34,193 nt of DNA from a virus (Duplodnaviria > Caudoviricetes): positions 1-34,193 of the IMG/VR virus record IMGVR_UViG_3300022863_000005; one strand, written 5' to 3'. The translations under genes were made by a program, and so were the position numbers. This document shows, one piece after another, positions 1-34,193 of this stretch. Below the pieces are notes generated by a model that had not been told where the DNA came from, searched no databases, and saw only the letters and a program-made list of their open reading frames with translations. Numbering within the stretch: position 1 is the stretch's first letter; each line of letters starts with the position of its first letter.

Positions 1-2176
1 TGATTCGATTTACCCACTTGCCGCGCACCGTTTCGCTGATCCTGTCCCGTGCGCCTTCGATCATGGCGTCAGCCGATTGCAGCGCCAGCGCGGCGCCCCA
101 ATTCATGTCCTGCTCGGCCAGGCGAGGGTCGCGCGGATCGATGCCAACGGCGCGGATTGTGGCGAGCCTGACGGCCATTTCCGCCGTTCGGACCAGATAG
201 CGTTCCTGCTCAGGATCGGCGTCCATGCGCTTCGTGATCGCCTCCTGAAGCTCATCGAAGGCCAGCTCGGCGAATTCGTCGCGCCACGGGGCCATTGCCG
301 GTTGCGATTTCAATTCGATATCGCCGGCGCCGTGATAGGTCGATGCTCCCATATCGCCCAGTCGCCAATAGACCGCATTGACGCCGTCTATGATCTCTTT
401 CGGGACTTCGTGCTTATCTTCTTCGGGCTTGGTGCGCGGCGGGCGCTTGGGGTTTTCGAGGATCAAAAATCGGTTCAAGAGCCCGTTGCGCGTGTCCTGA
501 TCGGAAATGGCGTCGTAAAATTCCTCGGCCGTCGATGTCCCGAAGATCGTCATGGCCGGCGAATAGAGCAGCTTGAACCGCTCGCCGGCGCGCTCCGTCG
601 TCGGAACGATGTCGCCTGACGATCCCCACAACGTCCGCAGCATGGAGGATATGCCCTGTTCGTGCGTGCTGGCCTGCCGGTTCTTGCCGCGCGCCAGGAA
701 AGCCCCGAATTCGTCGATGGCGCAAACGCAGGCCGGCGAGCGCTGGACGGTGTTCACGACGGATGTCTCGGACGTAAACTTGCCCGCGCCGATCAGGTGC
801 GACATTTTCGCGGCGACCAGCACGCGCCCAATAGATTTTAGAGGATGGTCCTTGCCGCCGCCCGTCGAGGCGACGCCGATGGTGTAAAGGTGCGTGCCTG
901 ACTTGGTCGGGCCGCAGAGCTGGCGGCCGGCGACTGTGCCGACGATGGACAGCGCGGCGCCCATGGCGAGCAATGGCTGCTGAAAGTCCGCCGTGGCGAC
1001 GATCCAATCCGCGATCTTGCCGACAAGGCCGGGGCAACGCGCGGGATCGATCCCGTCGAGCCAAGGCGGCCGGCGCGATGGCTTGGGTTTGTCATCTTTG
1101 CGCGCTCTTGGCTTTGGATCATGAAAAATGACGGGCGCCGGCGCTTCGATAACCTCTCCGGTCTCCGCGTCCGCCGTGACGCCGCCGACTTCGACGGTCG
1201 CGCGCGGCTTTGGATCGTGAAAAGTGTCAGACCCCCATCGCGTGATTTCCGCCAGCCATTCAAAAGCCCTGTTCGGATCGGAGCAAAAATTGCAGGCTGT
1301 CACCAGGTCGATGGCCGTGTAACCGTGATCGGCGCCGAAGTCCTTTATGCCGCCGGGCGTGATTTTCAGATTGAGCTTGCGCTTGTCGAGAGGCTTGCCC
1401 GTGCAGGACGCGCGCCAGTCCGCGACGGCCTCCCATCCCGCAGATGTCTTGCGCAGACGATAGAGCGGCAGTTTCGGAACCCATGCGTCGAGATTTGCGA
1501 GCGCGTGCTCGTTGAGGATGCGAAAAGGCGTCTTGTCGTCGCCGGTCGGCGCGCGCCCCGCGATGGCCTTGCGCTCCACCTCGGCGGCGTAGCCAAGGGG
1601 CTTGAGCGCCGCGACGATCAGATCCAGCGCGTTAGCCGGCAGTTCGGGAAGATCCTCAATCGCGATATCTTCAAGCGCGGCCTCGCCAATCCAGACATAG
1701 GGCTTGCCGGTTTCGGGGTGGATGCTACCAGGAACTATGGTTTGCCTTCCCTCGCAAAGAACATCTACCAGCCGCTCGGAGCGGCCGTCCGGCAATTTTC
1801 GACTAAATGGCTTGCTTTCAATTTCGCCGCGATAGAACGACGTCTCGCCTTTCTGGCCGCGCTTGCGGGCGGGCGTATAGGGGAGCGCGCGCCGCATCGC
1901 ATCGGCGGCGTCCTCGGTATCGGCGTCGATGGCGACGACGCCGCCCGAAGCCCGGCCAGTGATGATGCACACGCCACCATCAGGGAGACTGCTCCATATG
2001 TCAGTCTCGCGCTCGGACGGCAGGCGCGAGAGATAGCGCCGCGTCCAATCGCTCATTTTTGTCCAGCGCCCACTAACAACCATTCCCGGCGCCTTCGTGC
2101 CGGGGACAATGGGGACAGCACAATAACCCCTCTCAATAAGCCTGACGCCAACGGTCGCATATGGGGATGTCGTCAT
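1..2176 (-). CDS. Bifunctional primase-polymerase (Prim-Pol) fused to a DUF3987-like P-loop helicase domain; C-terminus runs off the window
   Basis: Absent from the ORF track because there is no stop in the window. My translation: MTTSPYATVGVRLIERGYCAVPIVPGTKAP...VVAIDAD...QTIVPGSIHPETGKPYVW (Prim-Pol motifs), later ASTGGGKD (Walker A), CAIDEFG (Walker B), GLLNRFL. ATG at 2176 overlaps the upstream stop (ATGA). Confidence 0.82.
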   Translation of the reverse strand, partial: MTTSPYATVGVRLIERGYCAVPIVPGTKAPGMVVSGRWTKMSDWTRRYLSRLPSERETDIWSSLPDGGVCIITGRASGGVVAIDADTEDAADAMRRALPYTPARKRGQKGETSFYRGEIESKPFSRKLPDGRSERLVDVLCEGRQTIVPGSIHPETGKPYVWIGEAALEDIAIEDLPELPANALDLIVAALKPLGYAAEVERKAIAGRAPTGDDKTPFRILNEHALANLDAWVPKLPLYRLRKTSAGWEAVADWRASCTGKPLDKRKLNLKITPGGIKDFGADHGYTAIDLVTACNFCSDPNRAFEWLAEITRWGSDTFHDPKPRATVEVGGVTADAETGEVIEAPAPVIFHDPKPRARKDDKPKPSRRPPWLDGIDPARCPGLVGKIADWIVATADFQQPLLAMGAALSIVGTVAGRQLCGPTKSGTHLYTIGVASTGGGKDHPLKSIGRVLVAAKMSHLIGAGKFTSETSVVNTVQRSPACVCAIDEFGAFLARGKNRQASTHEQGISSMLRTLWGSSGDIVPTTERAGERFKLLYSPAMTIFGTSTAEEFYDAISDQDTRNGLLNRFLILENPKRPPRTKPEEDKHEVPKEIIDGVNAVYWRLGDMGASTYHGAGDIELKSQPAMAPWRDEFAELAFDELQEAITKRMDADPEQERYLVRTAEMAVRLATIRAVGIDPRDPRLAEQDMNWGAALALQSADAMIEGARDRISETVRGKWVNRI

Positions 2177-2685
2177 TTATCTACCCCACATGCGCTTGTT
2201 TCTTCGTCGTTAATAGAATTAATAAAATTGTTATATTCTCTGTTAATCCTTCGCCTATCTCGACTTTTTTTCTTCACTACGTCAGAATTTCTCACATAGT
2301 AATCTTTTGATCGCGCTATCTCCTTTTCAGGAGACGCGGCATATCTTTTTATATGCTTCTCTTTTGCGGATTGAGGGTTTTTCTTATTCCATTCCCGTTC
2401 GCGGGCGCGCGCTTTTTCAGGGTCAGATGCGCGTTTGACGTTGGCCCGGTGCCGGACCAATTGCCTATTTTTGTCCGTATATTTGCGCGTGCGCTCGCGC
2501 CCCTTTTCCGGGTCGCTTTCATATTTTGATTTAAGCTTTACCCGAGCGCATTCGGCGCAAGCGCCGTCGCTGGCGTATCGCTCAACCACATGCCCGTGTT
2601 TGCACGGGTTGCCAGTGAAATATCGCTTCGATCCAATCACCTTGGCCTCAGCGCGCGTCTTCGGAAGTTCCTGGCAATTTTCCAT
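2173..2685 (-). CDS. Basic Zn-binding protein resembling the N-terminal part of phage HNH endonucleases, with no HNH domain
   Basis: YFTGNPCKHGHVVERY...CAEC motif followed by K/R-rich helical repeats. TGATG coupling at 2685. AT-richer than its flanks. Confidence 0.6.
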   Translation of the reverse strand: MENCQELPKTRAEAKVIGSKRYFTGNPCKHGHVVERYASDGACAECARVKLKSKYESDPEKGRERTRKYTDKNRQLVRHRANVKRASDPEKARAREREWNKKNPQSAKEKHIKRYAASPEKEIARSKDYYVRNSDVVKKKSRDRRRINREYNNFINSINDEETSACGVDK

Positions 2686-3113
2686 CAGAATGGAGCCGTT
2701 CCTGTCGAGATTTGCTGACGCACGGATTCGCCATAGGCGAGCAGGAAGCTTTCGCAGACGCGCCGCAGTTCGGGCGCCTTTTGCGCGGCGTCGGCGACGG
2801 CCTTGAATTTGACGCCGTCCATGTCCTCCAGGTTGCGCACGCCGTTGGTCCAAAGCGCGCTCAGGAGGACTTCGGCAAACGCGTCGAACGTCTGCCGCGC
2901 CGCTTCGTCAATGGCCTTTTCTTCGTATCGGTCGAGATGCTTGGCCGCCATGTGATAAACGCTTTCAGCGAGAGGGAGGCAGTCGGGATTGTCGCAGATC
3001 CATCCGATGGGCAGGCCGACCTTTGAACAGACGCCGCGCGGGCCAGCGCGCCTGCCGCAGACGCAACAGGTGAATGGTTCGATGTCGCGTTTTTCGCCCA
3101 GGAGGATGGTCAT
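2685..3113 (-). CDS. Hypothetical protein with N-terminal Zn-finger (CCVC...WICDNPDC)
   Basis: Start re-chosen at MTILLGEK (ATGA overlap at 3110-3113). Coupled to both neighbours; C-terminal APF. Confidence 0.65.
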   Translation of the reverse strand: MTILLGEKRDIEPFTCCVCGRRAGPRGVCSKVGLPIGWICDNPDCLPLAESVYHMAAKHLDRYEEKAIDEAARQTFDAFAEVLLSALWTNGVRNLEDMDGVKFKAVADAAQKAPELRRVCESFLLAYGESVRQQISTGTAPF

Positions 3114-3307
3114 GCGTCGGCCTTCCGACAGAAATCCTGGCAACGGAAACGCGAATCCGTCGTCTCGCCTTCGTTCGTTGATGCTGGATTTCCACACCGT
3201 CCGACGGTTGTTTCGACCTGCAGCCACGATTTGCAGGTTTCGCAGCAGTTCGGAGGCCAGCGAAGCCATGATGGAGCCGGCATTGCGTCTTGCTTTTGGT
3301 TGCTCAT
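3110..3307 (-). CDS. Small Cys-rich hypothetical protein
   Basis: 65 aa, CCETC...C...C pattern, ATGA overlaps at both ends. Confidence 0.55.
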   Translation of the reverse strand: MSNQKQDAMPAPSWLRWPPNCCETCKSWLQVETTVGRCGNPASTNEGETTDSRFRCQDFCRKADA

Positions 3308-4992
3308 TCCGTCGCCTCCCTCACGATTTGCAGCGCCACTGGCCGCGCGTTCAATTTGTCGTCAATCTCGACGATCCGCCCGTCGGGGCGCCGCACGCGC
3401 CAGCCGCTCACGCGCCAATATTTCCCGTCGCGTTGGATCGTGATTGCGAGAATGTGCGCCTCGTCCGCCAACCGCGCGACGCCGTCGGCGACGCTGGCTG
3501 GCGCGGGCGTTCCGACGATGGACCGCCACCACTTCGCGGCCTTCGCGCCCGCAAAGCCAGGATGCTCGACGCAAATCCATTCCCGATATTCGGTGACGCC
3601 GACGTAATACTCGACGCGCATCGACGGAATGGAGCCGGGCTTTTCGTGCCGCGCGGCGTCGACGCTCGCGACCTGGAGCCAGCGGTTCACAATCTCGCGC
3701 GACATTACGGCGGCGTCGGTATCCGCGCGCGCATGGTGTTTTGGCTCTGCCGGGCGCTCCCACTCGTAGCCGCAGCCAGTGCACTCATAGACGCGGACAG
3801 AAACGAGCGTCTCGCAATGAGGGCAGGCTTTCGCCTTGACGGCGTCGACCTCGGTCCGGCCTCCGCCATCGCTCTTGACGCTACGCCCGCTGATATGGAT
3901 TGCGTCAACCGGCCCGTGGCGCCGCACATTCTCAGCGAAGTCTAGAACGAGACAGTCGGCTTTGCCTTCGTTGAGGCGCGTCCCGCGTCCGAGCATTTGG
4001 ACATAGAGCGAGGTCGAAAGCGTCGGGCGAAGCATGGCGATCAGGTCGCAGATCGGCGCATCGAAGCCCGTCGTCAGGACGTTCGCGTTCGTCAGGCATT
4101 TGATCCGGCCTTCGCGGAAGTCGCGAATGATCCGGTCGCGGTCGCCTTTCGTCGTCTCGCCTGTCACCATTTCGGCATGAATTCCGCGCGCCCGCAGCGC
4201 ATCGCGCACGGCCTCGGCATGGGCGACGCCAGCGCAGAAGGCGAGCCAGGCGCGCCGATCCGCGCCCTTGGAGACAATTTCGTCGCACGCCGCCTGCGTC
4301 ACGATGTCCTTGTTCACGGCAGCCTCCAACGCCCCCGCGACAAACTCGCCACCGGCGCACTTGACCTCCGAAACATCGATCACGGCGCCCGTGCGGCGAC
4401 AGGTGAGCGGCGACAGATAACCATCGTCGACGCCGCGCCCGATGTCGTAGGAGCAGACCACATCGTCAAAAAGCGCGTCGCCGCCGTCGTCCAGCCGCCC
4501 AGAATCGAGCCGGTATGGCGTGGCCGTGAAGCCAGCGATGCGCAGGCCGGGCATGGCCAGCTTCATCTTGTCGATGAGCTTGCGATATTGGCCGTTGCCG
4601 CTCTTGGGGATCAAGTGCGCTTCATCGACGATGATGACATGGCGCGGCCCGAGCGAATGCGCGTCCTCTTTGGCGACGGACTGGATCGAGGCGTAGAGTA
4701 TCTGCGAACGCTTGTCGCGCCGGCCGAGACCCGCCGCATTGATCCCGACGGGCGCCTGCGGCCATGAGCGCAAGAGCGCATTGGCGTTTTGTTGGACCAA
4801 TTCCTTGACGTGCACCAGCATCAAAATACGGACGTCGGGATCGGCCTCGATCAGCCTGCGAACAAGCGTCGATATGACGATGCTTTTTCCGGTTCCCGTC
4901 GCCATGTCGCAGAGCGGGTTGCCGCCGCCGCCAGCCCAATAGTCGATGATCGAGGAGATTGCCTCCTCCTGGTAGGGGCGAAGATGCGTCAC
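3304..4992 (-). CDS. Superfamily 2 DEAH-box helicase with C-terminal Zn ribbon (RadD/YejH-like)
   Basis: LRPYQ, ATGTGKS, VDEAH, FTATP, LTTGFDAP, QMLGRGTR, CPHC...CTGC. Confidence 0.92.
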   Translation of the reverse strand: MTHLRPYQEEAISSIIDYWAGGGGNPLCDMATGTGKSIVISTLVRRLIEADPDVRILMLVHVKELVQQNANALLRSWPQAPVGINAAGLGRRDKRSQILYASIQSVAKEDAHSLGPRHVIIVDEAHLIPKSGNGQYRKLIDKMKLAMPGLRIAGFTATPYRLDSGRLDDGGDALFDDVVCSYDIGRGVDDGYLSPLTCRRTGAVIDVSEVKCAGGEFVAGALEAAVNKDIVTQAACDEIVSKGADRRAWLAFCAGVAHAEAVRDALRARGIHAEMVTGETTKGDRDRIIRDFREGRIKCLTNANVLTTGFDAPICDLIAMLRPTLSTSLYVQMLGRGTRLNEGKADCLVLDFAENVRRHGPVDAIHISGRSVKSDGGGRTEVDAVKAKACPHCETLVSVRVYECTGCGYEWERPAEPKHHARADTDAAVMSREIVNRWLQVASVDAARHEKPGSIPSMRVEYYVGVTEYREWICVEHPGFAGAKAAKWWRSIVGTPAPASVADGVARLADEAHILAITIQRDGKYWRVSGWRVRRPDGRIVEIDDKLNARPVALQIVREATE

Positions 4993-5990
4993 GCCGCGCC
5001 CTCCTCGTCATTGGGGATAGGAGCAAACCCCGTCTGAATAATGCGCGGGTATCCTGGAGGTTGAACGGTCAGTTCGGAAAGCAGATCATGCGCGGGTCCG
5101 AGTCGTTCGGCCTCTTCGAGATATTTGCAGGCCTGCCGAAAATAGGACGGCTTCAGCTCGGTGCCGATGAAGCGGCGGCCATTGCGAAGCGAGACATAGC
5201 CCTCCGATCCGACGCCCGTAAACGGAGAATAGACGACTTCGCCTGGGTTGGAATATTGGAGGATAAGACGTTTCGTAATGTCGAGCGGCATCGGGCAAAG
5301 GTGCTTTTCGGCGTCCCCGCCCCGCGCAATCCTGACGTTCAGCGTGTCGGTTTCGTCAGTATCGGTCCAAAGGTCTTCGATCTGATAGGACGGTTGAGCC
5401 ATGTCCTGCCACATTTCGAGCGGGAAATTCGCAGGGGAATGCAGCACGGGCGGCGTCTCCTCCATGCCTTCGGCCCATTTGCGAAAGACGACGACATATT
5501 CTGGCAAGCCGCCGCCCGTCCGCGCGCCATCGGTGCGAAAATTCTTGTAAAGCAGCCGGTCGGATTTTGTTTTTTGCATTTCACGAACGGGACAGCGCCA
5601 GATCGTGATGCGCCGATGATAGGTCCAGCCCTCTTCGATGTGCGTGCGAATGCAATCGCCCGTGAAGTCGCGGAGGCCACGGTCGCCCTTCTCGCTGGCG
5701 TTGGAATAATAGACCAAGTCCTTGACGTGAATCGCCGTCAGCCGCCCCGGCTTGGTGACGCGGAACAGGTCGCGGACCAATGGCCGATAGGCGATCTGAA
5801 AAGCCGCGTCGCCCTCGACGTTTCCCATGTCGCGCTCGGATTCGGAATAGATGTAGAGCGAGGAAAACGGCGGCGAGTAGACGGAAAAATCGACGCTGTT
5901 CTCTGGCATCTTGGCCGTAAATTCGACGGTGTCGCAGTTGTAGGCGGAAAAGGATTTTCCATGTTTTTCGGCGAAAACTTCGGCGGTCAT
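4989..5990 (-). CDS. Amino (N4-C/N6-A) DNA methyltransferase, beta-class motif order
   Basis: Catalytic-type YSPPF near the N-terminus, HLCPMP, SAM-binding SPFTGVGS, FIGTELK. Start MTAEVF at the ATGA overlap. Confidence 0.86.
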   Translation of the reverse strand: MTAEVFAEKHGKSFSAYNCDTVEFTAKMPENSVDFSVYSPPFSSLYIYSESERDMGNVEGDAAFQIAYRPLVRDLFRVTKPGRLTAIHVKDLVYYSNASEKGDRGLRDFTGDCIRTHIEEGWTYHRRITIWRCPVREMQKTKSDRLLYKNFRTDGARTGGGLPEYVVVFRKWAEGMEETPPVLHSPANFPLEMWQDMAQPSYQIEDLWTDTDETDTLNVRIARGGDAEKHLCPMPLDITKRLILQYSNPGEVVYSPFTGVGSEGYVSLRNGRRFIGTELKPSYFRQACKYLEEAERLGPAHDLLSELTVQPPGYPRIIQTGFAPIPNDEEGAA

Positions 5991-7405
5991 GAGCGCGCTC
6001 CAATAAGCCAAGCGGGCAGTGTGGCCGGCTTGTCGGGATGATAGGTTTCAAGGATTTGCCGCGACTGGACGGCGCGAGCCATCGCCGCCGACATTTCGAC
6101 CTTCATGCGACCGTGATCGGCGCCCTTGCGGTTGACGTTGGCGACGATTTCCGCCTCGGTGTCGGCAACGACGATATGAGCCGTGACGGGCCGCTTTTGC
6201 CCGAAGCGCCAGAAGCGGCGCACGGCCTGATAAAAAGCCTCGTAGGAATGCGACAGGCCGCAGAATATCGTCACGTTGCAGTGTTGCCAGTTGAGGCCGA
6301 ATCCCGCGATCTTCGGCTTGGTCAGGATGATGCGGACTTCGCCCTTGGAGAAACCGTCCAGCAGTTCCTCCTTCCGGTCTGGCGACATGGAGCCATGAAC
6401 CTCGACGACACCCACCACGGCCTCGCGCACGGCATCGGCCTCGTAATCGGTATCAACCCAAATGCAGATCGGCGTCCCGTCGGGATAGCCGGAGACGATC
6501 TCCGCGACCTTGGCGGCGCGCGCCTTGGCCGTCAGCCGCTTCTCGCCATGAATTGCGGTCGCGGACCTGTCCGGGATGCGGAAAAGCCGAAGCTGTCCGC
6601 CGTTCTTTTCCTCGCCTGCGCTAACCGATCGATCCGCCGCGATGATATGGCGCTCGATCTTTAATTCCGGCAAAACGAACCCGTCGTCGGAAAAGCCCAG
6701 ATCGGATGGCTTGGAGACGCACCGCGCCCATGAGGCAACCCAATCCCAGAACGGGCGCACGGCAGGTTTCTTGAGCCGGTAGACGCCCGCGTTAGCCTGG
6801 TCGGCGATGAAAAACCGTGACAGCATTTCCGACGACGGCATGACGCCGAGGAAAGACGAGTGCTGTCCAAGCTCCGTGTGATCGTTGGGCGCGGGCGTGG
6901 CAGATCCTGCGAGGCGAAAGCGCGTCTGCGAAAAGGTATCGATCAGCTTGCGCGTCGTGACGCCCGTAAACGATTTCAGGATTGAGCTTTCGTCCAGGAT
7001 GACGCCGGCATAGTCGTGCGGATCGAACCGGTCTAGGCGCTCGTAATTAGTGATAACGATGCGCGGCGTTTCGGGCGGCGCGCCAAAGCGCGATATTTTC
7101 GCGTCGATGCCCATGCGATCGGCTTCGCGCACATGCTGCGCAGAGACCGCCAGCGGCGCCAGCATCAGGACGGGCTTGTTTTCCGCCTCGACGACGCAGC
7201 GCCCCCATTCCAGCATCATCGCGGTTTTGCCGAGGCCAGTGTCATAAAAAAGCGCATCGCGCCCGCCGCGAAGGGCAAACTCGACGCCGTGCCGCTGATG
7301 ATCGAACAGCGTCGAGTTGAGTTCGGGTGTGTGCGTCAGGCCATGCAGTAGGGCTTGCGGACGCTTGGAGGCGCATGCCGCGCGGTAAGCGGTCAGGTCG
7401 CTCAT
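5987..7405 (-). CDS. SNF2-like phage helicase
   Basis: LFDHQ, DTGLGKT, ITNYERL, ILDESS, SATPAPND, GFGLNWQ, QAVRRFWRFGQ. Confidence 0.86.
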   Translation of the reverse strand: MSDLTAYRAACASKRPQALLHGLTHTPELNSTLFDHQRHGVEFALRGGRDALFYDTGLGKTAMMLEWGRCVVEAENKPVLMLAPLAVSAQHVREADRMGIDAKISRFGAPPETPRIVITNYERLDRFDPHDYAGVILDESSILKSFTGVTTRKLIDTFSQTRFRLAGSATPAPNDHTELGQHSSFLGVMPSSEMLSRFFIADQANAGVYRLKKPAVRPFWDWVASWARCVSKPSDLGFSDDGFVLPELKIERHIIAADRSVSAGEEKNGGQLRLFRIPDRSATAIHGEKRLTAKARAAKVAEIVSGYPDGTPICIWVDTDYEADAVREAVVGVVEVHGSMSPDRKEELLDGFSKGEVRIILTKPKIAGFGLNWQHCNVTIFCGLSHSYEAFYQAVRRFWRFGQKRPVTAHIVVADTEAEIVANVNRKGADHGRMKVEMSAAMARAVQSRQILETYHPDKPATLPAWLIGARS

Positions 7406-7581
7406 GCCGACTTCCTTTCGAGCCAGCGCACGCGCGGAAGCGAAACGACGGCGGTTATTCCCGGCCCAATGCCGACAGAGATGGACCGATCGAACACCTC
7501 ACGCGTGACGGCCTCGATCTTGAAATCCGGGCGCGTCTCAAATGTCTTGCCGCGCTCGGCGGAAACCTTGGCGTCATTCAT
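7402..7581 (-). CDS. Hypothetical 59-aa protein (MNDAKVSAERG...VSLPRVRWLERKSA)
   Basis: Below the ORF-track cutoff. Fills the gap exactly, with ATGA overlaps at both ends. Confidence 0.58.
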   Translation of the reverse strand: MNDAKVSAERGKTFETRPDFKIEAVTREVFDRSISVGIGPGITAVVSLPRVRWLERKSA

Positions 7582-8531
7582 GGCCGCAATCCCTCTTTGC
7601 TGTCGACGCCATCGGTCCAGAGCCTGCCGCCAACTACAAGGCGATAGGTTACGGTCGCGGCGTCTTCGTCGGCGTCGATCTGTTCGCCGGGCACGATGTC
7701 GGGAAGGAACAAGTGCGCAGGACAGGCCGCCTTCTGTTGCTCAAGCGTCAGCTCGGCGCCCGTCGATCCGCAGCGCCAGCGGCCTTCGCCCGTCAGCGTG
7801 ACGTGCAGGCATGTCCGGCAGTTGACGCGGGGGAAATCATCATAGCGGCAGACGCGCTCGTGCTTGCACCACTTGCAGGCGTAGCTTTCGATCTTGGCCG
7901 GCGGCCGATCCGACCATGCGATGCGTTCTGCCTTGACCGTCAGGCAGATGACGGCTTGCGGATCGATCTTGACGCGCTCGGTCTCGACTTCATCGGTGTT
8001 CTTGTTCACGGCCATGAACAGCGTGCGATCGATCCCATGCGCGGACATTCCGATCTGGACTTGCGCCCAATAAGTAGAGCTGAATTTTTCCAGGCCGAGC
8101 TTGCGCCATTTGGTGAAATTGGCATCGGACATCGTCTTGCATTCGACGATGTGCAGAGCCTTCGCGGCGCCAGGGATGCCCTTTGCCTTGGCGTCGAGCT
8201 TGGAGACGACGACGCCGTTGACGAAGGTCGCCTCCCATTGCTGGCGCGTGTTCGGATCTAGCGAGGCAACAGCGCAGCCGATGGCGCGCAGATCGTCCAG
8301 CATTCGGACTTCTTCGCGATGGCCGGTCTGGAAAAGCCGCAGCTTGCGGCCTTCGATTTTCTCATGAGGCGAGACCCATCGGAAGTCGTACCAGATCGCC
8401 CGGTCGCACTCCTTGCCGATGGACGAGGCGCCAATGCGCGCACTGTCTCGCGGCGTCTCGCTGGCCTCGTAGTGACGCTCAATCGCGAGCGCCACGGGGG
8501 ATTTTATGGCTTCGATCTTTGCCATAGTCAC
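7578..8531 (-). CDS. Cas4-like PD-(D/E)XK exonuclease with probable Fe-S cluster cysteines
   Basis: GASSIGKECDRAIWY, KLDA...IVECKT, YWAQVQ, CKWCKHERVC. Sits in the usual exonuclease/SSB/Sak4 recombination cluster. Confidence 0.8.
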   Translation of the reverse strand: MTMAKIEAIKSPVALAIERHYEASETPRDSARIGASSIGKECDRAIWYDFRWVSPHEKIEGRKLRLFQTGHREEVRMLDDLRAIGCAVASLDPNTRQQWEATFVNGVVVSKLDAKAKGIPGAAKALHIVECKTMSDANFTKWRKLGLEKFSSTYWAQVQIGMSAHGIDRTLFMAVNKNTDEVETERVKIDPQAVICLTVKAERIAWSDRPPAKIESYACKWCKHERVCRYDDFPRVNCRTCLHVTLTGEGRWRCGSTGAELTLEQQKAACPAHLFLPDIVPGEQIDADEDAATVTYRLVVGGRLWTDGVDSKEGLRP

Positions 8532-9298
8532 AAGCTCCGCGAAGTTTCGGAGGTGACGCCGTCGGGGAGCTTGCCTTTGGCCTTGCGGTAATCGCGCGCC
8601 GCCGTCTTGATGGCGTCGGCGATCTTTTCGGGCAGAATGCCGCCGCGCTCTTTGAGAATGGCTTTGATCGCCTTGGCCGCATCCTCGATTATCAATTCTT
8701 CGGTCGTGCGGCGCGAAAGCGCGCGGCCAAAGCCGCCGACGATCTTGACGGCGGAATCGCGCTCGGCAATTTCCGCCGCGCGTTGCGCGCGCTCCATTTC
8801 GGCGAAAGCCGCGTCGGCCTCCAATGTCGCCGCTCCGACATCGGTAAACTCTCCAACTTCGGCGCCCTCTTTGGCCTCGGTCTCGCGCGCCTCGGCTTCG
8901 CGCGCCAGCCGTTCCTTTTCCGCCAGCGCCTCTTGAGCGGCGCGCGCCTCGGCGGCCCGGCGCTTTTCCTCGGCGTCAATGAACCGATCCAGCCGCGCCT
9001 TGACTTCGTTCAGGAGCTTCTCGAGCGGCTCGCGCGCCTCGCGAAACTCGGCGTTGATCCCCTTCACCTTTTCGTTGAGGGGGCGAACGATCCCGTCGCG
9101 GGTTTTTTCGAGTTCGTCCAGCGACGCCTTGGCGCGATCGATGAACAGCTTGGCCTCTTTGGCTTCCTCCAGCGTTTGAACAACGGGCCGGTTTTTCAAA
9201 TATTCGGCCAGCGCGTCGAAAGTGATTTTTGCCATGTCGATTGGCGAGGGCGGATTATTGGCGCCGGCGATGGCGCGCGGGTTTTCAAGAGCGGTCAT
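8528..9298 (-). CDS. Coiled-coil hypothetical phage recombination-module protein
   Basis: 256 aa, A/E/R-rich heptads, starts with GANNPP, ATGA/GTGA coupling to the next gene. Confidence 0.75.
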   Translation of the reverse strand: MTALENPRAIAGANNPPSPIDMAKITFDALAEYLKNRPVVQTLEEAKEAKLFIDRAKASLDELEKTRDGIVRPLNEKVKGINAEFREAREPLEKLLNEVKARLDRFIDAEEKRRAAEARAAQEALAEKERLAREAEARETEAKEGAEVGEFTDVGAATLEADAAFAEMERAQRAAEIAERDSAVKIVGGFGRALSRRTTEELIIEDAAKAIKAILKERGGILPEKIADAIKTAARDYRKAKGKLPDGVTSETSRSL

Positions 9299-9353
9299 TT
9301 TGGCAAGCCTGTAGCGTTCGCGGAAACGATGTTCCGCGTTGGTTTCGGGAGAT

Positions 9354-9374
9354 GGCCGGGCGCGAGGCCCGGCC
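9354..9374 (-). terminator. GC-rich hairpin downstream of the SSB-like gene (weak terminator or stability hairpin)
   Basis: GGCCGGGC-N5-GCCCGGCC. No clear U-tract. Confidence 0.33.
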
Positions 9375-9389
9375 TATGAGTTCAGAGGA

Positions 9390-9902
9390 TCAGCGGCGCC
9401 AGGGCATCGCGCCACCGCTGGCGGCCTTGGCCGGCGCGGGCGCTGGCGCATCCTGCCGGGCGGGCGCGTGACGCGGAGCGGGCGCGCTGGCGTGGTAAGG
9501 CGCCCAACTCTTGACGATATTCTTCGGAAGATATCGTCCGGCCTTATCAACTTCGATGGCGACAGAGCAAATGATCGGGATACCGTGCAGGTCGTCCGTG
9601 TTCTCAAGATGCCCGGTTAGGCCACATGCAGAACAGACCGAACCAAGTTCCTGTTGCCCGATCCTTTGCGTCTGCTCATTTTCGTGACGAAAGTTGATCG
9701 TCCCCCACAAGCGGCGACCTTCATACTGCCCTTCAACGATTTTATAACCCAAGGTTATGCCGCGCCCTTTGCCTGACTTTAAATCAGCAACGTCGCTTTC
9801 GATAATTTCGAGGACGTATTTTGCGGCAGGGACCGGGTCAAAATTGTCGCGAGGTTCGACCGATCCAATATCAAAGGATTCTCCAAGCTCCGCCATGGTC
9901 AA
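9390..9902 (-). CDS. DUF669-like single-stranded DNA-binding protein
   Basis: PVPAAKY, GQYEGRRLW, P/A-rich tail ending PW. Lies directly downstream of the Sak4-like ATPase. Confidence 0.74.
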   Translation of the reverse strand: MTMAELGESFDIGSVEPRDNFDPVPAAKYVLEIIESDVADLKSGKGRGITLGYKIVEGQYEGRRLWGTINFRHENEQTQRIGQQELGSVCSACGLTGHLENTDDLHGIPIICSVAIEVDKAGRYLPKNIVKSWAPYHASAPAPRHAPARQDAPAPAPAKAASGGAMPWRR

Positions 9903-10702
9903 GCCGCCTTCTGATCTGAGGTTTCGGGAGTTCCGCCGGGCAAATAGGGCGCGAGCGCCTCAAATCCTTTGCCCTTCTCGAATTTGATCTTGGGCGGCAG
10001 ATTGTAGCGGTTCTTGGCGTCGAAGGCCGCGCGGCCTTCCGTGTTAATGAACACGGTCGAACCACCGTCGGCGACACCGCGCTCCTTGTTGAAGCCCTGA
10101 TCTTCCTTCTTGACGGTGACGCCGCGCTTGATAAGGAAAATGGCGTCCATGTCGCGCTCGATCGCGCCGAGCGACTTGCCGTTGAGGTCGATGGCCCAAC
10201 GGTTGTAAGAGACGCTTTCGGGGTCGTCGAAACGCTCGATGGTCGAATGTGCGATCAGGATAACCGTCATTCCGAGGTCGCGGCGCAAGGCGTTCACGCC
10301 GTCGAGAATTTCTTGCCAGACGCGCTGGGCGTAGACGTAGCCCTTGCCGTAGCCGAAGTCCTCGATGTTGTTTTTCTTGTTCCCTTTGTCATCGCCACGA
10401 TTGCATGTTTCAGCGAAAACGAGCCGCTGCAGCTCGGATATGCTGTCCAGCACAAGCGTCTTGAAGTCGTGCGGCTCCTGATAGAGCGATGCCAGCGCAT
10501 CCATGACATGGGCGAAAGTGTCCAGCTTGCCGAACGAAACAAGTTCGACATCGGCGGGCGTCCCGTCCTCGATCTGCAAGAACACGGTCGCCGGGAATGA
10601 CGCGGCCAGCGACGTTTTGCCGACGCCGGGCTCGCCGTAGATCAGGATGCGCGGCGGCAACGTCGCCCGCACCTTTCTTAGGTCTTTCAGAGAAATAGCC
10701 AT
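9899..10702 (-). CDS. Sak4-like AAA ATPase (single-strand annealing protein, AAA_24)
   Basis: ILIYGEPGVGKTS, TLVLDS, DFGYGKGY, LIAHS, AKNRY. Confidence 0.85.
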   Translation of the reverse strand: MAISLKDLRKVRATLPPRILIYGEPGVGKTSLAASFPATVFLQIEDGTPADVELVSFGKLDTFAHVMDALASLYQEPHDFKTLVLDSISELQRLVFAETCNRGDDKGNKKNNIEDFGYGKGYVYAQRVWQEILDGVNALRRDLGMTVILIAHSTIERFDDPESVSYNRWAIDLNGKSLGAIERDMDAIFLIKRGVTVKKEDQGFNKERGVADGGSTVFINTEGRAAFDAKNRYNLPPKIKFEKGKGFEALAPYLPGGTPETSDQKAA

Positions 10703-10803
10703 AGTTTTGACCCTCGTTTTGATCGGCCCTCGGAAGGTTGCGCGGGCGGCCGCGCATCCGAGGGTCAGACAAATGCAGGCTTTCGCCCGGCCGCCCGCGC
10801 TCT

Positions 10804-11307
10804 CTACGCGGCGGAATGGAGGGCGCCCCCCTGTAGAGCTCCCTCCACCGCCCCACCACGATCCGACGCATCGGCAATCGTGGAATTCGTGAAATCGGAA
10901 AAATCCGCATCTTCGAGGCAGACGACGGAAACCGAAACGCCCGCCACCGGCCCATAAACCTTCCGAACTGTCAGGCTCGCGATTTGCGCGTCGTCCGCGT
11001 AAACGATGGCGTTCAAGGCGTCGGCGATGATCTTCGCCAGGTTGTCGGCGTCAGGCCGGGCCGCGCGCCATGTTGCGCCCGCAGTCTTCTTTTTCGACCA
11101 TGAGACGGGCGGCACATAGGATGCGCGAATATTCAGTGCCACCGGCCCCGTCATGAGAGATTGCGCGACCATCGAACGGCACGCCGCGAGCTTGACGAGC
11201 GCCATGAAATCGCGCTGGCGCTTTGGCGTGAATCGCTGCGCACCGTTGGCGCCGGCGCGGGCGAAGGCGACGGGTTCGCCGGGGATGAAGAAGGAAATCA
11301 TCGTCAT
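10804..11307 (-). CDS. rusA: RusA-family Holliday junction resolvase
   Basis: IPGEPV N-terminus, catalytic RPDADNLAKIIADALNAIVYADDAQI. Confidence 0.87.
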   Translation of the reverse strand: MTMISFFIPGEPVAFARAGANGAQRFTPKRQRDFMALVKLAACRSMVAQSLMTGPVALNIRASYVPPVSWSKKKTAGATWRAARPDADNLAKIIADALNAIVYADDAQIASLTVRKVYGPVAGVSVSVVCLEDADFSDFTNSTIADASDRGGAVEGALQGGALHSAA

Positions 11308-11310
11308 AAT

Positions 11311-11700
11311 TCAGCGATCCATGGCGCGATGCGAAGCGCCAGCATCGACGCATGGCGCATGATCCAGAGGGCGATGAGCGTCCGCGACTGCACGAAGCAA
11401 ATTCTCGACGCGTTCGATGCGCGCCAGTAGTTCGGCGAATTCATTTTTTGCGGCTTCCTTTTGGCGGGTCGCGGACATGCGGCGCAGATAGTCGAGTTCG
11501 TCGGCGCGGACGCGGCATCGCGGGTCGGCGTAGAAAAGATCGCGAACGCGGCTGAATGACAGGCGCGACAGCAGGCGTGAGGCGCGCAAGACACGCTCCT
11601 TTGCCGATCCATCGGGACCGGCGACGACTGCGACGATCATCTGCGCTTCGGCCAACTCCGTCATTTTACGCTCCGACGACTTTTCGGATTTTTCCGACAT
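11311..11700 (-). CDS. Helical DNA-binding-like protein in the cII position
   Basis: 129 aa, AGGAG RBS upstream, RLSFSRVRDLFY HTH-like segment, coiled-coil end. Function inferred from position only. Confidence 0.68.
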   Translation of the reverse strand: MSEKSEKSSERKMTELAEAQMIVAVVAGPDGSAKERVLRASRLLSRLSFSRVRDLFYADPRCRVRADELDYLRRMSATRQKEAAKNEFAELLARIERVENLLRAVADAHRPLDHAPCVDAGASHRAMDR

Positions 11701-11747
11701 GAACTGTGCTCCTATTGCTCATGGCGAACGGAGCAACGGAGGATTGA

Positions 11748-11936
11748 TTGAGTGAACAGCGCGACGGGGCCACCAGCGAGACTTGGGGAAGCATCGGGGA
11801 GGTGGCGCGGCGATTGGTGAAAAGGCTCCTCAAAAGAGCCGGGGCCGAAGCCCCGGCAGTCAGGGAGGAAACGCCCAAGGAGGGCATATGTCCCGGCGAA
11901 CGCCGGAACCTGTGGAGCGCCACGCGGCGCGAATAG
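11748..11936 (+). CDS. Possible small protein antisense to the cro operon
   Basis: GGAGGA at 11738-11743 before a TTG start. Amphipathic WGSIGEVARRLVKRLL segment. Confidence 0.3.
   Translation: MSEQRDGATSETWGSIGEVARRLVKRLLKRAGAEAPAVREETPKEGICPGERRNLWSATRRE
11832..11857 (-). terminator. Intrinsic terminator in the cro operon (tR1-like)
   Basis: Minus strand GCCGGGGC-TTCG-GCCCCGGC followed by TCTTTT. Confidence 0.6.
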
Positions 11937-12036
11937 TTGGCGGACTCTCCGAATTCCATACGAAAATGACGCTCTTTCGAGCCCTCCGCCGCTTGATGGT
12001 TCGGAGCGTGGTTGACCTGCCGTCCGCCGGCGGCGC

Positions 12037-12077
12037 AGGTGGGGGAAGCGGCGAAGGTGGGGGAAGCGGCGAAGGTG
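12037..12077. repeat. 18-bp tandem repeat, about 2.3 copies
   Basis: AGGTGGGGGAAGCGGCGA x2 + AGGTG. Confidence 0.9.
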
Positions 12078-12185
12078 TTCATGCGGCCCGTGTGAGCGGG
12101 CGTTTGTGATAGATCGTTATTGGCCCGCAACGACTGCGAATCGTCACGGGCCTCGCAATCGCCATTCACGACATGGAGACCACGA

Positions 12186-12482
12186 ATGGAAAACGCCACA
12201 GTCAGCCGCGCCGACTTCAATGCATTCCGTGTGCAGATTGCCGGAGAGATCAGCGCGCATCGGTTTCTGGTCGAAGTGCTGCTTGCAAATTGCGTCGGAA
12301 AATTGAACAGGACGGAGGCTACCGCGTTCATCGCAGACCTCCGAAAATCCGCGCAAAAACCTCATATACCTTTCGCGTCAACTGAATGGGCAGCGGTCGA
12401 AATGTCGGACGTCGATGCACATTATCGCGCTGCGATTGAGCGTCTGGTTTCGAGCGCGGCAAAGGCCCTCCGGCTGGAATGA
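12186..12482 (+). CDS. Hypothetical 98-aa helical protein convergent with cro
   Basis: GGAG at 12175-12178, ATG at 12186 (MENATVSRADF...), protein-like composition. Confidence 0.6.
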   Translation: MENATVSRADFNAFRVQIAGEISAHRFLVEVLLANCVGKLNRTEATAFIADLRKSAQKPHIPFASTEWAAVEMSDVDAHYRAAIERLVSSAAKALRLE

Positions 12483-12594
12483 ACCAGTCCGGCCCTTTCG
12501 ATCCGATGAAATACTTCGGCCTCGCCTCTTCCCTTTTGCGGGCATCGCGGCAGGCTTTTTCGATGTCGAGGAGGAATTGCGTGTCGGCGCTCAT
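12328..12594 (-). CDS. Possible hypothetical protein coupled to cro (MSADTQFLLDIEK...)
   Basis: ATGA overlap with the cro stop. Its 3' half overlaps the plus-strand gene 12186-12482. Confidence 0.4.
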   Translation of the reverse strand: MSADTQFLLDIEKACRDARKREEARPKYFIGSKGPDWFIPAGGPLPRSKPDAQSQRDNVHRRPTFRPLPIQLTRKVYEVFARIFGGLR

Positions 12595-12809
12595 GCGGCG
12601 TCTCCCGTGACGGGCGAGCGCTCTTTTTTGACGAAGTCGTTCGCCATAACGGCGCCGTTCGTGGCCTCCGTTATCCGGCGCACGGTCTCCCAATCCGGGA
12701 GCGTTTCGCCGCGCCGGATTCGGCTGATTGTCGATTGGCTGCGTCCGATCATTTCGCCAAAGGCGCTGTCGGTGAGCTTTCGAGAGGTGAGGAATTCATC
12801 AAGTTTCAT
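12591..12809 (-). CDS. cro: Cro-like HTH regulator
   Basis: MKLDEFL...SAFGEMIGRSQSTISRIRRGETLPD...TNGAVMANDF. Divergent from the repressor. Confidence 0.85.
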   Translation of the reverse strand: MKLDEFLTSRKLTDSAFGEMIGRSQSTISRIRRGETLPDWETVRRITEATNGAVMANDFVKKERSPVTGDAA

Positions 12810-12816
12810 GTCGCGG

Positions 12817-12846
12817 ATGATGCGCCCCATGCATAATGCATGTCAA
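12817..12846 (-). promoter_or_regulatory. PR-like sigma70 promoter for cro
   Basis: TTGACA (12846-12841), then 17-18 bp, then GCATCAT. Confidence 0.65.
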
Positions 12847-12868
12847 GCATAAAATGCATCGCGCGTCG
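12820..12868. promoter_or_regulatory. Operator cluster ATGC-N7-GCAT (12820-12834, 12836-12850, degenerate 12854-12868)
   Basis: Palindromes between cro and cI. 12820-12834 is the exact reverse complement of 13697-13711. Confidence 0.8.
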
Positions 12869-12902
12869 TCGTATTTTTCAGGCCGCGAAGCGACAATGAG
12901 GA

Positions 12903-13235
12903 ATGCCGCCCGTCAAAAAACCACTCCATCCCCGTACGCCGACATTCCTTCGCCAATGGAGGAAGTTCAAAAAGCTGACCCAGGATCAGGCGTCGGAGCG
13001 CGTCGAGATCGATCAGGCGACGCTTGGCCGAATCGAGCGCGGCGTGCTGCCCTATAATCAAGACTTGCTCGAAAGGCTTGCGCTCGCCTACGGCTGCGAC
13101 GTTTCCGATCTGCTTGACATCGATCCGCTAAAGCCCGATCCGCCGCGCCTCGTTTATGATAAATTGCGCCACGCTTCTCCGGCCATGCAAAAACGCGCAC
13201 TTGAGGTTTTGGAAGCTCTTTTAAAAGCCGGGTGA
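12903..13235 (+). CDS. cI: CI-like XRE-family repressor without a peptidase domain
   Basis: FLRQWRKFKKLTQDQASERVEIDQATLGRIERG HTH, 110 aa, divergent from cro. Confidence 0.85.
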   Translation: MPPVKKPLHPRTPTFLRQWRKFKKLTQDQASERVEIDQATLGRIERGVLPYNQDLLERLALAYGCDVSDLLDIDPLKPDPPRLVYDKLRHASPAMQKRALEVLEALLKAG

Positions 13236-13238
13236 TTT

Positions 13239-13643
13239 ATGAGAAATATTTTTCCGTTGATTTTTGTTTTGCTGGTTTCAGGATGCAATTCGACCGGAGT
13301 TACGCCAGCGGCGGACGTTCGGCAATTGTCCGCGCTTCCATCGACTTACCGCTCTATAATTGTGCAAAAAATTAAATCAGCGGCGAAAGACCCTTACAGC
13401 ATACGATCCGCTGAAATCGCTCTTCCAAAAATCGGTTTTGTTGGACTTTTCAATGGCGGGAACGCTGTTGTCGTCTGCGTTAGGTACAACGCCAAAAACT
13501 CATTTGGAGCCTACGTCGGCGTCGAGGATGTTCTTTTTGCATTCCGCGACGGCATGTTCCTCGGAATGCTGAACAACCATCCGCTGGCCTGCCAGGGCGG
13601 CGACATTTACGAGCCATTTCCAGAGCTAGAAAAAATTTCCTGA
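13239..13643 (+). CDS. Lipoprotein, candidate superinfection-exclusion or lysogenic conversion gene
   Basis: MRNIFPLIFVLLVSG-C lipobox, KDPYS...VCVRYNAKNSFGAYVG motif, AT-rich, 3 bp after the cI stop. Confidence 0.8.
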   Translation: MRNIFPLIFVLLVSGCNSTGVTPAADVRQLSALPSTYRSIIVQKIKSAAKDPYSIRSAEIALPKIGFVGLFNGGNAVVVCVRYNAKNSFGAYVGVEDVLFAFRDGMFLGMLNNHPLACQGGDIYEPFPELEKIS

Positions 13644-13696
13644 CAAGGATTTAACTCGCGCCTGTAGAGCGACCGGGAGCGCCCCTGCAAAATAAA

Positions 13697-13748
13697 ATGC
13701 ATGGGGCGCATTTTCCGCTTGACTGTCGATATGCATGGCGCGCATATT
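13697..13748 (+). promoter_or_regulatory. PL-like promoter with two operators (13697-13711, 13731-13745)
   Basis: TTGACT (13719-13724), 17-18 bp, GCATATT. Operators ATGCATGGGGCGCAT and ATGCATGGCGCGCAT. Confidence 0.8.
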
Positions 13749-13782
13749 CACTCCATCGAAACGCCAAACGATGGAGCCGAAA

Positions 13783-13863
13783 ATGGAAAACGAAAAAACC
13801 CTCAGCCAAGCCGCCGCCGAAACCCTCGCCGCCATCGAGGCGTACCTCGCGCAATTCGCATGA
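13783..13863 (+). CDS. 26-aa peptide MENEKTLSQAAAETLAAIEAYLAQFA (copy 1)
   Basis: GGAG RBS at 13773-13776. Paralogue at 24998-25078 differs only synonymously over codons 3-25. Confidence 0.8.
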   Translation: MENEKTLSQAAAETLAAIEAYLAQFA

Positions 13864-13870
13864 TCCAACA

Positions 13871-13895
13871 GCGGGGCTTCGGCCCCGCGCCTTTT
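13871..13895 (+). terminator. UUCG hairpin / weak terminator or attenuator after the peptide gene
   Basis: GCGGGGC-TTCG-GCCCCGC then GCCTTTT. Identical hairpin at 25087-25104. Confidence 0.6.
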
Positions 13896-13914
13896 CCCGC
13901 ATGGAGCACAAAGC

Positions 13915-14151
13915 ATGTCCACCAATATTGAAACCCTGACCATTGCCGAAGCGCGCGAAATTGCTGCGCTGTTCGGATCGCTTGCTAAATCCGAACCCGC
14001 GAAACAGTCAGCCCGCGTCGAGGGCGACAGCCGCCCCGTCATCGTCCGCGCGAAGGATGCGGGCGTCCACTTCGGCTATCTGACCGCATATGAGGGCCGC
14101 ATGGTCTACGGCTCCGGCTACGGCTACGGCTCCGGCTACGGAGATGACTGA
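13915..14151 (+). CDS. Hypothetical protein ending in YGSGYG repeats (possible deletion-fusion)
   Basis: GGAG RBS; VIVRAKDAGVHFGYL motif then an abrupt switch to YGSGYGYGSGYG. Confidence 0.62.
   Translation: MSTNIETLTIAEAREIAALFGSLAKSEPAKQSARVEGDSRPVIVRAKDAGVHFGYLTAYEGRMVYGSGYGYGSGYGDD
14107..14141. repeat. 18-bp tandem repeat built of TMCGGC hexamers
   Basis: TACGGCTCCGGCTACGGC TACGGCTCCGGCTACGG. Confidence 0.88.
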
Positions 14152-14154
14152 ACC

Positions 14155-14376
14155 ATGAGCCAGACCGAAATCTTCATCGAAACATCAGATCGCCGCACCG
14201 GCCGCGTCCGGGAAATAAAATTCCTCGGAACCGCCGCCGAGGCCGACGCCTACTGCCGCTCGGCTAACGGCATGTCGCGGAACGTCAGCTATCGGGTCGT
14301 CACGCGATGCGCCGATGCCGCCGCCGAGGCCGACGCTATCGAGCGCCGCGCCGAGCGCCTCGCAAGGGAGGGTTGA
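14155..14376 (+). CDS. Hypothetical early protein (73 aa)
   Basis: Tightly packed in the plus-strand early operon. Confidence 0.6.
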   Translation: MSQTEIFIETSDRRTGRVREIKFLGTAAEADAYCRSANGMSRNVSYRVVTRCADAAAEADAIERRAERLAREG

Positions 14377-14380
14377 TCCG

Positions 14381-14575
14381 ATGCTGTCCGACAAAACCCG
14401 CGCCATTATGGCGCTTTCCCTCGAAGTCGAACAGGCCGCCCGCGACGGCGATTTCGTAACCGCGCGCGACAAGCAGGCCGAGCTGGCCGGCGGCGAAGGT
14501 TTCGCGCCGCTCATGGCCGAAGCCGTTGGCCGCTTCATCGATCGATGCCGCGAACAACAGGAGAAGGTCGCATGA
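14381..14575 (+). CDS. Hypothetical early protein (MLSDKTRAIM..., 64 aa)
   Basis: GGAGG RBS, ATG at 14381, ATGA overlap downstream. Confidence 0.62.
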   Translation: MLSDKTRAIMALSLEVEQAARDGDFVTARDKQAELAGGEGFAPLMAEAVGRFIDRCREQQEKVA

Positions 14576-14787
14576 GCATTACCACGCCCAAAATCATCGA
14601 CAACGACGCGGGCGAAATTTCCGCCGTGCTCGACGGCAAGGAAATTCGCGCATGGTCCTATATGGGCGACGTCGTGCGCATCCAGAAAATGCGACAGGCG
14701 CACGAATTCGCCAATGGCTGGATTGCCGCGATGCGCCACGCCATCGACGCGCAGATCGCCGTCGCCGTCCAGCAAGCAGCGGAGTGA
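14572..14787 (+). CDS. Hypothetical early protein (MSITTPKII..., 71 aa)
   Basis: ATGA overlap with the previous gene. Confidence 0.62.
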   Translation: MSITTPKIIDNDAGEISAVLDGKEIRAWSYMGDVVRIQKMRQAHEFANGWIAAMRHAIDAQIAVAVQQAAE

Positions 14788-14792
14788 CCGGC

Positions 14793-15047
14793 ATGAAAGC
14801 GGAAATTATCAATCTCCACTCGACGGCGGCGGCCGCGCTGATCGTTGAAAGCCGTGTGGCGCGTATTCGGGCCAAGATCGCAATGGGCGACTTCGCGGCG
14901 GCTATCGCCGACATCGACGGCTTGCGAAATTTGCCTTTCGGCGACGGCGTGAGCGCTTTCATCCGATCCGAGGCCAGACGCCACGCCGATTGCCTCTCGG
15001 CGTCCATGATGCGTGCGCGCCAGCCAGAGCCGACAGGTGCGGCATGA
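14793..15047 (+). CDS. Hypothetical early protein (MKAEIINL..., 84 aa)
   Basis: GGAG upstream, ATGA overlap downstream. Confidence 0.58.
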   Translation: MKAEIINLHSTAAAALIVESRVARIRAKIAMGDFAAAIADIDGLRNLPFGDGVSAFIRSEARRHADCLSASMMRARQPEPTGAA

Positions 15048-15352
15048 CCCGCGCCGGCGAAGCCGAAAAGAACGCCGCTCGCATCCTGCGCGCATTTGGA
15101 GCTTCATATCCCAAGATCGCGGATCTGTTCGGCCGCACGGTCGAGGCCGTCGCCGGATGGTGCGATCCCCGGCGCGGCGTCTCGCGACGGCGCGCGAACA
15201 ACAAACACGCCGCGCGCTGCCGTGCGGCAGGCTTGCCGTATCGATCGCCGGAGGTGCTGCGCCGCTCGCAATTGCGCAGGAGCGCGCGCGAGGAAGCCAA
15301 GGCGACAGGCGAGAACGTCGAGACGATTTATAGCCGGTGGGGCGTCGCATGA
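15044..15352 (+). CDS. HTH-like basic protein (MTRAGEAEK..., 102 aa)
   Basis: GASYPKIADLFGRTVEAVAGW resembles an HTH; ATGA overlaps at both ends. Confidence 0.6.
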   Translation: MTRAGEAEKNAARILRAFGASYPKIADLFGRTVEAVAGWCDPRRGVSRRRANNKHAARCRAAGLPYRSPEVLRRSQLRRSAREEAKATGENVETIYSRWGVA

Positions 15353-16389
15353 CCGCCTATTACAATGAAATAGACGGAGCCGCTGCGCATGTCCTCGAAA
15401 GCCTTATCGAAGCTGGCACAATTGCAAATGGCATCGTGGACCGCCGATCAATTCGGGATGTTCGGCCTGCCGATCTCGACGGATTCACGCAATGCCATTT
15501 CTTCGCAGGTGGCGGATTGTGGAGCGTCGCCGCACGGCTCGCCGGATGGCCCGACGATAAGCCGCTGTGGACCGGATCCTGCCCGTGCCAACCGTTCTCG
15601 GTCGCGGGAAAAGGCGCCGGTACAGACGACGTTCGGCATTTGTGGCCCGACTTCTTTCGCCTCATCCGTGCCAGACGGCCCGCTGTCGTCATGGGAGAGC
15701 AAGTTGCGGGAAAGGCTGGCCGCGATTGGTTCCACGGAGTCCGCACTGATCTGGATGGCGGCGGATATGCCGGACGGGCGGTCGATATCCCGGCTCTCGC
15801 CGTGGACGCCCCCCATATCCGCCAACGGCTCTATTGGATCGCCGTGGCCGACGCCGCAAGCGAGGGACGGCTTTCCGCCGCACACAGCGGAATATGTGGC
15901 CAAGCACAAGGCGAACGGCCACGGCATGTCGAACCTGAACGACACTTTGAACTTCACGGGGGCGCTTTGGCCGACGCCGACCGTGGCGGATGCGCAGGGC
16001 GGTCATCTGTCGAGATCGGGAGCGCGAGGGAACGAGTTGCTGTTGAAGGGGATGATGAAAGCGGCGTGGACAACGCCTCTCGCCTCGGATGTGGCGAAAC
16101 AGTCAGAGAACCCCGAAACAACAATACGGAGGCTCGCGGCAGGCCGGCAGGTTGGATTGAACGCGCATATTGCGCTCACAGAGTACGCAACGGCTCTTAT
16201 TGGTCCGACGCCGATTGGATCAAATGCCACGACGGAAAAGCGCGGCGCACCAAACCCGACCTTCGCCTGCTGGTTGATGGGATGGCCGGACGAACTGATC
16301 TCTGGCGCATTGCGGGGAATAGCATCGTTCCGCAGCTCGCGGCGGAAGTCCTCCGGGCGTTCCTCGAAACCGAAGGGATAGCCGCATGA
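15349..16389 (+). CDS. C5-cytosine DNA methyltransferase, catalytic (alpha) polypeptide
   Basis: FFAGGG (motif I), GSCPCQPFS (IV), GEQV (VI), PHIRQRLYW (VIII), GNSIVP (X). Motif IX is not evident in this frame. Confidence 0.88.
   Translation: MTAYYNEIDGAAAHVLESLIEAGTIANGIVDRRSIRDVRPADLDGFTQCHFFAGGGLWSVAARLAGWPDDKPLWTGSCPCQPFSVAGKGAGTDDVRHLWPDFFRLIRARRPAVVMGEQVAGKAGRDWFHGVRTDLDGGGYAGRAVDIPALAVDAPHIRQRLYWIAVADAASEGRLSAAHSGICGQAQGERPRHVEPERHFELHGGALADADRGGCAGRSSVEIGSARERVAVEGDDESGVDNASRLGCGETVREPRNNNTEARGRPAGWIERAYCAHRVRNGSYWSDADWIKCHDGKARRTKPDLRLLVDGMAGRTDLWRIAGNSIVPQLAAEVLRAFLETEGIAA
15389..16381 (+). CDS. Nested +1-frame ORF: putative beta polypeptide of the methyltransferase (TRD-like repeats + motif IX)
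   Basis: 330 aa open, GGAG at 15376-15379, three W(P/T)TP repeats, PNPTFACWLMGWPD motif IX-like segment. Confidence 0.72.
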   Translation: MSSKALSKLAQLQMASWTADQFGMFGLPISTDSRNAISSQVADCGASPHGSPDGPTISRCGPDPARANRSRSREKAPVQTTFGICGPTSFASSVPDGPLSSWESKLRERLAAIGSTESALIWMAADMPDGRSISRLSPWTPPISANGSIGSPWPTPQARDGFPPHTAEYVAKHKANGHGMSNLNDTLNFTGALWPTPTVADAQGGHLSRSGARGNELLLKGMMKAAWTTPLASDVAKQSENPETTIRRLAAGRQVGLNAHIALTEYATALIGPTPIGSNATTEKRGAPNPTFACWLMGWPDELISGALRGIASFRSSRRKSSGRSSKPKG

Positions 16390-16715
16390 ACGCGCCTCTG
16401 GTTTACACGCCCGACGAGGCGGCGCTCGTTCTCAAGTGCAGCCCGGCGCATGTCCGCGCGATGATCGGACGCGGGGAAATTCCGGCTTTCCGTCTTGGCG
16501 GGAAGCTGCTTAGAATTCGCGCCGAGGATCTGGAGGCGCTCACATGCCCGTCGAATACAAGCTCCAGCGATTGCGCGGCGGATGGTGCATCTCCGCCTAT
16601 GAAGGCGGAAAGCGAGTCAGCCGCCGACAGCTTGACGCGGGCAATGCGGCAGATGCGGCGGTCGAGTTCGCGCAAACCGTCGCCATCGCCAGCAAACCCG
16701 TCGACCCAACCGTGA
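16386..16715 (+). CDS. xis: Excisionase-like HTH protein
   Basis: YTPDEAALVLKCSPAHVRAMIGRGEIPAFRLGGKLLRI, directly before the integrase. Confidence 0.8.
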   Translation: MNAPLVYTPDEAALVLKCSPAHVRAMIGRGEIPAFRLGGKLLRIRAEDLEALTCPSNTSSSDCAADGASPPMKAESESAADSLTRAMRQMRRSSSRKPSPSPANPSTQP

Positions 16716-17542
16716 GCCAGATATGGGCGGCCTATCGCGCGGATCGGGCAGGGCGCCGCATCGCGGAAAACATGGAGTGGTCAGGCCGCGCAATCCTGCC
16801 CGTGTTCGGCGCCATGAAGCCCATGGCGATTGAGGCGAAGGACTGCCGCGCCTATGCAAAGGCCAGAGCGAAGGCGGGGCGCCAGTCTGGTACGATCTGC
16901 ACCGAGCTGGCGCACCTTCGCGTGGCGCTCGCATGGGCGGTCAAGGCGCGCATCATTCGAGAGGCGCCCTATATCGAGCGCCCGCAGTTGCCGCCGCCCA
17001 AAGAGCGCCACCTGACGCGCGGCGAGGCTGAGCGCGTGATCGCCGCCGCCGTCGCGCCGCATGTGCGCCTGTTTATCGTGCTCGCGATCTCGACCGCCGC
17101 TCGAGCGACGGCATTGCTTGAACTAAAATGGGACAGGATCGACTTCGAGCGCGGCCTGATCGTGCTGGGCGACCCTGACCGGACGCGGCGCCAAAAGGGC
17201 AGGGCGACGGTCCCGATGACGAATACGGCGCGCGCCGCGCTGTCGGCGGCCAAGGAAGGCGCGCGGACGGAATTCGTGATCGAGCACGGCGGCGCGCCGA
17301 TCAAGAGCGCGAAGAAAGGCGTTGCGGAGGCCGCGCGCCGGGCTGGCGTCAAGGGATGTACGCCGCACGTCTTTCGCCACACGGCTGCCGTGTGGATGGC
17401 GGAAGACGGCGTCCCGATGGCGAAGATTGCCGCGCTGCTAGGCCATTCGGACGAAAACACCACGGCGCGCGTCTATGCGAAATTTTCGCCGGATCATTTG
17501 AGAGGCGCGAGCGCGTCGCTGGAAATGAAAATTTTGAAGTGA
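16544..17542 (+). CDS. int: Tyrosine integrase
   Basis: GGAGG RBS; catalytic TAAR, K (QKGR), HVFRHT, LGHS, VYAK. Confidence 0.93.
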   Translation: MPVEYKLQRLRGGWCISAYEGGKRVSRRQLDAGNAADAAVEFAQTVAIASKPVDPTVSQIWAAYRADRAGRRIAENMEWSGRAILPVFGAMKPMAIEAKDCRAYAKARAKAGRQSGTICTELAHLRVALAWAVKARIIREAPYIERPQLPPPKERHLTRGEAERVIAAAVAPHVRLFIVLAISTAARATALLELKWDRIDFERGLIVLGDPDRTRRQKGRATVPMTNTARAALSAAKEGARTEFVIEHGGAPIKSAKKGVAEAARRAGVKGCTPHVFRHTAAVWMAEDGVPMAKIAALLGHSDENTTARVYAKFSPDHLRGASASLEMKILK

Positions 17543-17546
17543 GGGA

Positions 17547-17900
17547 ATGATGGACAAACTAGATACCGTAATCCAGCAATTCGGAGAGTATGCGGAGCGC
17601 GTCACAGATGACCTGCTCCACTACAAAATCGTGGCCGCCAGCGCCCTGCGTGTCGCGGATGAGCGGCAGGATCGCATTGATGAAATGGAGGTCGAGATCG
17701 AAGGAAACAACGAGCGCATCAGGCAGTTGGAAGCTGCGCTTGATAGGATTGAAAAAAACGACACGATCCGCATTGAAGAACACGATCCAATATATGGGAA
17801 ATTTGCGCGGATCGCACGCGATGCCAAAAATGGAGTGCTCCAAGGTTCAAGCGAACCCGTCTCCGTAGCGCAAAGCCCTTTAGATGGCGCTGATACGTGA
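17547..17900 (+). CDS. Hypothetical coiled-coil protein between int and attP
   Basis: 117 aa, GAGGGA RBS, acidic heptads. Confidence 0.62.
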   Translation: MMDKLDTVIQQFGEYAERVTDDLLHYKIVAASALRVADERQDRIDEMEVEIEGNNERIRQLEAALDRIEKNDTIRIEEHDPIYGKFARIARDAKNGVLQGSSEPVSVAQSPLDGADT

Positions 17901-17953
17901 ACACAACGCGCACATGGCACAAACGAAGCGTGAAAAACATGGGGCGCGCTCTA

Positions 17954-17998
17954 TTGGTAAGGGAGAGGTCCGGGGTTCAAATCCCCGTCGCAGCACCA
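17954..17998 (+). other. attP core: 3' half of tRNA-Thr(GGT), anticodon loop to CCA
   Basis: TTGGTAA-GGGAG-AGGTC-CGGGG-TTCAAAT-CCCCG-TCGCAGC-A-CCA. No matching 5' acceptor strand or D-arm upstream. Confidence 0.88.
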
Positions 17999-18002
17999 TT
18001 AA

Positions 18003-18015
18003 AATCAACGGTTTA
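18003..18015 (+). promoter_or_regulatory. IHF-binding site in the attP arm
   Basis: AATCAACGGTTTA matches WATCAANNNNTTR. Confidence 0.7.
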
Positions 18016-18038
18016 ACCCATTAAAATAATGTGATCCT

Positions 18039-18078
18039 AGGTTCATTTGAACCTGTAAGGATTGCTTACAGGTTCAAA
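18039..18078. repeat. Overlapping inverted repeats of AGGTTCA (candidate Int arm sites and/or RNA hairpin)
   Basis: AGGTTCA-TT-TGAACCT at 18039-18054; perfect 14-bp IR at 18046-18059/18065-18078; related AGGTTCAAGCGAACCC at 17843-17858 on the other side of the core. Confidence 0.75.
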
Positions 18079-18085
18079 AACGCAC

Positions 18086-18118
18086 AAAAAAGCCCCGCCA
18101 GCGCGAGCCAGCGGGGCT
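18086..18118 (-). terminator. Intrinsic terminator ending the late/lysis transcript
   Basis: Minus strand AGCCCCGC-N12-GCGGGGCT followed by TTTTT. Confidence 0.78.
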
Positions 18119-18166
18119 ATCGTCCATCCCCTGCGTCGTGTCAGCAAAACAGGGAAGGGGCGAATT

Positions 18167-18397
18167 TCATGGCGTGCCGAACCAGATCAGCAGCGCGTGC
18201 CATTTCGCGGCGACGATGACGCCCGCGCCGCTCGCTCCAAGGAGACCGACGCCAACCTTGCCGATCTTCGCGACGCCGCGCCCTTCCACCATCATGTTGT
18301 ACATCGCGTCGATCTTCGGTTTCATGTCGGCGAGCTGGTGTTCCAGGATCGCGACGCGTTCGTGCATGTCGGGGGATTCGTCGCAGGCTGGAGACAT
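18167..18397 (-). CDS. Small membrane protein of the lysis cassette (coiled coil + C-terminal TM)
   Basis: MSPACDESPDMHERVAILEHQL... with a hydrophobic C-terminus; TGAGGG RBS. Confidence 0.65.
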   Translation of the reverse strand: MSPACDESPDMHERVAILEHQLADMKPKIDAMYNMMVEGRGVAKIGKVGVGLLGASGAGVIVAAKWHALLIWFGTP

Positions 18398-18407
18398 GGC
18401 GCGGCCC

Positions 18408-18953
18408 TCACTTGCGCGGCTTGTCGATTGGGAGCGTATCGAGCGCGACGCCCGTAAAACGCTCATAGGTGCGCAGGCCCGCAATCGAGGTCCAGACCAG
18501 CAGGAACGAATTTACCAGCGTGTCAGGGAGCGGCGGCAGATGCACGGCGAAGGCCGCGACCTGGTAGATGAAGATGGCCGGCCCGAAAGCCCAGCCGGCG
18601 GCCGGGCGCCAGCCGCCATAATAGAAGCGAAGCCATGAAGGCCCCGGCGCGTTCAATTCCGCGTTGTTCTGATCGACCTGCAATTGAGCGAAGGCGAGCG
18701 CGGTCTTTCGCGCATCCTCCAGCGACGCCAATTTGTCGCTCGACTGCGAATCTGTGGTAACGCGCTCGGTTATCGTGGCCGGCGGCGCATCGGCGGGAAG
18801 GCCCAGCGACGCGGCGATCTGGCCGACGACACTTCCCGCGACATTCCCGGCAATGGCGCCCGCCGGTCCGCCGATCAGGCCGCCGAGGATTGGCAATCCC
18901 TTTTGCAGCAGTGACGCAGCGAGGGCTTCAAGGTCTTTCGGATCGAACGCCAT
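18408..18953 (-). CDS. Holin (GTA-type 3TM holin-like)
   Basis: Start MAFDPKDL; GWRPAAGW...GLRTYER motif with hydrophobic helices; follows the endolysin. Confidence 0.75.
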   Translation of the reverse strand: MAFDPKDLEALAASLLQKGLPILGGLIGGPAGAIAGNVAGSVVGQIAASLGLPADAPPATITERVTTDSQSSDKLASLEDARKTALAFAQLQVDQNNAELNAPGPSWLRFYYGGWRPAAGWAFGPAIFIYQVAAFAVHLPPLPDTLVNSFLLVWTSIAGLRTYERFTGVALDTLPIDKPRK

Positions 18954-18954
18954 A

Positions 18955-19683
18955 TCAGGATTCCTTTGCGACTGCGGAAAAGGCGGCGGCGCGCTGCGAC
19001 TGGCGCCATGCGATGAAGGCGAGAATAGCGACGCCAAGCACGGCGACGACGGCCAGAACGATGATGGTGGAGTGCGAGCCGCCAGACGACGCATGGACGG
19101 TCGCAACTGATCCCGTCACGGTCCCGTGAGCCGCCGCGCTCGCGCCGGCTTTATCACTGCTTGCCGACGCGGCGGATGCCTCTTTTTTCAGGGCGGGCGG
19201 GATTGCGGCGGGCGCGACGCCAGAACTGGCCAGCGCCCATTTGACACCGAGCGCCTCGATTTGCGCGACGCGGGCGCCCCACCCCTTGCCAAAAAAGCGC
19301 CATGTGCGCAGGCCGTGCAGGATCGACCCCCGCCGCCCACAGATCGCCTTGACGCGAGGGGCGGGCGCAAGGCCAAGCGACGCCGTAAGCGCTTTCTTGG
19401 CCGCGCCGACGCCGCTGTTCACGCCATAGTCGAAAGCCGCCAGGTCAACGCCGGCAGGGAGCGCGTCGCCGCCAACCGGCGCCCAATACCCGTCCCGGTA
19501 GATGCGCAAGACTTCGGCGTCAGAGATATGCTTCAGATCGTCAATCGTCGCGCCGGGCTCGTAGCGCCGAAAGGTCGCGAGCGTGACCCCCTCCATCGTC
19601 GCGCCGCCGGGGTCGTGTGCATCGTTTGAGAATTTCCCCTCAAATCGCAGAGTGACGGGTAAGCATGCTGATAGATCGGACAT
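18955..19683 (-). CDS. Endolysin, glycoside hydrolase family 108, with C-terminal TM helix
   Basis: FEGKFSNDAHDPGGATMEGVT, FDYGVNSG, FGKGW; C-terminal IIVLAVVAVLGVAILAFIAW. Confidence 0.9.
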   Translation of the reverse strand: MSDLSACLPVTLRFEGKFSNDAHDPGGATMEGVTLATFRRYEPGATIDDLKHISDAEVLRIYRDGYWAPVGGDALPAGVDLAAFDYGVNSGVGAAKKALTASLGLAPAPRVKAICGRRGSILHGLRTWRFFGKGWGARVAQIEALGVKWALASSGVAPAAIPPALKKEASAASASSDKAGASAAAHGTVTGSVATVHASSGGSHSTIIVLAVVAVLGVAILAFIAWRQSQRAAAFSAVAKES

Positions 19684-19695
19684 TAAAAACCCTCC

Positions 19696-19914
19696 TCAAA
19701 ATCGCGGATTGCCCGGCAACGGGATGCCATTTAAAGCCGTCAGCGCGGGCCCTGGGCGCGGACGCCGCGCGCGCACGATCCAGTCGCTGCACCAGGAGCG
19801 CGCTGTGACGGGATCGACGCCTTCCGCGCGCACCGGACATCCGGTCTCGAACAGGTTGCAATTTTCGCAGGCAGGCCCGAGCTGCGGGCTATCGTGTGTG
19901 ATTGAACGCGTCAT
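19696..19914 (-). CDS. Small Cys-containing hypothetical protein (MTRSITHDS...)
   Basis: CENC...C...WC; fills the gap between tailspike and endolysin. Confidence 0.5.
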   Translation of the reverse strand: MTRSITHDSPQLGPACENCNLFETGCPVRAEGVDPVTARSWCSDWIVRARRPRPGPALTALNGIPLPGNPRF

Positions 19915-19916
19915 GG

Positions 19917-22019
19917 TCACCGGTCCGGCATGATGGTGGAAACGAGATAGGTCAGCGCGCCATTGCCGCCGATTGTCTTCTTGGCGCGCCAGAACCATCC
20001 GGGAGGCACGCGCGCGGAAATCGTCGAGTTGAGAGCGGCGGGAACGGATACCGGCGTCGCCAGATATTGCGAGATGGCAGAATAAATCGCCCGACTGTCC
20101 TGCAAATCAATCTGCACCGAAACATTGCCTGTTGTCCCCGGCACAAGATTAAACGTCACATAGACAATGATCGGGACTCCATAATTATTCTGCAACAGAG
20201 AATTATCTGTAATAGATACTGTAAGCGGAAGGTTTATATTCCCACCGCACACCACTTCATTGAGCACGCCGCCCCAGGTGATCGAAACGCCGTTCGTTAC
20301 GTCATTGCCGATTTCCACGCGGTTTTCGACCGCCGATCCCTTGAATTCCCAGACGCCATTCACGAAGCCGACGCGAAACGTATTGTAGGAGCCGCCAATG
20401 GTCGCGCACCTGCCGGAAGCGCCCGCCGCCGACGATGGCGCATCGAGGGTCCATTCGTATGTATTATTATTGTCGTTGGAGGCATCGACGTTGGCATTGA
20501 TGACATTGGCGAAGCTATTCTGGATGTAAACAAAGTTATCATTGAAGGCGCCCGTCGCCGCATCGACCGACGCCTGTTGATAGCCTACGCCACCAAAAGC
20601 AACTTGCCCGAAAGAGTAGTAATTCATCTGGTTTTGTTGGCCGCCCGAATAGGTCACGGTGCGGGAGGATGCGGCCAGCGTTGTCGACGCATTGGAGACC
20701 AGCGTGACTTGGGTAGCGGAAATATAAGACGCGATATACGTCACCAACGTCGCGCCAGCCGCGCCCGCGCCAGGGACGGAGATGTTCTTTCCAACATCGT
20801 TCGCAGTGAAGGCCGCGCCAGCGATGGTCAGGGTGTTTGTGCCCGACGCGATTGAGCAATTGGCGGTAATCGTCGTCGTGAACGGCGACGCCGTATTGGT
20901 CTGGTCCATGTAAATGTTATTGCGCGTGAACGCTATAACTGTCCCGATTTCAATTTTTGAAAATTGAACGCATCTGAAAACCGCGCCGTCGCAACCAGAG
21001 CCATTGACCGACGCCGGGAGCGCCAGATTGCCGTTCTTGGCGCGCACTGTGCCGATTTTAATGTCGTAGCCCCAATTGCGGTAGGATTTGACATTGCCGA
21101 AGATGATGCAAGCGCCGGTCGTCGGCGTATAAAGCAGATAAGGAATATGAAACTTGATCGGAACCGTCGTCGTAAGCGTTGATCCGATGGCATAGACTTG
21201 CCCCGGAAGACCAACGACTTCACCTGCCCGCCCCTCGGTCGCGATGCCGACTTGCTGCGCATAGTTGATGACATTTTGCATGGCCGTACTGTCGTCGGTC
21301 ACGCCATCGCCCGTCGCGCCCAATTGCTCGGGATAGATCGTCGGGCTTTTGATGACCCAATAGGCTCCGTCTGCGCTTTGAAAATAGGCGGCATGAGACG
21401 GCGCGGAACCGGCGCGCCGATAGAGCGCGCCGCCGATCCCAGGCGTCGTGTAGCCGAGCGTGACGACTGTTTGAATCGAACCGTTGATCGAGGCCGCGAC
21501 TGCCGTCGCGCGGTTGTCGAAATATTGCGTGGCGCCGGAAACCAAAGCGGACGGCTGCACTCTTTGCCATGTGCCGCCGGTGAACAGCACATAGTCGCCG
21601 CCGTTCCATGACGAAATGCCGTTAAGCGTCGTCGAGCCGCCGACAGAAACGACGTAATAGGTGTTCGACGTGCCTGTACTGGACGTCAGCGTCGGCGTGT
21701 TGGTCGCGGCATTCCAAGTCCCGATGCAGGAGATCGCGCCCGTGAGCGACGCCGGCAGGTTGGCGACGGTAAGTTGCGGGATGTCTGACGCTAGCAGGGC
21801 GCGAAATGAGGGCGTCCCCGCCGACCCGCCGGGCGTCGCCCATACGCTGGCGGCAGGGTTTGAGGCCGTCGCGATTTCGAGCGCCCCAAGCCGTGAATCA
21901 GCATCCGTGCCGAAAGCGCGAATATCCGCTTTCGCGGGCGGGTTATAGCCGCTGGTCGGGACGCCATCCGTCACGAAATCGCGGAATGCGGCATCGCAGA
22001 GCGCCTTGGTGCTGCCCAT
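19917..22019 (-). CDS. Tail spike/fibre receptor-binding protein with beta-helix (pectate-lyase-like) domain
   Basis: 700 aa; GATGDGVTDDSTAMQ beta-helix entry motif; N/T/S/V-rich repeats; last tail gene. Confidence 0.82.
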   Translation of the reverse strand: MGSTKALCDAAFRDFVTDGVPTSGYNPPAKADIRAFGTDADSRLGALEIATASNPAASVWATPGGSAGTPSFRALLASDIPQLTVANLPASLTGAISCIGTWNAATNTPTLTSSTGTSNTYYVVSVGGSTTLNGISSWNGGDYVLFTGGTWQRVQPSALVSGATQYFDNRATAVAASINGSIQTVVTLGYTTPGIGGALYRRAGSAPSHAAYFQSADGAYWVIKSPTIYPEQLGATGDGVTDDSTAMQNVINYAQQVGIATEGRAGEVVGLPGQVYAIGSTLTTTVPIKFHIPYLLYTPTTGACIIFGNVKSYRNWGYDIKIGTVRAKNGNLALPASVNGSGCDGAVFRCVQFSKIEIGTVIAFTRNNIYMDQTNTASPFTTTITANCSIASGTNTLTIAGAAFTANDVGKNISVPGAGAAGATLVTYIASYISATQVTLVSNASTTLAASSRTVTYSGGQQNQMNYYSFGQVAFGGVGYQQASVDAATGAFNDNFVYIQNSFANVINANVDASNDNNNTYEWTLDAPSSAAGASGRCATIGGSYNTFRVGFVNGVWEFKGSAVENRVEIGNDVTNGVSITWGGVLNEVVCGGNINLPLTVSITDNSLLQNNYGVPIIVYVTFNLVPGTTGNVSVQIDLQDSRAIYSAISQYLATPVSVPAALNSTISARVPPGWFWRAKKTIGGNGALTYLVSTIMPDR

Positions 22020-22046
22020 TGCAAAAGCTCCAGATTTTCGGGGGTT

Positions 22047-22721
22047 TTAGAAAACTTCGATCAGATCGAGCGTCACGTCGGCGACGCCGCCAATCGTGAT
22101 TTTCTGCCGCGCCGTGTCGTCCGCGCTAAGCCGCATCATGCATTTTGGATTTTCAAAATCGAGCACGGTCCCCGCGCCCCATGCGGCGCGAAGCGGCGGC
22201 GAAAACGCGACCGTATAACTGTTGACGCCATTCCAGACGACGCCGGTCACGATATGCATTTCGGTCCCGCCGACGCCGAAATATTGCCCCGGCTGAGGCT
22301 CGCTGATCGTGCTGACCAAAATAGACAGGGCGCCACGCGCCGCGCCTGCGCTTAGCGTAAGGGGACCGGAAAGGGGAAGTGCATCGAATGATGCCCCGTC
22401 CGAAAACAGAGTCCCGTCCGAAAACGCCACAGTCATAATCTCGTCAATGACAGACGGCGTAAGTTGATCGAACGGCCCGATGATGAGTGACCCGGAGCGG
22501 CCATTCAATGCGGCGGCGAGGGCGCGCCAGAACAACATCCGTTTCGGGTCTTTGGTTGTTCCCCAAATCCGAAACGTCATGCTGGCGCGCCAGCGTGCGG
22601 CAGGCGTCGCGACAATCCTCTCATTCCCTAGGATCGTCTGGCCGCCAGATTTGGTCGGGTATTCGATCCACCAATCGATAGAATTCGGCGCGATATAATC
22701 GGGCCAGGCCAGCGCCGTCAT
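22047..22721 (-). CDS. Distal-tail-like minor tail protein
   Basis: MTALAWP...RWRASMTF...FSPPLRAA...FENPKCMMRL...LIEVF, resembling alphaproteobacterial phage Dit-like proteins. Confidence 0.68.
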   Translation of the reverse strand: MTALAWPDYIAPNSIDWWIEYPTKSGGQTILGNERIVATPAARWRASMTFRIWGTTKDPKRMLFWRALAAALNGRSGSLIIGPFDQLTPSVIDEIMTVAFSDGTLFSDGASFDALPLSGPLTLSAGAARGALSILVSTISEPQPGQYFGVGGTEMHIVTGVVWNGVNSYTVAFSPPLRAAWGAGTVLDFENPKCMMRLSADDTARQKITIGGVADVTLDLIEVF

Positions 22722-22736
22722 TTCACACCCCGATCA

Positions 22737-24557
22737 TTAAGGGACAGACCGCGTCGTCGTCGCGCACCACGAACTTCGAAGTGTCGAAGGTGCGACGAAT
22801 TTTGCTCTGATGTCATAGGAATAGCCGTCGCTGACGACGCCGGAATTCACCGACCAAATACCCGGCGCCGGGTCTATTTCCGTCCACGCGCCGGAGCCGG
22901 CCAAAGCCCATTGCACCACGAGGCTTAAAGTCGTGTCCGTCGGCGTCGCCGCCACGATGCCCAACGAATGCGCCGTAGTGCCCCCATAGGTTCCGGCAAC
23001 CACGGTAACGGTCAGAACAGGGACGGAGATTGTCGGCGTCACCGATCCGGGCGGCGCTGTCGACGGCGTCGCGCCTTCTTCCACTGCGGGGGCCCAGTCG
23101 TAAGCCGCGCTCGAAAGCGAGACCACGTCCAGATCCACGCGGGTATAGTCCGCCGCAATCGTCGCCTTGGTGATAAAAAAATTTTCTGTGAGGCCGAGGT
23201 CAGCCGATGGGAACGCCACCGTAATGATGCGCTCGCAGATGGCGTTGAGGCCGGAAATGTCTAGCGAGATTTGACCTTCCCAGGCTGGGTTGGCCTTCGC
23301 CGCGTTGATCTTGGCGAGCCTCCGCGCCTGCGATGGGCTTGAGACCATATCGAGCTGAAGCGACGTCGCCAGCGAGCCGAGAATACCCTCAGAAACAACA
23401 TCAACCCAAGGCTCTGCTTCGATCAACTGGAAATCGTGCAACGGCGACGTGTACGTGATCGTCGTCCGATTGAACGTGACCATTTTCCCCGCGCCCTGCG
23501 TCAGGGAAAAGGCCAGGATGGAATCGCCGCCGAAGGTCAGCGTCGGATCGGTCCACTTTCCGCCGCGAATGCCGATCAGCCCGGCTGGCGTGCGATAAAT
23601 TTCTCCGTCGCAGGTCGCTAGTAGGCGCTGCATGACGCCGACAGGTTCATCCGTGAGCGTGTAGGTGCCGTCGATGCGATAGCGGTATTCGGCGCCGCCT
23701 GCGGCCAGCGAGACCAATTCGTCGCAGAGGTTGGCGAAGTCTATGAAGGTCTGGACGTCAATGCGAGATCGATCTTTTCCACGCCCGTCCGGGTGCCGCA
23801 GATAATCGAGGATGCAGAGCGCCGGATTTTGCGACCATGCCCATGTGGACGGATTGTCCCATGTGTCGTCGGGATTTTGCGCGCCGTCGCGCGGGTCCCA
23901 GACCTTCGCCATGCGCGCCAGCACGCGGAGCGTCGCTTCGCCATTCTTGTAGTACGACAAGAAGTCTTTTTGCGCGACCGATCGATAAAGCACAACCGTG
24001 TAGCAGATGCCTTTGGCCGTATCCGTGCTGGCCCAATCCGGGATATATGTCGCCGCAAGAGCCGACTCGGTCTGGACGCCCGTGCCTTGCTGCGTTTCGA
24101 CCGTGACAAGGCCACCATAATTGACGACGGCCTGAGCGGAGCCGAAGGCAAATCCGTAGCTGAATGTCCCGTAAACATCGTCGAAAATATAAGCCTCGAT
24201 AGCGTCGATTGGCCCCAAGCAATGCGCGAGGATCGACGCGCGAAACGATGTCCCGCTCGAATAAACGTTGTCCCAATAAATCCGCGCGCCGCCCAGCATG
24301 GCGCGGCCGTAGCCCCGCACGCGCGCGGCCGTAGATTCGTTGATCGTCGTTTGCGTCGATTGGTTTGGCTGCGCCGGTTTCGGCGTCAGCAGAGATGCCG
24401 CATAGGACAGACCGACAGACAGCGCGATGCCAGAAACTGTCGTCAGCAGCGAGCTACCGCCAAGCAGCGCGGTCCCGCCAAGAGCGGCGCCAATGCCGCC
24501 CAGCGCCGACTCCGCGCCACCGACGATGATAGGGATAATAGTCAGGGCCTCGGGCAT
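22737..24557 (-). CDS. Tail tip / central fibre (gpJ-like) protein
   Basis: Start re-chosen at MPEALT (TGATG overlap); YGRAMLGG, VWDPR, WSQNPALCILDYL, SPSQARRLAK. Confidence 0.85.
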   Translation of the reverse strand: MPEALTIIPIIVGGAESALGGIGAALGGTALLGGSSLLTTVSGIALSVGLSYAASLLTPKPAQPNQSTQTTINESTAARVRGYGRAMLGGARIYWDNVYSSGTSFRASILAHCLGPIDAIEAYIFDDVYGTFSYGFAFGSAQAVVNYGGLVTVETQQGTGVQTESALAATYIPDWASTDTAKGICYTVVLYRSVAQKDFLSYYKNGEATLRVLARMAKVWDPRDGAQNPDDTWDNPSTWAWSQNPALCILDYLRHPDGRGKDRSRIDVQTFIDFANLCDELVSLAAGGAEYRYRIDGTYTLTDEPVGVMQRLLATCDGEIYRTPAGLIGIRGGKWTDPTLTFGGDSILAFSLTQGAGKMVTFNRTTITYTSPLHDFQLIEAEPWVDVVSEGILGSLATSLQLDMVSSPSQARRLAKINAAKANPAWEGQISLDISGLNAICERIITVAFPSADLGLTENFFITKATIAADYTRVDLDVVSLSSAAYDWAPAVEEGATPSTAPPGSVTPTISVPVLTVTVVAGTYGGTTAHSLGIVAATPTDTTLSLVVQWALAGSGAWTEIDPAPGIWSVNSGVVSDGYSYDIRAKFVAPSTLRSSWCATTTRSVP

Positions 24558-24916
24558 CAGATCGCCCAGGCCATGACGCAGGGCCACGCGGCTACTGCGA
24601 GGCCCTGCGGAGCCAGCGCCGCCCAGCGCGTGCCCGTGCAGATCGCCGCAGTCGCCTCGCCTCGCGAGCCCGTCAGGACAATGCCGACGTCGCCCCGCTT
24701 TGGGCTTTGTGTGGTCAAGAAGTCGGCCATTGTCTCCCTCGCCAGGGCCCGAACATCGACGCACGCCGGGTCGAATTCGCCCGTGCGCCAGCCTGCCGCC
24801 GGATCGTGCGCGGTCTGCGACACAATCCAGTCCGCGACCCAGATCATGCAATTCCGCCCGGACCAGTCGAACGCCTCGCCCGTTGCCGCGCGGAGGTAGG
24901 TTGTCAGGGCATCCAT
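24557..24916 (-). CDS. NlpC/P60-like tail assembly protein (DUF6950-like)
   Basis: FDWSGRNCMIWVADW, PKRGDVG; start MDALTTYL. Confidence 0.75.
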   Translation of the reverse strand: MDALTTYLRAATGEAFDWSGRNCMIWVADWIVSQTAHDPAAGWRTGEFDPACVDVRALARETMADFLTTQSPKRGDVGIVLTGSRGEATAAICTGTRWAALAPQGLAVAAWPCVMAWAI

Positions 24917-24927
24917 TATTTTTTCCG

Positions 24928-24973
24928 CATTTGTAAAAATAACGCTTGCATAAATTTCCAAATGTGTTAGTTT
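24928..24973 (+). promoter_or_regulatory. Promoter of the antisense cassette with a flanking inverted repeat
   Basis: AT-rich island; TTGCAT (24946-24951), TGnTAGTTT (24965-24973); IR CATTTGTAAA / TTTCCAAATG (24928-24937, 24955-24964). Confidence 0.58.
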
Positions 24974-24997
24974 TAATCATCGAAAGGGAGCAAGGAA

Positions 24998-25078
24998 ATG
25001 ACCAACGAAAAAACCCTCAGCCAAGCCGCCGCCGAAACTCTGGCCGCGATTGAAGCCTACCTCGCCCAATTCAAATGA
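24998..25078 (+). CDS. 26-aa peptide MTNEKTLSQAAAETLAAIEAYLAQFK (copy 2)
   Basis: GGGAG/AAGGA RBS; 24/26 aa identical to 13783-13863. Confidence 0.8.
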   Translation: MTNEKTLSQAAAETLAAIEAYLAQFK

Positions 25079-25086
25079 AACCAAAA

Positions 25087-25104
25087 GCGGGGCTTCGGCC
25101 CCGC
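25087..25104. repeat. UUCG hairpin identical to 13871-13888
   Basis: GCGGGGCTTCGGCCCCGC. On the minus strand it is followed by TTTTGGTTT. Confidence 0.85.
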
Positions 25105-25129
25105 CCTCCACTCAAACGGGAGCAAGCAA

Positions 25130-25297
25130 ATGTCCCCTAAAATGCAAATCGTCTGGCAAGTTCTTGAAGCAGCCAAAGACAATCGCGACGAAATGGTCAT
25201 CGCCGCTTGCCGCCGATTGATCGAAGCCAACCGCCTCGGATGGCGCAAGCATCACATTGCCGCCGATTACGACCTTGTTCAGGAATTGGCCCAATGA
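25130..25297 (+). CDS. Hypothetical 55-aa protein (MSPKMQIVWQVLEAAKDNRDEMVIAACRRLIEANRLGWRKHH...)
   Basis: GGGAG RBS; below the ORF-track cutoff; ATGA coupled to the HTH gene. Confidence 0.68.
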   Translation: MSPKMQIVWQVLEAAKDNRDEMVIAACRRLIEANRLGWRKHHIAADYDLVQELAQ

Positions 25298-25515
25298 CCC
25301 CCGCCGACTTCGCCGCCTTCGTCGCGCTCATGAAAGAGCGCGGCCTTTCCAAGGGCGACATCGCCACGCGCCTCGGCAAGCCGGCGAGCCGCATTTCCGA
25401 CTATCTGCGCGACGGCACAGACCAAACGATGGCGCTGGCCTGCGCGGCCCTCGCCGCCGGGCTTAAGCCGTGGCCCGCCCATCGGCGATCTACCAAGGCT
25501 GACGCAGCATCCTGA
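25294..25515 (+). CDS. Small HTH DNA-binding protein (MTPADFAAF...)
   Basis: GLSKGDIATRLGKPASRISDY HTH; ALACAALAAGL tail. Confidence 0.75.
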   Translation: MTPADFAAFVALMKERGLSKGDIATRLGKPASRISDYLRDGTDQTMALACAALAAGLKPWPAHRRSTKADAAS

Positions 25516-26065
25516 ATTTCATCAACGGGCGAAATCTCATCGACGTGTCGCCGGGATATCTGGACCGCTGGTCCGCGTCCGTTATCAGGCCGAACGGCGC
25601 GCGACGACGGTCCGCATTTTCGCCTTCCGCCGTCAATGTGATAACGCGCGAGGATGGACCCGTCGCCTTGAATGTCATCACGTCCATGACGCCAGACCAG
25701 ATCGCCAGCATGGAGCCGAGCGGCGCCATTGGAACGTCGCCAGTGACATCGAAAAACTGGCAATAGACCGTCACCGCCCGCCCGCGCACGAGGTTCGAGG
25801 CATTTACCGCGAGGCTCTGCATTTCCGCCGTGACGCCGGCCAGCGTGAAAGTCACGGCTTGCGCCGCGTCCGTCGTCGCGAGCGCGAGGCCCTCGATTGA
25901 TCCGAAGTCGCCTGAACCGTCCCAATCGTAGCCTCCGACCGTGAGCGTGCCGAAGCCCGGCCACATGCGCTTCGGGTCGCCTGCGAAATCGAAAAAGACC
26001 AGCGGCACGGCGCCAATCGCGCGCCCGGCCATTTTGGCGTTGATGGCGGAATCGAACAGCGCCAT
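25490..26065 (-). CDS. Minor tail protein (hub / gpL-position)
   Basis: RMWPGFGTL...WDGSGDFGSI...DQRSRYPGD; TGATG-coupled to the tape measure gene. Confidence 0.75.
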   Translation of the reverse strand: MALFDSAINAKMAGRAIGAVPLVFFDFAGDPKRMWPGFGTLTVGGYDWDGSGDFGSIEGLALATTDAAQAVTFTLAGVTAEMQSLAVNASNLVRGRAVTVYCQFFDVTGDVPMAPLGSMLAIWSGVMDVMTFKATGPSSRVITLTAEGENADRRRAPFGLITDADQRSRYPGDTSMRFRPLMKFRMLRQPW

Positions 26066-28041
26066 CAGCCACCCCGCAACTGGATTTCATTGATACGGCC
26101 CGGAAGCACGGCGCTGGAGAAATGCCCGAGGCCTGCCGATACGCCTTGCTGGACCGCGCGCATGATCGCCGCATCGCCGTTCGCGCCGGCCAAATTGATG
26201 TTGATATGCTGTTGCGCGCCGCCGCCTGACGATCCGCCGACATTCGGAACAATCGAGCCGCCGCCGTTCGGCTGGAAAAGCTCAGGGCCGCGCTCGCCGA
26301 CGACATAGGCCTTGCCGCCCATGACTGGGCCGCCGTCCGCCTTGAAGCCAGAAAACAGCGACTTGAGACCGCCTCCGATCAATCCGCCCGATCCCGCAGC
26401 TCCGCCGAAGATCGAAGCGAAAGAACCTTCTCCCATCAGTGCGCCCTTGAGCACGGACGATGCCATGTTTTGCAGCAGGCTTTTCAGCGTGTCGTTCAGC
26501 TTTCCGCCCTTGACGATCAGTTGATCCATCGCATTCGCGAAGGCGTCCCCCATCGCCTGCGACGATTGCTCTAAGCCCTTTGTCTTGTCGTGCAAGTTTT
26601 GAGTCTCGACGGCAGTGTCGGCGATTTCCTTCTTTTGCTTCTCGGACAGCGTCAGCCCGTCCCGATCCGCCGCCGCCTTGGCCTGCGCCAGCGCCACGGC
26701 CTTCGCGCGCTCGACGTTCGATAGCATCCATGTTTCGGATTCGGCCTGTGCGACATCTTTGGCTTTGTTCAGGCTGTCGATGTAGCGGTCGATGCTATCT
26801 TTCGCGTCCGCCGTGTCTTTCGCCGCCTTGCTGCCGCCGCCGCTGCTTTTGTCCGAAGGGATGACGGTTGACGCTGGGTTGAAATATTTCTTGAGCGCAT
26901 CCTTCGCCGCCGACGCCGATCCTGTCGGCGTCATCCCCGGAATTGTGCCGGTATCGAGAGCGCCAGCCCACGGCGCATCGGCGGAAGCGCCGACGCCACC
27001 TTTGCCGCGAAAGCCTTCGCCGGGCTTATCGATCAACCCCTTTGAATCCATCCATTCGACAAGGCGCCTGAAAATATCGGAGTTGCCGATGTCCGTCATT
27101 TTAGCCTGGAGCTTATCAAACAAGCTGACGACATTCATGATGGCCGACTTCCAACCGATGGAAAAATTATCCATCGTAGTTTTCCAGCCGATGTCGAATT
27201 CATGCGCCCTCTTGACCATGCCGTCATCGATGGCCGCGCCCGCTTTTTCCGCAGCGGATTGGACTTCCTTGATCTTTTCCGCGCCCTGTTCAAAAAAGGA
27301 AATCATGTCCTTGTCGGAACCGATGGCGCTCAACAGAACGAGCTTGTCTTGCTCCGTCTTGGCGTTGCGGACGAGGTTCGCATAATCGGCCAAAAGCGAC
27401 ATGGTCGAGCGCAGATTGCCTTCGTTATCCTTGAGCTTGATCCCGTTGGCGTCGAGAATTTTGGAAAACTCGTTTTCATCCCGGCTCGCGTCGTTCGCCG
27501 CCTTGGCGATGCCCTGAAGCGCGGTCGTCATCCCGTCGCGCGTGCCGCCCGACATGACCGCCGCGCGCTGGAGGTTTTGCAATTGCTGGAGAGAGACGCC
27601 GGCCAGTTTCGCCGCGCCGTCAAGCTGGCCCAATTCGGCTATGGTCTCCCGCGACATCAGGACCATTGCGCCAAGTCCGACCGTGGCGAGCGCCGCCGTT
27701 CCGAGCGCGATAGAGAGGATTCTCACGCCAACAGTCGCGCGCGCCATCGCCTGAACGAGCGCCGTCCCGACGCCTTGGACGATGGTGACGTTGGCGCCGG
27801 TCCAGGGCCCGTAATTATAGGCAGCGTTTCCGACCTTTTCGCCGAAGTCCTTGATGCGCGCCGCCGTCGAAGCCGCCGCCGCCTCAACGGATTTCAGGCT
27901 GTTGGTAAGCTCCTGGCCCTGCTGTTTTGCCGCCGCGCCCGCCTGCTGGAATTGCGCCTTGATCCCGTCAAGCCCCGCTTTCAGGCTCGAAGTGTCGGCC
28001 TTGAACTGGTAGCTGATGGCGCCAACGGTTGCATCGGTCAT
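26065..28041 (-). CDS. Tail tape measure protein
   Basis: 658 aa, helical A/K/Q-rich; C-terminal ADGGPV...VVGERGPELF motif. Confidence 0.9.
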   Translation of the reverse strand: MTDATVGAISYQFKADTSSLKAGLDGIKAQFQQAGAAAKQQGQELTNSLKSVEAAAASTAARIKDFGEKVGNAAYNYGPWTGANVTIVQGVGTALVQAMARATVGVRILSIALGTAALATVGLGAMVLMSRETIAELGQLDGAAKLAGVSLQQLQNLQRAAVMSGGTRDGMTTALQGIAKAANDASRDENEFSKILDANGIKLKDNEGNLRSTMSLLADYANLVRNAKTEQDKLVLLSAIGSDKDMISFFEQGAEKIKEVQSAAEKAGAAIDDGMVKRAHEFDIGWKTTMDNFSIGWKSAIMNVVSLFDKLQAKMTDIGNSDIFRRLVEWMDSKGLIDKPGEGFRGKGGVGASADAPWAGALDTGTIPGMTPTGSASAAKDALKKYFNPASTVIPSDKSSGGGSKAAKDTADAKDSIDRYIDSLNKAKDVAQAESETWMLSNVERAKAVALAQAKAAADRDGLTLSEKQKKEIADTAVETQNLHDKTKGLEQSSQAMGDAFANAMDQLIVKGGKLNDTLKSLLQNMASSVLKGALMGEGSFASIFGGAAGSGGLIGGGLKSLFSGFKADGGPVMGGKAYVVGERGPELFQPNGGGSIVPNVGGSSGGGAQQHININLAGANGDAAIMRAVQQGVSAGLGHFSSAVLPGRINEIQLRGG

Positions 28042-28241
28042 GATTTCAGCCGCCCTTCATCGTCCAGTCGCGCGAACAGCGCATCGACTTCCGCCCGCGA
28101 CGGAGCGCCGCGAACGCCGCGACCCGCCTGCTTCACGCCCTTGCTTTCCAAAAGACCGTCAACGGCGGCGAAAAATTCCGGCAGGCTAAGCCGCCAGAAC
28201 ACGTCAGGCGAATAGCGCAGCGCGCCGAGGCCAAGCCTCAT
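28038..28241 (-). CDS. Tail assembly chaperone, T-frame part (probably reached by -1 frameshift)
   Basis: LRYSPDVFWRLSLPEF motif; frame is open back to the slippery site. Confidence 0.75.
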   Translation of the reverse strand: MRLGLGALRYSPDVFWRLSLPEFFAAVDGLLESKGVKQAGRGVRGAPSRAEVDALFARLDDEGRLKS

Positions 28242-28603
28242 CCACGCTTGCCAGCGCGCTTTGCCGCTAAAGGGGCGTCGTCGCTCCCGGCCTCGGCCTC
28301 CGGGCGCTCGGACAGGCCAGACGCGCCCATGAGGTCGCCGACAAACGCCATGAAGTCGGGAACCGTCATGTGCAAGATGGCGAGGCCGATTTCTTCCGTC
28401 AAAACAATGCCGTTGCCCTTCAAAACCGCAGTTACGAATTTCGTGAGCCGACGCGCCGAAAGCTTCTCGAAATTCAGCGCGTCTTCAAAGTTCTCGACGC
28501 CGAAAGCGTCCTCCAGCTCGGCCAGCGCGCCCAATCCGAGCGCGACGCCGTAATCCTTGCCGCCAAGCGTGATCTTGGCCTCGCCGCGCGCCCTGTTCGC
28601 CAT
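28238..28603 (-). CDS. Tail assembly chaperone (gpG / GTA gp10-like)
   Basis: MANRARGEAKITLGG...LGALAELEDAFG. Confidence 0.82.
   Translation of the reverse strand: MANRARGEAKITLGGKDYGVALGLGALAELEDAFGVENFEDALNFEKLSARRLTKFVTAVLKGNGIVLTEEIGLAILHMTVPDFMAFVGDLMGASGLSERPEAEAGSDDAPLAAKRAGKRG
28268..28274 (-). other. Programmed -1 frameshift heptamer C CCT TTA
   Basis: XXXYYYZ in the correct phase (gcC CCT TTA); the -1 frame reads PFSGKARWQAWMRLG into 28038-28241. Confidence 0.75.
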
Positions 28604-28613
28604 GCGCGCCGCC

Positions 28614-28985
28614 TTACGCCGATTGCGCGGGCAGGAGGATCGCCGCCAGCGTCAGATTGGTGATGACGCCGGTATTGGCGAGCGTGATCGTGGCCGTCGC
28701 GTCGATGTAGGCGGCGGGGATCGGGCCGATCAGCTTGTCGCCAGTCGTCGCCGGGACGGTGACGACGATAGCCGGGACTGCGACGACGCCGACGCCGGGG
28801 ACGCGTGCCGTGAGAGGCGATACGGGATTGATCGTGATCGTCGCGGTCGCGGCGTTAGAGTTTTTCGCGTGAATATAGACGCGCTCGTTGGTCGTCGCGC
28901 CGGGGATGGTATCGGACGCGGTCGCGGCCTGATAGGACGGCGTGGCGCCTGCGACGGTGATAGTCTGGATTGCGATGGCGGACAT
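28614..28985 (-). CDS. Beta-rich hypothetical structural protein (123 aa)
   Basis: AGGAG RBS; A/T/I/V-rich; lies between tail tube and chaperone genes. Confidence 0.72.
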   Translation of the reverse strand: MSAIAIQTITVAGATPSYQAATASDTIPGATTNERVYIHAKNSNAATATITINPVSPLTARVPGVGVVAVPAIVVTVPATTGDKLIGPIPAAYIDATATITLANTGVITNLTLAAILLPAQSA

Positions 28986-29009
28986 GGGGGATGCTCCTAG
29001 GCGTCAGGA

Positions 29010-29414
29010 TCAGGAATAGGTGAAGGTGGGTTGACCAGATGACAAAAGCTTGCCTTCGAAGGTTACGGCCTCATTGAAAGGGCCATCGGCCTTGAGATTA
29101 TCGACCAGGAAAGTCCCGTCGATCTGGACGCCGTTGGTGACAAGCCGGATGGTTTGCAGCGCGCTGGTCGTGACGGCGGAAAACAGCGTCTTGTAAGCGG
29201 CGTCCGTCTGGCAGAGGCCGGCGAAGTCGATGTCCAGCGATTGGATGCCAGCGCCGCCAAGCAGTTCGCGCCAGCGGCCCGCGCTGTCCGCCGTGGTCAC
29301 GTCGATGTTGGTGTTGTTCGCGGTGAACGATCGCGTTTTCAGACCGCCGACGGCCACATAGGCGCCGGCGACAAGGATAGACAGCGCCCAAAGACGCCCC
29401 GCAGATGCAGTCAT
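29010..29414 (-). CDS. Major tail tube protein (TP901-1 / GTA-type)
   Basis: GGLKTRSF...IDVTTADSAGRWRELLGGAG...LLSSG. Confidence 0.88.
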   Translation of the reverse strand: MTASAGRLWALSILVAGAYVAVGGLKTRSFTANNTNIDVTTADSAGRWRELLGGAGIQSLDIDFAGLCQTDAAYKTLFSAVTTSALQTIRLVTNGVQIDGTFLVDNLKADGPFNEAVTFEGKLLSSGQPTFTYS

Positions 29415-29441
29415 GATTTATGCTCCGATTTTCAGGGGTTT

Positions 29442-29879
29442 TCAGGCGTGGTCGACGACAACGCGCACCGTGACGACGCCGTGAAGCGTGGCGCCGTCAG
29501 GATCGTGATAGGGTCCGATCTGGTTCGTGACCCTGCAAAAGACGCAATGGAATGGCGCGGCTGGCGCGAGATTTGCCGTGTGCATAATCTGGCGCACAAG
29601 CCCCATAATCTGCATGGCCATCGCGGTTTCTGGCGTCTGCGAAGTCGGTTGATGCCAGATATGGAGGTCAATCTTGAGGTCTTGGCCGTCTTCGGTCGCG
29701 GTCGAATAATCGCCGCCTGACGGGCTCATTTCAATGTACGGCGTCGGACAGGAGGACGGCGCCATAACCATTACTTTGTTGCCGGCAAGCAGGCCCGGCA
29801 ATGTCGCGTCAGCCAGCAGCGCCGTTCGGATCGCCGCCAGTGTCGCGGCAGTTGCGTCTAACGGGAGTGATGCTGCCAT
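29442..29879 (-). CDS. Tail completion/terminator protein (DUF3168-like)
   Basis: ALLADATL...PYI...LHIW...DPDGATLHGVV. Confidence 0.82.
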   Translation of the reverse strand: MAASLPLDATAATLAAIRTALLADATLPGLLAGNKVMVMAPSSCPTPYIEMSPSGGDYSTATEDGQDLKIDLHIWHQPTSQTPETAMAMQIMGLVRQIMHTANLAPAAPFHCVFCRVTNQIGPYHDPDGATLHGVVTVRVVVDHA

Positions 29880-30048
29880 CGGAATGCCTCACTTCCCATT
29901 CGCCGGACTGGCGCCGCCGCTCGAATTCCAGATCGTCCAGCGGCACGCGCGTCACGCAAAACCCGATGTCCGCGACGGCGTCCTTGGTCGCCTCGTCCAG
30001 CCAGACGCCGCGAAGCTCGTAATTGATCCCGAAAGATATTTTTGCCAT
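29809..30048 (-). CDS. Possible small hypothetical protein
   Basis: TGATG coupling to the gp10-like gene; overlaps the next gene by 71 bp. Confidence 0.42.
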   Translation of the reverse strand: MAKISFGINYELRGVWLDEATKDAVADIGFCVTRVPLDDLEFERRRQSGEWEVRHSDGSITPVRRNCRDTGGDPNGAAG

Positions 30049-30497
30049 CAGGCTTTCAGAGCGGCGTCAACGTATGCGCGGACGATCTTCTCGGCTTTCG
30101 GCAACACCTTTTCGACAGCCGGGCGCATGAAGGGACGCGCCGCCATTTTCCGCGTTCCGTATTCAAGATGCACCGCGTAGGGCGCATCCGCAACCAACTC
30201 GACGGCGCGACGATCCGCGAGCGGGACAGAAACCAGAATGGACATGGCGAGGCCGCCAAGGTCTGTCGCCGGAGCCTCGCCGGGCGCCGATGCCTGGTGC
30301 GTGCGCTTGGGGTTGTAAAGCTGATAGACGATGCCCGTCTTTGGGCCTTTCTGGACAGACCGAATTGCGTTGGCCTGCGCCATGAACGCAACCGCCGTAA
30401 GTCCGTCATGAGCGCCAGCCTCGATCTTCGCCGCCGCGCCTTCGATCTTGCGGAGCGCGGCGTCCAAGCCGGTCAAGGTAATGGTGATGTCGGTCAT
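30048..30497 (-). CDS. HK97 gp10-family neck/tail protein
   Basis: HQASAPGEAPATDLG, YAVHLEYGTRKMAARPFMRPA. Confidence 0.88.
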   Translation of the reverse strand: MTDITITLTGLDAALRKIEGAAAKIEAGAHDGLTAVAFMAQANAIRSVQKGPKTGIVYQLYNPKRTHQASAPGEAPATDLGGLAMSILVSVPLADRRAVELVADAPYAVHLEYGTRKMAARPFMRPAVEKVLPKAEKIVRAYVDAALKA

Positions 30498-30803
30498 TTA
30501 CTGCGGCGCAATTGGCGTGATGACGGAAAGCGCATCGGTTTTTTGCTTGCCAAGCGCGATGTTGATGACTTCCTGTTTGATCGACCCAAGCCATGCGTCC
30601 GCCGCCGTGGTGGCCGTGGCCGTTGACGTCGCCGCCTCAATCCCCGCAATAAACGCGCCCATGTCCGCCTGCGTCAGGGTCATGGATCGCGTGAGGGTAC
30701 CAGTGGCGCCGGGCACGGCCGAGACGATCTGAACCGTGATTGAGTCCGCAAAGGCCGGCGATGCGGCGAATAGGGCGAAGGCAAGAATAAGCCGTTTCAG
30801 CAT
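30498..30803 (-). CDS. Small protein with Sec-type signal peptide
   Basis: MLKRLILAFALFAASPAFA-DS. Confidence 0.72.
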   Translation of the reverse strand: MLKRLILAFALFAASPAFADSITVQIVSAVPGATGTLTRSMTLTQADMGAFIAGIEAATSTATATTAADAWLGSIKQEVINIALGKQKTDALSVITPIAPQ

Positions 30804-30805
30804 TG

Positions 30806-32422
30806 TCAGAACCCGATGCATTTGTAAGTAAGCGTGTCTGCGGTTCCAGTGTTAACGCCTGCCAACGTGAATGTCGCGCTTGTCGTTGCAAGCGCTGTCT
30901 GGTTGAAAACCGCCGTTGGGGTTGTAAGGTCTTTCAGGTCGCAGTTATAGCCATTCGGAACTGCTGTAAAGCCAGCGAGAATGACCGTCTGACCGACTGT
31001 ACATGCTGTAGTGTTAACGGTGAATTTACCGGCCATTGAACCGCCAGTGGCCGCATTAAGCGTGGTGCATGTGCCAGTATTAACGGTCGGCACCGTGCCA
31101 GAGGCGTACATGAAGCCAGATAACTGAAGGCCAGAGATAATAAAACGGCTGGACCCGGCATAAGGAACAAATGCGACAGGCGATCCAACACTGTTGGTGA
31201 GAGTAATGTTGTTATTTGATCCCTGCCCGCCGAGCACTAAACCGTTTGTGGCGGACGTATATACTGCGCCCTGCCCGTTGACCCCGAATGTAGGCGCCGA
31301 AACCAAGCCGCCGATGCCGAGTACACCCGCGTTCGTCCCCGGAGCCCATGTCGTCGTTCCGCCAAGGATCGTTGTGGTGTTGGCCGGTGGAGAGGCGAGG
31401 CCCGCGCCGGAAAAGGCGGTTGTGGATGAATGGCCGATAGCGCCGGTGAAGGTCTGCGCTGCGCCGAGGGTTGCAAACGTATCGGTGCCCGTTCCGGTCG
31501 CGGCAGGCGTTTTATAGGTCCACGTTCCTGTGCTGGTACCTGATTGGATCGTGTCGTAGCCGGTCGAGGAGCCCTCAAGATAGAGGGTTTGTACGGAGGC
31601 AGATGCCCACCAAGAGGCCGACGAAGCAAGACCAAGATTGCCCGTGTTGGTCGTCAATGGGACAAAATTATTGACCGCGCTAATTTTGTAAAACGCAGTT
31701 CCGTTGCCACCAAGATTTAGCTGCTGCCCAACGCCAGCCAAAATGCCAAACGCCGAGGAATTGGCTCCGGTGAGCGTATTGCTCGACGCCGAGATGCCGG
31801 TATCAAGCAGTGATGCGCCTGAGGTCGAGTTCCACGCCGGGAGGTTGCCCGAAACGGTTGTTCCAGGCCCGGTTACGCCGCCGCCAGCGCCGCACGCCGC
31901 GCCCGCATCCTGAATGCCGCTGGCGGACCATTTAAGGCAGTCGCCAGCCGTCATGGAGCCATTGACGCCGGTCAGGCCCCCCGATGCGTTGAGCGCCGCA
32001 GCCAGCGCGGACGAAACGCCTGCCCCGAGCGCCGACGTTTGCAGCGCGCCGGAAATGCGCGCGTCCGAATAGAGCGCGAAGCCGCCCGCAGCCCCCGCCG
32101 CGTTCCCGAGCGCCGCGAAAACGCCAGAGCCATAGGCGAACTGAGCCAGCGCATTCGACGCGACATAAAGCCCGTAGCCGTTCGTGCTGCCAGAAATCGC
32201 AACACCGATCGAAGGCGCGGCCAGCGCGGCGATGGCGCCCGTGGTCGTCTGGACCGTCGTCAGGACCGCCGCCACCGTCTTGTCGACGGGCACAAGCTCC
32301 GCGCCCGAAAGCGCGCCCGCCGCTGGCAACGTCGAGATGGAAACATTCGCCGCGTGCGCGGGCGCAAGCATCGTCGCAAGCGCGAGCGCCACGCAAATCG
32401 TTTTCATTTTCATGGATTTCAC
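30806..32422 (-). CDS. G/A/S/T-rich fibre-like protein with Sec-type signal peptide
   Basis: MKMKTICVALALATMLAPAHA-ANVSISTLPAAG; GDCLKW...GAAC and VTGPGTTVSGNLPAWN fibre-like motifs; 538 aa. Confidence 0.78.
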   Translation of the reverse strand: MKSMKMKTICVALALATMLAPAHAANVSISTLPAAGALSGAELVPVDKTVAAVLTTVQTTTGAIAALAAPSIGVAISGSTNGYGLYVASNALAQFAYGSGVFAALGNAAGAAGGFALYSDARISGALQTSALGAGVSSALAAALNASGGLTGVNGSMTAGDCLKWSASGIQDAGAACGAGGGVTGPGTTVSGNLPAWNSTSGASLLDTGISASSNTLTGANSSAFGILAGVGQQLNLGGNGTAFYKISAVNNFVPLTTNTGNLGLASSASWWASASVQTLYLEGSSTGYDTIQSGTSTGTWTYKTPAATGTGTDTFATLGAAQTFTGAIGHSSTTAFSGAGLASPPANTTTILGGTTTWAPGTNAGVLGIGGLVSAPTFGVNGQGAVYTSATNGLVLGGQGSNNNITLTNSVGSPVAFVPYAGSSRFIISGLQLSGFMYASGTVPTVNTGTCTTLNAATGGSMAGKFTVNTTACTVGQTVILAGFTAVPNGYNCDLKDLTTPTAVFNQTALATTSATFTLAGVNTGTADTLTYKCIGF

Positions 32423-32841
32423 CCGAGCCTGATAGGGTTGCCGGCTTCGTCGGTGATTATCGCGCCGCTTTCAGTCGCGAGATAATCGGCACCCGCCGTG
32501 AAAGGATCGCCCGAATCGCCATCGGCGTCGCGTTCCGTCGCGAAAATCGTCATGAACTGGCGCTGTCCGTCTTCGTTCTCGACGCCGTTGACGTCGAAGC
32601 GGCGCCCGCGCCAGAAGATGCGATGATTGGTCCCGATGTCCGAGCGCCAGCGCGTGACAAATTCAAAGGTGCGCATGCCTTCCGGGCGCCCTGCAACCCA
32701 TGCCTCGCGCGCGGCCTTGCGCGTCGGCGCCGCCCAAACGGTCGCAACCGCCGTCCATGTCGTGACGATATTGCCGGCGCCGTCCACGGCCTGCGATTGC
32801 AGATCGAAGCGGACGCGCTCGCGAAGGTTCGGGGCGCTCAC
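32419..32841 (-). CDS. Head closure (head-tail joining) protein with acidic C-terminal extension
   Basis: LRERVRF...DGAGN...TVWAA...RIFWRGRRFDV. Confidence 0.85.
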   Translation of the reverse strand: MSAPNLRERVRFDLQSQAVDGAGNIVTTWTAVATVWAAPTRKAAREAWVAGRPEGMRTFEFVTRWRSDIGTNHRIFWRGRRFDVNGVENEDGQRQFMTIFATERDADGDSGDPFTAGADYLATESGAIITDEAGNPIRLG

Positions 32842-33515
32842 GCCAGCCTCATGTTGCGCCAGGAGCCGAGCACGTCCTCGAGCAGGTGCGGCGTCGGAAT
32901 GGCGCGGCCTTGGTTGAGCAAGTCGCGGCTGTCATACCAGTGCTTGACCAGGATCTTCATCGCGAAAACCAGATCGTCCGGCACTCCCGAATAAGGCGAT
33001 GCGTCGAAGCCCGCCGTGAACGTAATTTCGATCCCGCTGGACGGCGCCATGATGACGATAGGCCAGACGGCGCCCAATTTGCGGATGATGCGCCCGCGAT
33101 AGTCGCTCTGTTCGGTCTGGTAGATCGATGGATCGACGGTCGTCATGGTTCCGTAGGCGTCGCGAAGCTGGAAATTCGTCACGGCCTGAAACGGGCGCTT
33201 GGGGATTTCCAGCACGGCAGTTTGCGCAAGCAGCGTCGTGATCGGCCCATCGCGCACGCCATCCCACCATGGCGTGGCGAGGCCGTTTTGCTCATTGCCC
33301 GGCCAGCGATCGAAAACCGCCGTCCATGTCTGCGTCATCAACGCAAGGCCGGTCTCTTTTTCGACGCGGCGGCGCGCGGCCTTGATGAGCTGCGTGACCG
33401 CCGCGCTTTCGCTCGTGTCGTCGATGCGCGCATAGGCCAGCGCATCCGAGACGCTCAGCGGTTCGCTGGCGGCGTCGGTTACGAGGCGAAGGCGCGCAAT
33501 CGAGGACTTGTGCAT
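32838..33515 (-). CDS. Head-tail connector protein (gp6 / phiE125 gp8-like)
   Basis: EPLSVSDALAYARID...LIKAARRRVE...ALMTQTW...FTAGF...VPDDL...LVKHWYDSR. Confidence 0.88.
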   Translation of the reverse strand: MHKSSIARLRLVTDAASEPLSVSDALAYARIDDTSESAAVTQLIKAARRRVEKETGLALMTQTWTAVFDRWPGNEQNGLATPWWDGVRDGPITTLLAQTAVLEIPKRPFQAVTNFQLRDAYGTMTTVDPSIYQTEQSDYRGRIIRKLGAVWPIVIMAPSSGIEITFTAGFDASPYSGVPDDLVFAMKILVKHWYDSRDLLNQGRAIPTPHLLEDVLGSWRNMRLA

Positions 33516-33517
33516 GG

Positions 33518-33802
33518 TCAGGCCACGGCGGTCGGCGCGGCGGGATTGGCCGGCGCGGGTTCGGCGGGCGCGGGCGCCACGCCCTCAGCCGCGACGATTT
33601 GCGCGGTCGCGGATTCGAGATAGTCCGCCACGCCGTTCAACAGCGCATCATAGGACGCCTGCAAAGCGACGAGATCGGCCTTCGCCTGCGCCAGTTCGGC
33701 GGCGAGATCGACGGCCGGCGCGGCGCGATGGTTCAAGAGCGCCTGCAAGGCGTCGTGGTTCGCCGCAGCGGCGGCGTCATAGCGTTCTTTGGGAGTGGTC
33801 AT
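33518..33802 (-). CDS. Hypothetical helical protein (MTTPKERY..., 94 aa)
   Basis: Start re-chosen at ATG 33802; coiled coil plus P/A tail. Confidence 0.65.
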   Translation of the reverse strand: MTTPKERYDAAAAANHDALQALLNHRAAPAVDLAAELAQAKADLVALQASYDALLNGVADYLESATAQIVAAEGVAPAPAEPAPANPAAPTAVA

Positions 33803-33815
33803 GATCGGAGACCTT

Positions 33816-34118
33816 TCAGAGTTTCGGGGGAGCCTTGACCGCCTTGAGAGCGGCCTGTTCGGAGGCGGCCTGCAACGTCGCGGCTTCGGCGATGTCAGCC
33901 GCCTTTTGAGCGGCGGCGGCGAGCGCCGCATCCTCGGCTTTCGCGTCGGCTTTGTCGTTTCCCGTCACCTCAATGGCGGAAAGCGTGAGCGGATGCGTCA
34001 GATCGTCCGCAACGGCGTCGGGCACGTTCTCGCGCACTTCGCCCTTAAGCCATTTTTCGACCGTGAATCCGTCGGCGGCAACAAAGCGGTCTTCAAGCAA
34101 TTTGATCGTTTTCGGCAT
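33816..34118 (-). CDS. Hypothetical protein in the post-capsid position
   Basis: AAAGGG RBS, 100 aa, Ala-rich tail. Confidence 0.72.
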   Translation of the reverse strand: MPKTIKLLEDRFVAADGFTVEKWLKGEVRENVPDAVADDLTHPLTLSAIEVTGNDKADAKAEDAALAAAAQKAADIAEAATLQAASEQAALKAVKAPPKL

Positions 34119-34140
34119 TTGATGCCCTTTCGGAACGGGG

Positions 34141-34169
34141 GAAAGCGGCGCGAGACAATGCCCGCGCCG
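34141..34169 (-). terminator. Hairpin after the upstream (probable capsid) gene
   Basis: CGGCGCG-N10-CGCGCCG followed by CTTTC on the minus strand. Confidence 0.45.
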
Positions 34170-34175
34170 TCAAGA

Positions 34176-34193
34176 TCAGCCGGCGGGAAGCTG
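34176..34193 (-). CDS. Last codons (QLPAG*) of an upstream gene, probably the major capsid protein
   Basis: Only 5 codons plus stop are visible; identity inferred from gene order. Confidence 0.3.
   Translation of the reverse strand, partial: QLPAG

Follow-up and report, generated by a model that had tools for sequence, protein, structure and literature searches.

A conserved 26-codon phage gene with a common intergenic UUCG hairpin behaves as an optional plug-in behind promoters

Why should a temperate phage carry, behind two distant promoters, the same 26-codon open reading frame followed by the same UUCG hairpin? The question arises in a virus record of 34,193 bases, analysed as a whole stretch and called the window here. 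The initial annotation saw in this arrangement a candidate two-copy regulatory system, and proposed three ways in which it might work: a ribosome-coupled attenuator, an effector with one copy under CI control and one outside it (a trigger with positive feedback), or a portable cassette. We think that the unit is best described as a conserved small gene joined to a common intergenic hairpin and placed first behind promoters, and that its product would be a short, host-binding helical protein made early; from the sequence comparisons and the structural model presented below, we give this reading a probability of about one half.

The genome is of the temperate siphophage type. Its tail and lysis genes are encoded on the minus strand, the neighbouring genes cro (12594-12830) and cI (12903-13235) point away from each other, and an excisionase and an integrase close the early operon. 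The closest relatives of the repressor among named genomes are alphaproteobacterial, and the runs that hold the phage are peat and freshwater metagenomes. The start of cro is probably an ATG at 12809, just past the -10 (12817) of its promoter, which would leave this gene (12594-12809, minus strand) leaderless. The two units are made up as follows:

13783-13863, plus strand: peptide gene copy 1, 26 aa, net charge -3 (translation and comparison)
13871-13888, plus strand: hairpin copy 1, 7-bp C(UUCG)G, with a weak U tract after it
24998-25078, plus strand: peptide gene copy 2, 26 aa, net charge -1; codon 7 polymorphic (Leu/Ile)
25087-25104, plus strand: hairpin copy 2, identical C(UUCG)G, with no U tract

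Both translations are as the initial annotation gave them, and so is the count of differences between the copies: seven nucleotides across codons 3-25, every one a synonymous third position, located in codons 14-23. The identity of codons 3-13 holds in this haplotype but fails in record G001, which has Ile at codon 7. The residues that are unlike between the copies are those of codon 2 (E/T) and codon 26 (A/K), and the repeat formed by the peptide copies (83 nt, 86%) is the longest in the window. With a synonymous share of possible changes of 0.23-0.29, the probability of seven synonymous changes out of seven under neutrality is 4e-5 to 1.6e-4, and it rises to 2.5e-4 to 1e-3 when the Leu7Ile allele is included. 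In copy 2 a stop interrupts the antisense frame with which the third positions are shared. Synonymous-only divergence, combined with a core kept invariant across divergent homologues, requires selection at the amino-acid level, so that the earlier claim of selection on the peptide is supported.

Two other parts of the original description need qualification. The peptide was called unannotated, and indeed no family is given for it, but a protein collection lists both as genes, copy 2 with 26 aa and copy 1 in a 30-aa form. The motif CATCGAAA, reported from each leader, does lie ahead of both copies (13754 and 24978), but it is also found at three further sites of the window (14175, 25747 and, on the minus strand, 12558). 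Neither peptide ORF contains a run of rare codons. Contigs from two RNA libraries contain the unit: X10 is an exact match to 13768-13923, and X9 spans copy 2 up to 25105, plus 13863-14135. Such contigs speak for presence only and are silent on strand, level and ends. Their limits (the stop of X9 at 25105 and its start at 13863, the start of X10 at 13768, the uncovered 13236-13704) were excluded as evidence because they are contig-derived, because they are unlike between the two studies, and because reverse transcriptase stops at such hairpins (according to the accessible part of PMC8948821).

Outside the window the family is tiny and narrowly distributed, with three homologous proteins (P0006, P0007 and P0010; 26-28 aa counted from the last Met). 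In 6/6 full sequences the motif AAAxTLAAIEAYLAQF, which takes up 16 of the last 20 positions, is invariant except at x (position 13). Variation is found at positions 7-9 and 13, at the last residue, and in the length and sequence of the N terminus; a partial allele from run X4 has Asp in place of Glu19. In P0006 and P0007 the gene calls include N-terminal extensions that resemble, in translation, the leaders of copy 1 and copy 2 respectively, so that both genes are likely first behind these two leader types as well; in P0006 a leader of the copy-1 type precedes a peptide like that of copy 2. AlphaFold predicts a single helix, L7-A23, with a mean pLDDT of 86. The hydrophobic moment of residues 7-25 is above that of 96% of shuffles (p 0.04), the amphipathicity of the peptide as a whole being modest (p 0.07 and 0.21).

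A profile search of 1.84 billion proteins gave 4 matches only, and P0008 and P0009, which are repeat proteins, were removed. The peptide has no family match in PHROGs, NCBIfam or PADLOC and no match in the ESM Atlas; none was found in annotated phages and plasmids, where DNA searches returned only short chance pieces. Degenerate patterns recovered, from viral contigs, the same phage and chance matches inside longer ORFs (L011, L025, L167, L168), from metagenome contigs two loci only, equal to the window's own copies, and from genome contigs no match. Genome HMM searches at loose thresholds gave 5/401 matches at order level, 1/401 at class level and 0/87 at family level, all judged to be chance. 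The motif AIEAYLAQF is absent from the paper texts searched, though supplements (small-gene catalogues, for example) could list it, and the family appears to be undescribed.

One might argue that so narrow a distribution betrays a near-neutral translation primer or a remnant, a short ORF that merely loads ribosomes and whose copies are similar by recent common descent, all the more so as first slots at related loci are filled by many unrelated small genes. We regard this as quite improbable in view of the coding constraint described above, and no longer parent protein was found among 94 candidates of 82-2000 aa (a weak test). Another idea, mimicry of a host ScpB helix by which the peptide would disturb the SMC-ScpAB complex, comes from its sole Pfam match (E 0.08-0.09, residues 3-18), from its best PDB match (E 0.99) and from the ScpB-like nature of 2/5 genome matches. 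All these scores are below threshold: SMC_ScpB (PF04079) reaches 12.9 bits over 16 residues, against a threshold of 27.4 bits over the domain, and 5 matches in 401 genomes at E <= 0.01 is the chance level. Moreover, the L003 allele, P0006, P0007 and P0010 have no Pfam match, the ScpB-like residues (L7, S8, Q9, E13) vary, and the invariant C-terminal half is left unmatched, all of which makes ScpB mimicry very hard to believe.

Copy 2 lies in a cassette whose further elements are:

24900-25488, plus strand: insertion (moron), antisense within the tail operon
24946-24973, plus strand: putative cassette promoter, read by eye; GC here is 35%, and the inverted repeats are imperfect
24980-25003, plus strand: left 24-nt RBS/start repeat (83%; 88% in the L003 allele)
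25112-25135, plus strand: right 24-nt RBS/start repeat, period 132
25130-25297, plus strand: ORF55, a predicted three-helix protein
25294-25515, plus strand: XRE-type HTH gene (Pfam HTH_3, E 9e-5), which closes the cassette

A contig from run X4 departs from the window at 24899, shows 12 other bases and resumes the window sequence from 25489; since the tail genes of this relative run on without the segment 24900-25488, the cassette is an insertion. It thus separates two genes that are neighbours in a related phage, as morons do. It resembles the phage morons of PMC4378225 (as far as the consulted part of that paper describes them) in its AT-rich promoter stretch and possibly in having a promoter of its own, but it has three genes rather than one, no clear terminator, and a first gene that also occurs in the early operon. 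The promoter, TTGCAT-16-TAGTTT, agrees with consensus at 8/12 positions by eye and was unlisted in the consensus scan; no plus-strand terminator-like site is listed at the end of the cassette. With acr-aca operons (PMC9410906, in excerpt) the cassette shares small genes and an HTH gene (25294-25515) that ends the operon; the inverted repeats at its putative promoter are imperfect, and it has no match to an Acr or Aca family. That absence of homology holds for PHROGs, Pfam, NCBIfam and PADLOC, libraries that cover Acr and Aca families incompletely.

The cassette also exists without the peptide. Locus L170 has promoter, palindrome, ORF55 and HTH gene in the same order with neither peptide nor hairpin, and the inverted-repeat arms at its promoter form a perfect 8-bp pair, those of the window cassette being imperfect only. 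Among 11 other viral ORF55 loci (7 distinct) none has the peptide or the hairpin, and ORF55 homologues stand first behind a promoter in 5/7 distinct loci, by reading. ORF55 and the HTH protein have no match in the annotated phages searched; for ORF55, a fold search gave no match at E <= 0.001 and the ESM Atlas leads to unnamed clusters only. Distant ORF55 homologues (L171-L178) are found in apparently chromosomal settings in 7/401 genomes, besides the cassette-type L170. A low-depth X4 contig (depth about 3) that matches 25299-25329 has the start of the HTH gene in another context; it may belong, together with the contig of the third peptide allele, which has equal depth, to one cassette of another phage.

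How did the two copies come to be so similar? Record G001 is the same phage (99.975% over 20 kb); of the 5 differences counted over this length, copy 2 holds 3, and in run X3 both alleles are present. The close relative in X4, which has no tail cassette, carries at its early promoter an allele with 4 listed coding differences from copy 2, and with 5 listed synonymous differences from copy 1 besides codon 2: it has a copy-2-like start, the codons 15-20 of copy 2 and a copy-1-like end. A relative that has no cassette, and whose early allele nevertheless resembles copy 2, suggests two circulating alleles, and the copies are best read as members of a recombining pool rather than as a co-evolved pair. 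On a third phage contig, likewise from run X4, the promoter ahead of the unit, its palindrome and the gene that follows are all different. In the window, repeats of RBS/start sequence bracket the unit on both occasions (24 nt with period 132 in the cassette, 12 nt with period 130 in the early operon). On present comparisons, it behaves as an optional plug-in of about 130 bp.

Among the three original alternatives, the portable cassette is therefore the best fit to the X4 insertion, to L170 without the unit and to the bracketing repeats. The PeSL cassettes of T4-type phages offer a parallel: elements made of a promoter, a stem-loop and an RBS are repeated in about 50 copies in front of small variable genes, and these elements are likely recombination points (PMC2839356, as far as the portion consulted goes). 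The PeSL stem-loop precedes the RBS, within the promoter or beside it, whereas the stem-loop of the window comes after a conserved ORF, exists in two copies and belongs to a temperate siphophage-type genome.

The hairpin itself is the same 18 nt in both units, 7 nt past the stop of copy 1 and 8 nt past that of copy 2, as first reported. Of the next 10 nt, 4 are U after copy 1 and 2 after copy 2, and neither site is listed as a plus-strand terminator; the peptide unit has no terminator hairpin with a U tract of the kind expected of an attenuator. The exact 18-mer is estimated to occur in about 830 viral stretches. Among 114 distinct hairpin loci with enough upstream DNA, an open frame of at least 55 codons ends within 15 nt before the hairpin in 86 (median 8 nt); an RBS and ATG follow the hairpin in 51 of those 86, 36 of them without a U tract. 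The core pattern of the peptide was found in 0/121 hairpin loci. A hairpin so common at the usual spacing means that 7-8 nt after a stop is no special mark of ribosome coupling, and we cannot follow the initial annotation in taking the hairpin as selected for partnership with the peptide, when the same 18-mer trails unrelated ORFs at equal spacing in many phages. Hairpins of this type are common between phage genes and their roles include mRNA stabilisation (PMC8948821, citing Tuerk 1988); in loop, closing pair and intergenic position the window hairpin resembles the intercistronic C(UUCG)G hairpins covered in the accessible part of that paper, and has no trait to distinguish it. A third hairpin of the same core is found in the leftward operon of the window (11838-11857, minus strand); this 8-bp UUCG hairpin, with a U tract after it and a pyrimidine-rich motif before it, is likely an intrinsic terminator.

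Could the peptide nevertheless act in cis, its translation or its stalling near the stop setting hairpin formation and so tuning the downstream gene? Leader and arrest peptides such as TrpL, TnaC and SecM are short first ORFs with C-terminal conservation and a hairpin after the stop, and in arrest peptides the conservation reaches the stop codon; lambda CIII is helical. The window peptide is likewise a short first ORF with C-terminal conservation and a hairpin, helical as CIII is, and its invariant residues adjoin the stop codon. Hairpin and peptide occur together in 4/4 of the DNA contexts examined, as one would expect of a cis function too. Furthermore, codons 8-12 are able to pair with the 5' arm and loop of the hairpin (-20.2 kcal/mol), a pairing matched by 3-5% of synonymous recodings and in 4/117 unrelated loci, and the hairpin probability in copy 1 drops to 0.32-0.85 if the RNA begins at 13752, though for this start only. 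For starts at 13754-13756 it is 0.94-0.99, and with tetraloop energies it is 0.99-1.0 in both copy-2 alleles. A second parameter set gave identical numbers, so that effectively one set stands behind these probabilities; folds made with T-lettered sequence had missed the tetraloop bonus (-14.5 vs -15.4), and the near-zero gap that they gave for copy 1 is superseded. The nascent 5' arm has unlike pairing partners in the two copies, upstream pairing is also found in most unrelated loci (median 0.81), no competing fold common to both copies was found, and melting of the 5' arm still does not free the downstream RBS. Compared with TrpL, TnaC and SecM, the unit has no evident regulatory codon run and, in the folds made, no terminator-antiterminator pair shared by the copies, and its downstream genes are unrelated, ORF55 and HTH existing as a cassette without it. 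Neither these three peptides nor CIII has a sequence match to the window peptide in Pfam or NCBIfam, and Rfam gave nothing at gathering level, its one chance match lying off the unit. The proposed attenuator thus keeps a borderline competing pairing but faces a hairpin that dominates in copy 2, and we think that a cis-acting leader peptide is unlikely. As for the two-copy regulatory system, a common hairpin, the lack of a shared competing fold and the circulation of the copies as alleles leave the case for it weak.

The surroundings of copy 1 bear on another possibility, a role in the choice between lysis and lysogeny:

12903-13235, plus strand: CI-like repressor, 110 aa (PHROG transcriptional repressor matches, E 2.5e-9)
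13697-13711: operator-like site, ATGC-N7-GCAT
13719-13748, plus strand: predicted PL-like early promoter, TTGACT-18-CATATT, of putative function
13731-13745: second operator-like site, in the promoter spacer
13751-13776, plus strand: 8-bp inverted repeat, located at the predicted 5' end and sharing bases with the RBS (GGAG)
13901-13912, plus strand: RBS of the next gene, a 10-of-12 repeat of 13771-13782 (period 130)
13915-14151, plus strand: DUF6948-like ORF, apparently truncated (Pfam E 1.5e-4, below cut-off)

At 14107 the DUF6948-like ORF passes into a tail of Gly-Tyr-Gly repeats; from this point its X4 relative goes on with other sequence. The four ATGC-N7-GCAT sites all belong to the two promoters on either side of cI, and the tail cassette has none (at least four such sites, anywhere, occur in 6/100 shuffles). 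Because these sites are confined to the promoters that flank cI, CI is likely to control copy 1 but not copy 2. In related phages (L026, L029) early transcripts also start with a CCATC...GATGG stem touching the first RBS, with very different loop lengths, and the stem of the window (13751-13776) is possibly a conserved leader structure.

A small acidic helix encoded first in an operator-flanked early operon could be an antirepressor of the phage's own CI or a CIII-like protease inhibitor, and small-protein antirepressors indeed lack mutual homology (PMC10432266 and PMC11323111, in the parts consulted). As in the TF-smORF antirepressor modules of temperate phages, a small protein gene lies near a transcription-factor gene, but the HTH gene of the window is downstream and co-transcribed, and its cassette exists without the peptide (the comparison draws on an excerpt of PMC10432266). 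In related repressor loci (45-88% identity), another first gene stands behind the matching promoter in 7/7 examined, three of the 10 loci returned (L032, L034, L035) having been excluded for a short contig or a weak match, and the peptide has no convincing match in six whole records of such loci. The unit is also found behind a promoter with a different palindrome, the second copy is missing in a close relative, and an antirepressor outside CI control would need further control to permit lysogeny. Nothing was found that points to CI or to a protease as the target. We consider a lysis-lysogeny role rather unlikely; the trigger-plus-feedback form of the effector proposed by the initial annotation is weakened by the relative that has no tail cassette and by the 7/7 repressor loci that have no peptide at their early promoter, but a helix acting in trans stays likely.

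The conserved gene with its common hairpin, placed first behind promoters, is the reading that we prefer, and it would work as follows. The unit would move by recombination at the repeated RBS/start sequences, and copy 2 would have been acquired from a related phage as part of the tail moron, and not through duplication in place. The peptide would be expressed at once and strongly after infection or induction, and the helix L7-F25 could bind a host protein through its hydrophobic face (L7, A11, L15, I18, L22, F25), for counter-defence or host takeover. The HTH protein may repress the cassette promoter, as Aca proteins do, and the hairpin would protect the mRNA or reduce read-through, with no switching.

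A bolder version is offered tentatively, as a possibility with the odds against it: the 26-residue helix may be a new counter-defence micro-protein of alphaproteobacterial phages, a 130-bp plug-in set first behind any strong promoter, an Aca-like autoregulated moron included, so that the peptide appears almost as soon as the DNA enters the cell and perhaps, by way of the CI-independent copy, in the lysogen as well. No family, fold or literature match supports a counter-defence role. Much of the picture is already familiar, namely the moron, the intergenic UUCG hairpin, the variable first slot and the small accessory early gene. What the peptide adds is a small family with clear coding constraint, cheap to synthesise and to assay. 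Should it prove to be a counter-defence or takeover factor, it would probably be one of the shortest effectors of any phage, and in alphaproteobacterial phages such genes could be sought by guilt by association with the promoter-ORF55-HTH cassette.

Two minor observations may be added. In the viral loci L056 and L070 the 18-nt hairpin occurs twice, 217-263 nt apart, each time followed by a near-identical spacer and RBS; these are, to judge from their sequence, small-gene arrays punctuated by the hairpin. Finally, the differences between record G001 and the window are clustered at 6557-6629 (22 within 73 bases), 7929-7940 and 9363-9380, the two being near-identical elsewhere, which suggests recombination tracts in the helicase and exonuclease region.
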